Below, piece after piece: positions 1 through 64,000 of a stretch of 64,000 bases of DNA (the first letter of the stretch is position 1; each line of letters opens with the position of its first letter). Location: positions 1,440,001 through 1,504,000 of the forward strand of contig OZ243916.1 of NCBI GenBank assembly GCA_965213675.1, given 5' to 3'. Below the pieces are notes generated by a model. It was not told the origin of the DNA, did not search any database, and saw only the letters and a program-made list of their open reading frames with translations. Both the position numbers and the translations under genes were made by a program. This stretch comes from an uncultured Candidatus Binatia bacterium (GTDB lineage Bacteria; Desulfobacterota; Binatia; UBA9968; JAJDTQ01).

Positions 1-1
1 C

Positions 2-700
2 GGTATCGAGACCCAACAGACGGTTCACCAGCGCGTCGGCGAAGCCCATGACCGTTCGCGACGGAATGCCGCGCGCCACGGCCGCAGCGAGGCAGTTGGC
101 CAGCAAGGTGCCGCCGTCCCAGAAGCAGTGCCGGTACGCACGGTCGCGATATTTCCAGCTATTGCGCCAGAAGGTGGAGGTGAGCACCAGCACCACCGGA
201 GCGCGCGCCACCGCGGGCTCGCCGCCGCTCGCCTCCACCAGCACGCCGCGATGATCGCCGGCGCGCAACGGAGTGAGGGCGAAACGGTCGGGGGCGAAAT
301 GGTAGACGCCGGCGTCCAGGTCGGGCGCCGGACCTGTGACCGCATAGACGTCGATGTGGTAGAGCGCGCCCGTGCACGCCGCCGCGCGAAAGAGCATCTC
401 GCCGCCGAAGTAGCGGCGGCGGCGCGTGACACCGGCGCAGAGAAACAATACCTCCGCCAACTCCGCGCGGGTCACGCCGCGCTCCAGTTCCGGGACCGTC
501 CCGGAAATCGCCCGCAACGCCGGCACGCCCGTCGACTGGAGGCGCTGCTCCAGCGGCAGCGATTCCAGGTTCTTGTAGACCTTGAAGGGGTGCGGCTGGT
601 TGTCCCAGTCCAGGTGGTGGGGACCGCTGCGAACGCTCGCGAGCGAGTGCTTGGTGCGTTCGTGGTAATCCCGCGCCGCGGCGATGTCTCGATTGTTCAT
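2..700 (-). CDS. SagB/ThcOx-family dehydrogenase (nitroreductase fold), runs off the window start
   Basis: Manual translation from ATG at 700: MNNRDIAAARDYHERTKHS...LDWDNQPHPFKVY...RAAACTGALYHIDVY...WKYRDRAYRHCFWDGGT. Absent from the ORF track because no stop falls in the window. Confidence 0.85.
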   Translation of the reverse strand, partial: MNNRDIAAARDYHERTKHSLASVRSGPHHLDWDNQPHPFKVYKNLESLPLEQRLQSTGVPALRAISGTVPELERGVTRAELAEVLFLCAGVTRRRRYFGGEMLFRAAACTGALYHIDVYAVTGPAPDLDAGVYHFAPDRFALTPLRAGDHRGVLVEASGGEPAVARAPVVLVLTSTFWRNSWKYRDRAYRHCFWDGGTLLANCLAAAVARGIPSRTVMGFADALVNRLLGLDT

Positions 701-759
701 GGGACCGAAGACCTCGTCCCGCGCCACCTTGAGCACGCGCCGGTCGTTCCGGAGTTCCG

Positions 760-1170
760 TCAGGAGGGATGGGCCAGCGCCTTGCGCCGGGCCTCGGCGG
801 GGTCGCAATCGGAGCCGCGGTCCCGGGTGATGAGAGAACGAAGGCTCTCGGTGTGCTCCAGCCACGCCACGCGTACCGCCTCGGGCACCTGGAACTCTTC
901 CAGCGTCTCCCGCAGGATCTGCAGCCGGCGGGCGAACTGACCACCCATGATGGGATGGGGCGCGTGGGCCTGTTCGAGGGGACGCCCTTCGTACTGGACG
1001 TCGGCGCCGAGGACCCGCGCCGTGAACTGGAATTCCAGCTTCTTGACCCGTTCGCGGTCTGCGTTGCGGAAGAAGAAACCGATCATGAGGTCATCGAAGA
1101 TCCGGTCCACAAAGACGTCGATGACTTCTCGCAGGCGCTCCGAGCCGATCTCGTCAAACAAGGAAGCCGT
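760..1170 (-). CDS. Group 1 truncated haemoglobin
   Basis: SLFDEIG...VDVFVDRIFDDLMIGFFF...YEGRPLEQAHAPHPI...F. Start is uncertain: ACG at 1170 after an AGGAG RBS, or TTG at 1161. Confidence 0.85.
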   Translation of the reverse strand, partial: TASLFDEIGSERLREVIDVFVDRIFDDLMIGFFFRNADRERVKKLEFQFTARVLGADVQYEGRPLEQAHAPHPIMGGQFARRLQILRETLEEFQVPEAVRVAWLEHTESLRSLITRDRGSDCDPAEARRKALAHPS

Positions 1171-1220
1171 GGGTTTCTCTCCTGTGATCCCGAAGACGCG
1201 AGCCCGGCGGCGCCGCCTCC

Positions 1221-1544
1221 CTACTCTTTCGCGGCAGGGTTGAGCAACGCGGCCAGCTCGCCCCGCTCGTGCAGTTCGTGAACGATGTCGCAGCCACCCA
1301 GGAACTGGCCGTCGACGTAGATCTGAGGGATGGTGGGCCACTTCGAGTACTGCTTCACGCCCTCCCGGACCTGCGGGTCGGAGAGTACGTCGAAGCTCTC
1401 GAACTCCGTGTTGTGGGCGCGCAGGATGTCCACCGTGTGGGCGGAGAAGCCGCACTGGGGAAAGTTCGGAGTGCCCTTCATGAACACCATCACCCGGTTG
1501 TTCTTCACTTGCTCTTCGATCCTGCCGAGAACGTCATCCGCCAT
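1221..1544 (-). CDS. grxD: Monothiol glutaredoxin, Grx4 family
   Basis: FMKGTPNFPQCGFS, WPTIPQ and GGCD motifs; GGAGGT RBS. Confidence 0.95.
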   Translation of the reverse strand: MADDVLGRIEEQVKNNRVMVFMKGTPNFPQCGFSAHTVDILRAHNTEFESFDVLSDPQVREGVKQYSKWPTIPQIYVDGQFLGGCDIVHELHERGELAALLNPAAKE

Positions 1545-1836
1545 GGTCATGTACCTCCGTTATGGGTGATCGTGTCGTGTCATGCAGATTCGTACAACCT
1601 GTTTCGACACGCAACACCCTTATGCTGCGTGTCACGAATACGTTTACCAACATGCTTGTCCTGTTCGCGCCGGCTGCGTTGCGTCGTCCCCCGGCTTGAC
1701 CCGGGGTAATCCACGCGTCTTGCGCGCTGGGGCGACCGGCACCCCGACCCACGGCCCTGCGGTCGCGGTGTCCCGGCACAGCCGCCGCAGGTTGCCCCTG
1801 CGGGTCATCGCGCCTTGCCGCCGGGTGAGCGGCGCG

Positions 1837-2145
1837 TCAAAGCTCGACCTCGATATCGGAACCGGAAACGCGCACGTTGAATTTGTCGACGCCCACGTCC
1901 GCCGGCGGACTCGATGCCTCGCCCGTAGTGATGTCGAACATGGCTCCGTGCCACGGGCACTGGATCTCCTTGCCCATGACCTCCCCTTCGGACAACGGCG
2001 CGCCGCGATGGGTGCAGATGTCGTCGATGGCGTAATAGGATCCTTCCAGATTGAACAGCGCCACCCGGCGGCCATTGACCTCCACCAGCTTGGGCTTGCC
2101 GGGCTCCACATCCCCGGTGGTCGCTACCTTGACATACTCAGCCAT
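1837..2145 (-). CDS. Rieske [2Fe-2S] ferredoxin
   Basis: CTHRG...CPWHG Rieske motifs, 102 aa; GAGGGAGG RBS. Confidence 0.92.
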   Translation of the reverse strand: MAEYVKVATTGDVEPGKPKLVEVNGRRVALFNLEGSYYAIDDICTHRGAPLSEGEVMGKEIQCPWHGAMFDITTGEASSPPADVGVDKFNVRVSGSDIEVEL

Positions 2146-2258
2146 GCGATTCCTCCCTCTGGACCCTCCGCCGGGCCGGCGTCGCCCCCTGTAACCGATT
2201 CCGATTGAACTCGAGTTGAACGGACCGCAACGAGCACACGGCCGCAGTGATTCGTGCC

Positions 2259-2759
2259 TCAGCGCGCCTCGGCGGCCGCAGTGCCCTTGACCAGCCAGCG
2301 CTCGCGCATGACCTTGTCCTGAATCCGCAGAAGGCCTTCGGTCAGGGCCTCGGGGCGCGGCGGGCAACCCGGGACATACACGTCCACGGGCACGATCTTG
2401 TCAACGCCCTTGCACACCGAGTAGGCCATCTGGAACAGCCCGCCGCAGTTGGAGCAGCTTCCCATGGAGATCACGTACTTCGGATCGGGCATCTGATCGT
2501 AGAGCAGCCGCGTGCGCTTGGCCATCTTGTAAGTCAGGGTGCCCGCCACGATCATCAGGTCCGACTGGCGCGGCGTGGCCCGGGGCACGCACCCGAACCG
2601 GTCGAGGTCCGCGCGCGGCCCGCCGGTCTGCATGAGCTCGATGGCGCAACAGGCCAGCCCGAACAACATGTACCACTGGGACGACGCCCTGCCCCAGTTC
2701 AACAGATCGTCGACACGAGTGGTGAACACGGTCTCGGGGAGACTGTTGGTAATCGGCAT
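2259..2759 (-). CDS. nuoB: NADH-quinone oxidoreductase subunit B (stand-alone)
   Basis: [24 protein letters not shown] and PGCPPRPE motifs. Confidence 0.93.
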
Positions 2760-3009
2760 CGAATCCTCCTGCAACGCGTCCGGAAAAGGGCCGCTGGATC
2801 GCGACTCCGCAAGAACCAACCAGCATAAAACACCCAAGGACGCCTTTCAAGTCCATGTGGCCTTCAGGCGGTCCCGGATGTCTGTCCCGCAAGGCAGGAT
2901 CGTGCCTCGCCCCCTTCCCGCCTTGCAACACCGTGTCCATGTCGCGGCGCCCCGCTGTGGTTCCGTCGCAATTGCAATCTCCTGCCCACTCCCCTATGAG
3001 AGGACACAT

Positions 3010-3134
3010 GAGGGTCCACACACGAGGGTCCACACACGGTTGCCATGCGGGTTACCGCCGGCATCGTCTCATGGTTCCTCGTATGACAGGACTCGCACGA
3101 CAGGATACTTGAGGGTCCACTCTTGAGGGTCCAC
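3010..3134. repeat. Paired direct repeats with 14-bp period (GAGGGTCCAC x4; GACAGGA x2)
   Basis: GAGGGTCCAC at 3010, 3024, 3111 and 3125; GACAGGA at 3085 and 3099. Confidence 0.75.
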
Positions 3135-3292
3135 TCGTTGTGGCGGAGCGCCGCCGGGTTGCCTTCGCCCTGGACTTGGGCGGGCGTTTCAAGACCCCTG
3201 CGGGACTGCGGGATAGTAGTGAGCCGGAACAAGCGACCTTCCGCCCGGGGCGCGCGAGAAGCGCGTGGAGCCATTTGACCACACCTGACGCC

Positions 3293-3697
3293 ATGTTCCC
3301 CCGACTCCTGCTGCTGTTCACCGTGGTGCCACTGGCGGAACTCTACCTGCTCATCAAGGTGGGCTCGATGATCGGCGGGCTCCACACGATTTTGCTGGTG
3401 CTCGGCACCGGAGTGCTTGGGGCATTCCTTGCCAAGCTGGAGGGGCTGCGTACCCTGGGGCAGATCCAGCGAAATCTGAGCCAGGGGATCGTTCCGGCCG
3501 AGGAAATGGTGGACGGCGTCATCATCCTGGTGGCGGGCCTGCTGCTGATTACCCCGGGCATCCTCACGGATGCGTTCGGCTTCCTCATGCTCATCCCGAA
3601 TACTCGGAACGCGTTCAAGCGCTGGCTGCGGCGGCGTTTCGATCGCGCCACCGCCACCACGCGCATCTACACGCCGGGCGGGCCGCGCCCGTTGTAA
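3293..3697 (+). CDS. fxsA: FxsA family membrane protein
   Basis: VPLAELYLLIKVG...AGLLLITPGILTDAFG. Confidence 0.9.
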   Translation: MFPRLLLLFTVVPLAELYLLIKVGSMIGGLHTILLVLGTGVLGAFLAKLEGLRTLGQIQRNLSQGIVPAEEMVDGVIILVAGLLLITPGILTDAFGFLMLIPNTRNAFKRWLRRRFDRATATTRIYTPGGPRPL

Positions 3698-3770
3698 ACC
3701 CAAACCATTCTCCCCGGAAAGGAATACGATGCGCGCGTTCGATTTTCGCCCTCAAGCGGATTCGTAGGCC

Positions 3771-5150
3771 ATGAGGGCCGACGCCGCCACGCCTGCGCCC
3801 CCACCCTCCGACGCGCGCGACCTGCTGCGCCTCGCCGTCCCGGCATCCCTGGCCATTGCCAGCGAGCCGGTCCTCAACATCGTCGACACGGCCATGATCG
3901 GCCACCTGGGCGTGGAGCCGCTGGCGGCCAAGGCCATCGCCACGAGCCTCATCGGCGCGGTGAGCTGGATTTTCGCGTTCCTGATCTTCGGCACGACGAG
4001 CCTGGTGGCAAGCCAGTACGGCTCGCGCAACTACCCGGCCTGCGGCGAGATCTTCCGCCACGCCTTGGCGCTGGCCGTGGCCGGCGGGACGTTGGCGGCT
4101 TCCCTCTGCTTTCTGTTCGCGCCCCAACTCTACTCGATCATGGGCGCGACGCCCGCGGTCGCCGAACTGGGCATCCCCTACTTCCGCATCCGCTGCGCCG
4201 CCATCCCCATGTTGTTCTCCATCTACGCGGCGGTGGGGTTCCTGCGCGGCGTCCAGAACACGGTCGCCCCGATGCTCGTCGCGTTTGCCATGAGCGCGAC
4301 CCACATCGTGCTGGACTACGCGCTGATCTACGGCGGGTTCGGGTTCCCCGCCCTGGGGCTGCGAGGCGCGGCCGTGGCCGCGGTGGCGGCGCACGGGTTG
4401 GGCATCGCGGCGTACCTCCGGCTGCTGTTGTTTTCGGACTACACCGGACCCTACGAACTCAACAGCTGGAAACTTCGGGTGCGGCGTTTCCGCAACCTCT
4501 CCCGGATCGCCGGGGACCTGGCGGTGCGCACCGCCGGGCTGCGGCTGTCCCTGGTATTCGCCACGGCCATTCTGGCGCGCATGGGGCCAGTGTATCTCGC
4601 GGCCTACGAGATCGTCTTTCAGCTCTTCATCTTCTGCTCCGACACCATCGATGGGCTGGCCGTGGCCGGGCAGACGCTGGTGGCGCGGCACCTGGGGGCC
4701 GGTCATGGCCGCCGGGCGCTACGCCTGGGGCGCATGCTGGTGGGCTGGGGCTGCGCCGGCGGCGCCCTATTCGGCCTGGCCTACTTCGCGCTCCAGGAAC
4801 CGCTCCTGCGCTTCTTCACGGACGCCGCCGCGGTGACGGAGATCGTGCGCACCGAAGCCTTCCTGCTGCTGGTGGTGTTCCAGCCCCTCAACGGGATCGT
4901 GTTCGCGCTGGACGGGTTCCTGCTGGGCGCCCACGACACCCGGTTTCTCATGTGGGCGATGTTGGCGGGGGGCCTGCTCCTGTTCGCGCCTCTCACCGGC
5001 CTCGCCTTCCACCTGGAACTGGGTCTGCTCGGGGTGTGGTCCGGGTTCAGTCTGTTCATGGTCCAGCGCGTGAGCGCGAACCTGTGGCGCCTGTTCAGCC
5101 AGCGCTGGGAAGGAGCCTTCGCCGCCTACCACGCCGGGCACGGCGGTTGA
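3771..5150 (+). CDS. MATE family efflux transporter (DinF-like)
   Basis: LAVPA...EPVLNIVDTAMIGHLG; about 12 hydrophobic segments. Confidence 0.9.
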   Translation: MRADAATPAPPPSDARDLLRLAVPASLAIASEPVLNIVDTAMIGHLGVEPLAAKAIATSLIGAVSWIFAFLIFGTTSLVASQYGSRNYPACGEIFRHALALAVAGGTLAASLCFLFAPQLYSIMGATPAVAELGIPYFRIRCAAIPMLFSIYAAVGFLRGVQNTVAPMLVAFAMSATHIVLDYALIYGGFGFPALGLRGAAVAAVAAHGLGIAAYLRLLLFSDYTGPYELNSWKLRVRRFRNLSRIAGDLAVRTAGLRLSLVFATAILARMGPVYLAAYEIVFQLFIFCSDTIDGLAVAGQTLVARHLGAGHGRRALRLGRMLVGWGCAGGALFGLAYFALQEPLLRFFTDAAAVTEIVRTEAFLLLVVFQPLNGIVFALDGFLLGAHDTRFLMWAMLAGGLLLFAPLTGLAFHLELGLLGVWSGFSLFMVQRVSANLWRLFSQRWEGAFAAYHAGHGG

Positions 5151-5189
5151 GCCTGCTCGGGACGCGAAGCGGCACTGACAATTCCAATG

Positions 5190-5287
5190 GTCATTCCCGC
5201 GGACGCGGGAATCCTGGGATGGCGAGGGGCCATACGGCATGTCTCCCCACCTTGCCCCGCCTGGATTCCCGCTTGCGCGGGAATGAC
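5190..5287. repeat. Inverted pair of REP-like palindromes (GTCATTCCCGCG...GCGGGAATCC)
   Basis: 5190-5214 and reverse copy 5263-5287; third copy at 12626-12650. Confidence 0.8.
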
Positions 5288-5473
5288 CATACGGGGGTTC
5301 TGCGGCTCAGGAGTCTTGACACCGCCTGTTCCCCACGACTGACGACTCGGACCGTGGGCGCTGTTTGTCCTCGCAACGGCGCTCTGGCGCGGGTTGCTTT
5401 TCAATCCGCACCGGGATATGGATCGGCTGGCCTGGAGGGACACGAACGGGGCGTACGCGGTCCCGCGCCCCAG

Positions 5474-5632
5474 GAGCCTGTCGGGATTATCGAATCGTAG
5501 CGAGAGGCAGAGAAATGGAGGCCAGTTTCGGGCGGATTTGAGGAGAATAACGGTAATATTGGACGAAAATCCAACCGGAAGTGGACCCATTTCGCTGCCT
5601 CGCAGCAGATTCTTGATAAACCCGACAGGCTC
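5474..5632. mobile_element. MITE family A (159 bp, TIR GAGCCTGTCGGG.TTATC; IS1182-like ends), copy 1
   Basis: Terminal inverted repeats; CCAG direct repeat on both flanks; near-identical 159-bp copy at 61858-62016. Confidence 0.85.
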
Positions 5633-5669
5633 CCAGGCTTGAACCGCAAACAAGGAGGGACACAGGAGC

Positions 5670-6398
5670 ATGGCGGATGTTGTGATCGTAACCGGAGGGG
5701 CCGGTGGCTTGGGCTCCGAAGTCTGCGCCGCGCTGGCCAAGGACGGGCTTCGGGTCGTGGTCGCCGATTTCAGAAGGGATGACGCGGAGGCCGTGGCGGC
5801 CAAGCTCAAGTCCCAGGGCGGCGAGGCCATGGCGGTGGGCGTGGACGTGGGCGACAAGCAGAGCGTCGACGCCATGGTGCAGAGCGCCCTCGACGCCCAT
5901 GGACAGCTCGACGTGCAGATCAACTTCGCCGGCCTCATGGGGCGCGTTCCCATCGCCGAGATGACGGAAGAGGAGTGGGACCGGGTCATTCGCGTGAACC
6001 TGCGGGGCGTGTTCCTGTGCAGCCAGGCCGCGGGCGCGGCCATGCGCGCGCGGGGGGGCGGACGCATCCTCAATGTGGCGTCCGGACGCGGCATCGCCGG
6101 CGCGCCCAAGTCGGCGCACTACGCGGCCTCCAAGGCGGGCGTCATCGCCTTCACCAAGACCATGGCCGTGGAGGTCGCTTCGGACAACATCCTGGTCAAC
6201 AACATCTGCCCCGGACGCGCCGATACGCCCATGGCCCGGGCGGGCTACACCGACGAGCAGTGGCACGCCATCCAGGCCCTGAATCCGTTGCACGGCGGCT
6301 TGACCCAGAAGGACGAGATCACCGGGCTGGTGCGCTACCTGGTGTCCGATGCGGCGCGGTACATCACGGGGCAGACGTTCCTGTTGAGGACGCCATAG
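5670..6398 (+). CDS. Short-chain dehydrogenase/reductase
   Basis: TGGAGGLG Rossmann motif; YAASK. Confidence 0.92.
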   Translation: MADVVIVTGGAGGLGSEVCAALAKDGLRVVVADFRRDDAEAVAAKLKSQGGEAMAVGVDVGDKQSVDAMVQSALDAHGQLDVQINFAGLMGRVPIAEMTEEEWDRVIRVNLRGVFLCSQAAGAAMRARGGGRILNVASGRGIAGAPKSAHYAASKAGVIAFTKTMAVEVASDNILVNNICPGRADTPMARAGYTDEQWHAIQALNPLHGGLTQKDEITGLVRYLVSDAARYITGQTFLLRTP

Positions 6399-6643
6399 TC
6401 TCGTGTCCCGGAATTTCCAGGAGCCTGCGCCGCCGGCTGCGTGACGTCACCCCGAGTTCGACCCGGGGTCTTCGTCGCGTGGCGCCCGCCGGTCGCCCCT
6501 GCAAGTCATGGCGCGCTGCCGGCATCATGTCATCGCGCCTTGCCGGGGGGCTCGTTGAAGGCGAAGCGTCTTTGCGCCGCTGGTCCTGAGCGTAGCGGCG
6601 CCTCAGCGAAACGAATTCGAGGGACGCTGTTTCAGGAGGTGAC

Positions 6644-7372
6644 ATGTCACAGGTCATCGTGGTAACCGGGGGCGCCGGCGGCATCGGATCGGCCATCTGC
6701 CGGGCGCTGGCGAAGGACGGCCACCGCGTCGTGGCGGCGGATTTCAACGGCGAAGGAGCGCAGGCGCTCGTCGCGGACATCGAAGAGGGTGGCGGCCATG
6801 CGCTGGCCGTGCAGGTGGACGTGGGCGACAAGACCAGCGTGGACAGCATGGTGGCGGCGGCCATCGACAAGTACGGGCACATCGACGTGCAGCTCAACGC
6901 TGCGGGGGTGATCAAGCGTTGCCCCGTGCTGGAGATGCCGGCGGAGGAATGGGAGCGGGTCATCCGCGTCAACCTGACCGGGCTCTTCCTGTGCTCTCAG
7001 GCCGCAGGCAGGCACATGGCCGAGCGCCAATCGGGCCGCATCATCAACGTGGCCTCCGGCCGGGGCGTCACGGGTCAGGCGCTGGGCTCCCACTACGCGG
7101 CCTCCAAGGGCGGGGTCATCACCTTCACCAAGACCCTGGCCATGGAGCTGGCGCCCTACAATGTCACGGCCAACGCCATCGGACCCGGCGCCACCGAGAC
7201 GGACATGGCCCGCGCCGGCATGTCCGAGGAACAGTGGACCCGGAAACAGACCGCGTCTCCGCTCCTTGGAGGCTTCACGCAGAAGGACGAGATCACGGGT
7301 CTGATCCGCTACCTGATTTCGGACGCCGCGCGCTACATATCGGGCCAGCTCTTTCTCTTGCGCGCCGCGTAA
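6644..7372 (+). CDS. Short-chain dehydrogenase/reductase (tandem paralogue)
   Basis: TGGAGGIG; YAASK; same length (242 aa) and collinear with the upstream SDR. Confidence 0.92.
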   Translation: MSQVIVVTGGAGGIGSAICRALAKDGHRVVAADFNGEGAQALVADIEEGGGHALAVQVDVGDKTSVDSMVAAAIDKYGHIDVQLNAAGVIKRCPVLEMPAEEWERVIRVNLTGLFLCSQAAGRHMAERQSGRIINVASGRGVTGQALGSHYAASKGGVITFTKTLAMELAPYNVTANAIGPGATETDMARAGMSEEQWTRKQTASPLLGGFTQKDEITGLIRYLISDAARYISGQLFLLRAA

Positions 7373-7488
7373 CCGCGGAGCGCCGCCGGCCTGTGCGGCG
7401 GAAACCGCCGCGACACTGCCGCGCTCCTGGTGCGCCGTTTCCGGGACGCCACACCGGGAGGCGACAGCATGGAACGGAGACCGGAGGC

Positions 7489-9168
7489 ATGCACACCGAG
7501 AACGCCATGCGGGCCGTGTACGCCATCCTGATGGCGGTCATCGGCTTCGTCATCCTCATCCCCGTGATGGCGCTGGTCTTCGGGAGCTTCTGGTCGGCCT
7601 CGCCCGTGGCCGCGGGGCATGTCACCCTGGCCAACTGGATCCGCGCCCTCACCATCAGCATTCCGGCGAGCATCCCCACGCTGGTCTTCAATTCGCTGGT
7701 TTTCGCCTTCATGACGGCCGCCATTTCGGTGGTGCTGGGCGTCACCATGGCGTTCCTGGTGGAACGCACCGACATGCCCTACGGCCGGGTTTTCGCCAAG
7801 CTCGGCATCGTCCCCCGGGCCTTTCCCGTGATCATCGCGGCACTGGCCTGGATCCTGCTCCTGAGCCCGCGCATCGGTGTGCTCAACGTTCTCTTTCGAG
7901 AGACCTTCGGCGCCAACCTTTTCAACATCTACTCGTTTCCGGGGATGATCTTCATCATGGTGCTCTACGAGTCGCCCATCGTGTTCCTCATCGCCCTGAA
8001 CGCGTTCCGGCTCATGGACCCGTCGCTGGAAGAACAGTCCATCGCCTGCGGCAACACGGTCATGGGAACGCTCCGCCGGGTGACCCTGCCGGTGCTGCGG
8101 CCGCTGCTCCTGTCGTCGTTCCTGCTGGTCTTCGTCATCGGGCTCATCACGCTGGAGGTGCCCATCCTCATCGGCGCGCCCGGCGGCATCTTTGTCTTCA
8201 CGTCCGCCATCTTCAACCTCATCGCGTCGGACTACCAGTCGCTGATCTACTACAACACCGCGGCGGCCCTGGCGATGATGGTGATCCCCCTGAGCCTGGT
8301 GTCGTTGCTCCTCTACCGTCACCTGGTGCGGCGCGCCGAGAGCTTCGTCACGGTCACCGGCAAGGCCCGGCCCGAGAACGTCCACCGCCTGGGCCCGTGG
8401 CGCTACGTCGCCCTGGCGTGTTGCTCGTTCTATTTTACCGTGGTCATCGTCTTGCCCGCGCTGGTGATCCTGCTGCTGTCCTTCTCGCAGTTCGTGGCCT
8501 CCCCGAGCCTGGACCTGCTGACCCACCTCACCCTCCGGCACTGGGAATCCGCCCTGGGGGACACGGTGTTCTGGCGCGCCCTCACCAACACCTTGATCCT
8601 GTGCTTCACCGGCGCCACCGCCACGGTGCTGATCGCACTGGGCATCGGCTATCTGCTGGTGCGCAGCGGCGTCAAGCTCAAGGGACCCATCGAGGCCGCC
8701 GCCATGCTGCCGCTGGCCTTCCCCGGCACGATTCTCGCCGTGGGTTTCGTGTGGGCCTACATCAAGACGCCGGTCTACGGCACCCTGTGGATCCTGCTGC
8801 TCTACTTCATCGGCAACTACCTGCCGTTCGCGCTGCGGACCCTGAGCCCGTTCCTGTTCCAGTTCCACAAGGAATTCGAGGAGGCGTCGTGGACCTCCGG
8901 CGCCAGCGCCCTCGGCACCATCGTGCGCATCGTCATCCCGTTCCTGCGCGGCGGCCTCTTCTCGGTGTGGATCCTGCTCTTCCAGATCTATCTGCGCGAG
9001 TTCGCCGGCGCCATCATCCTGTTCACCTACGGTAACGAGGTGCTCTCCACCCTGCTCTTCCAGCGCGCCTTCGACGAAGGCTCCTTCGGCATCGGCGCGG
9101 TCATCGGCGTACTCATGCTCGCCCTGTCCCTGGGTCTGCACCTGCTGGTGTCGCGGCGGGCGGGGTAG
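7489..9168 (+). CDS. ABC transporter permease, FbpB/ThiP-type with two fused BPD_transp_1 domains
   Basis: Two EAA-like loops (LEEQSIACGN; FEEASWTSGAS); many TM helices. Confidence 0.88.
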   Translation: MHTENAMRAVYAILMAVIGFVILIPVMALVFGSFWSASPVAAGHVTLANWIRALTISIPASIPTLVFNSLVFAFMTAAISVVLGVTMAFLVERTDMPYGRVFAKLGIVPRAFPVIIAALAWILLLSPRIGVLNVLFRETFGANLFNIYSFPGMIFIMVLYESPIVFLIALNAFRLMDPSLEEQSIACGNTVMGTLRRVTLPVLRPLLLSSFLLVFVIGLITLEVPILIGAPGGIFVFTSAIFNLIASDYQSLIYYNTAAALAMMVIPLSLVSLLLYRHLVRRAESFVTVTGKARPENVHRLGPWRYVALACCSFYFTVVIVLPALVILLLSFSQFVASPSLDLLTHLTLRHWESALGDTVFWRALTNTLILCFTGATATVLIALGIGYLLVRSGVKLKGPIEAAAMLPLAFPGTILAVGFVWAYIKTPVYGTLWILLLYFIGNYLPFALRTLSPFLFQFHKEFEEASWTSGASALGTIVRIVIPFLRGGLFSVWILLFQIYLREFAGAIILFTYGNEVLSTLLFQRAFDEGSFGIGAVIGVLMLALSLGLHLLVSRRAG

Positions 9169-9266
9169 AGGGCCTCTTTTGACGAGCCTGTTCGCCATTG
9201 AGCGGCGAGTGCGTATTTTCCGCTTGACTCTGAAAAACCCATGCCTCAACCGGAGCCGCCGCCAGG

Positions 9267-9540
9267 ATGGAGCAACGCTACGTCAAGGACAGCATCGAAG
9301 CGGACCTGGCGTGGTGTCTGGTTAATACGCGTCATAATCTGCGGGTCTTTTTCGCCGTCGGCTGCGTTGCTCTTCCTCGCGTGGTAACCCCCACTGCTCG
9401 TCATCGCGCCTTGCCGACAACTTAATATTCTCCGCACATTATGACGCGAATTAACCAGACACCACACTAGCGAATCGAATGGTTTTCGTCGGCGGGCCGC
9501 GCCAGGTCGGCAAGACCACGCTGGCTAAGTTGAGCCAAGT
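9267..9540 (+). pseudogene. AAA_14/DUF4143-type ATPase 5' fragment interrupted by a MITE
   Basis: MEQRYVKDSIEADL [insertion] ANRMVFVGGPRQVGKTTLAK Walker A, then degenerates. Confidence 0.7.
9306..9470. mobile_element. MITE family B (about 165 bp, IS630-like CTAGTGT ends), copy 1
   Basis: About 33-bp inverted termini; core shared with 53740-53903 in the opposite orientation. Confidence 0.8.
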
Positions 9541-9695
9541 TCTATATGGCGTGTCCATTCTCATCAGGATCCGGGCAGCAAAGCGGAGGGTTTGGAAGCC
9601 TTCGATCTTTGGCAGTTTCACAATCCTCGACATGATTCGCGGATCCAGAGGAAGGGCTGCTCAGGTGAGTTTCATTTCATGGCGCTCCTCTCCCC

Positions 9696-10103
9696 TCACC
9701 CCTCTTTCCGCTTCGGCGGCGCATAGAGCTGCAACAGATTCCCGTCCGGGTCGAAGAAGTAGAAGCCGCGACCGGAGCGGCGTTCCACCACGGGGACTTC
9801 GTGGATGCGAACGCCGGCCTCGCGCATGCGTGCCTCGGCGGTCTCGAAGTCGTCGCTGTCCACGTAGAACGCCTGGTGGGTGACGCCGTCCTCGGCCAGG
9901 GCGTCCCGGTGGATGGGGTGGGGACGCTGGAACAGCACCACGATGCTGTTGCCGGAGCGCATGTCGGCGCGGCCCAGGCCCCGGAGGTCGTCGCGGGCGA
10001 TGTTGGCCACATCCATGCCCAGCACATCGTGGTAGAAGGCCACCGCCCGGTCGATGTCGTTGACCGGAATGCCGCTGTGATAGAGTCCCTTGGTCTTTAT
10101 CAT
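9696..10103 (-). CDS. VOC/glyoxalase family protein
   Basis: GLYHSGIPVNDIDRAVAFY...HQAF...FYFFDPDGNLLQL. Confidence 0.9.
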   Translation of the reverse strand: MIKTKGLYHSGIPVNDIDRAVAFYHDVLGMDVANIARDDLRGLGRADMRSGNSIVVLFQRPHPIHRDALAEDGVTHQAFYVDSDDFETAEARMREAGVRIHEVPVVERRSGRGFYFFDPDGNLLQLYAPPKRKEG

Positions 10104-10351
10104 TTCCTGCCTCCTGTGCCTGAAGGGCCTGGCGTCCTGTCATGTGACATCCGGACCGCTTCGTCCGTGAACGTCAAGGAGATCAGTCGCTGGTCTGAAG
10201 GGCCAGGCGTCCTGTCGTCCCCATGCGACAGGACACGCGCACCGTGCTCCATCGAATCCCGGGGGCAAACGTGCTATGCGGGAAATTCCATCATCGACCG
10301 TCACACGACGACAATCCACCGTCCCATGACAACAGCCAGAGGATACCACTG

Positions 10352-11635
10352 ATGAACGAACTGTGCAGACTTTCGGCCAGCGAGGCGGTGACGCGCGTCG
10401 CCAACGGAGAGATCACGTCCGAGGAGTTGACGCGCGCGTGCCTGGAACGCATCGAGGAGCGGGAACCGGCGGTGGAGGCGTGGACGCACCTGGACCCGGA
10501 GTACGCTCTGGCGCAGGCGCGGGAGCGCGACCGCGCGTCGAGCCGCGGGGCGGTCCACGGGCTGCCGTTTGCGGTGAAAGACATCATGGACACCGCGGAC
10601 ATGCCCACGGGCTACGGCTCGCCCATATGGGAAGGCTTCCGGCCCCGGGCGGACGCGGCCTGCGTGGCGCTCACCCGGGCCGCGGGAGGCGTGCTGATGG
10701 GCAAGACCGTGACCACGGAGTTCGCCAGCCGCCATCCGGGCAAGACCCGAAATCCCCACGATCCGACGCACACGCCCGGCGGCTCGTCCAGCGGCTCGGC
10801 CGCGGCCGTGGGAGATTTCATGGCCTTCATGGCGTTCGGCACCCAGACCCTGGGGTCGGTGATCCGGCCGGCGTCCTTCTGCGGCTGTGTGGGCTACAAG
10901 CCCAGCTACGGGGAGATCAGCACCGAGGGGGTGAAGGAGAATACCGGTTCCTTCGACACGGTGGGGCTGTTCGGCCGGGCCGTGGACGACCTGCCGCTGT
11001 TCCGGGCGGCGGTCACGGGCGAACCGGTGCGGCCGTTGGGCCCGGTCTCCTTGAAGGAACTGCGCGTGGGCCTGTGCCGCACGCCGCTGTGGGACAAGGC
11101 GCACGACTACACCAAGGCTCTCGTGGAAGGGGCCGCGGCCGACCTCGCCAAGGCGGGCGCGACGGTCTCGGACTTGGACCTGAGCGGTCCCTTCGCCGAG
11201 TTCGAGCCCATGGGCCGGCGGGTCAGCGACTACGAGATCTCCCGCGCCCTCACTTGGGAACGCACCCACCACTTCGACCTGTTGAGCGAATTCCAGCAGG
11301 GCAAGATGAAGGACTGGCCCGCGGTCTCCTACGAGGAGTACCGGGAGGGGGAGCGGGTCATGGCGGCGTGCCGGGCCTGGCTGGACGAGGCGATGAGGGA
11401 ATTCGACGTGCTGGTGATGCCCAGCGCCCCCGGCGAGGCCCCAACGGGGCTCCTCAACACGGGCGACACGTCGTTCAACATCCTCGCCACCTGGACCCAC
11501 GTGCCGTGCGTGACGCTGCCGCTCTTCAAGGGGCCGTCCGGCCTGCCCGTGGGGCTGCAACTGGTGGGGCACCGCTGCCGGGACCACCGGCTGTTCGAGG
11601 CGAGTCGAACGGTGCTCTCGGCCTTGTCGGGATAG
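10352..11635 (+). CDS. Amidase signature family enzyme
   Basis: AVKD, PGGSSSGSAAAV, GTQTLGSVIRPASFCG. Confidence 0.93.
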   Translation: MNELCRLSASEAVTRVANGEITSEELTRACLERIEEREPAVEAWTHLDPEYALAQARERDRASSRGAVHGLPFAVKDIMDTADMPTGYGSPIWEGFRPRADAACVALTRAAGGVLMGKTVTTEFASRHPGKTRNPHDPTHTPGGSSSGSAAAVGDFMAFMAFGTQTLGSVIRPASFCGCVGYKPSYGEISTEGVKENTGSFDTVGLFGRAVDDLPLFRAAVTGEPVRPLGPVSLKELRVGLCRTPLWDKAHDYTKALVEGAAADLAKAGATVSDLDLSGPFAEFEPMGRRVSDYEISRALTWERTHHFDLLSEFQQGKMKDWPAVSYEEYREGERVMAACRAWLDEAMREFDVLVMPSAPGEAPTGLLNTGDTSFNILATWTHVPCVTLPLFKGPSGLPVGLQLVGHRCRDHRLFEASRTVLSALSG

Positions 11636-11706
11636 CCCGCGTTTTCGGAGTCCATGAAGGAGACGGAAGAGGAGTTTACGGGACACGACACCCGGGTTGA
11701 CGCGAC

Positions 11707-12576
11707 ATGTTCCGTTCGGCGATATGGCATCGAGTCCTGCTCTACTCCTTCCCGGTGGTCCTTGTGATAACCCTGAGCCATACTGGCCACCTCGAAAACT
11801 ACTACCTCTACCATCCGGTGCGCGAGATCAGCGCCACCCCGGCCGACTACGGAGTACCCTTCGAGGACGTGCGCTTCCAGGCCGCCGACGGCGTCCGGCT
11901 GCATGGCTGGTACGTCGAACCTCCCGGTCCCGACCGCCCCGTTCTGCTCTGGGCCCACGGCAACGCGGGCAACCTCTCCCACCGCGCGCACAACATCGCC
12001 CTGATCCACAAGGAACTGCGCGCGGGAGTCTTTCTGTTCGACTACCGGGGGTTCGGCCGGAGCGAGGGCAAGCCTTGGGAGTCGGGACTCTATGACGATG
12101 CCCGGGGCGCGTACGCCTGGCTGCGCCAGCGCGTGCCGCCGGAGCGCGTGTTCGTCTTTGGGCGTTCCCTGGGCGCCGCGGTGGCGGTGCGCATCGTGGC
12201 CGAGGGCGCCGCGGCCCGCGGTCTGATCCTCGAATCGCCCTTCGAGACTCTGCTGGCCATCGGAAAGGAGATATTCCCCTTCCTGCCCGTGAGTTGGCTC
12301 GTTTCGCAGAAGTACGACAACGCTGCCTACCTGCCCTTGGTCAGAGTACCCGTGTTCATCCTTCACGGAGACGCCGACGAACTCATCCCTCTCGCTCACG
12401 GCCGGCGGCTCTTCGAGCTGGCCCATCCGCCCAAGCGCTTCCATGTCATCGCGCGATCGGGCCACAACGACACCTGGCTCGCGAGCGGAGCGCCGTATTG
12501 GGACGCCTGGCGCTCGTTTCTGGCGAACCCCGGGCAAGAAGTCCCGCCTTCACAAGGCCCACGGGGCAAGCCCTGA
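11707..12576 (+). CDS. Alpha/beta hydrolase (Bem46/ABHD13-like)
   Basis: HGNAGN, DYRGFG, GRSLG, HGDADE and GHND motifs; N-terminal anchor. Confidence 0.9.
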   Translation: MFRSAIWHRVLLYSFPVVLVITLSHTGHLENYYLYHPVREISATPADYGVPFEDVRFQAADGVRLHGWYVEPPGPDRPVLLWAHGNAGNLSHRAHNIALIHKELRAGVFLFDYRGFGRSEGKPWESGLYDDARGAYAWLRQRVPPERVFVFGRSLGAAVAVRIVAEGAAARGLILESPFETLLAIGKEIFPFLPVSWLVSQKYDNAAYLPLVRVPVFILHGDADELIPLAHGRRLFELAHPPKRFHVIARSGHNDTWLASGAPYWDAWRSFLANPGQEVPPSQGPRGKP

Positions 12577-12625
12577 ACGGGCGGAGAGGAACCAACCGCG
12601 GGTGCCTCCCTGCCCGTCCCCGCCT

Positions 12626-12650
12626 GGATTCCCGCTTCCGCGGGAATGAC
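12626..12650. repeat. REP-like palindrome
   Basis: GGATTCCCGCTTCCGCGGGAATGAC, same family as 5263-5287. Confidence 0.75.
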
Positions 12651-12670
12651 GGAATAGGGATGCGAGCACG

Positions 12671-12786
12671 ACAATATGGTTGACGACTTACCTACAATAT
12701 GGTTACGGACATGAAATGGTGACGGATATGATATGGTTGCGGACTTACCGATATGGTTACGGATATGAGGGTGTGGTACGGACATG
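12671..12786. repeat. Degenerate AT-richer tandem repeat, 6 units of 17-23 bp (core ATGGTTACGGA)
   Basis: Units begin at about 12671, 12694, 12714, 12731, 12751 and 12768. Confidence 0.7.
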
Positions 12787-12984
12787 GGGAGCGGATGCGA
12801 GGATGTCGGGGGACACGGGATGCGGGGATGACCGAAAGCACCGGACCTTCGAAGAGCCCTGACTCACGGGGCTTTTGGTCTCACCCGGCGAGTGTACTAT
12901 GAAAATGTCCCCCCTTGTTGTTTTTGACCATTCGCGCCGCCACGGGCCTGATTCGTGATCCGAACAGAGCCGGGAGGAAACGCT

Positions 12985-14361
12985 GTGGAACGTCTCAACG
13001 CGCTTATCGATTCGGTCAATGCCTTCGCCTGGGGTCCGCCGATGCTTGGCATGCTGGGCGTCACTGGCGTGCTGCTGACGCTGGGCCTGGTGTTCATGCC
13101 GTGGCGCAAGGTCGGCTATGGCTTTCGGCTGCTGTTCGACACCAGCGACGCGGGCGGCGGCGCGGGCGAGGTCAAGCCCTTCAACGCGCTGATGACAGCC
13201 CTGTCCGCCACGGTGGGCACCGGCAACATCGCCGGGGTGGCCACGGCCATCGCCCTGGGCGGACCCGGGGCGATCTTCTACATGTGGGTCATCGCGCTGT
13301 TCGGCATGGCCACCAAGTACGCCGAGGCGGTGTGCGCGGTCACTTACCGCGAGGTGGACGCCAACGGCAAGCATGTGGGCGGGCCCATGTACTACCTCCG
13401 GAACGGCGTGGGCGAATTCGCACCCGAGCTCGGCAAGTGGCTCGGCCTGGGGTTCGCCGTGTTCGGTGCGGTGGCGGCCTTCGGCATCGGCAACGCCGTG
13501 CAGGTCAACTCCATGGCGTCGGCGCTGGCGAACAGTTTCGCCGTCCCCACGTGGATCACCGGCATCGTCGTGGCGGCGCTGGTGGGCGTGGTGGTCCTCG
13601 GTGGCATCGAGCGCATCGGCGAGGTGGCGGGCAAGCTGGTGCCGGCCATGATCGTGCTCTACGTCGGCGCGGCCCTCCTGGTCATCGTCATCAACATCGC
13701 CTCGGTGCCCGCGGCCTTCGGACTGATCTTCACCTACGCCTTCACTCCGGCCGCAGCGGCCGGAGGCTTCGCCGGGGCGGCGGTGGCCGCGGCGGTGCGC
13801 TTCGGCGTGGCCCGCGGCGTGTTTTCCAACGAGTCGGGACTGGGCTCCGCGGCCATCGCCCACGCGGCCGCGCAGACCGACAGCCCGGTGCGCCAGGGCG
13901 TCATCGCCATGCTGGGCACGTTCATCGACACCTTGGTCGTCTGCACCATGACCGCGCTGGTAATCCTGACGTCCGGGGCCTGGACCCTGACCGGGGCGGA
14001 CGGCGGCGGCCTCACCGGCGTGGTGCTCACCTCCGCGAGCTTCGAGAGCACGGTGACCGGGGGCAGCTACATCGTCACCGTGGCGCTGGCGGTCTTCGCC
14101 TTCACCACCATCCTCGGGTGGTCCTACTACGGCGAGCGTTGCTGGCAGTACCTGTTCAGCGAGAACAGCCTGATGGTCTATCGCGTCCTGTGGGTGCTGG
14201 CGGCGTTGATCTTCGCCAATGTCAAGGTGGGGTTCGTGTGGAACCTGGCGGACACCCTCAACGGCCTGATGGCGGTGCCCAACCTCATCGGCCTGCTGCT
14301 TCTGGCGCCCATGGTGTTCAAGGTGACGCGGGAATACTTCGACAAGGCGGACAACCGGTAG
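12985..14361 (+). CDS. Sodium:alanine/glycine symporter (AgcS family)
   Basis: LSATVGTGNIAGVA, GGPMYY, RGVFSNESGLGSA; GTG start after GGAGG. Confidence 0.93.
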   Translation: MERLNALIDSVNAFAWGPPMLGMLGVTGVLLTLGLVFMPWRKVGYGFRLLFDTSDAGGGAGEVKPFNALMTALSATVGTGNIAGVATAIALGGPGAIFYMWVIALFGMATKYAEAVCAVTYREVDANGKHVGGPMYYLRNGVGEFAPELGKWLGLGFAVFGAVAAFGIGNAVQVNSMASALANSFAVPTWITGIVVAALVGVVVLGGIERIGEVAGKLVPAMIVLYVGAALLVIVINIASVPAAFGLIFTYAFTPAAAAGGFAGAAVAAAVRFGVARGVFSNESGLGSAAIAHAAAQTDSPVRQGVIAMLGTFIDTLVVCTMTALVILTSGAWTLTGADGGGLTGVVLTSASFESTVTGGSYIVTVALAVFAFTTILGWSYYGERCWQYLFSENSLMVYRVLWVLAALIFANVKVGFVWNLADTLNGLMAVPNLIGLLLLAPMVFKVTREYFDKADNR

Positions 14362-14431
14362 ACACCGGGCGCGACCCGAGGAAGCCGGCCGAACGCGCCT
14401 CGGCGAACCCTTGCGCCACAGCCGGCCAGTT

Positions 14432-15199
14432 TCAGAAGCCCAGACGGACACCGGCCCGGAAGACGTGATTCTGCATCTCGGCCTCGACGGGCGCGCCGTA
14501 GTTCCAGTCGGGGGTGGAATCGGTTGCGCCCATGTACCGGTAACCCACGTGCAGGACAAGCGAATCCCGCAACCGGTACCCCAGGCCCGCGCCGACCTGG
14601 TACGCGAACACCCAGTCACCGCTTTCGCCGCCGATCTCGTTGAGCACGCGGGCGGAGCTGGGCGGAAGCCCAAGCTGGGCCGCCAGCGAGCCCGACAGTT
14701 CCTCCGGAAGATCGATGTCGTAACGGACGTAGTTCACGCCCAGCCCGCCGCCCAGATACGGCGCCAGACCCATGCCGAGGTCGAAATCGTACCAGGCGTT
14801 GGCCATGAGACCCACCGTGGTGCGGGTGCCGTCGAGGTCCAGGCGGTCGTTGATCCGATTGACGCGCGAGCCCGTGATGGGCCGGTTGTTCAGGTTCAGG
14901 CGGTCGTATTCGATGGCGTCCACGTCCGTCCTCTCCCAGGTAGCCTCACCTTCCACACGCAGTCCCAGCAAGCCAACGCCCGCCGCCACGCTGTAAACGA
15001 GCCCCGAGTCGAAGTCCATGTCGCCAGAGCTGACATCCGACGTGAACTCCGAGGTCGAGCCGCGCGCCAGCCCGAGATCCGCCGCCAGGTAGAGCCCGCT
15101 CTGCGCTTCCGCGGTGGCGGCGATCCATGGAAGCAGACCCAGCAGCGCGAAGGCGCGGAACAGGTTCCCGAGGCTTGCAGGATATGGCGGCTTACACAT
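14432..15199 (-). CDS. Outer-membrane beta-barrel protein (OmpA/opacity-like)
   Basis: Signal peptide, MANAWYDF, PYLGGGLG, FAYQVGAG, C-terminal Phe. Confidence 0.85.
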   Translation of the reverse strand: MCKPPYPASLGNLFRAFALLGLLPWIAATAEAQSGLYLAADLGLARGSTSEFTSDVSSGDMDFDSGLVYSVAAGVGLLGLRVEGEATWERTDVDAIEYDRLNLNNRPITGSRVNRINDRLDLDGTRTTVGLMANAWYDFDLGMGLAPYLGGGLGVNYVRYDIDLPEELSGSLAAQLGLPPSSARVLNEIGGESGDWVFAYQVGAGLGYRLRDSLVLHVGYRYMGATDSTPDWNYGAPVEAEMQNHVFRAGVRLGF

Positions 15200-15251
15200 C
15201 GGGAGACTCCCTTGTCCGTCCCTGTAGGTCGAAACTCACAACCCCGTCCAG

Positions 15252-15317
15252 GAGCTTGCGCCGCAGGAATTCGCGAAAGCGAAAGTTCGCCATCGTGAAT
15301 TCCTACGGCGCAAGCTC
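15252..15317. mobile_element. MITE family C (short palindromic, TIR GAGCTTGCGCCGCAGGAATTC)
   Basis: Inverted termini flanked by CCAG/CTGG; inverted copy at 30370-30432; half-copies at 6417, 22399 and 62063. Confidence 0.75.
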
Positions 15318-16652
15318 CTGGGTCCCTTCAGGCTGGAACCGTTCGGTGGCGTCGAGGCCGCGCTGGAATTTGAGGTAGGCTTCCCGAGTCATGCGGGGTT
15401 TGTCTTCCCGGAGGATCCGGCGCGCCGCCGCGGCATTGTCGTGGAGCAGGTCGATGGCCGTCATGGCCAGTAGCTTGGCCGACTTCACGTAGACCGAGTC
15501 CTTGTCCACCAGCAGGTAGTTGCGGGTGTGACCGCCCCCGGCGGCGCCGTTCACGTAGGGATGCACGGCCGGCATGATGTGAGACACGTCGCCGAAGTCG
15601 GTGCTGCTGGTACGATGCTCGGCGGTGCGCCTGAAACCGCCGGAGCCGAACAACCGCGCGGCGTTGTCGCCCCAGTGCCGCGCCATGGCGTCGTTGTTGG
15701 TCTGAGGCAGGTAGCCCGGCACCGTGACGATCTCCACCGACGCGCCCACCGCCATGGCCGCGCCGCGAAGGGCGTTGTCTACCTTGCGGTTGGCGTCCAC
15801 GATGGCGTCGATGGTCTTGCCGCGGATGAAGGTCTCCATCTTCACTTCCGCCGGGACCGCGCTCACCGCCTCGCCTCCCTTGGTGATGATCGGGTGGATG
15901 CGGATGGTGTCGTCGTCGTAGAAGGTCTCGCGCTGGTAGGCAATGGCGGTGAGAGCCAGAGACGCGGCGTTGAGGGCGTTGACGCCGGCCTGCGGGCTGC
16001 CGCCAGCGTGGGCCGCCTTGCCGATGAACCGGATCTTCTTGATGAGCGCGCCGTTGGACGACCCCGCCACATGAGAGGCCAGGGTGTCGGTCTTGGTGTG
16101 GAACATCATTGCCAGGTTCACGTCGTCGAAATGGCCCAGCCGGATGAGTTCCGCCTTGCCGGCGAGGAATTCGATCTCGCCCCGCGCCTTGCGCTCAAGG
16201 CGCTCGTCCACATCGATCATCTCCTCCGCGGGGACCGCGAAGAACACCAGCGTGCCGGCAAGCTCCGGCGGCACGTTTGCGGACAGCAGCCCCATGGCGG
16301 CGCCCACCATGCCCGCCACCTGCGCGTTGTGGCCACACGCATGGGCGGCGCCGGTTCCCGGGTCTGCATGGGGATGGTCGAATACCTTGAGCGAATCCAG
16401 CTCCCCCAGGATGGCCAGCGCCGGACCGGACCGGCCGCAGTCCTTGCGGGCCTTGACGCCGGTGACCGCCAGACCCGTCTGCGGCTCCAGTCCGAGGTCG
16501 CGCAGCCGCGCCACCACAAGCTCGGCGGTCCTGAACTCGTTGAAGCCGGTCTCCGGTTGCCGCAGGATGGTTTCGCCGAGGTCGATGATTTCATCCCGGC
16601 GCGCTTCGATGACGCGACAGGCCTCCGCCTTGAGATCGTCCGCCGAGATCAT
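15303..16652 (-). CDS. M20-family amidohydrolase (AbgB-like)
   Basis: PETGFNE, GELDSL, HACGHN, PAEE and STDFGDVS motifs. Confidence 0.9.
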   Translation of the reverse strand: MISADDLKAEACRVIEARRDEIIDLGETILRQPETGFNEFRTAELVVARLRDLGLEPQTGLAVTGVKARKDCGRSGPALAILGELDSLKVFDHPHADPGTGAAHACGHNAQVAGMVGAAMGLLSANVPPELAGTLVFFAVPAEEMIDVDERLERKARGEIEFLAGKAELIRLGHFDDVNLAMMFHTKTDTLASHVAGSSNGALIKKIRFIGKAAHAGGSPQAGVNALNAASLALTAIAYQRETFYDDDTIRIHPIITKGGEAVSAVPAEVKMETFIRGKTIDAIVDANRKVDNALRGAAMAVGASVEIVTVPGYLPQTNNDAMARHWGDNAARLFGSGGFRRTAEHRTSSTDFGDVSHIMPAVHPYVNGAAGGGHTRNYLLVDKDSVYVKSAKLLAMTAIDLLHDNAAAARRILREDKPRMTREAYLKFQRGLDATERFQPEGTQELAP

Positions 16653-16680
16653 GGTCTCCGTTCCATTCACATTCAATCGG

Positions 16681-17163
16681 CTAACGTTGCCGCAGCGCTT
16701 CCTCCAGCAATCCCAGCGCGGCCTCGGTGAAGGTCCACATGTTGGCTTCGCGGTCGGGTTGGCCGGTCTCCACGGTGATGGCCCGCTCCGCCGGCCCGAC
16801 GATGGCCATGCAACTGTGCCCCGCAGCGTCGCCGTAGCGGTTCCCCGCGGGGCCGGTGGCGCCGCTTTCCGCCAGGCCCCAGGTGGCGCCGAGCCGTTCC
16901 CGGATGAGGCGGGCGCAGTCCAACGCGTAGGACTCGGTACTGCCGCGCACGGTCACCTGATCGGCGGGCATTCCCAACAGGCCCGCGCGCGCGTGTCGGG
17001 TGTAGATCACTCCCCCGCCCACAAAATACGCCGAGGCGCCGGGCAGCGACAGCAGCGCCGCGGAGATCAAGCCGCCACTGGACGACTCGGCCACCGCAAT
17101 GGTCTCGTTCCTTTCCCTGAGCAAGTCGCCCACCGCGCGTCCGAGGGTTGTCAGATCCGGCAT
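16681..17163 (-). CDS. CinA/PncC family protein (NMN deamidase-like)
   Basis: IAVAESSSGGLIS...PGASAYF...ESGATGP. Confidence 0.88.
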   Translation of the reverse strand: MPDLTTLGRAVGDLLRERNETIAVAESSSGGLISAALLSLPGASAYFVGGGVIYTRHARAGLLGMPADQVTVRGSTESYALDCARLIRERLGATWGLAESGATGPAGNRYGDAAGHSCMAIVGPAERAITVETGQPDREANMWTFTEAALGLLEEALRQR

Positions 17164-17204
17164 GGGTTCTCCTCTTCCCGAAACCCGTTGCGCCGCGTCC
17201 GGGC

Positions 17205-18668
17205 TTACTGCGTCGCGCCCCGCTGCAACGACAGCGAAAGCCCCGGACGGCGCACCTGGACGTCGCTGTAGCGGCTGCGATGGGCCAATTGTTCCATGAG
17301 CGTCACCATGGGCGCGCGGGCGCTGCGGTACTCCCGCGGTGGCCCGGCGGCGCGCATGGCGGCGATCTCCTCCTGGCCCAGCATCCAGCGCAGCAGCAAC
17401 TCCTCGTCGCTGACGCCCGGGCCGCCGAGCTTGCGCCGCACCTCCTGGATGGTGAGGTCGGGCGGCGCCCATCGGGCCATCTCCCTGCCCCGGGGGCGAT
17501 CCAGAATCTTGTGCTTCACGTCGGGGTCCATGGTGTCGGCGCCTTCCTGGCCCCAGAGCCCCAGCGCGTACTGGATGATCTGGTCGGTGACTTCCTGGTA
17601 GCGCTCACCGACGATGACGTTGATGGCCGCCTGGCTGCCCACGAACTGCGACAGCGGCGTCACCATGATGGGGTAGCCCAGGTCCGCGCGTACCCGCACC
17701 ACCTCGTCAAGGGCCTCCTCCGCCTTGTGCTCCAACCCCACCTTGGCGAGTTGGTGCCGCAGGTTGGAAATCATGCCGCCGGGCACCTGGTGCTGGTACT
17801 GGGCGTGGTCGTACTCCACCGGCGCGCCCAGCGGAAAGCCCTCCTGCCGCGCCACGGTGGTGAAGAACTCCGACACTTCCTCCAGCGCGTCCGTGTCCAC
17901 GGCGCAGGCATAGCCCAGGGCGCGCAGGTTGCCGGCGACGCTGAACACCGACGGATTCGACGAGGCATTGGCCAGCGGCGGCACCGCGGTGTTCACCGTG
18001 CGCACGCCGAGCTTCACCGCTTCCAGGCAGCACAGCGGACCCAGCCCGGTGGTGCAATGGGTGTGCAACTCCACCGGTATTCCACCGGCGTTCTCGAAGA
18101 TCATCGGCACCAGGGTGCGGGTGCGTTCGGGCGTGAGCAGGCCGCCGGGGTCCTTGAGGCACAGGAACGGCACCCCCAGGGACGCGGCCTCGCGCGTCTT
18201 GCGGGCGTAGTACGCGTCGGTGTGTCTGGGCGACACCGAGTAAATCAGGTTGACGATGGGTTCCAGGCCGTTCCTGCGCGCGATGCCCACCTTGCGCCGC
18301 CACCCCTCCAGCTCGTTCCATTCCTCGGAAATGCGCGCCTGCCGGATGCCGTTGGCCGCCATGCGCTCGATGAACAGTTCGTACACCGACACGGGCGTGA
18401 TCTCGAAGGCGTTCACCCGTCCGGCCATGAGCCGCAGCGGCGTCCGCGTGATGCGCTGCGCCACCAGGCGCACCCGGTCCCAAGGGTCCTCCTTGAGCTC
18501 GCGCACGCACTTCTTGAGGTGCGAGGCGGACATCAACTCGATGGCGTCGAAGCCAGCCTCGTCCATGGTGCGCGCCACCGGCAACATCATGCCCGTGGTC
18601 ATGCGCTCGGCCCACAGGCTCTGGTGGCCGTCGCGCAACGTCGTGTCTACAAATCGAATCTCGTCCAT
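17205..18668 (-). CDS. Pyruvate carboxylase subunit B / oxaloacetate decarboxylase alpha-like carboxyltransferase
   Basis: DTTLRDGHQSL, LKDPGG, HTHCTTG, HQVPGGMISN, YPIMVTPLSQ; no biotinyl domain. Confidence 0.88.
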   Translation of the reverse strand: MDEIRFVDTTLRDGHQSLWAERMTTGMMLPVARTMDEAGFDAIELMSASHLKKCVRELKEDPWDRVRLVAQRITRTPLRLMAGRVNAFEITPVSVYELFIERMAANGIRQARISEEWNELEGWRRKVGIARRNGLEPIVNLIYSVSPRHTDAYYARKTREAASLGVPFLCLKDPGGLLTPERTRTLVPMIFENAGGIPVELHTHCTTGLGPLCCLEAVKLGVRTVNTAVPPLANASSNPSVFSVAGNLRALGYACAVDTDALEEVSEFFTTVARQEGFPLGAPVEYDHAQYQHQVPGGMISNLRHQLAKVGLEHKAEEALDEVVRVRADLGYPIMVTPLSQFVGSQAAINVIVGERYQEVTDQIIQYALGLWGQEGADTMDPDVKHKILDRPRGREMARWAPPDLTIQEVRRKLGGPGVSDEELLLRWMLGQEEIAAMRAAGPPREYRSARAPMVTLMEQLAHRSRYSDVQVRRPGLSLSLQRGATQ

Positions 18669-18857
18669 GTGTCCTCGCGTCAGCCGCGGCCGGTAACCGT
18701 GACAGACTCCTGCGATCGGGCGGGACGGCGTCTTGAGACTTCGCCACGGGGACGGCGAACGACCAGGTCAACCAATCCCTTGCAACCCCCGTGCGCCCTG
18801 AGCGTGGCTCAGCGACGTCGAAGGGCGCCATACAGCCCGACAAGGCCCTGCAACCTG

Positions 18858-20027
18858 CTACTCCACGATGCGGGGACCGAAGAGCGTCACCGCGTTGTCC
18901 CACAGGATCCTGCCCTTGGCTTCGGCCGGGATGGCCTGCGCGTCGAAGTCCGGCAGAGCCTTCTCCGGACGCGGCGCGTCCGGATGCGGATAGTCCGTGT
19001 TCCAGGCGATGTTCGCGCCGCCCAGGTGCTCCACCGCATAGGACAGCGCGCTCTCGTCGCTGTCGCAGGTCACCGTGATCTGGCGCTTGAAGTACTCGCT
19101 CGGCAGCATGGGCAGGCGCTCCACCGCGTTGCCCATGACGCTGTTGCGTCCGTGGGTATGCTCGTCCATGCGCCCGAGCCAGAACGGCACCCAGCCGACG
19201 TTGGACTCCAGGATGCCCAGTCGCAGCTTCGGAAAGCGCTCCAGGATGCCGGTGAAGATGAAATGCCCCATGGTGGCCATGTTGTCGCACGGGAAACCCA
19301 GTGCGTGGTCGAGGCCGCGCAGCGCGAGCTCCTGCATGTTGCGGTCGTCCACGTTGCCGCGGTTGCCGCCGGCAAACGGGTGGAACCGGCGCTGGCGGTA
19401 CTCGCCGTGCACGGAGATGGGGAAATCCAGCTCACATGCCAGATTCCACAGCGCGTCGTACTCGGGCTCGTGCAGCCACCGGCCCTCGGGCAGGAAGGGG
19501 TTGCGCACCGACACCGATCCCAACTCTTCCACCGCGCGCCGCGCCTCCGCCACCATGTCTCCGGTGTCCGCCCCCGGCAGCACCGCGACGAACTTGAGCC
19601 GCCTGGGATCGGCGTCGCAGTAGTCGCGGCACCAGTTGTTGTAGGCGCGGCACATGGCGGCCCCCAGCCTGGCGTCCTTCAGCGCCACGCGGTAGGCGAA
19701 GTTGCCGTTGTTGCCCGTAGGCAGCAGCACCTGCACGTCCCAGCCGTGGGCATCCATGTCCTTGAGACGGGTTTCCGCGGACCACCACGTGCGGTACTGC
19801 TCGCCGTATTTGGCTTCCATGTCCGCCCACGCGGTGCGCGGCAGCTTGGGCTGCTTCTCGGTCCTGGGGATGATGCGCCCGTCCGGCTCATAGACCATGA
19901 AGGCGCCGTCCATGAACGCCACCTTGGGCACCTGATCGCGGTAGGCGGGCTCGACGTATCGCTCCCAAAGGTACTGCGGCTCGTGCATGTGCGCGTCCGC
20001 GTCCATCACCTTGAAACCCTTCCACAT
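18858..20027 (-). CDS. Amidohydrolase_2 family metal-dependent hydrolase/decarboxylase
   Basis: DADAHMHEP, VHG, ERFPKLR...LES, TDYPHPD. Confidence 0.9.
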   Translation of the reverse strand: MWKGFKVMDADAHMHEPQYLWERYVEPAYRDQVPKVAFMDGAFMVYEPDGRIIPRTEKQPKLPRTAWADMEAKYGEQYRTWWSAETRLKDMDAHGWDVQVLLPTGNNGNFAYRVALKDARLGAAMCRAYNNWCRDYCDADPRRLKFVAVLPGADTGDMVAEARRAVEELGSVSVRNPFLPEGRWLHEPEYDALWNLACELDFPISVHGEYRQRRFHPFAGGNRGNVDDRNMQELALRGLDHALGFPCDNMATMGHFIFTGILERFPKLRLGILESNVGWVPFWLGRMDEHTHGRNSVMGNAVERLPMLPSEYFKRQITVTCDSDESALSYAVEHLGGANIAWNTDYPHPDAPRPEKALPDFDAQAIPAEAKGRILWDNAVTLFGPRIVE

Positions 20028-20099
20028 AGCGGCGCTCCCTTCGATGCGTGTCGGGTTACTATTCCCTGTTTCGTCGCCCTCTTCAACCAGCGGCGGCGC

Positions 20100-20128
20100 T
20101 TGACAGCCCCGCGTCCGTTCAATAGGGT
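20100..20128 (+). promoter_or_regulatory. Putative sigma70 promoter
   Basis: TTGACA-17 bp-TAGGGT, 10 nt before ATG 20139. Confidence 0.55.
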
Positions 20129-20138
20129 CGCGTGCGTC

Positions 20139-20807
20139 ATGACATCTCGGACATTCGTGGACTCGGTCATAGAGGAGATCATCCAGCCGGGCGTGGAGCG
20201 GCTGATGGCCTGCCGGTATTTTACGGACCTGCGCGAGGGCGCCTTGACCAGCCGCCGGCTTCAGGGCTTCGCGCTGCAGCACTACCTGCTCAACATCGCC
20301 ATCAACAAGGGGTTCACCTTGTGTATGGCCAAGAACGCCCACAACCAGGAACTCTTCGACCTCTACCTGCACGCGTTCACGGAAGAACAGACCCATCCCG
20401 ACCTGATGAAACGATTCGGCTTCGCCGTCGGCCTCACCCAGGAGGAATTCGACGAGGCCCTGCCGATCTTCGAATGCCAGGCTCACGCCGCCGCCATTCT
20501 CAGGGGCATGTTCCTGGGCTCACCCGCGGAGACCCGCACCAGCGCACTGGTGAACGAGAGCATGGTGGGCCGTTATGCGGCCGAATTCGACGCCTGCCTT
20601 GGGCCACGGTACGGCATCAACGACCATGACCGGGAGTTTTTCACCGTGCACGCGGTGGCGGACCAGGAGCACACCGCAGTGGCGGCTCAGGTCATCGCGC
20701 GCTTCTGCACCACCGAGCGCGACCGCCGGGTGGTGACCCACGCGGCGCGCAACATGGTACGCTTCAAGCTCGCCAAGTTCGAGGGGATCTACGACGAATA
20801 CGCCTGA
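20139..20807 (+). CDS. Heme-oxygenase-like diiron enzyme (TenA/PqqC/CADD superfamily)
   Basis: EEQTHPDL and FFTVHAVADQEH metal-ligand motifs; all-helical. Confidence 0.8.
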   Translation: MTSRTFVDSVIEEIIQPGVERLMACRYFTDLREGALTSRRLQGFALQHYLLNIAINKGFTLCMAKNAHNQELFDLYLHAFTEEQTHPDLMKRFGFAVGLTQEEFDEALPIFECQAHAAAILRGMFLGSPAETRTSALVNESMVGRYAAEFDACLGPRYGINDHDREFFTVHAVADQEHTAVAAQVIARFCTTERDRRVVTHAARNMVRFKLAKFEGIYDEYA

Positions 20808-20848
20808 CTCCGGCTGCCCACGTTGCGGCGGAGGCAACGCAACCCTGG

Positions 20849-20876
20849 TTGACGGCGGTTCGCGAGGCTCTATAAT
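20849..20876 (+). promoter_or_regulatory. Putative sigma70 promoter
   Basis: TTGACG-16 bp-TATAAT upstream of the LON-domain gene. Confidence 0.65.
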
Positions 20877-20899
20877 CGAAGGCAACAGGAGGGTTGCGC

Positions 20900-21586
20900 A
20901 TGGAAGACAAAACGGCGTCCGTCTCGTTGCCCGAAGTTCTCTCGGTGTTCCCGTTGACGGGGGTGTTGCTGCTGCCCGGCACACGGCTGCCGTTGCACAT
21001 CTTCGAGCCCCGCTACCGCAATCTGGTGCAGGACGCGCTGGAGGCCGAGGGCGTCTTCGGCATGATCCAGCCCTTCACCCCCCAAAGGGACAACATGCCC
21101 CGGCCGGGGGTGGATCACACCATTCCCGATCTCTACCAAGTCGGTTGCGCCGGCCACATCGAACGGTGGGAAAAGTCTCCCGACGGCCGCTACATGGTGC
21201 AGCTTCGCGGCATCAGCCGATTTCGCGTGAAGGAAGAGCTGTCCGTGGAACGCGGTTACCGGCGCGTGCTGCCGGACTACGGAAGTTTCGGCGACCTCGC
21301 AGAAGTCGCCTCCGAATCCATTGATCGTCCGCGCCTGACCCAAGCCCTGAGCCGCTATGCCGAGGCCCGCGGGCTCGCCGTCGATCTGGCACAACTCCAA
21401 CCCATACCCGACACCGACTTCGTGAACCTCCTGGGCGTCGCCATGCCATTCCATCCATCGGAGAAACAGGCGCTCCTGGAAGCCGGTTCCCTGAAAGAAC
21501 GGGAAGATTTGCTCGTCAGTCTACTGGAGTTTGGCGGAGACGCGCAGGCGACGCCGTCCGAGCCGGGGTCGCGCACGCTCAATTGA
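20900..21586 (+). CDS. LON peptidase substrate-binding domain protein
   Basis: VFPLTGVLLLPGTRLPLHIFEPRYR...EKQALLE. Confidence 0.9.
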   Translation: MEDKTASVSLPEVLSVFPLTGVLLLPGTRLPLHIFEPRYRNLVQDALEAEGVFGMIQPFTPQRDNMPRPGVDHTIPDLYQVGCAGHIERWEKSPDGRYMVQLRGISRFRVKEELSVERGYRRVLPDYGSFGDLAEVASESIDRPRLTQALSRYAEARGLAVDLAQLQPIPDTDFVNLLGVAMPFHPSEKQALLEAGSLKEREDLLVSLLEFGGDAQATPSEPGSRTLN

Positions 21587-21660
21587 AAAGACTCTGGCGA
21601 GGCTCCGTCTTAGACCGAAGAGCCCGAAAATCCTGACTCAGTGAGTCAGGATTCGACGAA

Positions 21661-22323
21661 TCAGGGATTCTGTTCGTGGGCCAGCTTGCGGGACACGGCC
21701 CCAAGCAGTTCCACGAACTCCCGCGCTTTGGCCACGAGGCCCGCGTGGCCCTCCCGCGCCAACACCTCCGCCAGGAACGCGCTGCCCAGCACGATGCCCG
21801 TGACCCCCAGGGTGGCGTATTCGGCAACGTTGTCCTGGTTGACGCCGCCCGAAACCATGAAGCGGGCGTCGGGGAAGGGACCGAGCATCTGCCGGATGAA
21901 ATGCGGTCCGCCTACGCAGTCCGCGGGAAAGATCTTCACAAGGTCGGCGCCGGCGCGCAATGCCTGCACGACCTCCGTCGGGGTCGCGGCGGCGGGGATG
22001 GAGGCAACGCCGGCCTCGCGGCAGAGCGGCACGAGGTCCAGTTCCAGGCTCGGCGAGACGATAAAACGCGCTCCCGCCTCAATGCCGGTGCGCGCCTGTT
22101 CCGCGGAAAGCACGGTGCCGGCGCCCACCAGCACCTCGCCTTCACCGGACAGCGTGCGGATTACCTCCGCGGCGCCGGGAACGGTGAACGTCACCTCCAC
22201 GAACCGGACCCCGGCCTCCGCCACCGCCCGGGCGGTGGCCAGCGCCTCTTCCGCGCTCTTCGAACGAATCACCGCCACCAGCCGATGGGCCTGCATGGCC
22301 GTCATCAACTCCGTCTTGGTCAT
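21661..22323 (-). CDS. eda: KDPG/KHG aldolase
   Basis: VEVTF, VGAGTVL, FIVSP, TPTE, VKIFPA. Confidence 0.88.
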   Translation of the reverse strand: MTKTELMTAMQAHRLVAVIRSKSAEEALATARAVAEAGVRFVEVTFTVPGAAEVIRTLSGEGEVLVGAGTVLSAEQARTGIEAGARFIVSPSLELDLVPLCREAGVASIPAAATPTEVVQALRAGADLVKIFPADCVGGPHFIRQMLGPFPDARFMVSGGVNQDNVAEYATLGVTGIVLGSAFLAEVLAREGHAGLVAKAREFVELLGAVSRKLAHEQNP

Positions 22324-22423
22324 GGTACGTCTCTCTCGTGCCTGTGAATATGCCCGCGAATGCACCGGCCGAAGGGACGGCGATTGCGAATGTTCGCGTT
22401 CGCGAATTCCTGCGGCGCAAACA

Positions 22424-23197
22424 CTAACTCAGGCTCAGGCCGCCGTCCACGAGCAGGGTCTGGCCGGTCACAAAGTCGCCGCCAGTGATGAGGCCCAACA
22501 CGGCGCCGGCCACCTCTTCGGGCCTGGCCACGCGCTTGAGGGGGTAGTTGGTCGAAGCGCGCTCGATGATGGCATCGTAGTCCGCACCGTAGTGGTCGCG
22601 CATCCACTGGGTGTCGGTGAAGGCCGGCGCCACGGCGTTGACCCGGATCTCGGGTCCCAAGGCCACGGCCAGTCCCCGGGTCAGGTAGATGAGGCCGGCC
22701 TTGGCGGTGCCGTAGGCCAGCGACGACATCGTCGACGGCGCGATCACGCCCGAGATGGAGGACACGTTGACGATCATGCCGCCGGTGGCTTTCAGGTGCG
22801 GCGCCGCCGCCCGCGCGCAACGGTACGCCCCCTTGACGTTGACGTCCAGGGTCATGTCCCAGATTTCGTCGGTCAACGCATCCATTTCGGTGATGGGCAC
22901 CCACCGGGTAATGCCGGCGTTGTTTACCAGTATGTCCAGGCGCCCGAACCGATCCACCGTCTGTCGCACCATTGCGCGGACATGGCTGTCGTCGCGAACG
23001 TCGCCATGCACGCACAACGCCTCCGCGCCCAACGCCTGCACTTCCTCCGCCAGACTCTCCGCGTGGTCCTTGGCCGAGCGGTAGTTGATGGTCACGCCGG
23101 CGGCGCCGGCGCGCGCCAGTTCCAGGGCGGTGGCCCGGCCGATGCCGGTGGCCGCACCGGTAACGAGCGCGATGCGTTCGGACAAAATCATGATCAC
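22424..23197 (-). CDS. Short-chain dehydrogenase/reductase
   Basis: TGAATGIG, NNAG, YGTAK, VDGG. Confidence 0.92.
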   Translation of the reverse strand: MIMILSERIALVTGAATGIGRATALELARAGAAGVTINYRSAKDHAESLAEEVQALGAEALCVHGDVRDDSHVRAMVRQTVDRFGRLDILVNNAGITRWVPITEMDALTDEIWDMTLDVNVKGAYRCARAAAPHLKATGGMIVNVSSISGVIAPSTMSSLAYGTAKAGLIYLTRGLAVALGPEIRVNAVAPAFTDTQWMRDHYGADYDAIIERASTNYPLKRVARPEEVAGAVLGLITGGDFVTGQTLLVDGGLSLS

Positions 23198-23343
23198 ACT
23201 TCACTTTCCTCGCCACACCCCTCCGGATTCTACCGGGTTGTGTCAAACCCGTGAGGCGCCGGCCTTGGCGGATGCCCCAATGTTGCAAAAAGGTTCGTGG
23301 AGAGCGATTCGAAACACGGCCTGTTTCGCGGAAACAACGTCCA

Positions 23344-25074
23344 TCAGGACACCGGGGTCCCCCGCCGCTCCCGCGTGGCCGCCTCGTCGATGACCCACTG
23401 CTCCGGCAGCCGCACCTTTTCTTCGGCCCCGCCGTTGAAGCGCACCACCACGCCGTAGTCCCGGGCCGCGGCCTCGGGCGTGATGTAGCCGTGGACCACG
23501 TCCGCGCGCACGCGCTCGGGATCGCGTTGCATGGGATCGCCGTAGCCGCCGCCGCCGGGGTGGTTCAGTTGCACGCTGCGGTCCCCGCCCAGATGGGTCT
23601 GGGCCTTGGGATTGGGGCGCTCGCCGCCGTCCAGGATGAATTCGCCGGGGAGGCCCGGACGGCCGCCCATGATGCCGGGTGCGGCGTAGCGGGTGCGGTC
23701 GAGGATGCCGTTGACGCTCCACTGGCCGTGGGCCCGGTTGGCGAATTCGGTGAACTGGCCGAGGCCGCCGCGCCAGGTGCCGGCGCCGCCGGAGTCCGCG
23801 CGCAGTTCGCGCCGGCGCATGACCAGCGGCGACAGGCTCTCGATGACCTCCGCGGGCACGCCGGCCACGCCGCTGGGAAAGCCCACCGCGCTCAGGCCGT
23901 CCTTGGTGGGCCGGGCGCCGGTGCCGCCCACCTGGAACACCGTCAGGTTGAACGCGGGGTCCTGACCGCGCCACACGCTAAGCCAGATGGGGTCGGCGCT
24001 GGGCGCCATGAGCTTGCCCGGCAGCGCCTTGGCCAGCGCTGTGAACACCGCGGTGGGAACGAAGTGGCCCACGGTCTGGCGCGCCGCCACCGGCGCCGGG
24101 TCGTTGGCGTTCAGAATGGAACCCGCGGGCGCGGTCACGTGCACCGGGCGGAAGCTGCCCTCGTTGTGGGGCACGTCGGGATAGATGGCGGCCTTGGCCG
24201 CGAAGCTGGCGTAGGCGTGGGTGTAGTTCATCACCACGTTGATCCCGCGGCGGCTCTGGGGTGAGGAGCCGGCGAAGTCGATGAAGATCTCGTCGCCGCG
24301 CACTTCCAGCCGCGTCCTGATGAGGATCGGCTCTTCGAACCCGTCGCTCCAGGTCTCCCCTTCCCACGCGCCGTCCTCCAGCGCGGCGATGGCCGCGCGC
24401 ACCGCCTTCTCCGAACGGCTGATGATCTCCCCGGCCACCGGGTCGAAGCTGTCCAGGCCGAACTCGTCCATGGTCTCCACCAGCGCCCGGCCGCCAGCGT
24501 CGTTGCACGCCGACTGGGCGTAGAAGTCGCTCACCACCTCGTGGGGCAGGCGCACGTTGGCGCGGATCATCTTGAGCAGGATGGGGTCGGGCTCGCCCCC
24601 GTGGAAGAGCTTCATGATGGGGATGCGCAGCCCTTCCTCGTAGACCTCCCGCGCCTCCGCGGAAAGGATGCGCCCGCCGATGTCCGCGGCGTGGCAGGTG
24701 TTGGCGAAGAACGCCACCAGCCGGCCGCGGCGAAAGATGGGCGTGGTGATGGTGATGTCGTTCACGTGCCCGGCGGTTTGCCACGGGTCGTTGGTGATGA
24801 GCACGTCTCCGTCCACCAGGGTGTCGGCCGGGAACTCCCGCAGGAAGTGCCCCATGGACGTGGCCATGGCGTTGATGTGGCCGGGGGTGCCGCTCACCGA
24901 CTGGGCCACCATGCGGCCCTGGGTGTCGAACAGGCCGCAGGCCAGGTCCTGGCTTTCGCGCACGATGGTGCTGAAGGCCGTGCGCATGAGCGCGTCCTGC
25001 TGCTCGTTGGCCACCGACAGGAGCCGGTTCCAGATGACTTCGAGGGTGACGGGATCGATGGCGGTTTGCGTCAT
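23344..25074 (-). CDS. Hydantoinase B/oxoprolinase family protein
   Basis: DPVTLEV, RTAFSTIVRES, TNDPW...GHVND, DSGGAG, GGGGYGDP. Confidence 0.92.
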   Translation of the reverse strand: MTQTAIDPVTLEVIWNRLLSVANEQQDALMRTAFSTIVRESQDLACGLFDTQGRMVAQSVSGTPGHINAMATSMGHFLREFPADTLVDGDVLITNDPWQTAGHVNDITITTPIFRRGRLVAFFANTCHAADIGGRILSAEAREVYEEGLRIPIMKLFHGGEPDPILLKMIRANVRLPHEVVSDFYAQSACNDAGGRALVETMDEFGLDSFDPVAGEIISRSEKAVRAAIAALEDGAWEGETWSDGFEEPILIRTRLEVRGDEIFIDFAGSSPQSRRGINVVMNYTHAYASFAAKAAIYPDVPHNEGSFRPVHVTAPAGSILNANDPAPVAARQTVGHFVPTAVFTALAKALPGKLMAPSADPIWLSVWRGQDPAFNLTVFQVGGTGARPTKDGLSAVGFPSGVAGVPAEVIESLSPLVMRRRELRADSGGAGTWRGGLGQFTEFANRAHGQWSVNGILDRTRYAAPGIMGGRPGLPGEFILDGGERPNPKAQTHLGGDRSVQLNHPGGGGYGDPMQRDPERVRADVVHGYITPEAAARDYGVVVRFNGGAEEKVRLPEQWVIDEAATRERRGTPVS

Positions 25075-25193
25075 GGGTGCGTCCATTGTCCGATGTGCAT
25101 GGGTCCGATATGCATGGCGCGGCTCCTGGCGAGGCGTGTTGCAGGAGTCGGTTGGATCCGGTGCGGTGGATTCCGTAGGGACGTTCGGCGCGC

Positions 25194-27269
25194 CTATTCG
25201 TAGTCGAATTCCACGACCACGTTCAGATGGTCGTCCACCCGGGCGCGCGCGCGCGCCGTCACCACCAGGGTGGACTCCCGTTCCTCCACGATGGCGGGGC
25301 CCGGGAAGGTCATGCCCGGCGTGAGCGCGTAGCGGTCGTACACCGCGGTGTCCACGAATGCGCCGCGCCGCGCGGAGTACACTGGGCGCGTGCCCTTTTG
25401 CGCGTCGCTGCCGGCCACGCGCCCTCGCGGCGTCGAGGAGTTGAGCGGCTGCTCCGGTCCGCGCGCCACCACGCGCCAGTTGATCACTTCCACCACCACG
25501 TCCGGCACGGTGCGCCCGTACATCTGTTCGTAGGTGCGTTCGAAGGCCGCGTTGATGGCCTCCAGATGAGTCGCGTCGAGCACTCCGTCCGGGATGGGCA
25601 CGGACACCTCGTGGCCCTGGCCGGTATAGCGCATGTCCGCGGTGCGCTCGTAGACGATGTCGTGCGGCGCCAGCCCCGACTGCTCCAGGATGGCGCGCCC
25701 CTCGGCGCACATGTCGTCGAACATGCCGTTGACAAAGTCCCAGTCCAACTCGTCCAGCAGGCTGTAGGCGCTGCGCACGAAGTCGAAGGCCAGCGGAGCC
25801 GCCAGCAGGCCGAAGGTGGAACCCACCCCCGCGCCCATGGGCGAGATCAACGCGGGCAGACGCAACAGCTCGGCCACGTGGCAGCCGTGCACCGGACCGG
25901 CCCCGCCGAAGGCGTACATGGGCAGCTCCCGCGGGTCCTTGCCGCGCTCTCCCAGATGCGCGCGGGCGGCGTTGGCCATGTTCTCGTTGACGATCTGGTG
26001 GATGCCCCAGGCCACCTCCTCCACGCGCATGCCGAGCCGGGTGGCGAGTTCGCCCAAGGCTTGGCGCGCCGCTTCCACGTCGAGCTTCATCTCGCCGCCC
26101 AGGAAGTAGTCGGGATCGAAGTAGCCCAGGATCAGGTTGGCGTCGGTGACGGCGGCGCCCGTGCCGCCTCGGCCGTAGCACGCGGGACCGGGCTCGGCTC
26201 CAGCGCTGTCCGGGCCCACCTTCAAGAGCCCGAGCGCGTCCACCCGCGCGATGCTGCCGCCGCCGGCGCCGATCTCGATCATGTCGATGACCGGGATCTT
26301 GATGGGCAGGCCGCTGCCCTTGCGGAAACGGTACACCCGGTCCACCTCGAACTCCCGCGCCTTGAGCGGATTGCCGTTTTCCACCGCGCACAGCTTGGCG
26401 GTGGTGCCGCCCATGTCAAAGGAGAGGAGGTCGGGATAGCCCGCGCGCTGACCGAGGGCGGCCGCCGCCAGCGCGCCCGCCGCCGGCCCGGACTCCAGCA
26501 TGCGCACGGGGAAGCGCGCCGCGGTCTCCGGCGTGCCGATGCCGCCGCTGGAGAGCATGACGAAGAAACTGCCGCGGAAACCCAGGCCGTCCAGCCGCTG
26601 CTGCAGCTCCTGCAGATAGGCGGCCACGCGCTCCTGCACGTACACGTTGGCGGCGGTGGTGCTGGTGCGCTGAAACTCGCGGATCTCGGGCACCACGTCC
26701 GCGCTCACGGACACGCGGATGTCCGGGGCCACCTCCGCGATGAGCTCCCGGGTGCGGTGCTCGTGGGCCGGGTTGCGGAAGCTGTTGAGATAACACACGG
26801 CGATGGCGCGCACGCCCTTGTCCCGAAGCTCCGCCACCAGACCGCGCACGTAACCCTCGTCCAGCGGCGCGAGCACGGCGCCGTCCGCAGCCACGCGCTC
26901 GGGCACGTCGAAGCGCAGGTAGCGCGGCACCAGCGGCCGGGGAAGTTCCAGGTCGAGGTCGTACAGCTCGTAGCGGTGCTCGCGGCCGATCTCCAGGGCG
27001 TCACGGAAGCCCGCGGTGGTGAGCAACGCGGTGAGCGCGCCCTTGCGCTCGATCAGGGCGTTGGTGACCAGCGTGGTGCCGTGCACCACCGTTCCCTGAC
27101 CGCCCCGGTCCACGATGCCGGTCTCCAGCCCCTCGCGCAGGGCGGTTTCCACGGCCACGCTCGGGTCGCCGTGGGTGGTCAGGGTCTTGCCGATGAAGGA
27201 CGTGCCGTCCTCCGCCACAAGAAGCAGATCGGTGAAGGTTCCGCCGATGTCAACGCCGACGCGATACAT
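25194..27269 (-). CDS. Hydantoinase A/oxoprolinase family protein
   Basis: VDIGGTFTD, HGTT, ESGPAAG, DMGGTT, GAGGGS, FGGAG. Confidence 0.93.
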   Translation of the reverse strand: MYRVGVDIGGTFTDLLLVAEDGTSFIGKTLTTHGDPSVAVETALREGLETGIVDRGGQGTVVHGTTLVTNALIERKGALTALLTTAGFRDALEIGREHRYELYDLDLELPRPLVPRYLRFDVPERVAADGAVLAPLDEGYVRGLVAELRDKGVRAIAVCYLNSFRNPAHEHRTRELIAEVAPDIRVSVSADVVPEIREFQRTSTTAANVYVQERVAAYLQELQQRLDGLGFRGSFFVMLSSGGIGTPETAARFPVRMLESGPAAGALAAAALGQRAGYPDLLSFDMGGTTAKLCAVENGNPLKAREFEVDRVYRFRKGSGLPIKIPVIDMIEIGAGGGSIARVDALGLLKVGPDSAGAEPGPACYGRGGTGAAVTDANLILGYFDPDYFLGGEMKLDVEAARQALGELATRLGMRVEEVAWGIHQIVNENMANAARAHLGERGKDPRELPMYAFGGAGPVHGCHVAELLRLPALISPMGAGVGSTFGLLAAPLAFDFVRSAYSLLDELDWDFVNGMFDDMCAEGRAILEQSGLAPHDIVYERTADMRYTGQGHEVSVPIPDGVLDATHLEAINAAFERTYEQMYGRTVPDVVVEVINWRVVARGPEQPLNSSTPRGRVAGSDAQKGTRPVYSARRGAFVDTAVYDRYALTPGMTFPGPAIVEERESTLVVTARARARVDDHLNVVVEFDYE

Positions 27270-27407
27270 GGGTCACCGTCGTTGTGAATGAATCTGCATA
27301 GAACCGCCGCGAACAGGTTCGCAGAGCCGGGCGCGCCCGTCCCGCATGGCCGCATCGCGTCTTCGCGGAGCGGTCCAACGGCGGGGCGGGCGGATTCGAG
27401 TGCGCCC

Positions 27408-28412
27408 CTACTGGGCGAACAAGTCCATCAGGGCATCGGTCTGGTCCGCCGCCGCCGGCCGCAGCAGCGGGATCTTGACGCCCGCGTCGCGGTACTGCTG
27501 CACCCGCGCCTTGACTTCGTCGGGGGTGCCGCTGGCGGTCATGCCTTCCACGTAGGAATCCGGAATGGCCTTGATGAGCGCTTCCATGCCGCCTTCGGCG
27601 TGGGCCTTCTCGAACGTGGGGATGTCTTCCTCGTGGATATAGGGCTCGCCCACCTTCATCTTGGGGCGGGCGATGAAGGGGAGCTGGACGGGATCGAGCT
27701 TGGTGGCCACCTCCCAGCGAATGGCGTCCAGAGCCTTCTGATGGTCGTCGGCGATGGAGCAGTTGATCAACTGCGCCACCTCGAATTTGGAGAAATCGCG
27801 GCCCGCCTCTTCCGCGGCGTCCTTGATGATCTTCAGGGCGTTGGCGGTGTATTCGGGCGAGCACACCGCGTTCAGCACCACGCCGTCGCCGATCTGGCCG
27901 GCGAGCCTCAGGCCCGGGCGCGCGGTGGCCGGGATGTAGAGGGGAATGTTGTCGCGCAAGGGCTTCCAGCCGATGCCCACGTTCTTGAACTTGACGAACT
28001 GGCCGTCATAATCCACCTTTTCGCCAGTGAACAGCAGGCGCATGGACTCGATGTATTCCCTGAGCACTTGAGGGGGATTCTGGTGCTCCATGGCGTGGAC
28101 CCGGGCATGGCTTCGGGTGCAGGCGCCCGGCGCCAGCGTGACGCGACCGCCGGTCAACTCGTCCAGCGTCATCAGCGACTGCGCCATGCAGATGGGCGTG
28201 CGCAGGCGCACGATCTGGGTGGCTCCCAACGTGACCTTGGAAGTGGCCAGGCCCATGGCCGCGAGGGCCGAGACGGAATCGCGCATCAGCTCGATGGTCT
28301 CGGAGAAGAAACCCATCTCGAAACCCCGCTCCTCCGCGCGCCGCATGAGATCGGCGATCTCCCGGACATCGGTGAACTTCCCGTAACCCAGTGCGAAACC
28401 GACTCTGGCCAT
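27408..28412 (-). CDS. LLM-class flavin/F420-dependent oxidoreductase
   Basis: AEERGF, TLDELTGGR, LRLAGQIGDG, SGTPDEV. Confidence 0.88.
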   Translation of the reverse strand: MARVGFALGYGKFTDVREIADLMRRAEERGFEMGFFSETIELMRDSVSALAAMGLATSKVTLGATQIVRLRTPICMAQSLMTLDELTGGRVTLAPGACTRSHARVHAMEHQNPPQVLREYIESMRLLFTGEKVDYDGQFVKFKNVGIGWKPLRDNIPLYIPATARPGLRLAGQIGDGVVLNAVCSPEYTANALKIIKDAAEEAGRDFSKFEVAQLINCSIADDHQKALDAIRWEVATKLDPVQLPFIARPKMKVGEPYIHEEDIPTFEKAHAEGGMEALIKAIPDSYVEGMTASGTPDEVKARVQQYRDAGVKIPLLRPAAADQTDALMDLFAQ

Positions 28413-28584
28413 GACCTCTCCTGACTGTTTGAACGCAACCGCTCACGATGTTCGGGGCCGGTGAGCGCGCCCGTGCGGCAAAGGCGGTAGCCCGCCACCG
28501 ACGACCCGGTGGTCCTGCGCTTCGAGCTCCGGTGGATTCCGAGGAAAGCCGGCGGGTGTTGCGGTGTGCCTGAAGAAAACAGGT

Positions 28585-28613
28585 TATGTATCCGACGGGT
28601 TGCGGTTCGTCAA
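28585..28613 (-). promoter_or_regulatory. Putative sigma70 promoter for the LLM-hydantoinase genes
   Basis: Minus strand TTGACG-17 bp-TACATA. Confidence 0.4.
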
Positions 28614-28705
28614 GGAGTTCCGGGGGTCGCCCGCCGGCAGCGCTGAACGCGACACGGACAGCCGCCGTTGCGGCGCACCGTTGGATTGCGTAAGCTCGGC
28701 TGACG

Positions 28706-29308
28706 ATGATGGGGCTGGACATTGACGGCGTGGTGGCCGACTTTCTCACTCCTTTTCTTCTCCGTCTGGAACAACGCATCGGCAAGCCGATTCCGGCCGG
28801 GTCGCTTGCGAGCGTCGATCTCACCGCGCATCCCGCGTTGACGGAGGAAGCGGTGGAAGCCTGCGCCGACGCGGTGCGGCGGGAGCCGCTCTTCTGGGAC
28901 GGTCTGGACTCGCTTCTCAGCCCGGAACAATGGCGCCGGCTGGACGCGCTGAGCCGGTGCGGACGGCTTTCGTTCATCACTCATCGCACGGGCCACGAGA
29001 GCTGGGACGTTCATGCGGGCACGATGGAGTGGTTGACACGCCACGGCATCACGCGCCCCGACGTGCACCTCGTCGAGCGCGAGAAATCCGCGGTGGTGGA
29101 AAGGCTCGGCGTGGCGCTGTTCGTCGACGACAACTACGAGAACTGCCGGGACGTGGCGGAGAAGACCTCGGCTCGTGTGCTGATGCCGCACCACCCCTAC
29201 AACCGTTCCTTCACCCACCCCGGCGTCACTCGGATCATGCACTTCGACGAGGTGTTCGCGCACTTGGAAACAGCGTTCGACACACCGGCGGCGGCTTTGG
29301 TTCCATAA
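28706..29308 (+). CDS. HAD-superfamily 5'-nucleotidase-like protein (NT5C type)
   Basis: LDIDGVVADF, ITHR, K, FVDD, HPYN. Confidence 0.8.
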   Translation: MMGLDIDGVVADFLTPFLLRLEQRIGKPIPAGSLASVDLTAHPALTEEAVEACADAVRREPLFWDGLDSLLSPEQWRRLDALSRCGRLSFITHRTGHESWDVHAGTMEWLTRHGITRPDVHLVEREKSAVVERLGVALFVDDNYENCRDVAEKTSARVLMPHHPYNRSFTHPGVTRIMHFDEVFAHLETAFDTPAAALVP

Positions 29309-29373
29309 AGAGCCATCGCTTCAGGATACCGTTCCGGAAACCCGGCTGGGCGCAAGACCAGGGGAGGCTCATC

Positions 29374-30099
29374 ATGTACGGTTGGCGCGCGCGTGTAGGC
29401 CACGTGGCTCCGTCCCGCGGAGACACGCTTGTCTATGAGTTCTATCGAATGCTGCCCGCGGGGTTCCAGTTGCTCAACAGCACCGGCACCATCCGGCAAC
29501 TGGTGGACGCCGACTTTGACCGTCAGCTCGAACGCATCGAGGAGGCGGCCCTGGATCTGGTGGACAACGGCTGCGACGTGGTCATCCTGGGGGGTTCGCC
29601 GCTCTTCACCAGGCTGGGCCACGGCAGCGACATCGACATGGGCCGCAGGCTCACCGAAAAGACCGGCATCCCCGTCACCGCGGGCATCACCGGCGAGGTG
29701 GAAGCCCTCAAGGCCATGGGACTCCGGCGGCTGGTGGTGGCCACGCCGCATGAGGACGAGTTGAACGCCCGCATGAAGGCGTTTCTGGAGGCTTCGGGCT
29801 TCGAGGTGCTTCAGATCGAAGGCTACGGCGTGCGCAGGAACTCCGCCATCTCGGACTTGCCCGTGCACGCCTCCTACAAGATCGCCAAGCGCCTCTACGA
29901 GAAGGCGCCGGAGGCGGACGGCCTGTTCATCCCGTGCCCGCGCTGGCCCACCATCGAGGACGTGGAGATCCTGGAGCACGAGATCGGCAAGCCCGTGGTG
30001 ACCAGTTGCCAAGCCTACATCTGGTACGCGCTCAAGCTGATCCGGATCAGGGAAAGCGTGACCGGCTATGGCAGGTTGATGGGCAGCCTGGCCGCGTGA
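29374..30099 (+). CDS. Maleate isomerase/arylmalonate decarboxylase family protein
   Basis: MYGWRARVG, VATPH, ADGLFIPC, IGKPVVTS. Confidence 0.85.
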   Translation: MYGWRARVGHVAPSRGDTLVYEFYRMLPAGFQLLNSTGTIRQLVDADFDRQLERIEEAALDLVDNGCDVVILGGSPLFTRLGHGSDIDMGRRLTEKTGIPVTAGITGEVEALKAMGLRRLVVATPHEDELNARMKAFLEASGFEVLQIEGYGVRRNSAISDLPVHASYKIAKRLYEKAPEADGLFIPCPRWPTIEDVEILEHEIGKPVVTSCQAYIWYALKLIRIRESVTGYGRLMGSLAA

Positions 30100-30200
30100 G
30101 CGCGCCGATGCGATGGGCGAGTGCGAGGTACACGCAATCGTGGATCGGACGGTCGAGCGCCAACTCCAGACGCAGCGCGTCCGCGGAGGCAAGTGAGGCC
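30096..30200 (-). pseudogene. VapC/PIN-domain toxin C-terminal fragment
   Basis: ALRLELALDRPIHDCVYLALAHRIGA resembles the PIN YDxxYLALA motif. Confidence 0.55.
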
Positions 30201-30297
30201 GAGGTACGCCATTTCGAGTTCCAGGTGGTGCTGTTGGTGGCCGCAGGAAGGAGGACCAAGGCTCGTTCAGGCTTGAGCCGAGGCACGGGGTGGGCAA

Positions 30298-30367
30298 CGA
30301 GCTTGTTGAGGTTGTGGGCGATGCAGACCAGCGCCCGTTCATGACGCAACTGATCCAGGCCGCGCCC
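30298..30367 (-). pseudogene. IS1182-like transposase C-terminal remnant
   Basis: RGLDQLRHERALVCIAHNLNKL matches the RGxxKVxxEWxLxCxAHNLxKL pattern. Confidence 0.6.
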
Positions 30368-30369
30368 AG

Positions 30370-30432
30370 GAGCTTGCGCCGCAGGAATTCACGGCGCAAA
30401 TCCGCTTTCGCGAATTCCTGCGGCGCAGGCTC
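30370..30432. mobile_element. MITE family C copy (inverted relative to 15252)
   Basis: GAGCTTGCGCCGCAGGAATTC...GAATTCCTGCGGCGCAGGCTC; CCAG/CTAG flanks. Confidence 0.75.
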
Positions 30433-30690
30433 CTAGGAGCCGAACTTCTCCCACTGCTCGGGGCTGAAGGTCTTCAACGACAGGGCGTGGATTCGTTCGT
30501 CGCCAAGCTCGTCCTTGAGGGCTTCATAGACCATCTTGTGCTGGTCGATGAGACCCTTGCCGGCAAACGAATCATGCACGATGACCACTTGGTAATGGTC
30601 GCCCCCGCCGGTCAGATCCTTGATCATGGGCACCGTGCAACCCGGGAAAACCCGGCCCAGTGTATCTTCTATTTCCTGTGGCTGGATCAT
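30433..30690 (-). CDS. bolA: BolA family protein
   Basis: GGGDHY...FAGKGLIDQHKMVY...IHALSLKT. Confidence 0.92.
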   Translation of the reverse strand: MIQPQEIEDTLGRVFPGCTVPMIKDLTGGGDHYQVVIVHDSFAGKGLIDQHKMVYEALKDELGDERIHALSLKTFSPEQWEKFGS

Positions 30691-30861
30691 ACGGCTGGAT
30701 TAACACAAATCGGGCGCCAACACCATTGCGAGCCAGGGAGACTTCGAACAAGTGCTGCTTGGCGGATTCAGGACTTTCCCACGCTGCCGATTCACACGGA
30801 GGCCGGAGGTTCGGGCGGCGCCCTTCCGGCGGAATGAGGCTTCGCGAGGACCGGAACGAGC

Positions 30862-30988
30862 CCTACCCAAGCCTCGACGCGCATGCCCGGTCAGCGTGGG
30901 ACCGTCCTGTGACAGCCATGGAGCCCCTGGACTTCGCGCGGAAAATTCACCCGTTCGCCCTGAGCGCGGCGCAGCGAAGTCGAGGGGG
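30862..30988. repeat. REP-like dispersed repeats (CCGTTCGCCCTGAGC...GTCGAAGGG type)
   Basis: Related segments at about 6583-6625, 18788-18828 and 35548-35600. Confidence 0.55.
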
Positions 30989-31002
30989 CGCCATTGGCCA
31001 TT

Positions 31003-31509
31003 CTATGCCTGCGGGTCGTAGTCGGCCCGGAGTTGCTGGGTCATGGCGCGCATGTCCGCCCGCAACTCCTCATTGGTGGGCCGTCCGACGTAATACCAGC
31101 CGTTGTAGATGCGGTGGACCGACAGGTCCGGCAGGAGCGAGAAGGCGTACGGGATCGCCAGCGTCCCGTGCCGCTTGTCCGTGGTATCGACGATGTCCAG
31201 CGCCTCGATGGCCTTGAACTCCTGATCGCTGAGAAACGGGAATGTCGCTCCGAGACCGTTGCGCAGCGCCCCGTTCACCTTGGGCGGATCGACGCTGACC
31301 ACGGCAATCCGGCAGTAGCTCACGGGAAGTTCTTCCTGAAGGACGACCAGGTGGCGCAACTGCACCACGCACTTCCCTCACCAGTAGCCCCGGTAGAACA
31401 CCACCACGAGCGGGAACTTGCCCTCGGTGATTTCCGACAGCTTCAGTTCCGTGCCCCTCTGATCCTCCAAGGCCAGATCCGGAAAATTCGCGCCGACTGT
31501 TTGGTTCAT
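31003..31509 (-). CDS. Selenocysteine-containing AhpC/TSA peroxiredoxin-like protein (UxxC), 168 aa
   Basis: ATG 31509 with GGAGG RBS: MNQTVGANFPDLALED...VVFYRGYW-UGA(31378-31380)-GKCVVQL..., in frame with ORF 31003-31368; downstream hairpin. Confidence 0.88.
31335..31380 (-). promoter_or_regulatory. Putative bacterial SECIS element
   Basis: UGAGGGA/UCCUUCA lower stem; GUGGUGCA-GU-UGCGCCAC upper stem with apical G about 18 nt after the UGA. Confidence 0.65.
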
Positions 31510-31683
31510 GACGTGCCTCCTTGTGTGTCGTGTCCCGCAGCGGACTGTGACAAGTTGCGCGGAATTACCAGTTGCGCAGGATTTCTTCTTGCCGGCAAGA
31601 CCCGTTGACTTGCCAGGCCACCGGTTGCCGACCCGTTTACGGGAACCAGATGAGGAAGAAGTGGACCGGGCGGGGCGCCCGCG

Positions 31684-32784
31684 TCAGGCCCGGATGTCCT
31701 CCAGGAACAACCCGGTGGGGATCTCCCGTCCGAGGCCGGCGTCGCGGGCGCGTTCGTAGACGGCGCCGGTGACGGCGCTGAACTGCGGGCCGATGGCGCC
31801 GATGTTCATGAACCAGGCGGTCTGCTCCGGGCTGGTGCGGCCGGGGATCCGGCCGCTCATGACGTCGGGCAGCTTTGGAATGTCCACGATCTCGCGGGTC
31901 AGGTTCACACGCGGCACCAGCGCCCGCTCGTCTTCCTGGCCAGCCACGTACCCGAGGTAACCACCGCGGGCGTAGAAGGCCTCGGGCGGAAGCTTCTCCA
32001 GGTAGGGGGTCGCGTCCCCCGGGCGCACCGCCACGTCCACCGCGTCGAGAAAGCCCGGCTCCACGGAGTTCCGGTTGACGTCGATGACGGTCATGCCGGG
32101 CTCCAGCCAGTCCGCAAAGAACACCGGCTCGATGGCGGAGGCGCAGCAGCACACGATGTCCGCGCCGCGCACCGCCGTGCGCGCGTCCGCGGCCGGTTCC
32201 ACCTCGATGCCGTGCCGTTCCCGCATCTCTTCGGCGTAGCGCAGGGCGTTGGCGGGATCGAGGCTGAAGACCGATACCCTGGATATGGGACGCACGCGCA
32301 ACAGCGCGTCAAGGTAGCTTCGGGCCATGCCGCCGGAGCCGATCATCGCCACCGTGCGGCTGTCCTGCCGCGCCAGGTACCGGGCTCCCAGGCCGGCGCC
32401 CGCGCCCACGCGGTCGTGCTGGAGGCGGCCGTCGTTCATCATGGCCACCGGTGTTCCGTCACGGGTGCTGAAGAGCAGCAACAGGCCGCACCAGGTACCG
32501 GGCGCGCCGGCGTACTTGTTCTCGCGCCGGTGGCCCCGCTCCATGGGCCAGCTCACCATGTCCGAGATGATGCGGATGCAGGAGTAGCCGTCCTGGCGGC
32601 TGCCCCCGACCATGAGAGCGAGGCGGTGATAGGGCGACTCCTTCCCCGAGGGCACGTACATGTCCATGCGCCCCATGCCCACCGCGTCACCCCTGGCCAG
32701 CTCCCGGAAGAGGCTCTCCAAGGCGTCCAGGCAAAGCGGCATGTCGATGACCTGCGCGACATCGTCGTTGTTGAGAAACAGCAT
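31684..32784 (-). CDS. Ornithine cyclodeaminase/mu-crystallin family protein
   Basis: MLFLNNDDV, RVGAGAGLGARYLA, IGSGGMA, GRTSPEQ. Confidence 0.88.
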   Translation of the reverse strand: MLFLNNDDVAQVIDMPLCLDALESLFRELARGDAVGMGRMDMYVPSGKESPYHRLALMVGGSRQDGYSCIRIISDMVSWPMERGHRRENKYAGAPGTWCGLLLLFSTRDGTPVAMMNDGRLQHDRVGAGAGLGARYLARQDSRTVAMIGSGGMARSYLDALLRVRPISRVSVFSLDPANALRYAEEMRERHGIEVEPAADARTAVRGADIVCCCASAIEPVFFADWLEPGMTVIDVNRNSVEPGFLDAVDVAVRPGDATPYLEKLPPEAFYARGGYLGYVAGQEDERALVPRVNLTREIVDIPKLPDVMSGRIPGRTSPEQTAWFMNIGAIGPQFSAVTGAVYERARDAGLGREIPTGLFLEDIRA

Positions 32785-32915
32785 GGCAAGCTCCTGGCAA
32801 ACGCCGCCGAAGGGTTTGCCGCCACCGCGCGGTGGAGTATATTTGCGATGCTTCTTCACACTGGCGCTTGACGTCGGCGGCGTGGAGAAGCATCGCACCG
32901 AAAGGAGAACACGTC

Positions 32916-33137
32916 ATGCCTCTTTACGAATTCCAGTGCAAGGGTTGCGGCCATGAATTCGAGGACCTGGTCCTGGGCTCCGCCAAGCCGGCGTGCCCGT
33001 CCTGCAACGGCCAGCAACTTGAGCGGATGCTGTCGGTTTTTGCGGTCAACGCGGCCACGGCCGACCCCATGCCGGTCGCCGGAGGCTGCGGCGCCTGCGG
33101 GGACCCCAGGGGACCCGGGGCCTGTTCGATGAACTGA
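32916..33137 (+). CDS. FmdB family zinc-ribbon protein
   Basis: MPLYEFQCKGCGHEFE...CPSC...CGACG. Confidence 0.88.
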   Translation: MPLYEFQCKGCGHEFEDLVLGSAKPACPSCNGQQLERMLSVFAVNAATADPMPVAGGCGACGDPRGPGACSMN

Positions 33138-33262
33138 CGGATGCCGCCTTCCTCATCGGCGGGCGATGAATGGCGGCCTTCCCCGCCGTGAGCCGCCGCG
33201 CGCGGCGTGACTTTGCAAGGAAAATCGGCTAGATAATACAAGAACTCCTCAAGGGAGTCAGA

Positions 33263-33368
33263 CACCTTATCCAGAGTGGTGGAGGGGCAGGCCCGTTGAA
33301 GCCACAGCAACCGTGTTCCCGAAGGGAACGCAGGTGCTAATTCCGGCCCGCAAGGGACAGATAAGGTG
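33263..33368 (+). ncRNA. SAM-I (S-box) riboswitch
   Basis: CACCTTATCCAGAG-GGTGGAGGG-GGCCC-TGAAGCC-CAGCAACC...GGTGCTAATTCC...GATAAGGTG, with P1 CACCTTATC/GATAAGGTG. Confidence 0.93.
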
Positions 33369-33373
33369 AGGAG

Positions 33374-33407
33374 AAACCTCTTCTCATCTTGGAAGAGGTT
33401 TTTTTTT
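33374..33407 (+). terminator. Intrinsic terminator (riboswitch expression platform)
   Basis: AACCTCTTC-loop-GAAGAGGTT followed by a T-run. Confidence 0.85.
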
Positions 33408-33496
33408 CGTCCAGGTGTTTCGTTCTGGCGTCGTTTTCGTTCTGGCGTCGTGTTGGGAGTGTCCCGAATCGGGAGCGCCCTTGGAGGCCGCGGTCG

Positions 33497-34279
33497 ATGC
33501 GTCTGAGTCCTGAGCAGGTTGAGCGCTACAGCCGGCAGATCATGATCCCCGACGTGGGCGGCAGCGGCCAGATCCGCCTGCGTCAGGCCAGCGTGCTCGT
33601 GGTGGGGGCGGGCGGTCTGGGATGTCCCGCCGCGTACTACCTGGCCGCGGCCGGCCTTGGGCGCCTGGGCATCGTCGACGGCGACGCCGTGGACCTGTCC
33701 AACCTGCAGCGGCAGATCCTTCACACCACGGCCGACCTGGACCGGCGCAAGGTGGAGTCGGCCCGGTCCCGGCTGCTGGCGCTCAACGCCGAGGTGGATG
33801 TGGAGGTCCACGCCACGCGCCTGACCGGCGAGAACGCGACGGAGCTGATGGCACCCTACGACTTCATCATCGACGGCAGCGACAACTTCGACACCAAGTT
33901 TCTCGTGAACGACGTGGCCGTGTCCCTGGGCAAGCCCTTCTCCCACGCGGGCATCGTCCGCCTCCAGGGACAGACCATGACCGTGGTGCCGCCGGAGAGC
34001 GCGTGTTACCGCTGCCTCTTCGAGGAGCCACCGGCGCCGGGGGAGGTGCCCGGCTGCCAGCAGGCGGGCATCCTGGGAGCGGTGGCCGGGACCATCGGCT
34101 CCATTCAGGCCACCGAGGCCGTCAAATACATTGTCGGCCTGGAGGAGCACCTGCTGGTGAACCGGATGCTAACCTACGACGCCAGGGCCATGGAAATTCG
34201 CAACGTACCCGTGGCGCCGAACCCGCGCTGCACGGCCTGCGGCGCGGGAGCGCCGGTTTCTCAAAGGAGTCACGCATGA
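33497..34279 (+). CDS. MoeB/ThiF-family adenylyltransferase (no rhodanese domain)
   Basis: RYSRQ, GAGGLG, SNLQRQ, DNF, CYRC, C-terminal CTAC. Confidence 0.92.
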   Translation: MRLSPEQVERYSRQIMIPDVGGSGQIRLRQASVLVVGAGGLGCPAAYYLAAAGLGRLGIVDGDAVDLSNLQRQILHTTADLDRRKVESARSRLLALNAEVDVEVHATRLTGENATELMAPYDFIIDGSDNFDTKFLVNDVAVSLGKPFSHAGIVRLQGQTMTVVPPESACYRCLFEEPPAPGEVPGCQQAGILGAVAGTIGSIQATEAVKYIVGLEEHLLVNRMLTYDARAMEIRNVPVAPNPRCTACGAGAPVSQRSHA

Positions 34280-35541
34280 GCTTTGTTCTAGGACTGCAAT
34301 GCCGGGAGTGCCGGCGGGACTATCCCACGGCGCCCCTGCATGTGTGCGAGGACTGCTTCGGCCCGCTGGAGGTGATGTACGACTACGACGGCATCCGCGA
34401 CAGCGTGAGCCGCGAGAAGATCGCCGCGCGCCCGCGGAACCTGTGGCGCTATCGCGAGTTGCTGCCCGTGGAGAAGGAGCCCCGGGTGGGCCTCTACTCC
34501 GGCTTCACCCCGCTCATCCGGGCCCGCCGCCTGGGGCAGGCGCTGGGCGTGCAGGAGTTGTACCTCAAGGACGACTCGGTGAACCATCCGACTTTCTCCT
34601 ACAAGGACCGGGTGGTATCGGTGGCCATCTCCAAGGCCATCGAGTTCGGCTACGAGACCGTTTCGTGCGCCTCCACCGGCAACCTCGCCAACTCGGTGTC
34701 GGCCCACGCCGCCAGCGCGGGCCTCAATTGCTACGTCTTCATTCCCGAAGGCCTCGAGGAGGGGAAGATCGTCGGCTCGGCCATCTACGGCCCGCGCACC
34801 GTGGCCATCAAGGGGACCTACGACGACGTGAACCGGCTGTGCAGCGAGATCGGCGACAAGTACCAGTGGGCCTTCGTCAACGTAAACCTTCGGCCCTACT
34901 ACTCCGAAGGCGCCAAGACCCATGCCTTCGAGGTGGCCGAGCAACTCGGCTGGAAGCTGCCGCGCCACATCGTGGTGGGCTCCGCGGGGGGCACCATCCT
35001 GCCCAAGCTGGGCAAGGGGTTCAAGGAGTTGCGCACGGTGGGGCTGGTGGACCCGGACGAGCCGTGCAGCATCTACTCCGCGCAGGCCGCCGGCTGCTCT
35101 CCCATCATCGACGCGCTCAAGCGCGGCACCGACGTCGTGGACCCGGTGAAGCCCGACACCATCGCCACATCCATCGCCATCGGCAACCCGGCCGACGGCT
35201 ACTACGTCATCCAGACGCTCCATGAAACCGGCGGCTGGGGCGAAAGCGTCACCGACGAGGAAATCCTCGACGGCATCCGCCTGCTGGCCTCCACCGAGGG
35301 CATCTTTACCGAACCCGCGGGCGGTACCGAGGTCGCAGTGACCAGGAAACTCATCGAGCAGGGACGGATCCCGCGGGACGAGTCCATCGTCATCTCCATC
35401 ACCGGGAACGGTTACAAGACCATCGAGACCGTAGCCCGCATCATCGACCGGCCCTACAGCATCGACGCCGGCCTGAACGACTTCGACGAGTTGTACGGCG
35501 CCCTGACGCGCGCGACCGAGCCGGACGCGAAGGCCGGATGA
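34276..35541 (+). CDS. Threonine synthase-like PLP enzyme (candidate O-phosphohomoserine sulfhydrylase)
   Basis: N-terminal CxxC/CxxC, PTFSYKDR, ASTGN, EGAKT, TGNG; ATGA overlap with moeB. Confidence 0.85.
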   Translation: MSFVLGLQCRECRRDYPTAPLHVCEDCFGPLEVMYDYDGIRDSVSREKIAARPRNLWRYRELLPVEKEPRVGLYSGFTPLIRARRLGQALGVQELYLKDDSVNHPTFSYKDRVVSVAISKAIEFGYETVSCASTGNLANSVSAHAASAGLNCYVFIPEGLEEGKIVGSAIYGPRTVAIKGTYDDVNRLCSEIGDKYQWAFVNVNLRPYYSEGAKTHAFEVAEQLGWKLPRHIVVGSAGGTILPKLGKGFKELRTVGLVDPDEPCSIYSAQAAGCSPIIDALKRGTDVVDPVKPDTIATSIAIGNPADGYYVIQTLHETGGWGESVTDEEILDGIRLLASTEGIFTEPAGGTEVAVTRKLIEQGRIPRDESIVISITGNGYKTIETVARIIDRPYSIDAGLNDFDELYGALTRATEPDAKAG

Positions 35542-35663
35542 GCGGACCCCGTCCGGCCCTCGACACGGATGCCCGCTCAGCGTGGGATCGTCGTGCGCGA
35601 GCCGCGGAAGCTGTTGAAATGGTCGGGTCCGGGTTCTATCCTGATCGAGAAGGAGGTTCTTTC

Positions 35664-35942
35664 ATGAGTGTTCGTGTACGCGTACCCACGCCGCTGAGAA
35701 AATTCACCCAGGGATCGGACGAAGTCGACGTCAACGGCGGCACCGTTCTGGCCATGCTGGAGGATCTGGAGCAGAAGCATCCCGGCATCAAGGAACGCAT
35801 CATGGACGAAGGCGGCAAGGTGCGCCGGTTCGTGAACGTCTATGTCAACGGCGACGACATCCGCTTTCTGCAGAACGTCGACACCGCGTTGAAGGACGGC
35901 GACAGCATCTCCATCGTCCCCGCCATCGCCGGCGGCGTTTGA
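35664..35942 (+). CDS. MoaD/CysO-like ubiquitin-fold sulfur carrier protein
   Basis: VPTPLR...RRFVNVYVNGDDIRF...PAIAGGV; AGGAGG RBS. Confidence 0.92.
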   Translation: MSVRVRVPTPLRKFTQGSDEVDVNGGTVLAMLEDLEQKHPGIKERIMDEGGKVRRFVNVYVNGDDIRFLQNVDTALKDGDSISIVPAIAGGV

Positions 35943-35969
35943 CCGTCCAACGGATTCCGCGCACGCCCC

Positions 35970-36965
35970 ATGCTCGCCGCGCTGAAACAGGACGGCGCTT
36001 CGCCGCCGCGCAAGCCACGCAAGGTCGACCGCATCGTCGAGCTTGTCGGCAACACGCCCTTGGTGCCGATCCGGCGGATCACCCGGGGACTGTCCCGGGG
36101 TGTGCGGGTGCTGGCCAAGCTGGAGGGCTTCAATCCGGGTGGGTCGGTCAAGGACCGCCCCGCCCTCAGGATGATCCGGGAAGCCATCGACACAGGGCAG
36201 CTCAGTCCCGGCCGCACCCTCATCGACTCCACTTCGGGCAACACCGGCATCGCCATCGCCATGATCGGCGCGGCGCTGGGCCATCCCGTACGGCTTGTGG
36301 TGCCCGCCAACGTGAGTGAGGAACGCAAGAACATCATTCGGTGGTTCGGCGCGGAGATCGTCTACAGCGATCCGCTGGAAGGATCCGACGGAGCCATCCG
36401 CCGCTGCCGCACCATCGTCGCGGAAGAGCCGGAACGGTACTTCAAGCCCGACCAGTACTTCAACCCGATGAACAGTCAGGCCCATTACGAGACCACCGGT
36501 CCCGAGATCCACGAACAGACCGAAGGGAGCGTCACCCACTTCATCGCCGGCATCGGCACCGGCGGCACCGTGATGGGGGTGGGACGTTTCCTGAAGGAGC
36601 GGGATTCGCGCATCCGCGTGATCGCGGCCGAGCCCGACTCGGCGCTGCACGGGCTCGAAGGGCTCAAGCACATGGCCAGCTCCATCGTTCCGGGGATCTA
36701 CCGGGAGGATGAGCTCGATCTCAAGATCCCGGTGTCCACCGAAGATGCCTACGACATGGTGTACCGGCTGAGCCAGGAGGAGGGGCTGCTGGTGGGGCAA
36801 TCCTCCGGCGCGGCCATGGTGGCGGCCATGGGTGTCGCCCGGCGGCTCACGCACGGCACCGTGGTGGTGGTGTTCCCCGACTTCGGTGCGCGTTACATGA
36901 CCACGAACCTCTGGACCACCTGGAAGGAAAGCCTTGACGTCGGCAACGTGGACTTTGCCATCTGA
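35970..36965 (+). CDS. cysM: Cysteine synthase (CysM-type)
   Basis: GNTPLV, NPGGSVKDR, TSGNTG, GTGGT, VGQSSG. Confidence 0.88.
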   Translation: MLAALKQDGASPPRKPRKVDRIVELVGNTPLVPIRRITRGLSRGVRVLAKLEGFNPGGSVKDRPALRMIREAIDTGQLSPGRTLIDSTSGNTGIAIAMIGAALGHPVRLVVPANVSEERKNIIRWFGAEIVYSDPLEGSDGAIRRCRTIVAEEPERYFKPDQYFNPMNSQAHYETTGPEIHEQTEGSVTHFIAGIGTGGTVMGVGRFLKERDSRIRVIAAEPDSALHGLEGLKHMASSIVPGIYREDELDLKIPVSTEDAYDMVYRLSQEEGLLVGQSSGAAMVAAMGVARRLTHGTVVVVFPDFGARYMTTNLWTTWKESLDVGNVDFAI

Positions 36966-37031
36966 CGCTCCCGCTCCGGACCGCGCCCACGGACTCCCGG
37001 GACCGGACTCTGGCGCTCGCCCCCAACGGCC

Positions 37032-38192
37032 ATGATCATTCGCTGTCCAAACTGCTCCACGACCTACAAGGTGGACGGTGGCGTCCTCGACGCGCCCAAG
37101 CCGAGTTTCCGTTGTTCCCGATGCAAGCACGTCTTCAGGGTGCAGGTGAGCTTGAAACCGGACACGACCGACGCGGACCGACTCGTGTCGGCCACGGATC
37201 CGGCTTCAACCCGTCACGCTCCGGACACGGACGCCGCGAGCCACGCGCCCGCCGCCGACCCCCAAGTTGCCGAAGATGCCGACTCCCACGGGGCTCCACA
37301 GGCGCAGTCCGACGACGACAATGCGGTGGCCGAAGTCCGTGTGGAGGAAGTCCGCGTTGAGGACATGGAGGACAAGGCGGAAACGCCGCCGGCGCCGGCC
37401 GGATCCCCCGAAGGAAATGCCGAGGAATCCGACGCGGACGGCGTGCCGCACAACCCCGAACTCCCCCACCTTGAATTCGACCCCAACCCCGCCGGGGTCC
37501 GTCTACCGGATGAAGCCGGGTTGCTTGCGTTCCAGAAGGACCACGGCCAGGACGACGCGGATGCGGAGCCCCAGCGCCCGCCGCCGGACTTCACGATCGA
37601 CGACGATTTCCTCATCCCGCCCAAACGGGAAGCACCCCCGCTGCCCCTGCCCGACGCCAAAGGCTCGGTCGTACCCTTTGTGAGTCTCATCGCGCTCATC
37701 CTGTTCGCCGCGGGCTTGGTGACGTTGATTCACATGACCCATCCCGAACCGCTGGACAATCTGTTGCGGCGGGTACCATGGTACGGCGCGGCCGTATTCG
37801 ACAACAGGCATTACAAGAGCACGCTGGTGTTCCAATCGCTGGTGTCGGGCGTGCGGCCGATTCTGAACCAGACGGAGGTCTTTGTCGTCTCCGGCAAGTT
37901 GCTCAACCGGAACGACCAGAGCGTCCGACAGGTTCAGATCGAAGCGCAACTCTTCGATGAGGGAGGAAAACAGGTAGGGCGAGAGGTGACCTTCGTGGGC
38001 AACGCCATTTCAGCCAGGATCATCGAAGACATGAGCTTCCGCGAGATCTCGCTGCTCCAAAGCCTCAAGCCTCAAAGCGCTTACCACATCCCGCCCCAAG
38101 GCTCGGCGGACTTCACCATCGTCTTCCCCAAGCCCAAGGCGGCGGTGGCCACCTTCAGTTGCCGGGTTCTGACGGCCGACGGCGCCGCTTGA
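37032..38192 (+). CDS. Zinc-ribbon (MJ0042-like) / DUF3426 membrane protein
   Basis: CPNC...CSRC, long acidic linker, one TM helix, Ig-like C-terminus. Confidence 0.8.
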   Translation: MIIRCPNCSTTYKVDGGVLDAPKPSFRCSRCKHVFRVQVSLKPDTTDADRLVSATDPASTRHAPDTDAASHAPAADPQVAEDADSHGAPQAQSDDDNAVAEVRVEEVRVEDMEDKAETPPAPAGSPEGNAEESDADGVPHNPELPHLEFDPNPAGVRLPDEAGLLAFQKDHGQDDADAEPQRPPPDFTIDDDFLIPPKREAPPLPLPDAKGSVVPFVSLIALILFAAGLVTLIHMTHPEPLDNLLRRVPWYGAAVFDNRHYKSTLVFQSLVSGVRPILNQTEVFVVSGKLLNRNDQSVRQVQIEAQLFDEGGKQVGREVTFVGNAISARIIEDMSFREISLLQSLKPQSAYHIPPQGSADFTIVFPKPKAAVATFSCRVLTADGAA

Positions 38193-38207
38193 CTGGGCAG
38201 CGCGCCG

Positions 38208-38402
38208 TCAGTCCTTCTTGGAGCCGTCTCCCTTGCCCTTCTCGGTGGCGGTGACGTCGATCTCGTCCGGTTCGTGGAGCGACTTGCGGAAGCTCTGAAT
38301 GCCTTTGCCGAGACCCTGACCGAGTTCCGGAAGCCGGCGGCTGAAAAGCACCATGATGATCACCAGGATGATCAGCAGTTCCCAAATTCCCAAGCCAAAC
38401 AT
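38208..38402 (-). CDS. tatA: Twin-arginine translocase TatA/E
   Basis: MFGLGIWELLIILVII...LPELGQGLGKGIQSFRK. Confidence 0.9.
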   Translation of the reverse strand: MFGLGIWELLIILVIIMVLFSRRLPELGQGLGKGIQSFRKSLHEPDEIDVTATEKGKGDGSKKD

Positions 38403-38526
38403 GATGCCCTCACTTCCAGTGTTGCGCTTTCAAAATCCGTGGACCCATCTGTGGGTCCCTTCTGCGTAGAGGTCTCTTTTCTGGCTTGTTTATCAATAAG
38501 TCAGAAATATTCCCGTCGGTCCGGGT

Positions 38527-38868
38527 CTACTCCGTCATACGCTTGAGCCCCGCCAACGGCTGAACCTTCACCGCCCGCGAGGCGGGCTTCGCCGCCACCG
38601 TGATCTCCTGGCCGTTGAAGGGCGAGATCATCTTGCGCGCCTTGGTCGCGGGTTTGCGCACCACCTTGATCTTCAGCAGGCCGGGGAGCGTGAACGTTCC
38701 CACCGCACGCCTCCTGACGTGACGCTCGATGACCACTCCAAGGTTGTCCAGCACCGAGGCCACGTCCTTCTTCTGGAGCCCGGTCGATTCGGCCAGGGCG
38801 TCCAGAATCTGGGCCTTGGTCATGGCCTCCTTGAGCGCCGTGTTCTTGCGATTTGCGTTTGCCGCCAT
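38527..38868 (-). CDS. HU/IHF family DNA-binding protein
   Basis: MTKAQIL...FTLPGLLKI...KPATKAR...PFNGQEI. Confidence 0.9.
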   Translation of the reverse strand: MAANANRKNTALKEAMTKAQILDALAESTGLQKKDVASVLDNLGVVIERHVRRRAVGTFTLPGLLKIKVVRKPATKARKMISPFNGQEITVAAKPASRAVKVQPLAGLKRMTE

Positions 38869-39050
38869 CCCGTATGTCTCCTTCCGCTGCTTGCAGCCAT
38901 TGTGGAATACGGTATCTCAAGGTAGCTGACCGGCGGTCGAAAAGCGAGTCGTTCCCCACGGGCCAAGTCCGGCCAGTGGTGGCGCGAGTATCCGCATCGT
39001 TGAAAACCAGCCGGCGCGAACGGGCGAGTCGAGACGCCGTTCCGGATTTG

Positions 39051-39140
39051 TCATGTGCTGGGCCGGTATTCGTACTTCAGGTCCCGCAGCTTTTCGATCA
39101 GCGACTCTTCAAGGTCGCGTTCGGGTGTATTCATCGCCAT
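39051..39140 (-). pseudogene. Type I restriction endonuclease HsdR N-terminal fragment
   Basis: MAMNTPERDLEESLIEKLRDLKYEYRP then stop; AGGAG upstream. Confidence 0.55.
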
Positions 39141-39539
39141 TGCAGAGGCTGACTCCTTTTGGCGTTTGACGGACGAGTCGGCCTGTCTGGCGCCGAATGC
39201 GAACGCGCGCCGAAAGTGTCTTCAACGCCGCGGTTGTTGGGGGCGATTCTATTGTAGATGCCTTGGTCCATTATTCTGTTGTCGCTGCCGTGCTTGGGGG
39301 GCTACCGACGTGGCCAGTATCAGGAACTCTGGAGGATTTCCACCCTTTCGCGAGCCGACACCGTCCGAATGCAGTCACCTCCCCGACTGCCAGTCCTGCC
39401 TTGATGCGGTCATCAACGAGGTCCAGTCGTCGGGCGAATTTCCCCGCGCGAGCATCCTGGCAAAGACCGTGTACGGACGAACCGGGCACTGCAAAGCTTC
39501 TGGAGCGAAGGCAGATCGTGCAGCTTGGGCGTTGTTGCC

Positions 39540-39865
39540 CCAGTCCTTCAGGTCGCCGTTCTCATGCGCCAGCAGCGTGCGGCCCCAAACATCGAGGATA
39601 AGCCCGGGCACCGGGTCGGTCCACGCGAGGCCGCCGCCGACCTCGACCCCGAAGCCGGTCTCCGCATCGCCGCCGTCATGGCGCGCGCTGGCCGCCAGCT
39701 TCGGCGTCAGGTGCGCATCCCCCTCCATGGCGATGCGCCAGCTACCCTCCAGGCCGAGCCTGAGACGGGTCACGTCGGCGTCCCAGGCCTTGAGATCGTC
39801 CGTCTTCTCCGATGACGTCCGCGCCCACAGCACGTCCGAGGTCAGCGCCAGGGCCGGGCCGGCCA
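39540..39865 (-). pseudogene. Autotransporter beta-domain fragment
   Basis: DVTRLRLGLEGS...RHDGGDAETGFGVEVGGGL...GRTLLAHE...WG. Confidence 0.65.
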
Positions 39866-39955
39866 CGGGCGTCATCGCGGATGAACACATCGCCTGACCC
39901 ATCAGATGTCGCGAGCCGAGCACACGCGACCGCGCCGGGGAGAACGGACATGTCC

Positions 39956-39984
39956 TTGACTTCATATTCGGGCAACACTATCCT
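39956..39984 (+). promoter_or_regulatory. Sigma70 promoter of the toxin-antitoxin operon (leaderless)
   Basis: TTGACT-17 bp-TATCCT, 6 nt before ATG 39991. Confidence 0.65.
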
Positions 39985-39990
39985 GCCGCC

Positions 39991-40359
39991 ATGAACTGAC
40001 GGGTCGTTTTCCATGACGAGTTCGTGCCGGAGTTTCATGATCTCCACGTCAAGGTGCAGGATGAGGTGTACACGGTCGGCCGCTTGCTGGAGCAGTTCGG
40101 TCCGCAACTGGGTCGGCCGCAGGTGGATACGCTGAACGGGTCTCGGCACGCGAACATGAAGGAGATACGGTTCGGCGCGGCGGACGGGGAATGGCGGGTG
40201 GCCTTCGCCTTCGACCCCGCGCGTGAGGCCGTGCTTCTGGTGGCGGGCGACAAGTCGGGCGGCAGCGGGCGGCGGTTCTACCGTGCGCTCATCCGCAAAG
40301 CCGACGAGCGGTTCGACCGGCACCTTGCCCGCCTCGCCGATGAAAGGGGAACGCAATGA
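39991..40359 (+). pseudogene. RelE/HigB-like (Gp49/DUF891) toxin with a stop at codon 3
   Basis: MN*RVVFHDEF...GPQLGRPQVDTLNGSRHANMKEIR...AFDP...LLVAGDK. Confidence 0.8.
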
Positions 40360-40682
40360 CTGTGAGCCTTGATGAAATGATGGCGGAACTCGACCCCGAG
40401 CGACGGCGCAGGATTGAGGAACGGGCGGCCGAACTGATCGCCGAGGAAATGACGCTGCGCGAACTGCGCAAGGCCCGCGCGCTGACCCAGGCGAGCGTCG
40501 CGCGTGAGCTCGGCATCAGCCAGGACGCCATCTCCCGGCTGGAGAAGCGTAGCGACCTCCTGCTGTCCACGCTGCGCAGAACGGTGGAAGCAATGGGCGG
40601 CAGCCTGTCGCTGATCGCCAGATTCCCCGACCGCCCACCGGTCGAGCTTGCCGGCATCGCCGAACGCGACGCCCGCGATTAA
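40356..40682 (+). CDS. XRE/HigA-like HTH antitoxin
   Basis: LRELRKARALTQ...SRLEKRSDLLLSTLR; ATGA overlap with the toxin. Confidence 0.9.
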   Translation: MTVSLDEMMAELDPERRRRIEERAAELIAEEMTLRELRKARALTQASVARELGISQDAISRLEKRSDLLLSTLRRTVEAMGGSLSLIARFPDRPPVELAGIAERDARD

Positions 40683-40850
40683 CGCCGTCCTGACCGGCCG
40701 CAGGCGGTTTACATCGCGACTCTCATCCTGACTCTCATCCTACTTGTCGCGCCATACCAGCTGAGTACCTCGCACCCGTACTGTGAGGTGGTCCCGGAAA
40801 ATCGGACAGGTTGCCAAGGTGTATTCCACCGACCGAAGGAGGGATACGCA

Positions 40851-41128
40851 ATGAGCACACGACGACGGTTCAGCGGAGACTTCAAGGCGAAGCGCTGGAG
40901 GCGCTGCGCGGAGACAAGACGATCCAGGAGCTCGCGGCGCGGCACAAGGTCCATCCGAACCAAGTGAGCACGTGGAAGCAGCGTGCGGTGGAGGGGATGA
41001 AGGAGGTGTTCTCGAAGGGAGCCGAGCGGGCACGAGGAGACCACGAGGGGGAGGTCCGGGACCTGCACGCGAAGATCGGAGAGCTGACGGTGGAGCGGGA
41101 TTTTTTGGCCAAGGGGCTCAAGTGGTGA
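40851..41128 (+). pseudogene. IS3 OrfA, frameshifted
   Basis: MSTRRRFSGDFKAK then a frameshift near 40892 to ALEALRGDKTIQELAARHKVHPNQVSTWK. Confidence 0.8.
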
Positions 41129-42048
41129 GCCGGGAGAAGCGCCGGGGGATGATCGAGCCCGGCCATCCCAAGCTCAGCTTGAGCCGTCAATGCCATTTGC
41201 TTCGAGTGAGCCGATCCTCTGTGTACCACAGGCCCAAGGGCGAGAGCGCGGAGAATCTGGCGTTGATGCGCCGGATCGACAAGCTGTTCCTGGAGTACCC
41301 CTTCTACGGCAGCCGCCAGATGGTCCGCCATCTGTGGCGGGAGCGAGTCCGAGTGGGTCGTCACCGGGTGCGGCGTCTGATGCGCCTGATGGGGCTCCAG
41401 GCCATCTATCAGGCGCCGCGCACCACCCAACCGCACCCCGAGCACCGGGTCTATCCCTATCTGCTCAAGGGGGTCGCCATCGAACGGCCCAATCACGCGT
41501 GGACCTCCGACATCACCTATATCCCTGTCCAGAGTGGCTTCCTGTACCTGGTGGCGGTCATGGACTGGGCCACCCGCCGGGTGCTCTCCTGGAGGCTGTC
41601 GAACACCCTCGATGCCCGCTTCTGTGTCGAGGCCCTCTCAGAGGCTCTGGAACGCTACGGCCCTCCCGAGATCTTCAACACGGACCAAGGCAGCCAGTTC
41701 ACCAGCCTGGAGTTCACCTCCGTCCTCAAAGACTCCGGCATTGCCATCTCCATGGACGGAAGGGGCCGGCGCATGGACAACATCTTCATCGAGCGCCTGT
41801 GGCGCTCCCTCAAGTACGAGGCTGTCTACCTGCACGAGCTGACCGACGGCTTCGCCGCCCAAAGGGCCATCGCCAACTGGCTCCACTTCTACAACACCCA
41901 AAGACCTCATTCCGCCCTCGCCGGCTCCACCCCGGCGGAGGCCTACGAACGAGGACTCCAGAGGCAGGCCGGACCTCACACCCCGCCCGCCCCTCTGACA
42001 GTTCCTTCGGAACACGAAGACCTGATAAACGGGACCTTGGCGGCATGA
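41125..42048 (+). CDS. IS3 OrfB DDE transposase (rve)
   Basis: WTSDITYI, NTDQGSQF, DNIFIERLWRSLKYE, YNTQRPHSAL. Confidence 0.9.
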   Translation: MSREKRRGMIEPGHPKLSLSRQCHLLRVSRSSVYHRPKGESAENLALMRRIDKLFLEYPFYGSRQMVRHLWRERVRVGRHRVRRLMRLMGLQAIYQAPRTTQPHPEHRVYPYLLKGVAIERPNHAWTSDITYIPVQSGFLYLVAVMDWATRRVLSWRLSNTLDARFCVEALSEALERYGPPEIFNTDQGSQFTSLEFTSVLKDSGIAISMDGRGRRMDNIFIERLWRSLKYEAVYLHELTDGFAAQRAIANWLHFYNTQRPHSALAGSTPAEAYERGLQRQAGPHTPPAPLTVPSEHEDLINGTLAA

Positions 42049-42111
42049 TCGATCGTCTGGAATACACCTTATCTCCGCCGCCTTCCTGTCCTACAAACCA
42101 GGACCACCTCA

Positions 42112-42341
42112 CCTACAACCCGGATTGGGCAGTCCTAATCGAGTCTGACGAGGGCGAACGCCTGTACTTCGTGGTGGAGACGAAGGCCAGCACCCTCGTT
42201 GACGACCTTCGCGGCACCGAGAACGCCAAGATCCAGTGCGGCAAGGCGCATTTCAAGGCGCTCCAACGGGGTGAGGCCCCACCCCAGTACGAGGTCGCCA
42301 CCAGTGTAGACCAAATTCTCGCGAGTATAGGCGGCGGCTAA
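42112..42341 (+). pseudogene. Type III restriction enzyme Res C-terminal nuclease fragment truncated by IS3
   Basis: YNPDWAV...LYFVVETK...LRGTENAKIQCGKAHF. Confidence 0.8.
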
Positions 42342-42780
42342 TTGAATATCGTCGAGGATCAGAAGATGGTAGCGGTCGAGCCGGGCTGGCAGGGCTTCCA
42401 GGGCGAGCTCGCGGCGTGCGACCTGCATGCGCTGCACCAGGTCGGTGGTTCGGGTGAAGAACACACGGTATCCGTTCTCGACGGTCGGGCGCGAACGGCC
42501 GGGTTCCGGACCGCCCTGCCGGCATGCGCGCCACAACAGGACGCCGACACGCGACGGTCAAAGGGTAATGCGTCACTTTCTGCGCGCTGGCCGGAGCCGC
42601 CGGCGTTCGCGGTATCGCCGCTGGCGCTCGGCATGCTTGTGACGGCCTCGCCCGCTGTGCTGGTAGCGCTGCCCCGCAAGCCGCACCGACCGGCGCCGCG
42701 CCCGGTCCAACCGCGCGGCGTTGTCGAGAGAGCTCTGCCGGTACATCGGCTGGCTCAAGCCCGACGGCGGCCTCAAGGAC
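42342..42780 (-). pseudogene. IS21 remnants (IstB helper ATPase fragment plus associated basic ORF fragment)
   Basis: GYRVFFTRTTDLVQRMQVARREL...LDRYHLLILDDI; RYQHSGRGRHKHAERQRRYR...KVTH. Confidence 0.65.
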
Positions 42781-43133
42781 ATTACTTGAGGAAGTTGCTC
42801 GAACGGCTGCCTTCTGAACTGTTGAATCGGCTCGAAGCACTATACCGCCAGGCTATCGCCGGAAGAACCGTAACTCTCGTGGCGTTTATAAGCACTCAAA
42901 GACCTGAACGTCCGAAGGGGCCTCCCAGTCGAAGGCTGGATGCCCTGAAGGACTTTTGCGCCTATCTTGATGAGGACCTCGGGCTGTGGGGCAAGCGATT
43001 TGCTTGGGAACAGCTCGATGGAGAGGGCAAGTGGCGGCACTACTTGACCGACCTCGACGGAATGCTGGACTTTCTCGACCGCTCCGAACAACTGGCCGCC
43101 GACTTGGCGAAAGAAAAGGGCCTTGTCAAGTGA
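42781..43133 (+). pseudogene. 3' fragment of a lower-GC hypothetical gene
   Basis: Protein-like C-terminal part of ORF 42342-43133; no clear start. Confidence 0.35.
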
Positions 43134-43337
43134 CTACCGGCGCGAGCCAGGACCATTTTTTTGGGTTTGAGGTGTGGGGTGTATGTCCGTCTTTTCAATA
43201 TGATAGGAGCGGTTCCCGAGAGCATCCACGCGGTCCGGCAAGAGCCCGACAGCCGATGTCGCTGAAACGCTGAATCATGAATGACAGGCGCGCGCTTGGG
43301 CTACACCGGCAGCGTGCTGCGTCCGGTGGCGCCGGCG

Positions 43338-46244
43338 TCACGCATACGCGGCCACGGGCGCGCAGGTGCACACCAGATTACGGTCGCCCCAGGCGTTGTC
43401 CACCCTGCCCACCGGGACCCAGAACTTGCGCTGCCGCACCCACGCCAGCGGAAACGCCGCCTTGTCCCGCGAATACGAGTGCGGCCAGTCGTCCGAGAGC
43501 AGGTGCGGCGCACTGTGAGGCGCGTTCTTGAGCACGTTGTCCCGCGGGTCCGCGGCACCGGTCTCGATCTCGCGGATCTCCTCGCGGATGGCCAGCATGG
43601 CGTCGCAGAAGCGGTCCAGTTCCTCGCGCGACTCACTCTCGGTGGGTTCGATCATCAGCGTGCCCGCCACGGGCCAGGACATGGTGGGTGCGTGGAAGCC
43701 GTAGTCCATGAGCCGCTTGGCCACGTCTTCCACGGTGACATCGGCCGACGCCTTGAACGGACGCACGTCGACAATGCATTCGTGGGCCACCATATCGTTC
43801 TTGCCCCGGTAGAGGATCCGGTAACCCGAGGACAGCCGGTGCGCGATGTAGTTGGCGTTGAGCACCGCCACCTGGGTCGCGCGGGTCAGGCCGGCGGCGC
43901 CCATCATGGCGATGTACGCCCACGATATCGGCAGGATGCCGGCGCTGCCCCAGGGAGCCGACGACACCGCGCTGATGCCCCCGGCCGGGCCGCACTCGGG
44001 CACGGTCCCGTGGCCCGGCAGATACCCCTTGAGGTGCTCGGCCACGGCCAGCGGGCCGACCCCCGGCCCGCCGCCGCCGTGGGGGATGCAGAAGGTCTTG
44101 TGCAGGTTCAGGTGGCAGACGTCCGGGCCAATGCGCCCCGGTTGGCACAGCCCCACCAGTGCGTTCAGGTTGGCGCCGTCCAGGTAGACCTGACCGCCGT
44201 GCTCGTGAACGATGCGGCAGATCCGGGTGATGCCCTCCTCGAATACGCCGTGGGTGGACGGGTAGGTGACCATCAGCGCGCCGAGTTCGCCGCTGACGCG
44301 CTCGGCCTTGGCGCGCAGGTCGTCCAGGTCGATGTTACCGTCGTCGTCGCAGTCCACCACCACCACGCGCATACCCGCCAGCACCGCGCTGGCGGGATTG
44401 GTGCCGTGGGCGGAACTGGGAATGAGGCAGACCTCGCGCCGTCCCTGACCCATGGCGGCATGATGTTGCCGGATCACCAGCAAGCCCGAGTACTCCCCCT
44501 GGGAGCCGGCGTTGGGCTGCACCGACACTGCCGCGAAACCCGTGATGGCGGCCAGCCATTCCTCCAGTTGGGCGATGAGGCGCCGGTAGCCCCGGGTCTG
44601 GTCCGCGGGCGCAAACGGGTGCATGCGCGCGAACTCGGGCCAGGTCACGGGAATCATCTCGGTGGTGGCGTTGAGCTTCATGGTGCATGATCCCAGCGGA
44701 ATCATCGACTGCACCAGGCTCAGGTCCCTGGCCTGGAGCTCCGCCATGTAGCGCAGCATCTGCGTCTCGGAGTGGTGGCGGTTGAATACCGCCGCTTCCA
44801 GATACCCGCTTTCGCGCACACAACCGCGGGGCAGGTGCGACCGAGCGTCCCGCGCCACCGCCGCCGTCAGGTCTTCGTCCGCCGCGGGCGCGCCGAACAC
44901 ATCCAGCAACGCGCCCAGATCCTCCACCGTGGTGGTCTCGTCCAGGGACACGTGCAACTGCCCTTCGGACGGACGTCCGAGATTGATGCCGCGCTCGGCC
45001 GCCGTGAGCTGGATTGCGCGGGCACGTTCCGGCCCGGCTTCAATGCGCAGCGTGTCGAAGAAATGATCGGCGGCCAGGGAAAAGCCGGCGGCGCGCAGCC
45101 GCTGCGCCAGGAAGGACGCGTGGCGATGCACCCGCTCGGCGATGTTCCTGAGACCGGCGGGGCCGTGATAGACGGCGAACATGGACGCCATGACCGCCAG
45201 CAGCACCTGTGCGGTGCAGATATTGCTGGTGGCCTTCTCGCGCCGGATGTGCTGTTCCCGGGTCTGCAGCGCCAGCCGCAGGGCGCGCGCGCCGTGGGCG
45301 TCCCGGGACACCCCCACCAAGCGTCCGGGCATCATGCGCCGGTAACGCTCGCGGGTGGCGAGGAAACCGGCATGGGGACCGCCGAAACCCATGGGCACGC
45401 CGAAACGCTGGGCGCTGCCCACCACCACGTCCGCGCCCATCTCCCCCGGCGGCTTGAGCAGGCACAGGCTCAGGAGATCGGTGGCGACGATTCCCATCTG
45501 CCCGCCCTCGCGGCAACGCCGCAGGAAGGCATCGAGATCGGGGATGGCGCCGCTGGCCGCGGGATACTGGATGAAGGCGGCGAAGGCATCCGCCGGCGGC
45601 GCGCCGGCGCCGGTCACCAACTCCACGCCTATGGGACGCGCGCGCGTACCCAACACCTCCAGGGTCTGGGGAAAGACGTCCTCGCAGACGAAGAGCTTCC
45701 TGCGCGGAGCGAGGCTGCGCGCGCGGCCCTGGTTGCCGGCGTGCAACGCCAGGAACACGGCCTCGGCGGCCGCCGTTCCCTCGTCAAGCATGGAGGCGTT
45801 GGCGATGTCCATGGCCGTCAGGTCGGTGACCAGGGTCTGGAAGTTCAGCAGCGCCTCCAGGCGCCCCTGGGAGATTTCCGGCTGGTAGGGTGTGTAGGCG
45901 GTGTACCAGCCCGGATTCTCGAGAATGTTCCGGAGGATGACAGCGGGTGTGTGGCAGTCGTAGTAGCCCATCCCGAGACAGGAACGGACAGGCCGGTTTT
46001 CCGCGGCGATGGCGCGCGCCTCGCGCACAAGCTGTTCCTCGGTCAGGGGCTCGGGCAGGTCCAACGTGTCCCGGAACCGGATGTCGTCGGGCACCGCCCG
46101 CTGCACCAGTTGTTCGAGACCATCCAGGCCCAGGACGGCGAGCATCTCCCCCACTTCCGCCGCGCCGGGGCCGATGTGCCGTGACGAAAACAGATCCCGA
46201 AACGAACTTCTGTGGTCTGTCGGCTCCACGGCGCGATCCTCCAT
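43338..46244 (-). CDS. gcvP: Glycine dehydrogenase (decarboxylating), P protein
   Basis: [40 protein letters not shown]. Confidence 0.97.
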
Positions 46245-46260
46245 GCTCCAGCGCTCTGCG

Positions 46261-46668
46261 TCAGGCGCCGTCGTCGTCCGGTTGCCCCTCGCAGTACTCC
46301 TGGTACTCCTCGTGGGTCATGAGATCGTCGAGCTCACCCACGTCCGACATGGTCACCTTGACGATCCACCCCTCGCCGTACGGATCCTCGTTGACCAGCT
46401 CCGGCGTGTCCGCCAGCGCGTCGTTGACCTCCACCACGGCGCCGCTCACCGGCGCGTAGAGATCCGACACCGCCTTCACGGATTCCACCGCGCCGAACGG
46501 ATCGTCCTTGCTGAGGTTCTCCCCCATTGCCGGCGTCTCCACGTACACCACCTCTCCCAGTTCGTTCTGGGCGAAATCGGATATGCCGATGAGGGCGCCG
46601 TCCGTGTCCTCCACCAGCACCCACTCGTGCTCCCTCGAATACCGCAGCCCCTTGGGGTACTCCATCAT
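46261..46668 (-). CDS. gcvH: Glycine cleavage system H protein
   Basis: [20 protein letters not shown] lipoyl motif. Confidence 0.96.
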
Positions 46669-46694
46669 TTCCTCCTTCGCGGCCAGCCGATGCG

Positions 46695-47783
46695 CTACCG
46701 GACGAACGGCACGCGGACGACGCGGGCGCGCGCCCGCCTGCGGCGGATTTCCACTTCCACCTCGGTGTCCAGCGCCGCCGCCTCCGGCTCCACGTAACCC
46801 AGCGCGATGGCCTTGCCCAGGGTCGGCGACAGCGTGCCGCTGGTGATGCGTCCCACCTCGCGCCCTTCGCGCCAGATCGGATACCCTTGACGGGCAATGC
46901 CCGCCTCTTCCATCATCAACCCGGTCAGGCGGCGCGTGAGCGGCTCCTTCCGCGCCAACGCCGCGGAGCCGATGAACGGCCCCTTGTCGAGCTTGGTGAC
47001 CCAGCCGAGCCGGGCTTCCGGCGGCGTCGTGGTCTCGTCCAGCTCATGCCCGTAGAGCGAGTAGCCCTTTTCCAGACGGAGGGTGTCGCGCGCGCCCAGA
47101 CCGGCGGGCTCCACGTCGCCGGACGCCGTGAGAACGTCCCACAGCGCGGCGCCGTCCGCCGCGGCGCAGTACAGCTCGAAACCGTCCTCCCCGGTGTACC
47201 CGGTGCGCGAAATGGTGCAGTGGATTCCGTGCACCGCGCCATTCACGAAATGGAACGGCTTGAGCGCCGGCAGCTCCGCCGCGGTCAACGGTTGCAGCAC
47301 GGCCGCGGCCACGGGCCCCTGAAGCGCCAGCAGCGCATAGGCGTCGCTCACGTCCTCCACGGTCACGTCGTCGTCCGCGTGATCCACGAGCCAATGGAAA
47401 TCAACGTCCGCGCGGGCGGCGTTGACGCACAGGAGATACCGCTCCTCTTCCAGCCGGAAGAGCACCAGGTCGTCGATCACCCCCGCCCGATCATTCAGCA
47501 ACAGGGTGTACTGCGCCTGCAACGGCCGCAGGCGCGCGACGTCGTTGGTGGTGACCCGCTGGCAGAAACGCGAAGCCCCTGCGCCGGCAACCTCGAACTC
47601 GCCCATATGGCTGACATCGAAAAGCCCGGCCCGGGAGCGCACGGCCGCGTGCTCGGCCTGAATGCCGCGGTACTGGACCGGCATCTCCCATCCCGCGAAC
47701 GGCACCATGCGCGCGCCCAGCGCCTTGTGCCGCCCGTGCAGCGGTGTTTTTCGGAGAACCTTGCCTTGCGCTTCGTCCGCCAT
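46695..47783 (-). CDS. gcvT: Glycine cleavage system T protein (aminomethyltransferase)
   Basis: FAGWEMP, FDVSHMG, TGYTGEDGFE, GLGARDTLRLE. Confidence 0.96.
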   Translation of the reverse strand: MADEAQGKVLRKTPLHGRHKALGARMVPFAGWEMPVQYRGIQAEHAAVRSRAGLFDVSHMGEFEVAGAGASRFCQRVTTNDVARLRPLQAQYTLLLNDRAGVIDDLVLFRLEEERYLLCVNAARADVDFHWLVDHADDDVTVEDVSDAYALLALQGPVAAAVLQPLTAAELPALKPFHFVNGAVHGIHCTISRTGYTGEDGFELYCAAADGAALWDVLTASGDVEPAGLGARDTLRLEKGYSLYGHELDETTTPPEARLGWVTKLDKGPFIGSAALARKEPLTRRLTGLMMEEAGIARQGYPIWREGREVGRITSGTLSPTLGKAIALGYVEPEAAALDTEVEVEIRRRRARARVVRVPFVR

Positions 47784-47885
47784 GGTCGAGAACCCTGGGA
47801 CGCCGTGGGGCTTGTGACGACGCTTCCGCGAGACGGCCGCCACGCCCTGCCGCCTTCATGAACCTGCGCGCCCGCCGGTGCGCGG

Positions 47886-48737
47886 TCACGCCTGCGCGGC
47901 GGAACGCTGCGCCGACAACAGGGTGTTGGACAACAGCATGCAGATGGTCATGGGGCCGACGCCGCCGGGCACCGGCGAGATCCACGACGCGCGCTCCCGC
48001 GCGGCTTCGAACTCCACGTCGCCCGCGAGCTTGCCGGTGGGCAGCCGGTTGATGCCCACGTCGATGACCACCGCGCCGGGCTTGATCCACTCGCCGCGGA
48101 TGGCGTGGGTCTTGCCCACCGCGGCCACCACCACGTCCGCCCGGCTCACCTCTCCCGCGAGATCCGCGGTGCGCGAATGACACAGCGTGACCGTGGCGTG
48201 CCGTTCCAGCAGCATCAGCGCCACGGGCTTGCCCACGATGTGGCTGCGCCCCACCACCACCGCGTTCCGGCCCTTGAGCGCGCAACCCACGGAGTCCAGC
48301 ATGCGCAGGATGCCCAGCGGCGTGCACGGCCTGAAACCCTCGCCGCCGGAGAGCAGCAGCCCCTGATTCACCGGGTGAAATCCGTCCACGTCCTTGGCCG
48401 GCGACACGGCCTCGAGGATGCGCGCGCCGGCGATGTGGTCCGGCAGCGGCAGTTGCACGAGGATGCCGTGGATGGCGCGATCCTCATTGAGACGGGCGAT
48501 CAGCTCCAGCAGCTCGCGCTCCGGCGCCGACGCCGGCAACAGATGCTCCACCGAGCGGATGCCCACCTCCGCGCACGCCTTCTCCTTGTTGCGCACGTAC
48601 ACCCGCGACGCCGGGTCGTCTCCTACCAGCACCACGCCCAGACCGGGCACCACGCCGTGGTCGTTCCTGAGCTGCTGCGCGCCCGCCCGCACTTCGCCGC
48701 GCACCTGCTGCGCCACCGCCTTGCCGTCGATGATCAT
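47886..48737 (-). CDS. folD: Methylenetetrahydrofolate dehydrogenase/cyclohydrolase
   Basis: [32 protein letters not shown]. Confidence 0.96.
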
Positions 48738-48956
48738 CGTGCTGTTGCCTCGATCAGGTTGAGAAAAGCGCCTCACAAAACCGGTAACACGCCCTTGAAA
48801 CGAGGTCAATAAATTGACGTGAAACCGTAGCCGGCGCTTCTTGACACTCCTGGGGTGCTCACGTACCAATTCAATCATGATCACCGGCGTCCCCAAGGAA
48901 TCGAGAATCGAAGAGTGCCGCACGTCATGGCCCCTTGCGGTGGAGGTGTGCTGCGC

Positions 48957-49892
48957 ATGAGACTCGTGACCCGGCCCGATTTCGACGGCATCGTCTGCGG
49001 CTCGCTCATCACCGCGGTGGAAGACATCGAGGCCTTCCTCTTCGTCGAGCCCAAGTTCATGCAGGACGGCGCCGTGGATATACGCGCCGGCGACGTCATC
49101 GCCAACCTCCCCTACCACCCGGCGTGCGCCCTGTGGTTCGACCATCACTTCACCAACGGGGCCGCGGGCTTTGACCGGCCCGTGGTTCCGGGCCGCGGCG
49201 CTTTCCGGCTCGCGCCAAGCGCCGCGCGGGTGGTGTTCGAATACTACACCGAGGTGCCGAGCGCGTCGGCGGCGCGCTACAGCCGGGGCCTCGACCTGAT
49301 GCGCACCAGCCGGTTCACGGCGCTGCTCGAGGACACCGACAAGATCGACGGAGGCTACCTCACGCGGGCCGACGTGCTGCACCCCTCAGGATACGTGCTC
49401 ATCTCCATGACCCTCTACGGCAAGGACGGCGCCGAGGAGCCCTACTGGCGCAGCCTGATCGAGATGATCCGCGACCGCACCCTGAAAGAGGTGCTCCGCG
49501 ATCCCGAGGTCCAGCGGCGCTGCGCGCGGGTCCTGGGCCTTCAGGAACAGCTCCGGCGGCAACTTCTGGAGCACGCGCAACTCCGCGGCAACGTCATCTA
49601 TCTCGACCTGCGCGCCGCCGAGGATCTCACCGACGCCAACCGTTTTCTGCTCTACACGCTGTTTCCGGAGGGGAACATCTCCATGAAGGTCTCGCGCGAT
49701 ACGCAGCGGGCCGACACCACGGCCATTTCGGTGGGCTACAACATCTTCAACACCACATCCAAGGTCAATGTCGGCGACCTGCTCAGCCACTACGGCGGCG
49801 GCGGCCATCGCGTCGTAGGGTCGTGCCGGGTGCCGGACACGGACGCGGAACGCGCCGTGAACGCCATCCTGCGGCACATCACCGAGGCCTGA
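48957..49892 (+). CDS. DHH-family phosphoesterase (exopolyphosphatase/nanoRNase-like)
   Basis: [19 protein letters not shown]. Confidence 0.85.
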
Positions 49893-49910
49893 CGCAGTCC
49901 GGAGCCTGTC

Positions 49911-50267
49911 ATGCCCGACCCTTCCGCCAGGGGCGTCCAGGTGCTGCGGATCGACCAGGCCCTCGCCGAACTGGCGGCCATCAACGCGGAGATTCGCCAC
50001 AAGGGCTGCATCGAGGGCGACGGCTTCAAGGTGGGGCTGGTCTCGTTCGCGGCCACCTCCACGGCAGACCCGCGGCAGATCGTTCACGACGACAAGGATG
50101 TGGTGTGTCACGTGCTTCGGGGGCGAGGGCGCCTGCGGGCCGGCGGCGCGGTGACGCCGCTGCAAGCCGGCATGCTGTGCCACATTGCCGCGGGCGTGCC
50201 CCACGATTTCGCGGCCGAGGAAGACGACTTGGTGTTGTGCTACTCACTCATCACCACCCGACCCTGA
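49911..50267 (+). CDS. Cupin domain protein
   Basis: VHDDKDVVCHVLRGRG...IAAGVPHDF. Confidence 0.8.
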   Translation: MPDPSARGVQVLRIDQALAELAAINAEIRHKGCIEGDGFKVGLVSFAATSTADPRQIVHDDKDVVCHVLRGRGRLRAGGAVTPLQAGMLCHIAAGVPHDFAAEEDDLVLCYSLITTRP

Positions 50268-50294
50268 CGCAGGGGAAGGAATCGGGTTTCCGAA

Positions 50295-51248
50295 ATGGCC
50301 TTCCTCTGCCTCTCGCGACAATTCGATGGACCCGGCAGGCTTCTGGCATCGTTGGCCGGGTGTGCCCTGGCGCTGCTCCTGGCGGCCGGTTGCGCGGGCA
50401 CGGAACGCACACCCGCGCCGGAACCGCGATACGCCCAGCCGGCGAACCTGGTGGAGATCGTCAGCGAGTTCCAGCGCCTCGGACGCGACGACCTGTACCG
50501 GTTCGAAATTCCCAGGGACGTCACCGGCGCCAGCGTCTTCAAGGCCACCCTGCTGCGGCTGGAGGACTTCGAGCGCAAGCACGGGAACGGCTACCGCGAC
50601 ATCGTGGGGTTCACCCGCGCCGCCGCCTACGAACGGCTGCGGGACTACCGGCGCGCGCTGCGCCACTACCGCGGCGTGGCGCGCGCCGGGGGCGAACTGG
50701 CCGAACCGGCGCGCCGCCGCATCGACGCCCTGGAGACCTTCCAGCGCATCGCCGCCACCGCCCTGCCGGTGGACGATCCCTCCGAGTACATCAAGGCGCT
50801 GGACGAGCGCGTGCGCGCATGGAACGCGTTGATCGAGCGGCACGCGGGCACGCCCCTGGAACCCCTGGCGCGGGTGGAAGCGGAACGCGTCGACCGCGCC
50901 AAGGTCGCCTTCGTGGAACTCAACCGCCGCGGCCTGAACAACGGCGACGAACTCGTCGCCCTGGCCTACAGTGAGCTTCTGTCCCGGCACCGGGAAAGCA
51001 AGAGATATCCTCGCCACGTGCTGGACTTCGCCGACTACCATGCGGGCCTGGCGCGGGAGTACGCGCTGTTGAACGAACCGGAGGGGCTCGCGTTCGACAT
51101 CAAGACCTTCGAAAACTTCGCCCGGTCGGCCATGAAACTCTACGCCGAGGTGGCGCAACAGGACGGCGCACCGGAGAAACTCGAAGCCAACGGCAAGATC
51201 GAGGGCCTGAAAGGGATGATGGAGCAGATGCGGAGGCGCAGCCAGTGA
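50295..51248 (+). CDS. Hypothetical TPR-like lipoprotein
   Basis: Lipobox LAAG-C; helical TPR-like segments (AAAYERLRDYRRALRHY). Confidence 0.7.
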   Translation: MAFLCLSRQFDGPGRLLASLAGCALALLLAAGCAGTERTPAPEPRYAQPANLVEIVSEFQRLGRDDLYRFEIPRDVTGASVFKATLLRLEDFERKHGNGYRDIVGFTRAAAYERLRDYRRALRHYRGVARAGGELAEPARRRIDALETFQRIAATALPVDDPSEYIKALDERVRAWNALIERHAGTPLEPLARVEAERVDRAKVAFVELNRRGLNNGDELVALAYSELLSRHRESKRYPRHVLDFADYHAGLAREYALLNEPEGLAFDIKTFENFARSAMKLYAEVAQQDGAPEKLEANGKIEGLKGMMEQMRRRSQ

Positions 51249-53722
51249 GGATCGCCGCAATGCTGCTGTGCCTGCTCCCGGCACTGCCGGCCGTGGGCGC
51301 GGCTCAGGTCCGGGGCGACGCGCACCCGCGGATGCTGGACCCGCTGCACGGCTTCGAGCCCTTCGTTGCCACGGCCACCGCCGCGCGCTACTTCCCCGAC
51401 GGAATCGAAAAACGCGCGCGCCGCGCGCTGCTCGACGCCCTGGGCCGGCGCGGGTCGGGGCGGAGCGCGCGCGACATCGAGGAGCGGGACCGCGAACTGG
51501 TTGCAGGCGGCGTGAGGCCGAGCGGCCTGAGCCATGCCCTCCAGAATCTGCGCCACGCCGGCCTCGCCGGCCGCGACGCCTACCGGAAGGCGCTGCAAGA
51601 GGCCCTGGAAACCGCCTCCACCGGCGCGCGGCGCCGGTTTCTCCGCGCCCGCCTCGCCGAGGACGAGTTGGAACAGGCCGACGCGCTCGTGGCCGAAAGC
51701 GACATCGGCCGCTGGAATGAACGGCTGAACCGCCTGCTCGGCTCCGTGGATCTGATCGGGTGGGTGTCGGGTTCGTATCTCACCGCCGCCGTGGACACCG
51801 CCCTGGCCGAATTGTTCCGCGGCCGCGAGCCGCGCATGCCCGCCTCCGAGCGCAAGGCCCTGGTCCTGTACAAGCGTTTCCTCGCGCGTTTCCCTGACCA
51901 TCCCCAAGGCGACGCAGTGCAGCAGAAGGTCGCCGCCCTGGAAGCCAAGAAGACCGTCGTGTGGCTCCACCGGCACGATGCCCGGGCGGCCCCGGCATTG
52001 GCGGAAGGCCGGATCGACGACGCCGCGCTCCATGCCCGGCTGGCGGCCGCGGCGGCGCCGGAGGCCGCAGCCGTGAAGGAGCGGCTCCGGGAGATCGCAG
52101 CGGCGCGGCAGGCGCGCGACAAGGCGCGCCGTCAGGTCCACGCCGTGGCCGAGACGGACGACCTTGCCGGGTTGAATGCCGGGCAACGGAAGGACATTCG
52201 CGCGCTGCTCCACGCCCTGGTCCGGAAGGACGCCGCCGCGGCGCGGAAACAGGCGGAGACAATGGCGCGGCGCTACGCCGGCGAACGCCTGGAGGCCCTC
52301 GCCCGGGACGTCGCCGCCGTGGTCCTGGAGATGGAAGGCCGGCACGCAGACGCCAAGCGTACGCTCGCGGGCATCGCGCGCGCTGCGCCTTCCCAGCGCG
52401 CCCGCGAACGCGCGCGCATCCTGCTCGACAGTCCGGAATACAACCTTCGCGGCGCCCTGGACCGGGAACACGCGCGCTACCGCCTTTCGCAGGTGCGGTT
52501 CGCGCTCCTGGGAGAGAACTTCCTGGAAAAGAACGCCTTGATCGGGGCCGCGCCCATCATCACTCACGGGATCGCCGGGGCCGCCACGCTCGGCGCCGCC
52601 AACATGCTCATGGTGACGAGCAATCTACTGGAGATGCTCAGCGGCAATCCCGTGTCCAACCAGTCCGTGGTCGACGCAGCCGCCCGCGCCGTCCGCGCCC
52701 GGCCCGAGTCCGAGGAATCGGGAGACATCTACCAAGCGCTGGGCGACGCTTACAGCAGCCAGGGGCACCCGCACAAGGCGGTCCAGTACTACCACCTTTC
52801 CGGGACGACACCGGCGGACGAGATCCGGAAACTGGAGGAACAGGCCGCACGGACATTGGTGCGCGCCGCCGAGGGGACCGACGTCAAGGCGCGCCAGCGG
52901 TCACTCTACGCGGCGGTGCTGGCACGCTACCCCGAAACGCCCGCCGGCAAGGAGGCCAAGGGCCGGCTCGCGCGCCTGGCGGCGCCGGAGAATCGCGGGC
53001 TTCGGCTCAGCAAACAGTACCTTGCGGACAACCCCCGCCTGCACGGCCCCGAGGCATTGGGACTCAAGCCGGCTCTGTTCGACGGCAGCGTCCGCAACCT
53101 GGAGTTGTCCGAAGCCGGCGTCAACATCCTGGGCCGCGACGCGATCCTGCTGCACTACGACACCCCCTGGGGCGCGCTCACCCGCACCTACCCGGTGGCG
53201 CGGTCGCGCATCGAAGGCCTGGAGACACTGCTGCGGGAGAAACGCTACGCAATGGCCGCGCGCGCGGCTGGCGCCCCGGTGGGAGCGGAGGAGGTCGGGG
53301 TTTTCCCCGAGGACCTGATGCGCTTCGCGCCGCGCGAGCCGGAGGCCGACGCCTCCGACCTGGAGTTCATCCGCGAGACCGGCCGTGTCGCCCGCGACCG
53401 TTCCGCCATCCTCGACCATGAGATCCTGAGCGCAAAGGAGATCGACCCCCAGCGCGCCTACGGCCTGCCCGCGGTGCGCGGCAGCGTCACCGCCACGGGC
53501 GTCAGCGTACGCGCCGACGCGCCCGACTCCTTCCTGGCCGACGAGCTGATGGTGGGTAACGACGCCGTCAGCCCCTACGCCGGCTTCCGTCTGCCCGTGC
53601 CCCTCATCAAGGACTTCGTCCCCGTGGACTTCCTGCTCCGCGCCCGCCCCGGCCTCCCCTCCCTCACTCCTCAGATCCGCAATCCGGACACGTCGTTGGA
53701 CGACCTCCACCTGTATCGGTAA
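51245..53722 (+). CDS. Large exported TPR-like hypothetical protein (825 aa)
   Basis: GTG start overlapping the upstream stop; signal peptide; FLARFPDHP, LGDAY...KAVQYY and LARYPETP TPR-like motifs. Confidence 0.7.
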   Translation: MRIAAMLLCLLPALPAVGAAQVRGDAHPRMLDPLHGFEPFVATATAARYFPDGIEKRARRALLDALGRRGSGRSARDIEERDRELVAGGVRPSGLSHALQNLRHAGLAGRDAYRKALQEALETASTGARRRFLRARLAEDELEQADALVAESDIGRWNERLNRLLGSVDLIGWVSGSYLTAAVDTALAELFRGREPRMPASERKALVLYKRFLARFPDHPQGDAVQQKVAALEAKKTVVWLHRHDARAAPALAEGRIDDAALHARLAAAAAPEAAAVKERLREIAAARQARDKARRQVHAVAETDDLAGLNAGQRKDIRALLHALVRKDAAAARKQAETMARRYAGERLEALARDVAAVVLEMEGRHADAKRTLAGIARAAPSQRARERARILLDSPEYNLRGALDREHARYRLSQVRFALLGENFLEKNALIGAAPIITHGIAGAATLGAANMLMVTSNLLEMLSGNPVSNQSVVDAAARAVRARPESEESGDIYQALGDAYSSQGHPHKAVQYYHLSGTTPADEIRKLEEQAARTLVRAAEGTDVKARQRSLYAAVLARYPETPAGKEAKGRLARLAAPENRGLRLSKQYLADNPRLHGPEALGLKPALFDGSVRNLELSEAGVNILGRDAILLHYDTPWGALTRTYPVARSRIEGLETLLREKRYAMAARAAGAPVGAEEVGVFPEDLMRFAPREPEADASDLEFIRETGRVARDRSAILDHEILSAKEIDPQRAYGLPAVRGSVTATGVSVRADAPDSFLADELMVGNDAVSPYAGFRLPVPLIKDFVPVDFLLRARPGLPSLTPQIRNPDTSLDDLHLYR

Positions 53723-53739
53723 GCTTGGCGCACCAAACG

Positions 53740-53903
53740 CAAGTGTCGTGTCCCGTAAATTACTGCGACAAGTTGCGCAGGATTTTTGTTGCGTGCAAGG
53801 CGCGATGACGAGCAGTGGCGGACACCACGCGAGGAAGCGCCACGCAGCCGACGGCGAAAAAGACCCGCAAATTATCGCGATAATTTACGGGACACGACAC
53901 CAG
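53740..53903. mobile_element. MITE family B, copy 2
   Basis: TIR GTGTCGTGTCCCGTAAATTA...TAATTTACGGGACACGACAC; core matches the reverse complement of 9340-9415. Confidence 0.8.
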
Positions 53904-53935
53904 GACCGTTTCAGCGCAAACCGCAGGAGGAAACC

Positions 53936-54328
53936 ATGAGAACCGAAATTGCGCCCAAGAGCATTCCCGACCCCCGCCCGCGCTACACCCAGGGCATCCT
54001 GGCGGAAGGCAAGCGCCTGCTCTTCATCGCCGGCCAGACCGGGGTGGACGCCGACAACAACGTCGTCGGCAAGGGCGACGCCGGCGCCCAGGCCGAACAG
54101 GTCCTCAAGAACATGAAGGCGGTGCTCGACGAGGCCGGCGCCAGCTTTGCCGACATCGTCAAGATCACCACCTACATCACCGACCCGCGCTTTCGCGACG
54201 CCCTCACGCCGGCGCGAAGCAAGTACTTCGGCGCCAACCCGCCCGCCAGCACCCTGGTGGTGGTCAGCGGCCTCGCCAGCCCCGACTACCTCGTGGAGAT
54301 CGAAGCCATCGCGGTACTGCCGGACTGA
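53936..54328 (+). CDS. RidA family protein
   Basis: YTQG, FIAGQ, PASTLVVV, VEIEAIA. Confidence 0.9.
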   Translation: MRTEIAPKSIPDPRPRYTQGILAEGKRLLFIAGQTGVDADNNVVGKGDAGAQAEQVLKNMKAVLDEAGASFADIVKITTYITDPRFRDALTPARSKYFGANPPASTLVVVSGLASPDYLVEIEAIAVLPD

Positions 54329-54377
54329 TCCGCCTCCCGTCGCGGATCATTGCGGAGGTGTTGGAAAAACGGGCCGT

Positions 54378-54411
54378 GCTCCTGGATCAAGGGCAACCTT
54401 GATCCAGGAGC
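54378..54411. terminator. Perfect 15-bp hairpin with GCAA tetraloop between convergent genes
   Basis: GCTCCTGGATCAAGG-GCAA-CCTTGATCCAGGAGC; no T-tail. Confidence 0.5.
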
Positions 54412-54419
54412 CTGTCAGG

Positions 54420-55586
54420 TCACGGCTTGACGATCAGCGACGGCTCCTCCGCCGCCTCCTGCTTTTCCTGTTCCTTGAACAGGCCGACGCTGCGCATCAC
54501 GAGGGCTTCGAGCAGCGGCGCGCCAAGGTTTCCGAGGTCGCGGCGGCGGATGGCCAGGGCGACGCGCAGGGTCTGCCGGGCCTGGTCTTCCCGGCCGGAG
54601 GCGTGGAGGTGAAGGGCGGCGTCCGCAAAGCGGGCTTCGAAGACTGGCGCGGTGTCATCGGTGAGGAAGATGCCCTGGACGGCCTCCCGCAGGACCCCCC
54701 GGAAACGCTCTTCCTTCTGCATGGGGTTGAGCACGATTCGGCTCTGCTCGGTCTCGTCCAGGCGCGAGAGCCAAGGCTCCACCAGTTCCTTGTCCACGAA
54801 CCATGTGCGCAACTCCGCGTCTTCCAGGAGCTTGTCGGAGACTTCCGAGAGGGCGACGGCTTCGACACCTTGGGCGTTCATGGCATCGAAGACCGGATGG
54901 GCGCGCTCGGCGGGCTTGACGGTGGTGAGGCGGCTGCGCAGGACGGGATAGTCTGTGACCCCCTCGCCCGGCGTGTCCTTCACCTTCTGGTAGGCGTCGT
55001 GCACCAGCCAGTCGGCGTACTCCCACGGCACCGGCGTGACGGAGACGCCCACCTCGGCCTTCATCTCCTCCATCATCTGTCGCAACTCCTTGCGCCGGAT
55101 GACGGTGCCGCCCAGCCGTTCGAGTCCGCGGCGGTCGTTCAGGGCCGCCTGCAACACCATGAGTCCGCCGAGTTGCGGGCGCGCCAGCATCACCATGCGG
55201 GAGCCGGCTCCGGTGACGGAGGAAAGGTAACCCTCTATCTCCGGGGCGAGGCTGAAGGTCGTACCGGTCGCCTCCCCCTGCGCTGCCTCCGGCTCGGCCG
55301 CCGCCAGGCCGGCCTGAGCCAGCTTGAACAACGAGCGGCGGATCTCGCGCCGGACTTCCTTGTGGCCCGCGCGCGGCTCCAGAACCTTGAGCGCATCCAC
55401 CGATGCGGCGTCGCGGATGCGGCCCAAGACGTTGGCAGCCGCCAGGGAAACCGCGGGGTCGGGGCCGAACCGTTGAACCAGCGCTTCCACCACGGTCGCG
55501 TCCGGCGACTGGGTCGCCAGTCCTTCCTGCCGCAGCACGTTCATGCCGTCGCGCATGAGCTTCTGTCGCGGATTCTGCTTGGCCAT
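54420..55586 (-). CDS. Hypothetical protein with a HEAT-like N-terminal region
   Basis: AANVLGRI...KEVRREIRRSLFKL; C-terminal SLIVKP; host-like codon usage. Confidence 0.7.
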   Translation of the reverse strand: MAKQNPRQKLMRDGMNVLRQEGLATQSPDATVVEALVQRFGPDPAVSLAAANVLGRIRDAASVDALKVLEPRAGHKEVRREIRRSLFKLAQAGLAAAEPEAAQGEATGTTFSLAPEIEGYLSSVTGAGSRMVMLARPQLGGLMVLQAALNDRRGLERLGGTVIRRKELRQMMEEMKAEVGVSVTPVPWEYADWLVHDAYQKVKDTPGEGVTDYPVLRSRLTTVKPAERAHPVFDAMNAQGVEAVALSEVSDKLLEDAELRTWFVDKELVEPWLSRLDETEQSRIVLNPMQKEERFRGVLREAVQGIFLTDDTAPVFEARFADAALHLHASGREDQARQTLRVALAIRRRDLGNLGAPLLEALVMRSVGLFKEQEKQEAAEEPSLIVKP

Positions 55587-56002
55587 CGTGTACTCTTGCC
55601 ACACGGGAGCGCGTTTTCCAACGAGCGAACGCCAGGACTCGCTGGATGCCCCGGCGATCGGCAATGCGGACTCGAACACGCCCACCCTGTGCGCGATCAA
55701 GTATTGACTTGCCTTGCCCTGCCCGCTAATTCAGATGGAGCAACGGACGCAACGCAGCCCCTGATCCTTTCTTCGCGCTTCCGCAATTTCCGAGCGAGCT
55801 TCCCGAGCGGGCGCCGCGCTCGCCGCGGATGCGGTAGCAGCGCACCCGACGCCGTGACCGGCGCCATGACTCCTCCCGCCCGGTCCCAACGCATTGGGAG
55901 ACCCCAGCGGTCGGTCCAGGGCGAGCCTGCCGGCCGCGGAAGGATGCAAGGGCGGGCCAGACTCCCAGACAAACACCCTCAACGCTTTTCCAGGAGGCAC
56001 CC

Positions 56003-56791
56003 ATGGCAGACGGCACCATCGAACAGACCACCGCAGACGGCATCTCGATCATCGAGCTGAACCACCCGCCGGTCAACTCGTATACGCACGAGATGTTGCG
56101 CGAGCTGGACGACGCGCTCATCAAGGCGCGTTTCGACGACGACACCCACGTCATCGTCCTCACCGGCAAGGGCGACAAGTTCTTCTCGGCGGGGGCCGAC
56201 ATCAACATGCTCGGCAGCCAGACCCTGTCCTACAAGGCCAACTTCGCGCTGCACGGCCACGAGGTGCTGATGCGCATGGAGAACACCCCCAAGCTGGTGA
56301 TCGCGGCCATGAACGGCCACGCCATCGGCGGCGGCCTCGAAATCTCCATGGCCGCGGATATCCGCATCGCCAAACGGGACGGCGGCCGGGTGGGCCTGGC
56401 GGAAGTGAACCTGGGCGTCATGCCGGGCATGGGCGGCACCCAGCGCCTGCCGCGCCTGGTGGGCCGGGCAAAGGCCCTGGAGCTGTGCGCCACCGGCAAG
56501 CAGGTGGCTTACGATGAAGCGCTGGACATGGGCCTCGTGCATTACATCTACGAACGCGACACCTTCCTGCAGGACGTCATGGCCTACGCGAAGCAGTTCG
56601 TGCCGCCCAACAAGGCGAGCATGGCCGTGGGCAAGATCAAGCGCGCGGTCCACGCGGGAATCGATATGCCGCTGCCCGAGGGGCTGGCGTTCGAACGCGA
56701 GGTGCTCACCCAGACCTTCGCCAGCGAAGACGGCAACGAGGGCGTGGCGGCGTACCTCGCCAAACGCACGGCCAAGTTCCAGGGTCTTTAG
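56003..56791 (+). CDS. Enoyl-CoA hydratase/isomerase
   Basis: [32 protein letters not shown]. Confidence 0.93.
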
Positions 56792-56954
56792 GGACACTCG
56801 CATCCATGGAAACCGCGCCTTTCGCCAAGAACGCGCCCCGTGAACACCAAGGGCGCCCATGGAGCGGAGATTCCCTGGAAGACAACAGGGTCCTCTCTCG
56901 GCGACGCGGCCAAGCGACCGGCCCACACACACAACAACCATCCGGAGGTATCGA

Positions 56955-58412
56955 ATGTCCAAGCTGTTGATCGGCGGCGAGCTCGTCGACCCCGTGAAGA
57001 AGGAAACCTACGAAGTACGCAACCCGGCCACGGGCGCATTGGTGGACCACGCGGCCAAGGGATCCGAAGAGGACGTCCGTCAAGCCGTGGACGCCGCCGA
57101 GGCGGCTTTCAGGCAATGGTCCGACACCACCGCGGAGGACCGCGGCAAGGCGCTGGAGAGCGCCTGTGAACTGATCCAGCAGCGCAGCAAGGACATCGCG
57201 CAGCTCTTGACCCAGGAGCAGGGCAAGACCCTGTTCGAGGCCGGACTGGAGATCCACCACCTGATCCATGGCCTGGAGTTCTACGCGGGGCTCGCTTCCA
57301 AGGTGCGCGGCTCCCACGTGCCGCTGCCGCAGAAGAACGCCTACGGCATGGTGGTGCGCCAACCCATCGGCGTGTGCGGCGCCATCGTGCCGTGGAACTT
57401 TCCGCTGACCCTCATGGGCACCAAGGTGGGGCCGGCGCTGGCCGCGGGCAACACCATCATCGTGAAGCCCGCCTCCACGACGCCGCTGGCCACGGCCCTG
57501 TGCATGGAGTTGATCGCGCAGGCCACCTACGCCGGCGGCAAGAAGAGCCTGCCTGCGGGCACGGTGAACTTCGTCAGCGGACCGGGCGGCTCGGTGGGCG
57601 AGGAACTGCTGGCGAACCCGCGCATCCGCCGCATCGCCTTCACCGGCTCCACCCCCATCGGGCGCCACGTCATGGAAGTGGCCGGCCGGGAGATCAAGCG
57701 GGTCACCCTGGAGCTGGGCGGCAGCGACCCCATGATCGTCATGGAAGACGCCAACGTCGACCTGGCGGTGAAGATGGCGGACATCGGACGCTACTTCAAC
57801 TGCGGCCAGATGTGCCTGGGGGTCAAGCGGTTGTTCGTGCACGAGTCCGTCGCCGACGACTTCGTCGGCAAGCTCGCCGCGGCGCTGCAGAAGAAGACCG
57901 TGGGCGACGGCATGAAGAAGGAGAGCCGCATGGGGCCGCTCCATGTCGGCTACCAGCGCACCGAGGTGGAGGAGCAGGTGGAGGACGCCAAGGCGCGCGG
58001 CGCCAAGGCGGTGGCGGGCGGCGCCCGGCCGGAAGGCGACGAGTTCCGGAACGGTCACTTCTACCTGCCGACGCTGCTCACCGACGTACCCGACGACGCG
58101 CGCATCGCCACCGAGGAGTGCTTCGGCCCGGCCCTGCCGGTGTTTACCTTCAAGGACATCGACGAGGCCATCGAGCGCGCCAACGCCTCGGAGTTCGGTC
58201 TGGGCTCGTCCATCTGGACCAGCAACATGGGCTATGCCAACAAGGCCATCGACAGGCTCGAAGCGGGCAACGTATGGGTCAATTCCCTCCACTACGGCTA
58301 TGACGAATTGCCCTTCGGCGGCGTCAAGTCCAGCGGCGTGGGCCGCGAGCACGGACCGGAGGCCCTGGACTACTACCTCGAGCCCAAGGGCGTGGTGGTG
58401 GTCAACGTCTAG
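56955..58412 (+). CDS. NAD(P)-dependent aldehyde dehydrogenase
   Basis: PWNFP, FTGS, LELGG, GQMC, EECFGP, PFGGVK. Confidence 0.95.
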   Translation: MSKLLIGGELVDPVKKETYEVRNPATGALVDHAAKGSEEDVRQAVDAAEAAFRQWSDTTAEDRGKALESACELIQQRSKDIAQLLTQEQGKTLFEAGLEIHHLIHGLEFYAGLASKVRGSHVPLPQKNAYGMVVRQPIGVCGAIVPWNFPLTLMGTKVGPALAAGNTIIVKPASTTPLATALCMELIAQATYAGGKKSLPAGTVNFVSGPGGSVGEELLANPRIRRIAFTGSTPIGRHVMEVAGREIKRVTLELGGSDPMIVMEDANVDLAVKMADIGRYFNCGQMCLGVKRLFVHESVADDFVGKLAAALQKKTVGDGMKKESRMGPLHVGYQRTEVEEQVEDAKARGAKAVAGGARPEGDEFRNGHFYLPTLLTDVPDDARIATEECFGPALPVFTFKDIDEAIERANASEFGLGSSIWTSNMGYANKAIDRLEAGNVWVNSLHYGYDELPFGGVKSSGVGREHGPEALDYYLEPKGVVVVNV

Positions 58413-58491
58413 GGACGTCCGGGTCCCGCCGCCCTGAACGGGTGCCACTGCGACGCGGCGGCACCCGTTTTCGCGTGAACGCGAGCCGCCG

Positions 58492-60276
<1,785 letters not shown>

Positions 60277-60470
60277 GCGACGCACCGACCCCGCACGGAC
60301 AGCACCTTCCAGGGTTCGAGGGGATCACCCGCCCTGCGGCCTTTTTCCAGGCTTCCGGTCATCGCGCTGCGAATTCGGAAGTCCCGGTCCGGTGAGTCTT
60401 GACACAGCCCGTTCCGCGGGCAACGGCGAACGCGGGAACGGCTGTTCCGTGTTCGTCGCGGCGCGGTGAA

Positions 60471-61832
60471 CTACGACGAAGGAGCCTCGATGGCGCGGAA
60501 CACCGCGTCGCGCACCTTGTCGTAGTCGGCGGGGACTTCGATGGGGGTATTGGGGTGCCGGGAGGTCACTTCCTCCAGGCGCCCCTCGTGGTACTTGATC
60601 TTGAACTCGGGGAATTTGAGGCCGTTGGCGGTGGAGATGACCACCACGCGGTGGTGCTTGCCGATGACGCCGCGGTCCACCAGTTTGAACAGGGCGGCCA
60701 GGGCCACGCCCGTGTGGGGACAGTTGAACAGGCCGGTGCGGTCGGCGCGGGCGGCGGCATCCGCCAACTCGTCCTCGGTGGCCTGCTCCACCACGCCATC
60801 GAAGTACTGCAGGGCGCGGATGGCCTTCCTGACGCTCACCGGGTTGCCGATCTGGATGGCGCTGGCCAGGGTGGGCCGGGCCTGCACGGGCTCGAACTCG
60901 TCGAAGCCGTTGAGATAGCTCAGATACAGCGGGTTGGCGCGCTCGGCCTGGGCGCAGGCGATGCGCGGCAGCTTGGAGATCATGCCCAGGTCGTGCATGA
61001 GCTTGAACCCCTTGCCCAGGGCGCTGACATTGCCCAGGTTGCCGCCGGGGATGATGACCCAGTCGGGCACCTGCCAGTCGAACTGCTGCGCCAACTCCAT
61101 GCTGACGGTCTTCTGGCCCTCCACCCGAAGGGAGTTCATGGAGTTGGCCAGGTAGATGTTGTGGCGCGTACACAGCTCCCGCACCAAGGCCATGCAGCCG
61201 TCGAAGTCGCTGTCGATGGCCAGGGTGACGGCGCCGTGGGCGATGGGCTGGATGAGTTGCGCCACCGAGACCTTGTTCCGGGGCAGGAACACGATGGCGC
61301 GGATGCCCGCCGCCGCGCAGTAGGCGGCCAGAGCGGCGGAGGTGTCGCCGGTGGAAGCGCAGGCCACCGCGGGGATATCCACCCCTTCCGATATCATCTG
61401 GCGCACCATGGACACGAGCACGGTCATGCCCAGGTCCTTGAAGGAGCCGGTGTGGCTGTTGCCGCACAGCTTGACCCAGAGGTCCTCGACGCCGATCTCC
61501 TGGCCCAGGCGCTCCGCCCAGAAGAGGTTGCTGCCCCCCTCCAGGGTCGATACGACGTTGGTGTCCGCCACGTCTGGACAGACCATCTCGCGCTTGCCCC
61601 AGACCGAGCTGCCATAGGGCCACTGGTTGCACATCAAGCGCTGGTCGAAGAGGTCGCGCCAGTATTGCGGCGTCTTCTTCCGCAGCAACTCCAGGTCATG
61701 GCGCACCTCCAGGAGATTGCCGCAGCGCGGGCACGCGTAGATGATCTCGGTGAGACCATAGCGGCCCGGACAGCCGGCGATGCACTGAAACCACGCCCTG
61801 TAGAGATCGGAGGAAATCGCCTGCGCCTGCAT
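60471..61832 (-). CDS. thrC: Threonine synthase
   Basis: [44 protein letters not shown]. Confidence 0.9.
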
Positions 61833-61857
61833 GACTTGTCCTCTACTGCCTGCCTGG

Positions 61858-62016
61858 GAGCCTGTCGGGTTTATCGAATTGTAGCGAGAGGCAGAGAAAT
61901 GGAGGCCAGTTTCGGGCGGATTTGAGGAGAATATTGGTAATATTGGACGAAAATCCAACCGGAAATGGACCCATTTCCCTGCCTCGCAGTAGATTCTTGA
62001 TAAACCCGACAGGCTC
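61858..62016. mobile_element. MITE family A, copy 2
   Basis: 159 bp, near-identical to 5474-5632. Confidence 0.85.
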
Positions 62017-62095
62017 CCAGGGCCGGCGCAAGGCCACGGAGCCCATTCGACGCCCCTGGAAGCCTGCGGCGCAGGCTCCTGGGATCTGGCGCCGA

Positions 62096-63592
62096 CTACT
62101 GGCGGATGGCCGCGTTCTGCTCTGTGCTCGGAAACACCAGCGATTTGATGACCACGGGCACCGCGCCGGACGAGGGAATCAGCGCCCCCACGTCGATGTA
62201 GTCAAACTCCTGCAGGGCGATGCCGTCCACCGAGATGATGGGCTTGTCGAGCTTCATCTCCTCCTTGAAGTGCAGGCCGATGATGCCGCCGATGTCGCCG
62301 TCGTTGACCAGGAGCAGCGGATGCCCCTGCTCCAGCACCGGCTTGAGGCCCTCCACCACCGCCCCGCAGAAGCCCTGCAGCCGGGCGAAAGTCGCCGACC
62401 CTTCCCAGTGGAACGCCAGCGCCACGGGCTGGCGGCCGTCCCGCAAATCCAACCGCCTGAGCGCGTTGTCGATGGCGCCGACGACCTTGGCCGGATCGAT
62501 GTCGTCCTCCCATTCGAAATCGATGCGCACCACCGGAACGTTTCGCACCGGCACGGCATCCGCGGGGGAAATGAAAATGGTGCTGCCGCTGACCTGGATG
62601 GTGTACTGAGAAGCGCCGATGACGGTGGCGCGGATGCGCGCCGCCGGCTCCAGAATGGGAACGCCCAGGCTCTCCACCCGCCGGCGGATCTCCCGGCCCA
62701 GCATCGCGCCCATGTCGCCGAAGCCGTCGCCGGCGTGACCATAGATGAACTCGGACACGCCGCCCGAGAAGGTTACGGCGTCGATCTTGCCGCGATACGA
62801 CAGCGGCGGGAGCCGCAGCAATTCCCGGGTCTCGCCGGTCAACTCCTGCTGGTTCACCACCTCGAACAGCCGATCCGCCATCTCCGAGGCAATGGCCTCC
62901 AGGGTCTGCTCGTTCAGGACCTGGCCCAACTCCAGATCGACGCCCACCTTGGCGCCGTGACGCCGGCCCGCCTCTTCCACCCGCACCACCGTGTTGGCGC
63001 CGTCCATGGCCAGGAGCCGCGCGCCCACGTCGATGGCGCTGACCTCGCGCACACGACCGCCCGCGCACACCGCGATCTTGCTGGTGCCGCCGCCCACGTC
63101 GATGTTGAGCACCACCGCGTCCTCACTCCCCGAACGCGCCGCCGCACCGGAGCCGTGGGCGGCCATGGTGGTCTCGAGTCCGTCGCCGGCCGTCACCGAC
63201 ACGAACCGGCCCGCCTCGGCGGCGAACAACTCGGCGATGGCGCGTGAATTGCGCCGCCGCACCGCCACGCCCGTGAGGATCAGCGCACCGGTGTCCACGT
63301 CCTCGCGCTTGAGCGCCGCGCGCTCGTACTGCTGGTTGATGAAGCGCTCCAGACGCTCCATGTCGATGGTAAGGTCGTCGGTGTAGGGCGTGAGCAGAAT
63401 CTCCGATTCGCTCAGCACGGTGCGCTTCTTGACGACGTACCGGGTGCCTTCCTGGCTCAGCTCAAGGCGCGAGAACACCAGGTGGGACGTGGACGAACCG
63501 ATGTCCACGCCCACGCTGGTGAGCTTGATCTCGTCCTCGTCAACGATGTGCCTGCCGGAACCGGTGAAACCAAGGGAGCCTGCGTCCGCCAC
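62096..63592 (-). CDS. eutA: EutA-like reactivating-factor ATPase
   Basis: [54 protein letters not shown]. Confidence 0.85.
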
Positions 63593-63601
63593 GAAAGACC
63601 C

Positions 63602-64000
63602 CTAGGCAAGCGGCTGGTAGATCTCACCGGGCATCTTGGACTTCATTCCTTCCTTGGCCAGGGTCTCTTCGAACTCCTGGCGCAGGAACGGATCCTCGTC
63701 CCGATAGGCGATGGCCGTGCCGCCGTCCTTGATCTCGATGGCGCCGTAGTCGATGGCCTTCTCGCCGGGGCGGCCGCGCTCGCGTCCGGGAGCGTGGGGG
63801 CCGAACCACGCCGACAGCCGCAGGGGCTCCGCGCTCACCCCGAAGTGGGCATGGAACCAGTTGCCGCCCATGGGCGCCGCGCTCACCATGCCCACGGGCT
63901 CGTAGTCCTGCCGCCGCACCCCTTCGGCCTTGCCGTCCTTCCACGGCGTCGGACCCAGGGTGGAGGGCCAAGTGTAGGTGTAGCCCTTGCCCTTGACACA
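63602..64000 (-). CDS. Cupin-domain protein, 3' part (begins beyond the window)
   Basis: CVKGKGYTYTWP...GNWFHAHF...IAYRDEDP. Confidence 0.65.
   Translation of the reverse strand, partial: CVKGKGYTYTWPSTLGPTPWKDGKAEGVRRQDYEPVGMVSAAPMGGNWFHAHFGVSAEPLRLSAWFGPHAPGRERGRPGEKAIDYGAIEIKDGGTAIAYRDEDPFLRQEFEETLAKEGMKSKMPGEIYQPLA

Follow-up and report, generated by a model that had tools for sequence, protein, structure and literature searches.

We found that a 64,000-nucleotide stretch of DNA (the window) likely holds, with good confidence on our part, a genuine gene that has been mis-called and that encodes a small redox enzyme with an active-site selenocysteine (Sec). The gene lies on the minus strand at 31003..31509 and has 168 codons, including a UGA at codon 44, when it is translated with TGA as U. 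Read directly from the sequence, it starts with an ATG (31509-31507) that follows the Shine-Dalgarno sequence AAGGAGG (31516..31522, minus strand) with a 6-nt spacer, and it ends with a TAG (31005-31003). The in-frame TGA (31378..31380) is the sole interruption of this frame, in the context FYRGYW-U-GKC. Three codons on, a TGC (31369..31371) encodes Cys47, the resolving partner in a U-x-x-C motif. Standard gene calling produces only a truncated ORF of 121 amino acids with a GTG start (31003..31368, minus strand). A sequence-only reading of the window had described a frame with a ribosome-binding site and an ATG at 31509, broken by the TGA alone, and had pointed out that the ORF track reports just the C-terminal 121 amino acids. 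Direct reading of the minus strand confirmed the first observation, and the second was also correct.

The TGA is conserved. We confirmed 295 relatives in other genomes and kept the best-scoring 80 loci for analysis. Because their identities are 56-94%, these relatives are not copies of one assembly. TGA was present at the aligned codon in all 80 of these best loci, so the possibility raised in the sequence-only reading, a private TGA with Cys in all close relatives, is false. Together with the window gene this makes 81 Sec forms, every one of which has the motif U-[GPA]-K-C and keeps the parts on either side of the TGA in one frame. Upstream of the TGA, codon-position entropies were 0.87, 0.73, and 1.32 for positions 1, 2, and 3. 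When the window gene was compared with relatives L001-L022, there were 254 synonymous and 205 non-synonymous codon differences upstream of the TGA and 755 synonymous and 343 non-synonymous differences downstream. Variation upstream is codon-periodic, with synonymous changes in excess. Coding sequence is conserved on either side of the TGA, and the two halves evolve under purifying selection in a single frame.

The metagenome-assembled genomes (MAGs) with relatives carry the host labels Binatia, Deltaproteobacteria/Syntrophobacterales, Methylomirabilota/Rokubacteria, Entotheonellaceae, Verrucomicrobiia, Acidiferrales, Planctomycetota, and Eisenbacteria. Complete chromosomes with the gene include OZ220712.1, OZ253480.1, OY729432.1, and OZ241976.1, and the relatives L004, L005, and L009 are on chromosomes of Binatia. 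Widespread among uncultured bacteria of soil and groundwater, the family is routinely truncated in annotation. Among 120 listed database relatives, 93 have the same kind of truncation, at 135 amino acids or fewer. GenBank and IMG entries for the subfamily are fragments of 113-127 amino acids named "redoxin domain-containing protein" or "peroxiredoxin." These fragments miss the active site, a systematic annotation error that the full-length frame corrects.

We also aligned the Sec forms with Cys homologues, a check proposed in the sequence-only reading. The Sec column was Cys in 34 of 35 full-length Cys-form homologues and Asp in the other. That reading had expected homologues with RGxWCPxC. 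The nearest Cys homologues do not fit this, since their motif is RGxxC-P-[KR]-[DE] and not CxxC; the second motif position (the C47 column) is Asp or Glu in 34 of the 35. Two database proteins, available as protein sequences alone, have W in the Sec column (P0039, RGVWWPKC, and P0241, RGFWWPKE). A tree of the 81 Sec and 35 Cys forms, made by a quick method with the active-site columns removed, needs one change for Sec. A single origin is not established by this tree, because the branch support is just 50. With U-x-K-C on the Sec side and C-P-K-[D/E] on the Cys side, the family offers a clean contrast for studying why selenocysteine takes the place of cysteine.

Downstream of the UGA, the message can fold into a structure like a bacterial Sec insertion sequence (SECIS). 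Its upper hairpin (31351..31368, minus strand) begins 16 nt after the UGA and has a 7-bp stem, GUGGUGC/GCGCCAC, and an apical loop, AGUU (31361-31358). The whole SECIS-like structure, including a lower stem, spans 31337..31380 on the same strand, with an MFE of -20.2 kcal/mol for the UGA plus 42 nt. In the MFE fold the lower stem is 7 bp long, with UGAGGGA (31380-31374) paired with UCCUUCA (31343-31337) and the UGA inside it. The sequence-only reading was right about a UGA within a 7-bp stem and about the apical G, but the upper stem that it gave as 8 bp has 7 bp in this fold. Folding of the single sequence is not above chance (z = -1.04; 31 of 200 shuffles equal it). It is the comparison with related genes that supports the hairpin.

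The legend to Fig. 2 of PMC13188914 gives, as constraints on a bacterial SECIS, a loop of 3-9 nt, an upper stem of 4-16 bp, a G at loop position 1 or 2, and a spacing of 16-37 nt between UGA and hairpin. In 81 of 81 genes there was a stem of 4 bp or more with a 3-9-nt loop and a G at one of those two positions, and the spacing was 16 nt in 80 genes and 18 nt in 1. The SECIS hairpin that had been placed 3' of the UGA from the sequence alone is thus within the published limits in every gene. We used a free-energy threshold of -7.5 kcal/mol or lower, and the UGA plus 42 nt passed it in all 81 genes (MFE, -8.4 to -20.2 kcal/mol). The contiguous upper stem alone reached -7.5 kcal/mol in 47 of the 81, compared with 650 of 10,950 control codons (5.9%), and was weaker than that in 34. 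Folding windows that begin at the UGA or up to 4 codons after it were 4.4-4.75 kcal/mol more stable than their synonymous shuffles, and this was so in 96-100% of genes. Over the rest of the gene, the mean difference from synonymous shuffles was between -1.83 and +1.37. Within the gene, RNA-level selection is confined to the hairpin stretch.

Other comparisons were less clear. Part of the conservation of the hairpin is protein driven, because it overlaps conserved codons (C-x-V-Q-L-R). Changes on both sides occurred in three of the seven upper-stem pairs, and the covariation score of a +2 slide control (0.133) exceeded that of the actual register (0.101). The lower stem is retained only among close Binatia relatives, with 58% of cells paired. 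RNAalifold on the 81-sequence alignment gave just two consensus pairs (-0.25 kcal/mol), a poor result that comes from shifts of the stem register between clades; per-sequence folds and synonymous-shuffle controls were used in its place. A search of the whole window against Rfam at the gathering threshold found no SECIS family, the sole match being a SAM riboswitch, and a scan of 30900-31620 at an E value of 10 or less found no SECIS and three chance matches.

The structure can also be set beside the Escherichia coli fdhF-type SECIS as it is generally known. Both are intragenic hairpins just 3' of the UGA with a small apical loop carrying G and then U/G, and in the window the UGA is within the lower stem, as it is in fdhF. 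However, the hairpin spacing here is at the lower limit of the general model in PMC13188914 (16 nt), and the stem is short (5-8 bp) and shifts in register between clades. We conclude that the hairpin supports Sec recoding via a bacterial SECIS. The conserved TGA, the Cys in its column among the homologues, and the SECIS-like hairpin in every gene all support the recoding that had been proposed from the sequence, and it is very likely that codon 44, the UGA, specifies Sec.

Pfam assigned the 168-residue protein to AhpC-TSA (PF00578; 58.3 bits, where the gathering score is 26), with Redoxin at 46.8 bits. The sequence-only reading had called it AhpC/TSA-like, which is right for the domain, but the catalytic signature of a peroxiredoxin is absent. 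When the protein was aligned with BcpB (5epf) and PrxQ (2cx3), R40 replaced the Pro of PxxxTxxC, U44 replaced the Thr, and C47 took the place of the peroxidatic Cys. The position of the catalytic Arg was occupied by the nearly invariant P120. An AF2 model had a pLDDT of 96.6 across all 168 residues, with strands 13-15, 21-23, and 34-38 within the N-terminal 43 residues and helices at 45-64 and 146-160. Foldseek matched it to Bcp4 (3hjp; TM 0.84/0.89), PrxQ, AhpE, and ResA, and the profile matches included 5epf (6.4e-14) and 2cx3 (2.4e-13). Profile alignments placed U44 and C47 on the CxxC of ResA and P120 on its cis-Pro, so that Cys47 corresponds both to the second Cys of the ResA motif and to the peroxidatic residue in BCP peroxiredoxins. 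By these comparisons, the scaffold is peroxiredoxin/BCP-like and the active site is ResA/thioredoxin-like, with W-U-x-x-C and a cis-Pro.

Three other accounts of the UGA were weighed. Gene callers stop at the TGA and databases hold just the C-terminal piece of about 120 amino acids, as expected for a pseudogene, a private nonsense mutation, or a sequencing error in a Cys-type redoxin gene. However, every one of the 80 kept loci, which come from different species, has its TGA at exactly this codon, selection on the two halves is purifying and in a single frame, and the AF2 model needs the three strands of the N-terminal 43 residues, so we give this account next to no weight. It is very improbable that the UGA terminates and that the functional product is a 121-amino-acid protein from GTG 31368, perhaps with a separate 43-amino-acid N-terminal peptide. 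Such a product would be without the active-site W-U-x-x-C and three beta-strands, and the two parts stay in frame in all 81 genes. The GTG does lie 10 nt past the TGA, with the purine-rich GAGGGAAG before it in the window, but in many relatives CCN-AAR is found instead of the purine-rich stretch. Also, although such short ORFs are listed in databases, their starts differ (MQLR, MVQLR, VQLR, MRHY, and others), as arbitrary choices by gene callers would. Finally, the UGA might be read as Trp, Cys, or Gly, either by reassignment or by near-cognate read-through stimulated by the hairpin, and not as Sec. We consider this improbable. TGA is an ordinary stop here and is not reassigned, because it ends 24 of the 46 GC3-selected window ORFs that have a stop. 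Furthermore, the codon is exactly at the redox Cys of the homologues, the hairpin fits the geometry of a bacterial SECIS, its G(U/G) loop being conserved and its spacing fixed, and one host phylum, Methylomirabilota, includes MAGs with up to 63 selenoprotein genes, according to a review (PMC13188914). Points in favor of a standard amino acid are the W in the column in P0039 and P0241, seen in protein sequences alone, and a lack of Sec machinery in the window and flanks, which make up under 1% of each genome. An ARAGORN scan of the window and L001-L060 gave no tRNA-Sec, Pfam scans found no sel genes among 47 window ORFs, and tblastn with SelA, SelB, and SelD of E. coli K-12 had no match over the window and 80 loci (1.27 Mb). 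With so little of each genome covered, the absence of selA, selB, selD, and tRNA-Sec is uninformative rather than negative.

If the UGA is read as Sec, the protein could still be a true thiol or selenol peroxidase, a peroxiredoxin that detoxifies peroxides. AhpC-TSA is its top Pfam family, its nearest structures and profiles are of BCP/PrxQ type (3hjp, 5epf, 2cx3), and C47 is aligned with the peroxidatic Cys. Sec-based peroxidases are also known (PMC13188914). However, the signature is gone at R40, U44, and P120, the position of the peroxidatic Cys is Asp or Glu in 34 of 35 Cys-form homologues, and the W-C-x-x-C with cis-Pro arrangement fits ResA. A peroxidase is therefore unlikely, if a good deal less so than any of the accounts without Sec, and we lean towards disulfide-oxidoreductase-type chemistry over that of a canonical peroxidase.

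The selenoprotein belongs to the known "Prx-like thiol:disulfide oxidoreductase" class, as a new, unannotated subfamily; the class exemplar, WP_010940744.1, was compared by description only. PMC13188914 describes this class as having PF00578, UxxC or UxxU, and a predicted function, with that exemplar. "Prx-like 1" in the GOS survey is the same class (PMC2398784), and Prx-like selenoproteins occur in Geobacter, Syntrophus, and Desulfotalea (PMC1794560). Our protein has in common with the class PF00578, a Sec that is first in UxxC, and a SECIS immediately downstream of the UGA. Its own features are the FYRGYW-U-x-K-C and YNGWWYVGRPT signature, synteny with bolA and grx4, Cys relatives with C-P-[KR]-[DE] and not CxxC, and hosts in the Binatia and Methylomirabilota. 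No NCBIfam model reached its cut-off; ResA scored 19.8 bits (cut-off, 170) and TlpA scored 17.1 bits (cut-off, 230). Among the NCBIfam models, the SelL-related family NF040769 scored highest with the Sec form and with four out of five tested Cys forms, but at 24.5-28.8 bits (Sec form, 28.8) against a cut-off of 120 they are not members. PMC2398784 describes SelL-related proteins as Prx-like redox proteins that are relatives of a UxxU selenoprotein.

The best PDB sequence match was ResA of Bacillus subtilis (1st9, 2h1b; E = 9.7e-5). Its W-C-x-x-C falls on W43-U44-x-x-C47 and its cis-Pro loop (lPttF) falls on P120, with ResA-normalised TM values of 0.83-0.87. ResA and TlpA are membrane-anchored, extracytoplasmic reductases of cytochrome maturation. 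Unlike ResA, the selenoprotein has Sec, an extra C-terminal helix (146-160), and no hydrophobic leader, with its first strand at the N-terminus as read from the sequence. BCP/PrxQ and AhpE (3hjp, 5epf, 2cx3, 1xxu) are the nearest matches in overall fold and profile. In contrast to them, the selenoprotein has lost the catalytic Pro, Thr, and Arg, and its nucleophile is three residues N-terminal of the peroxidatic Cys position.

A second look for in-frame TGA codons, a GC3-based scan, flagged plus-strand candidates at 35940 and 49890. Both were rejected as junctions of adjacent same-frame genes. Our literature search found no report on Binatia and selenocysteine; the groundwater-MAG selenoproteome of Deng et al. 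was outside that search. The Binatota genome paper (PMC8262859) has no term starting with "seleno." By the Sec reading of the selenoprotein gene, Binatia-type genomes use selenocysteine.

Bacterial SECIS hairpins bind a complex of SelB, GTP, and Sec-tRNA(Sec). In our proposed mechanism, this complex would bind the intragenic mRNA hairpin, which starts 16 nt past the UGA and has a stem of 7 bp and an AGUU loop, and UGA-44 would be decoded as selenocysteine during translation to give a cytoplasmic selenoprotein of 168 residues. The predicted active site, W43-U44-G-K-C47, would be at the N-terminus of helix 45-64, opposite the conserved Pro120. The U44 selenolate most likely attacks an oxidised substrate, which could be a peroxide, a disulfide, or a thiol in glutathionylated or sulfenylated form. 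Next, C47 would resolve the adduct to form an intramolecular selenenylsulfide, which a thiol system would re-reduce. To judge from synteny, the substrate or partner may lie in the BolA/Grx4 system of iron-sulfur and redox homeostasis.

The next gene downstream is bolA (30433..30690, minus strand; Pfam BolA, 64.9 bits), after a gap of 312 nt. A short dispersed repeat is found within the gap, and its fold is unconvincing. A terminator scan of the gap returned 0, and no promoter-like site was found there either. Of the 80 kept loci (the best 80 of 295 relatives), 60 have bolA downstream on the same strand, and in 38 a CGFS monothiol Grx4 gene comes after bolA. A nearby bolA is missing from the other 20, several of which have short flanks; they include the whole 17-member Methylomirabilota-type clade. 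Gene order suggests that the selenoprotein gene is probably co-transcribed with bolA and, elsewhere and in many lineages, with bolA and grx4. A functional link to BolA/Grx4 may exist, but we put it forward tentatively. A literature search at the level of titles and abstracts found nothing linking BolA to a bacterial Prx-like selenoprotein. The conserved neighbourhood is a testable lead on the role of BolA-Grx pairs.

A more speculative proposal, which we consider unlikely as a whole, is that the Sec-redoxin is a dedicated redox partner of BolA and the monothiol Grx4 and that the Sec lineage arose from C-P-K-[D/E] ancestors by two coupled changes. If this is true, then a three-gene module (Sec-redoxin, bolA, and grx4) would couple selenium chemistry to Fe-S assembly, repair, or sensing, and it would do so in the Binatia and in uncultured lineages related to them. 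Starting from monothiol ancestors, a change of Cys to Sec plus one of Asp or Glu to a resolving Cys would have given the Sec lineage, and this lineage would be a natural example of a resolving thiol recruited jointly with Sec.

The selenoprotein gene is read on the minus strand from an ATG at 31509 to a TAG at 31005-31003 (168 codons). A Shine-Dalgarno sequence, AAGGAGG, was read six bases before the ATG (31522-31516, minus strand). The sole in-frame interruption is a TGA at codon 44 (31380-31378, minus strand), in the context FYRGYW-U-GKC. Direct reading agreed with the sequence-only reading of a single frame with a ribosome-binding site and this start. It also agreed that the ORF list holds only the C-terminal 121 residues, because only that part of the gene (31003..31368, minus strand, GTG start) is listed mechanically. 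When the full-length translation was searched with Sec entered as Cys, residues 5-123 matched the Pfam families AhpC-TSA (58.3 bits; cut-off, 26) and Redoxin (46.8 bits). Therefore, the domain spans the TGA. The G+C content of the window is 66.5%, and TGA is its commonest ordinary stop, used by 24 of 46 GC3-selected ORFs that have one. This indicates that the genetic code is standard. The only other TGAs in the window with good coding signal on both sides are at 35940 and 49890 (plus strand). We rejected these as Sec codons because they look like junctions of adjacent same-frame genes, where the following gene begins 27 nt and 18 nt later, respectively.

A word-indexed protein search returned 500 relatives. 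Among the best 120 listed, 93 were no longer than 135 aa, covered 64-72% of the query, and started just past the TGA position, which suggested the same stop in many genomes. The 27 longer ones were 46-54% identical. When 185,579 species-representative genomes were scanned once, 295 relatives were confirmed, of which the best 80 were retained (56-94% identity). TGA was present at the aligned codon in all 80 of these best loci, within the motif FYRG[YFH]W-U-[GPA]-K-C. This contradicts the possibility, raised earlier, of a private nonsense codon with Cys in all close relatives. The relatives are MAGs labelled Candidatus Binatia, "Deltaproteobacteria"/Syntrophobacterales, Methylomirabilota/Rokubacteria, Entotheonellaceae, Verrucomicrobiia/Udaeobacter, Acidiferrales, Planctomycetota, and Eisenbacteria. 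The closest is a Binatia MAG (94% identity), so the window derives from a Binatia-type genome that the scanned set does not include. Upstream of the TGA, variation is codon periodic (entropy of 0.87 at the first, 0.73 at the second, and 1.32 at the third codon position). Codon differences from the related loci L001-L022 were 254 synonymous and 205 nonsynonymous upstream of the TGA and 755 synonymous and 343 nonsynonymous downstream. Therefore, the N-terminal 43 codons are translated in the same frame.

We aligned the Sec forms with 35 full-length Cys-form homologues. The U44 column holds Cys in 34 of the homologues and Asp in one, so the TGA does stand where the homologues have the redox Cys. 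The motifs of these 35 sequences are C..D (23), C..E (11), and D..E (1). In a motif tally over the collected proteins, to which truncated proteins do not contribute, there were 58 CxxD and 28 CxxE motifs, and the sole CxxC was the query itself. The expectation that the nearest Cys homologues have CxxC was therefore mistaken. In a quick tree built without the active-site columns, the Sec forms fell into clades of 64 and 17, which is compatible with one Cys/Sec switch but, at a branch support of 50, does not establish it. Two proteins matched in the database search, P0039 (RGVWWPKC) and P0241 (RGFWWPKE), have Trp in the Sec column. The source gene caller may have read TGA as Trp. If so, P0241 would be a Sec form with Glu in place of the resolving Cys.

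A single-sequence fold gave a 7-bp lower stem that contains the UGA (UGAGGGA/UCCUUCA, minus strand) and an upper stem (GUGGUGC/GCGCCAC; 31368-31351, minus strand) with the loop AGUU. The lower stem and the apical-G hairpin that follows it were as first described, except that the upper stem has 7 bp rather than 8. The fold of this one sequence was no better than those of shuffles (z = -1.04); the decisive tests of the predicted hairpin were comparative. Nearly all of the 81 sequences (the window and the 80 loci) form a hairpin at the same site, with loops AGUU, AGUUGC/AGUUAC, or AGGUCA(G). Constraints given for bacterial SECIS elements in PMC13188914 include a loop of 3-9 nt, a stem of 4-16 bp, a G in the first two loop positions, a spacing of 16-37 nt, and an energy of no more than -7.5. 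All 81 genes have this geometry; the UGA-hairpin spacing is 16 nt in 80 of them and 18 nt in one. The MFE of the UGA plus 42 nt ranged from -8.4 to -20.2 across all 81, and the contiguous upper stem alone reached -7.5 kcal/mol or lower in 47/81, compared with 650/10,950 (5.9%) control codons of the same genes. Ten-codon windows starting 0 to +4 codons from the UGA folded 4.4-4.75 kcal/mol better than synonymous-codon shuffles, and 96-100% of the 81 genes had this advantage. Elsewhere (codons -40 to +109), the mean difference was between -1.83 and +1.37. Therefore, RNA-level selection is confined to the expected bacterial SECIS site, just 3' of the UGA, where the sequence-only reading had placed it. 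Because the register of the stem differs from clade to clade, the RNAalifold consensus had only two pairs. By pair count, the upper helix was 77.7% paired, with 3/7 pairs changed on both sides, and the lower helix was only 58% paired; one slid control (+2) had a covariation score above that of the actual helix alignment. No Rfam family matched the hairpin in scans of the window and locally around the gene.

An AlphaFold2 model (116 sequences; pLDDT 96.6, pTM 0.92) places U44 immediately before a helix (residues 45-64). Among solved structures, the closest folds are those of BCP/PrxQ peroxiredoxins (Bcp4 3hjp; TM 0.84/0.89), AhpE, and ResA (TM 0.83-0.87, normalised to ResA). In residue-level profile alignments with peroxiredoxins, R40 stands in place of the Prx Pro, U44 in place of the Thr, and the nearly invariant P120 in place of the catalytic Arg, whereas C47 occupies the position of the peroxidatic Cys. 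The peroxiredoxin signature is absent. The earlier label of an AhpC/TSA-like protein with UxxC holds for the domain match and for U44-x-x-C47, but not for that signature. In the ResA alignment, the W-C-x-x-C motif falls on W43-U44-x-x-C47 and the cis-Pro loop on P120. Together, these alignments indicate a thioredoxin/ResA-like active site on a Prx-like scaffold. True peroxidase activity is the less likely chemistry, given the missing catalytic triad. We assign the selenoprotein, from its predicted sequence, to the "Prx-like thiol:disulfide oxidoreductase" of the literature. It has no N-terminal hydrophobic leader and so is read as cytoplasmic.

At the position of the redox Cys, the gene carries a conserved in-frame UGA, with a SECIS-type hairpin under selection. 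The active site of its product is of the thioredoxin-fold type and includes a resolving Cys. The observation is real, and Sec recoding, as first interpreted, was essentially right. SelB-dependent Sec insertion would occur at UGA-44. U44 would then act as the nucleophile, and a U44-C47 selenenylsulfide would form and be re-reduced by a thiol system. SelA, SelB, and SelD were not found by tblastn in the window and the flanks of the 80 related loci (1.27 Mb in all), nor was tRNA-Sec in a scan of the window and L001-L060.

A bolA gene (30433-30690, minus strand; Pfam, 64.9 bits) lies 312 nt past the selenoprotein gene, with no terminator-like site in the gap. It is the most conserved neighbour in the 80 loci: a same-strand bolA is found no more than 4 kb downstream in 60 of them and no more than 2.5 kb downstream in 57. 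The next most frequent neighbours are Amdase (41), Grx (38), and SDR paralogues (36). A CGFS glutaredoxin gene is downstream of bolA on the same strand in 38 loci, directly after it in most; the order in L037 is SDR, selenoprotein, bolA, grx. The window's own Grx4-family CGFS monothiol glutaredoxin gene (1224-1550, minus strand; TIGR00365, 139.4 bits; cut-off, 117.1) is unlinked, 29 kb from the selenoprotein-bolA pair. The 20 loci without nearby bolA and grx are a 17-member Methylomirabilota-type clade plus L029, L035, and L042, and several have short flanks. The three closest relatives (L001-L003) have an insertion before bolA: their gap measures about 1.3 kb, whereas that of the window is 312 nt and those of L004-L022 are 50-520 nt. 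Just 3' of the selenoprotein stop is a dispersed repeat of about 45 nt (about 30948-30994, minus strand), also found at 18788-18831 and 35558-35603 and, in both orientations, in L002, L004, L014, and L022. Its fold is unconvincing (z = +2.57), and it may be a REP-like intergenic element.

Elsewhere in the window, a SAM-I riboswitch (33264-33367, plus strand; RF00162, 80.1 bits) directly precedes a ThiF-family gene (33389-34279, plus strand), with a PLP-dependent (PALP) enzyme gene further downstream (35970-36965, plus strand). The arrangement resembles a SAM-controlled operon of the sulfur-carrier, Cys/Met type. About 21-22 related loci also have ThiF and PALP genes close to the selenoprotein gene. 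A Gp49/HigB-like and HTH (HigA-like) gene pair (40024-40679, plus strand), followed by an rve-family integrase/transposase gene (40972-42045, plus strand), resembles a small mobile or toxin-antitoxin island. The genes gcvT, gcvH, and gcvP, a glycine-cleavage cluster, and an adjoining FolD-like ORF occupy 43341-49382 (minus strand). The called start of that ORF adds about 215 residues ahead of the THF dehydrogenase/cyclohydrolase domains and could be a miscall or a fusion.

Prx-like UxxC selenoproteins have been catalogued from the first prokaryotic selenoproteome surveys onward. Therefore, this locus adds a member, or a subfamily, to a known class. Geobacter, Syntrophus, and Desulfotalea genomes carry such proteins (PMC1794560), and the GOS survey counted 225 "Prx-like 1" sequences (PMC2398784). 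A table in PMC13188914 has entries for "Prx-like thiol:disulfide oxidoreductase, PF00578, UxxC/UxxU" and "Redoxin family protein, PF08534, UxxC," and the same paper cites a MAG of Methylomirabilota in which 63 selenoprotein genes were predicted. No NCBIfam model reached its cut-off (the best, SelL related, scored 28.8 versus 120 bits), and in GenBank and IMG the truncated forms go by "redoxin domain-containing protein" or "peroxiredoxin." The clade appears undescribed in the literature searched, and a groundwater-MAG study may already list the gene. The family's occurrence in Binatia also appears undescribed there: the search found nothing joining Binatia with selenocysteine, and PMC8262859 has no term starting "seleno." The same appears true of the difference in motif between Sec forms (U-x-K-C) and Cys forms (C-P-K-[D/E]) and of the selenoprotein-bolA/grx4 synteny, for which no matching paper was found. 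For selenoprotein specialists, the find is well supported but ordinary in kind. The most interesting lead is the conserved BolA/Grx4 association, which might reflect a functional tie to BolA/Grx4 and to Fe-S and redox homeostasis.

Follow-up and report, generated by a model that had tools for sequence, protein, structure and literature searches.

A SAM-I riboswitch operon of probable MetM/MetO type in an uncultured Binatia bacterium

We describe an operon that probably is repressed by SAM and serves homocysteine synthesis through a protein thiocarboxylate, as in the MetM/MetO type, membership in this type being judged through proxies rather than with the S. albulus MetM sequence. A MetM/MetO pathway with MoeZ and Mec was reportedly described in Streptomyces albulus (Hasebe et al., Appl Environ Microbiol 2024). 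The pathway itself is known, and novelty is confined to the lineage and to the arrangement of the four genes in one operon, because the pathway has been published, the gene pair occurs in many phyla and our literature search found no paper describing a MetM/MetO-type pathway in Binatota. A sequence-only reading of the same DNA had hinted at wider novelty and in this overstated the case: the pathway dates from 2024 and is included in GapMind 2026. The available parts of the latter list MetM, MetO, MoeZ and Mec with experimental evidence (Table 2) and state that annotations often mistake MetM for threonine synthase and that MetO is matured by Mec (S1D; PMC13759103).

Results

A SAM-I riboswitch precedes four co-oriented genes

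The features below lie in the window, the whole 64 kb stretch of DNA that was analysed.

33264..33367, + strand: SAM-I riboswitch aptamer (RF00162; Rfam 80.1 bits, E = 3e-17)
33368..33408, + strand: expression platform, an intrinsic-terminator-like hairpin with core AAACCUCUUC/GAAGAGGUUU, then a U-run (minimum-free-energy folds)
33497..34279, + strand: MoeB/ThiF-type E1 adenylyltransferase, 260 aa, without rhodanese domain (ThiF PF00899, E = 1.4e-81)
34288..35541, + strand: ThrC-like PLP enzyme, 417 aa, proposed MetM-type carrier-thiocarboxylate:O-phosphohomoserine homocysteine synthase (PALP, E = 2.3e-65)
35664..35942, + strand: ThiS/MoaD-fold sulfur carrier, CysO/MetO type, 92 aa, ending AGG-V (ThiS PF02597, E = 1.6e-17)
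35970..36965, + strand: CysM-like PLP enzyme, 331 aa, with PLP lysine K61 and K233 in HGLEGLKHM (PALP, TIGR01138)
60471..61832, - strand: plant-type threonine synthase ThrC2, probable housekeeping ThrC (Arabidopsis TS1, 1e5x, 569.8 bits, E = 4e-170)

The aptamer match spans the full RF00162 model (1-108; gathering score 44.4), reaches 106.6 bits with a purpose-built covariance model (R1) and is the sole Rfam match in the whole 64 kb window. Minimum-free-energy folds placed a 17-pair hairpin at 33368-33407, directly 3' of P1 and leading into a U-tract; this hairpin is absent from the list given by a simple consensus terminator scan, and no antiterminator was resolved in the folds of the leader. 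Downstream of the aptamer lie four genes in one orientation, in the order E1, ThrC-like, carrier and CysM-like, with gaps of 8, 122 and 27 nt. The Rfam score of 80.1 bits, the folded hairpin and the open reading frames thus bear out the earlier description of a SAM-I aptamer with terminator ahead of four co-oriented genes, and its coordinates for the locus (33263-36965) hold to within one base. Judging from the riboswitch family and the predicted fold, at high SAM the aptamer would keep P1 closed, the adjacent terminator would form and transcription would end before the genes; at low SAM the operon would be transcribed.

The PF00899 match covers residues 11-246 of the E1, whose translation shows a Gly-rich ATP loop and CxxC...CxxC motifs. 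Its best NCBIfam models are MoeB PRK08762 (312 bits, cut-off 449), the SAMP-activating E1 (299 bits) and MoeZ (285 bits), the MoeZ model aligning over positions 15-262 of 392 only. Since this E1 has no rhodanese domain, a separate sulfur donor would be needed.

The ThrC-like enzyme belongs to a distinct clade

The ThrC-like enzyme has an N-terminal CxxC...CxxC ribbon and the PLP lysine K106, and passes the curated threonine-synthase model TIGR00260 with 282 bits (cut-off 167). Against the solved ThrC 2zsj it scores 220 bits, versus 507 for the canonical ThrC of a related locus (L023). A phylogeny of the ThrC proteins had been suggested by the sequence-only reading; in our FastTree analysis (alignment of 166 rows) the 81 ThrC-like rows all group together (local support 100) and stand outside both canonical ThrC classes, the plant-type group (four rows, support 100) and the canonical group (three rows plus P0228, support 97). 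Eleven positions discriminate the clade, the criteria being conservation of at least 92% among 65 ThrC-like sequences and a residue other than the one found in at least seven of eight canonical sequences (ThrC-like/canonical: V109/G, V110/M, L133/T, A134/S, Y178/F, C185/V, N200/S, R202/N, Y205/R, A233/G and S295/A). L133, R202 and Y205 are kept in 81/81 rows. Counted along the alignment, L133, N200, R202 and Y205 fall on T88, S155, N157 and R160 of Thermus ThrC, and the ThrC phosphate-site positions carry replaced residues across the clade. Relatives of the enzyme go by the name "threonine synthase" in databases.

The separate thrC previously noted at 60471-61832 is indeed present, on the opposite strand. 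ThrC2 aligns to TS1 over residues 15-444 (the next structure scores 201 bits), reaches 214 bits on TIGR00260 (cut-off 167) and has canonical residues at 11/11 discriminating positions. As a plant-type threonine synthase it already covers threonine synthesis.

Related loci combine the ThrC-like gene with a carrier

Related loci were taken as the best-scoring 80 of at least 589 candidates, these 80 coming from about 15 phyla, so that the following counts are not those of an unbiased sample. Among these 80, the carrier gene is found in 68, at most 700 nt downstream in 62; it is missing from the fetched stretch in 12, three of which have less than 1 kb downstream. SAM-I lies upstream of the ThrC-like gene in 25 loci and is absent in 55, including all 25 cyanobacterial loci of the set; Rfam upheld the riboswitch in 16/16 loci that were re-tested. 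An E1 occurs in 19 loci, JAB in 11 and NIL in 26; a window-type CysM is found in 9/80 and CysK in 10/80, versus 68/80 for the carrier.

Loci from Planctomycetota, Verrucomicrobiota and Actinomycetota have SAM-I ahead of the ThrC-like gene and carrier alone, and in Acidobacteriota the ThrC-like gene is grouped with hom, a thrB-like GHMP kinase and aspartate kinase. In the actinomycete Nonomuraea the order is SAM-I (68.7 bits, Rfam), ThrC-like gene and carrier, the ThrC-like protein being 53.6% identical to that of the window and bearing the same signature motifs (KDRVV, STGNLA and NVNLRPYY). This matches the layout of S. albulus metM/metO, as far as a citing paper reports it in part. The Microcystis novacekii locus L075 encodes a protein with 58% identity to the window enzyme and has the carrier adjacent. 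Several related loci also carry a canonical or plant-type ThrC. Comparative evidence lends good support to the earlier proposal that the ThrC paralogue would be an O-phosphohomoserine sulfhydrylase that depends on the carrier and is subject to SAM feedback: the ThrC-like clade stands apart, its phosphate-site residues are altered, a carrier is syntenic in 68/80 loci, SAM-I lies upstream in 25/80 and a plant-type ThrC is encoded separately in the window.

The carrier and the CysM-like enzyme

No second carrier gene occurs in the window. The best solved relatives of the carrier are CysO (3dwg_C) and 4n6e_B, both at 86 bits and aligned over 1-91, ending at GG. A one-residue extension past GG is common to the window carrier (GGV) and to those of L001 and L002 (GGR). 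As the carrier ends in GGV, the last residue must go to expose Gly-Gly. Neither a JAMM/Mec peptidase nor a NIL-domain gene was found in the 64 kb window by tblastn or in a Pfam scan of 43 ORFs.

The CysM-like enzyme scores 349 bits on the TIGR01138 cysM model, under its cut-off of 394, and 293 bits on the cysK model; its clade lies under the trusted cut-offs of both the cysM and cysKM models and is neither CysK nor mycobacterial CysM. Among solved structures the enzyme is closest to generic O-acetylserine sulfhydrylases (234 bits). Orthology to M. tuberculosis CysM was rejected, as the window enzyme reaches 204 bits versus 506 for the true orthologue (from Nonomuraea) and has Lys, not Arg, at a key position. 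It does have the CysM-type deletion relative to CysK and a basic residue aligned with R222 of chain 3dwg_A, a lysine which we take to stand where M. tuberculosis CysM has Arg220. The EGLKHM motif is present in 10/10 members of the clade, in which the PLP lysine and the TSGNTG loop known from cysteine synthases are retained. In the best 80 of at least 589 loci the clade occurs in nine, always with the carrier, and alongside an ordinary CysK in L013 and L027. The Cds1 cysteine desulfhydrase model matches weakly (49.6 bits, cut-off 600). The CysM-like enzyme may well use the operon carrier; the claim that one carrier feeds both homocysteine and cysteine synthesis went beyond the evidence, which consists of gene adjacency and the CysM-like active-site features of this clade.

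Discussion

In the route that we propose the carrier Val would be removed, probably by a JAMM/Mec-type peptidase encoded elsewhere, exposing Gly-Gly, and the MoeB-like E1 would adenylate the glycine now at the end. The adenylated carrier would then become the thiocarboxylate by reaction with sulfide, or with a persulfide that a separate donor provides. The ThrC-like enzyme would make a PLP-vinylglycine intermediate from O-phosphohomoserine and join the thiocarboxylate of the carrier to C-gamma, instead of adding water to C-beta as a threonine synthase does; an acyl shift and hydrolysis would then give free homocysteine. We infer the ThrC-like step because of homology, synteny and the altered phosphate-site residues. 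On a weaker footing, the CysM-like enzyme would most likely form cysteine from the same thiocarboxylate and O-phosphoserine. With ThrC2 supplying threonine, O-phosphohomoserine would be the branch point between methionine and threonine.

One could instead take the ThrC-like protein for a second genuine threonine synthase within a CysO/CysM-type operon whose carrier, E1 and CysM-like enzyme make only cysteine. The TIGR00260 score above cut-off, the database names of its relatives and the closeness of the carrier to CysO agree with this, as does a Microcystis homologue, 51.6% identical to MetM, which in the available parts of its description converts O-phosphohomoserine to threonine in vitro, deaminates threonine and at high expression does not raise methionine (PMC12172450). 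We nevertheless consider this reading quite improbable: in most loci the ThrC-like gene is followed by a carrier while neither kind of CysM lies close by, three phyla have SAM-I with the ThrC-like gene and carrier alone, the phosphate-site residues are replaced in 81/81 members, the window and several loci already have a canonical or plant-type ThrC, and there is no obvious logic in high SAM switching off a threonine synthase.

Control of the whole operon by a SAM riboswitch, a methionine signal, would also fit four genes devoted to methionine only, the CysM-like enzyme being no cysteine synthase but feeding sulfur to the E1 and carrier, for example as sulfide or persulfide released from cysteine, which would amount to transsulfuration of Cys to Hcy by way of a protein. 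The E1 without rhodanese domain leaves a sulfur donor missing, the CysM-like clade falls under both trusted cut-offs, its coexistence with CysK in L013 and L027 suggests a non-redundant role, and there is the weak Cds1 match. Against this stand the retained PLP lysine and TSGNTG loop, the deletion and basic residue characteristic of enzymes that depend on O-phosphoserine and CysO, and the top HMM of the enzyme, which is cysM (349 bits), and we regard it as unlikely. That the thiocarboxylate goes into a product outside amino-acid synthesis, for instance a thio-cofactor, thiosugar or other sulfur-containing secondary metabolite, seems very improbable indeed. Secondary metabolism does reuse CysO-like carriers, and 4n6e_B, listed only as "ThiS/MoaD family protein", is presumably part of a thiosugar-pathway complex, but SAM-I control, the spread over many phyla and the neighbours at related loci (hom, aspartate kinase and a thrB-like kinase, together with CysK and the sulfite and PAPS reductases) point to core sulfur amino-acid metabolism, and our Pfam scan found no biosynthetic-cluster genes flanking the operon in the window.

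The preferred MetM/MetO-type reading likens the operon to S. albulus, where, in the parts of the sources available, a ThrC homologue adjoins a ThiS-like carrier with a SAM riboswitch upstream of metM (PMC12172450), O-phosphohomoserine is the presumed substrate and the carrier end requires trimming. Unlike in that actinomycete, the E1 of the Binatia-like lineage is the first gene of the operon and, without rhodanese domain, not MoeZ; the operon includes a CysM-like gene, and no Mec/JAMM is nearby. The Microcystis aeruginosa "ThrC" beside a metO-like gene (PMC12172450) belongs to the same protein family, whereas the cyanobacterial loci in our set differ from the window operon in having no SAM-I (0/25 within the best 80 of at least 589).

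The adjacent carrier and CysM-like genes, the CysO-like carrier (86 bits) and the CysM-type deletion and basic residue at R222 of 3dwg_A recall the Mec-CysO-CysM system. In M. tuberculosis this system, with MoeZ, makes cysteine from CysO-thiocarboxylate and O-phosphoserine. The window differs in its non-orthologous enzyme with Lys for Arg and a different C-terminal tail, in having no Mec, in the E1 without rhodanese and in SAM control. The available part of a review confines the mycobacterial type to actinobacteria (PMC9547175).

The proposed synthesis of homocysteine with sulfur from a carrier thiocarboxylate also likens the operon to HcyS/HcyF/HcyD/MetY of Wolinella. The Wolinella carrier has a C-terminal extension that is cut off by a metalloprotease. 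The PLP step in Wolinella falls to MetY, which is an O-acetylhomoserine sulfhydrylase with a different fold type and acts on an acetyl ester, in contrast to the ThrC-fold window enzyme with presumably a phosphate ester as substrate. In the parts of the source available, homocysteine receives its sulfur from the thiocarboxylate in W. succinogenes (PMC8191291).

The plant-type ThrC2 (570 bits, Arabidopsis TS1) brings to mind the plant branch point, with O-phosphohomoserine serving both the threonine and methionine branches and SAM as regulator. In plants SAM allosterically activates threonine synthase, whereas in the window it would shut the methionine-branch operon through RNA.

A SAM-I leader precedes four co-oriented genes

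The sequence-only reading had described a SAM-I aptamer with a terminator ahead of four co-oriented genes and a separate thrC gene elsewhere in the window. This arrangement was confirmed by Rfam search, folding and gene calls, with the thrC gene lying on the minus strand:

33264-33367, + strand, SAM-I aptamer RF00162 (Rfam score 80.1 bits, gathering score 44.4, E = 3e-17, model positions 1-108 of 108)
~33368-33408, + strand, terminator-like hairpin and U-tract found by folding directly after the P1 stem (17 pairs, core AAACCUCUUC/GAAGAGGUUU)
33497-34279, + strand, MoeB/ThiF-type E1, 260 aa, with ThiF as its only domain
34288-35541, + strand, ThrC-like PLP enzyme, 417 aa, with an N-terminal CxxC...CxxC ribbon
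35664-35942, + strand, ThiS-fold carrier, 92 aa
35970-36965, + strand, CysM-like PLP enzyme, 331 aa
60471-61832, - strand, ThrC2, predicted plant-type threonine synthase (match to Arabidopsis threonine synthase 1 along almost the entire protein, 569.8 bits, E = 4e-170)

The gaps between the four operon genes are, in order, 8, 122 and 27 nt, and the G+C content of the window is 66.5%. SAM-I is the sole Rfam family matched anywhere in the 64 kb. The hairpin at 33368-33408 was missing from the output of a simple consensus terminator scan, and constrained folds gave no clear antiterminator for the SAM-I leader. We regard the leader as a predicted SAM-I riboswitch that would be able to end transcription through the terminator after P1. 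Between this terminator and the E1 start codon lies a tandem direct repeat of 16-17 nt, with two copies of TTTCGTTCTGGCGTCG (33418-33450, + strand).

The two ThrC homologues fall in distinct clades

The ThrC-like enzyme of the operon is a PLP enzyme of the ThrC fold (PALP, E = 2.3e-65) with K106 as its Schiff-base lysine, which stands in the motif SYKDR and aligns to the lysine of FKDR in solved ThrCs. The enzyme reaches only 220 bits against the Aquifex ThrC structure, to which a canonical ThrC encoded beside a family member in one Nitrospirota locus scores 507 bits. For ThrC2 the runner-up solved structure after the Arabidopsis enzyme scores 201 bits, and on these matches we assign ThrC2 to the plant-type threonine synthases and regard it as the evident housekeeping copy. 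The Arabidopsis match also takes in the N-terminal region, the part of the plant enzyme that binds SAM. A gene for an EutA-like ATPase (PF06277, 404 bits; 62096-63592, - strand) adjoins ThrC2. Both homologues pass the curated threonine-synthase model and automatic annotation would therefore call both of them “threonine synthase”.

The sequence-only reading took the operon copy for a paralogue that acts as a carrier-dependent O-phosphohomoserine sulfhydrylase, and in our phylogeny the two copies fall in distinct clades. The FastTree analysis comprised 166 rows, namely 81 ThrC-like, 4 plant-type and 3 canonical sequences together with 78 of 150 library representatives, the other 72 being left out for a length below 385 aa or above 470 aa. 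A single clade (local support 100) took in all 81 ThrC-like rows and was separate from the plant-type group (support 100) and from the canonical group (support 97).

We then defined as discriminating those positions where one residue is at least 92% conserved in 65 ThrC-like sequences and another is common to at least 7 of 8 canonical or plant-type sequences. Eleven positions resulted (ThrC-like/canonical): V109/G, V110/M, L133/T, A134/S, Y178/F, C185/V, N200/S, R202/N, Y205/R, A233/G and S295/A. The combination of L133, R202 and Y205 is present in 81/81 family rows and in 35/78 library representatives. Counted along the alignment, L133, N200, R202 and Y205 correspond to T88, S155, N157 and R160 of Thermus ThrC, residues that presumably hold the phosphate that steers water addition. 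The canonical T, S, N and R together with the GM of KDRGM were found in 8/8 canonical and plant-type sequences and are replaced in the window enzyme, which reads KDRVV. If the presumed role of the Thermus residues is right, their replacement would fit a changed reaction. Cysteate synthase of the coenzyme M pathway was considered as another identity for the enzyme and rejected, as TIGR03844 gave 52 bits against a cut-off of 324.9.

The carrier and its E1

The carrier belongs to PF02597 and, among solved structures, comes closest to CysO (3dwg_C) and 4n6e_B, each scoring 86 bits in an alignment that runs from residue 1 to GG91. By its ThiS/MoaD fold and C-terminal Gly-Gly it is of the CysO/MetO type, with the difference of one extra residue, V92, after GG91. 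The carriers of two Binataceae loci (L001 and L002) end in GGR. Of the 70 carriers from related loci, 43 stop at the GG and 19 continue for 1-8 residues beyond it; the remaining 8 are long proteins or fusions with NIL or E1. As residues extend past the Gly-Gly the carrier would need to be trimmed, which agrees with the Mec step cited for MetO, the carrier of the Streptomyces albulus pathway to homocysteine. No JAB (JAMM/Mec) gene was found in the window, either by tblastn at E <= 1, which gave one 21-bit match at chance level, or by a Pfam scan of 43 ORFs.

The 64-kb window holds one carrier gene and one E1 gene only. A MoeZ model aligned with the E1 over positions 15-262 of 392, and the C-terminal rhodanese domain is absent. 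It is this rhodanese domain that defines MoeZ and supplies the persulfide sulfur, hence the window E1 is not of the MoeZ type.

Gene neighbourhoods of the ThrC-like family

The ThrC-like enzyme has its closest matches at 85-89% identity, and those at 78-81% come from MAGs named “Candidatus Binatia bacterium” or “Deltaproteobacteria bacterium”. In the nearest species-representative loci, L001 and L002, the ThrC-like protein is 68-69% identical and the gene order is that of the window (E1, ThrC-like, carrier, CysM-like), L002 also having a SAM-I ahead of E1. With a profile of the ThrC-like family we retrieved the best 80 of at least 589 related loci, across about 15 phyla, and counted synteny by tblastn with the window proteins and with proteins from related loci. 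A carrier gene was present in 68/80 loci and lay within 700 nt downstream of the ThrC-like gene in 62/80; for the 71 loci that extend 1 kb or more downstream the corresponding numbers were 62 and 56. The 80 loci further contained E1 (19), a JAB/Mec-type peptidase (11), CysM of the window type (9) and ordinary CysK (10). Pfam scans of 150 and 38 ORFs bore out the identities of these neighbours and placed Rrf2 regulators, sulfite reductase, TusA, DsrE/H and PAPS reductase near ThrC-like genes as well. A fusion of the ThrC-like and carrier genes considered for two loci, L037 and L071, was ruled out by translation, which places a stop codon between the two genes.

From three instances of SAM-I we built a covariance model and scanned the 80 loci with it; SAM-I was detected upstream and on the same strand in 25. 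All 16 of these 25 that were re-examined with Rfam were confirmed, and no Rfam riboswitch was found in 10 loci negative by our model.

SAM-I upstream of the ThrC-like gene by phylum (loci with SAM-I/loci)
Planctomycetota, 10/12
Verrucomicrobiota, 5/5
Acidobacteriota, 5/10
Binatota, 1/1
“Myxococcota” (records titled Deltaproteobacteria), 1/2
Chloroflexota, 1/3
Actinomycetota, 1/2
Kiritimatiellota, 1/1
Cyanobacteriota, 0/25
Nitrospirota, 0/7

Where Acidobacteriota loci have no carrier nearby, the ThrC-like gene lies inside aspartate-family operons, which ties the enzyme to the supply of O-phosphohomoserine:

L010, thrB-like kinase, ThrC-like, plant-type ThrC, aspartokinase/homoserine dehydrogenase
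L016, SAM-I, ThrC-like, aspartokinase, homoserine dehydrogenase
L020, SAM-I, homoserine dehydrogenase, ThrC-like
L038, homoserine dehydrogenase, thrB-like kinase, ThrC-like

In three Acidobacteriota loci (L010:4786-11153, L017:6001-11143 and L014:1166-3213) an orthologue of ThrC2, 62-67% identical, comes directly after the MetM-like gene. The plant-type ThrC is in turn followed in L010 and L017 by a fused aspartokinase/homoserine dehydrogenase, L010 having the thrB-like kinase upstream. This arrangement resembles an operon serving the O-phosphohomoserine branch point.

The NIL domain (PF09383) occurs in 26/80 loci as a separate gene or fused to the carrier C-terminus. In the two Binataceae loci a NIL gene lies immediately 3' of the CysM-like gene (L001:2969-3184, L002:8623-8838); none was found in the window, where a zinc-ribbon/DUF3426 gene (37032-38192) comes after the operon instead. 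One Actinomycetota MAG (L047:4410-8536) has the order JAB, ThiS, CysK, MetM-like, carrier-E1 fusion and NIL. Genes for PAPS reductase and TauE precede this set, and its carrier-E1 fusion is natural “Rosetta stone” evidence for the carrier/E1 pairing.

A clade of CysM-like enzymes that accompanies the carrier

The CysM-like enzyme scores 349 bits with the cysM HMM and 293 bits with the cysK HMM, under every trusted cut-off, and has no clear nearest solved relative: generic O-acetylserine sulfhydrylases give 234 bits and Mycobacterium tuberculosis (Mtb) CysM (3dwg_A), which ranks about 34th, gives 204. A true orthologue of Mtb CysM, from the Mec-CysO-CysM cluster of Nonomuraea, reaches 506 bits, so the window enzyme is not orthologous to mycobacterial CysM (Rv1336). 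PALP neighbours of about 40% identity in related loci were likewise rejected as Mtb-type CysM and proved to be CysK, with a score of 361 bits to Mtb CysK1; the exception is the protein at L076:8940, which has an Mtb-type tail.

All 10 aligned sequences of the window-type clade share the invariant motif HG[LI]EGLKHM. Its members also have Lys in 10/10 cases at K233 of the window enzyme, where CysK has Gln; this residue sits at R222 of 3dwg_A, which is Arg220 in native numbering when counted with an offset of 2 and which we take to be a key active-site position of Mtb CysM. The clade and Mtb-type CysM have in common a deletion of 6-7 residues relative to CysK. A review (PMC9547175) describes the active-site segment in this region as telling CysK from CysM, and places the CysO-dependent type of CysM in actinobacteria only.

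The nine loci with a window-type CysM all have a carrier gene and, counting partial matches in L001, all have E1, while a JAB gene is present in 5/9. The mycobacterial system differs from the window in having the Mec hydrolase alongside CysM. Because the clade always occurs with the carrier and E1 and often with JAB, its most likely substrates are the carrier thiocarboxylate and a phospho-ester. Whether the window enzyme itself draws on the same carrier to make cysteine seems to us about evenly balanced.

Comparison with the MetM/MetO pathway

In Streptomyces albulus a ThrC-like enzyme, MetM, reportedly makes homocysteine with the carrier MetO (Hasebe et al. 2024). GapMind 2026 (PMC13759103) lists Streptomyces MetO, Mec, MoeZ and MetM as experimentally supported, and notes that MetM frequently carries the mistaken label threonine synthase and that MetO is matured by Mec. 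According to PMC12172450, S. albulus metM has a SAM riboswitch upstream and MetM homologues occur in cyanobacteria, among them a Microcystis protein 51.6% identical to MetM that had the activities of a threonine synthase and a deaminase in vitro. The window matches both features of the S. albulus metM neighbourhood, with a ThiS-like carrier gene 122 nt downstream and SAM-I upstream. The likeness of the window enzyme to S. albulus MetM itself (A0A059WBP2) rests on proxies, a Nonomuraea protein with 53.6% identity and a Micromonosporaceae protein with 49-51%. In a search seeded with the Micromonosporaceae representative P0129, the best 120 matches were all of the Micromonosporaceae type. On the Nonomuraea gerenzanensis chromosome SAM-I (68.7 bits, Rfam) is followed by the ThrC-like gene, with motifs KDRVV, STGNLA and NVNLRPYY, and by a 91-aa carrier ending in GG. 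We take this locus as the presumed actinomycete form of metM-metO.

The chromosome in question (NZ_LT559118.1, loci L081 and L082; 11.85 Mb) is filed as “plasmid I” and is almost without annotation. It has both the SAM-I/MetM-like/MetO-like locus and a separate Mec-CysO-CysM locus and, as there are two such loci, Nonomuraea keeps two carriers for two pathways.

Discussion

Our analysis makes it likely that the locus is a SAM-repressed operon of the MetM/MetO type that converts O-phosphohomoserine to homocysteine and brings its own E1. Several findings weigh against this assignment: the ThrC-like enzyme is accepted by the ThrC model, the Microcystis homologue acted as a threonine synthase and deaminase in vitro, the window contains neither Mec nor a sulfur donor, 12/80 related loci lack a carrier in the fetched stretch and 55/80 lack SAM-I. 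The carrier-dependent system of Wolinella (HcyS/MetY) differs in that its carrier is paired with a MetY-type PLP enzyme, and no such O-acetylhomoserine sulfhydrylase was found in the operon or among the 43 scanned ORFs of the window. It is improbable in our view that the CysM-like enzyme supplies the sulfur instead.

Beyond the MetM/MetO-type assignment, the sequence-only reading had proposed that one carrier feeds both homocysteine and cysteine synthesis. In the fuller form of this proposal a single carrier, charged by the rhodanese-less E1, would serve the MetM-like enzyme (O-phosphohomoserine to homocysteine) as well as the CysM-like enzyme of the hitherto uncharacterised, non-actinobacterial HGLEGLKHM clade (O-phosphoserine to cysteine), the whole unit would be shut off by SAM, and the plant-type ThrC would compete for O-phosphohomoserine. 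We put this forward as a tentative scheme and somewhat doubt it in its entirety. If it were true, the locus would parallel in bacteria the Met/Thr branch point of plants, and carrier-dependent cysteine synthesis would not be restricted to actinobacteria, the CysM-like EGLKHM clade being a candidate for such synthesis outside that phylum.

The pathway itself is known, having been published in 2024, and is widespread; the new elements are the lineage, the layout of four genes in one SAM-I operon, the signature of discriminating residues and the clade of CysM-like enzymes. Our literature search found no paper on the pathway in Binatota, and the survey of Hasebe et al. may already cover some of the phyla. 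A double annotation as “threonine synthase” would leave the lineage without a visible route to homocysteine, a gap that is filled for Binatia-like bacteria by naming the riboswitch-linked copy MetM-like. The same reading extends to the loci of Planctomycetota, Verrucomicrobiota, Acidobacteriota, Nitrospirota and cyanobacteria that have the same gene pair. MetM-like enzymes can be told from true threonine synthases in a simple and testable way by the signature KDRVV, STGNL and N-x-R-P-x-Y, as against KDRGM, STGNT and S-x-N-P-x-R, and the signature residues may switch the reaction from water addition at C-beta to sulfur addition at C-gamma.

Farther along the window, a Gp49-like/HTH pair resembling a toxin-antitoxin module (40024-40682, + strand) stands beside an rve-family transposase (40972-42048, + strand), and together they may be a small mobile element inserted some 3 kb downstream of the operon. 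A glycine-cleavage cluster encoding the P, H and T proteins occupies 43338-49382 on the minus strand, with a FolD homologue that carries an N-terminal extension of about 215 aa.
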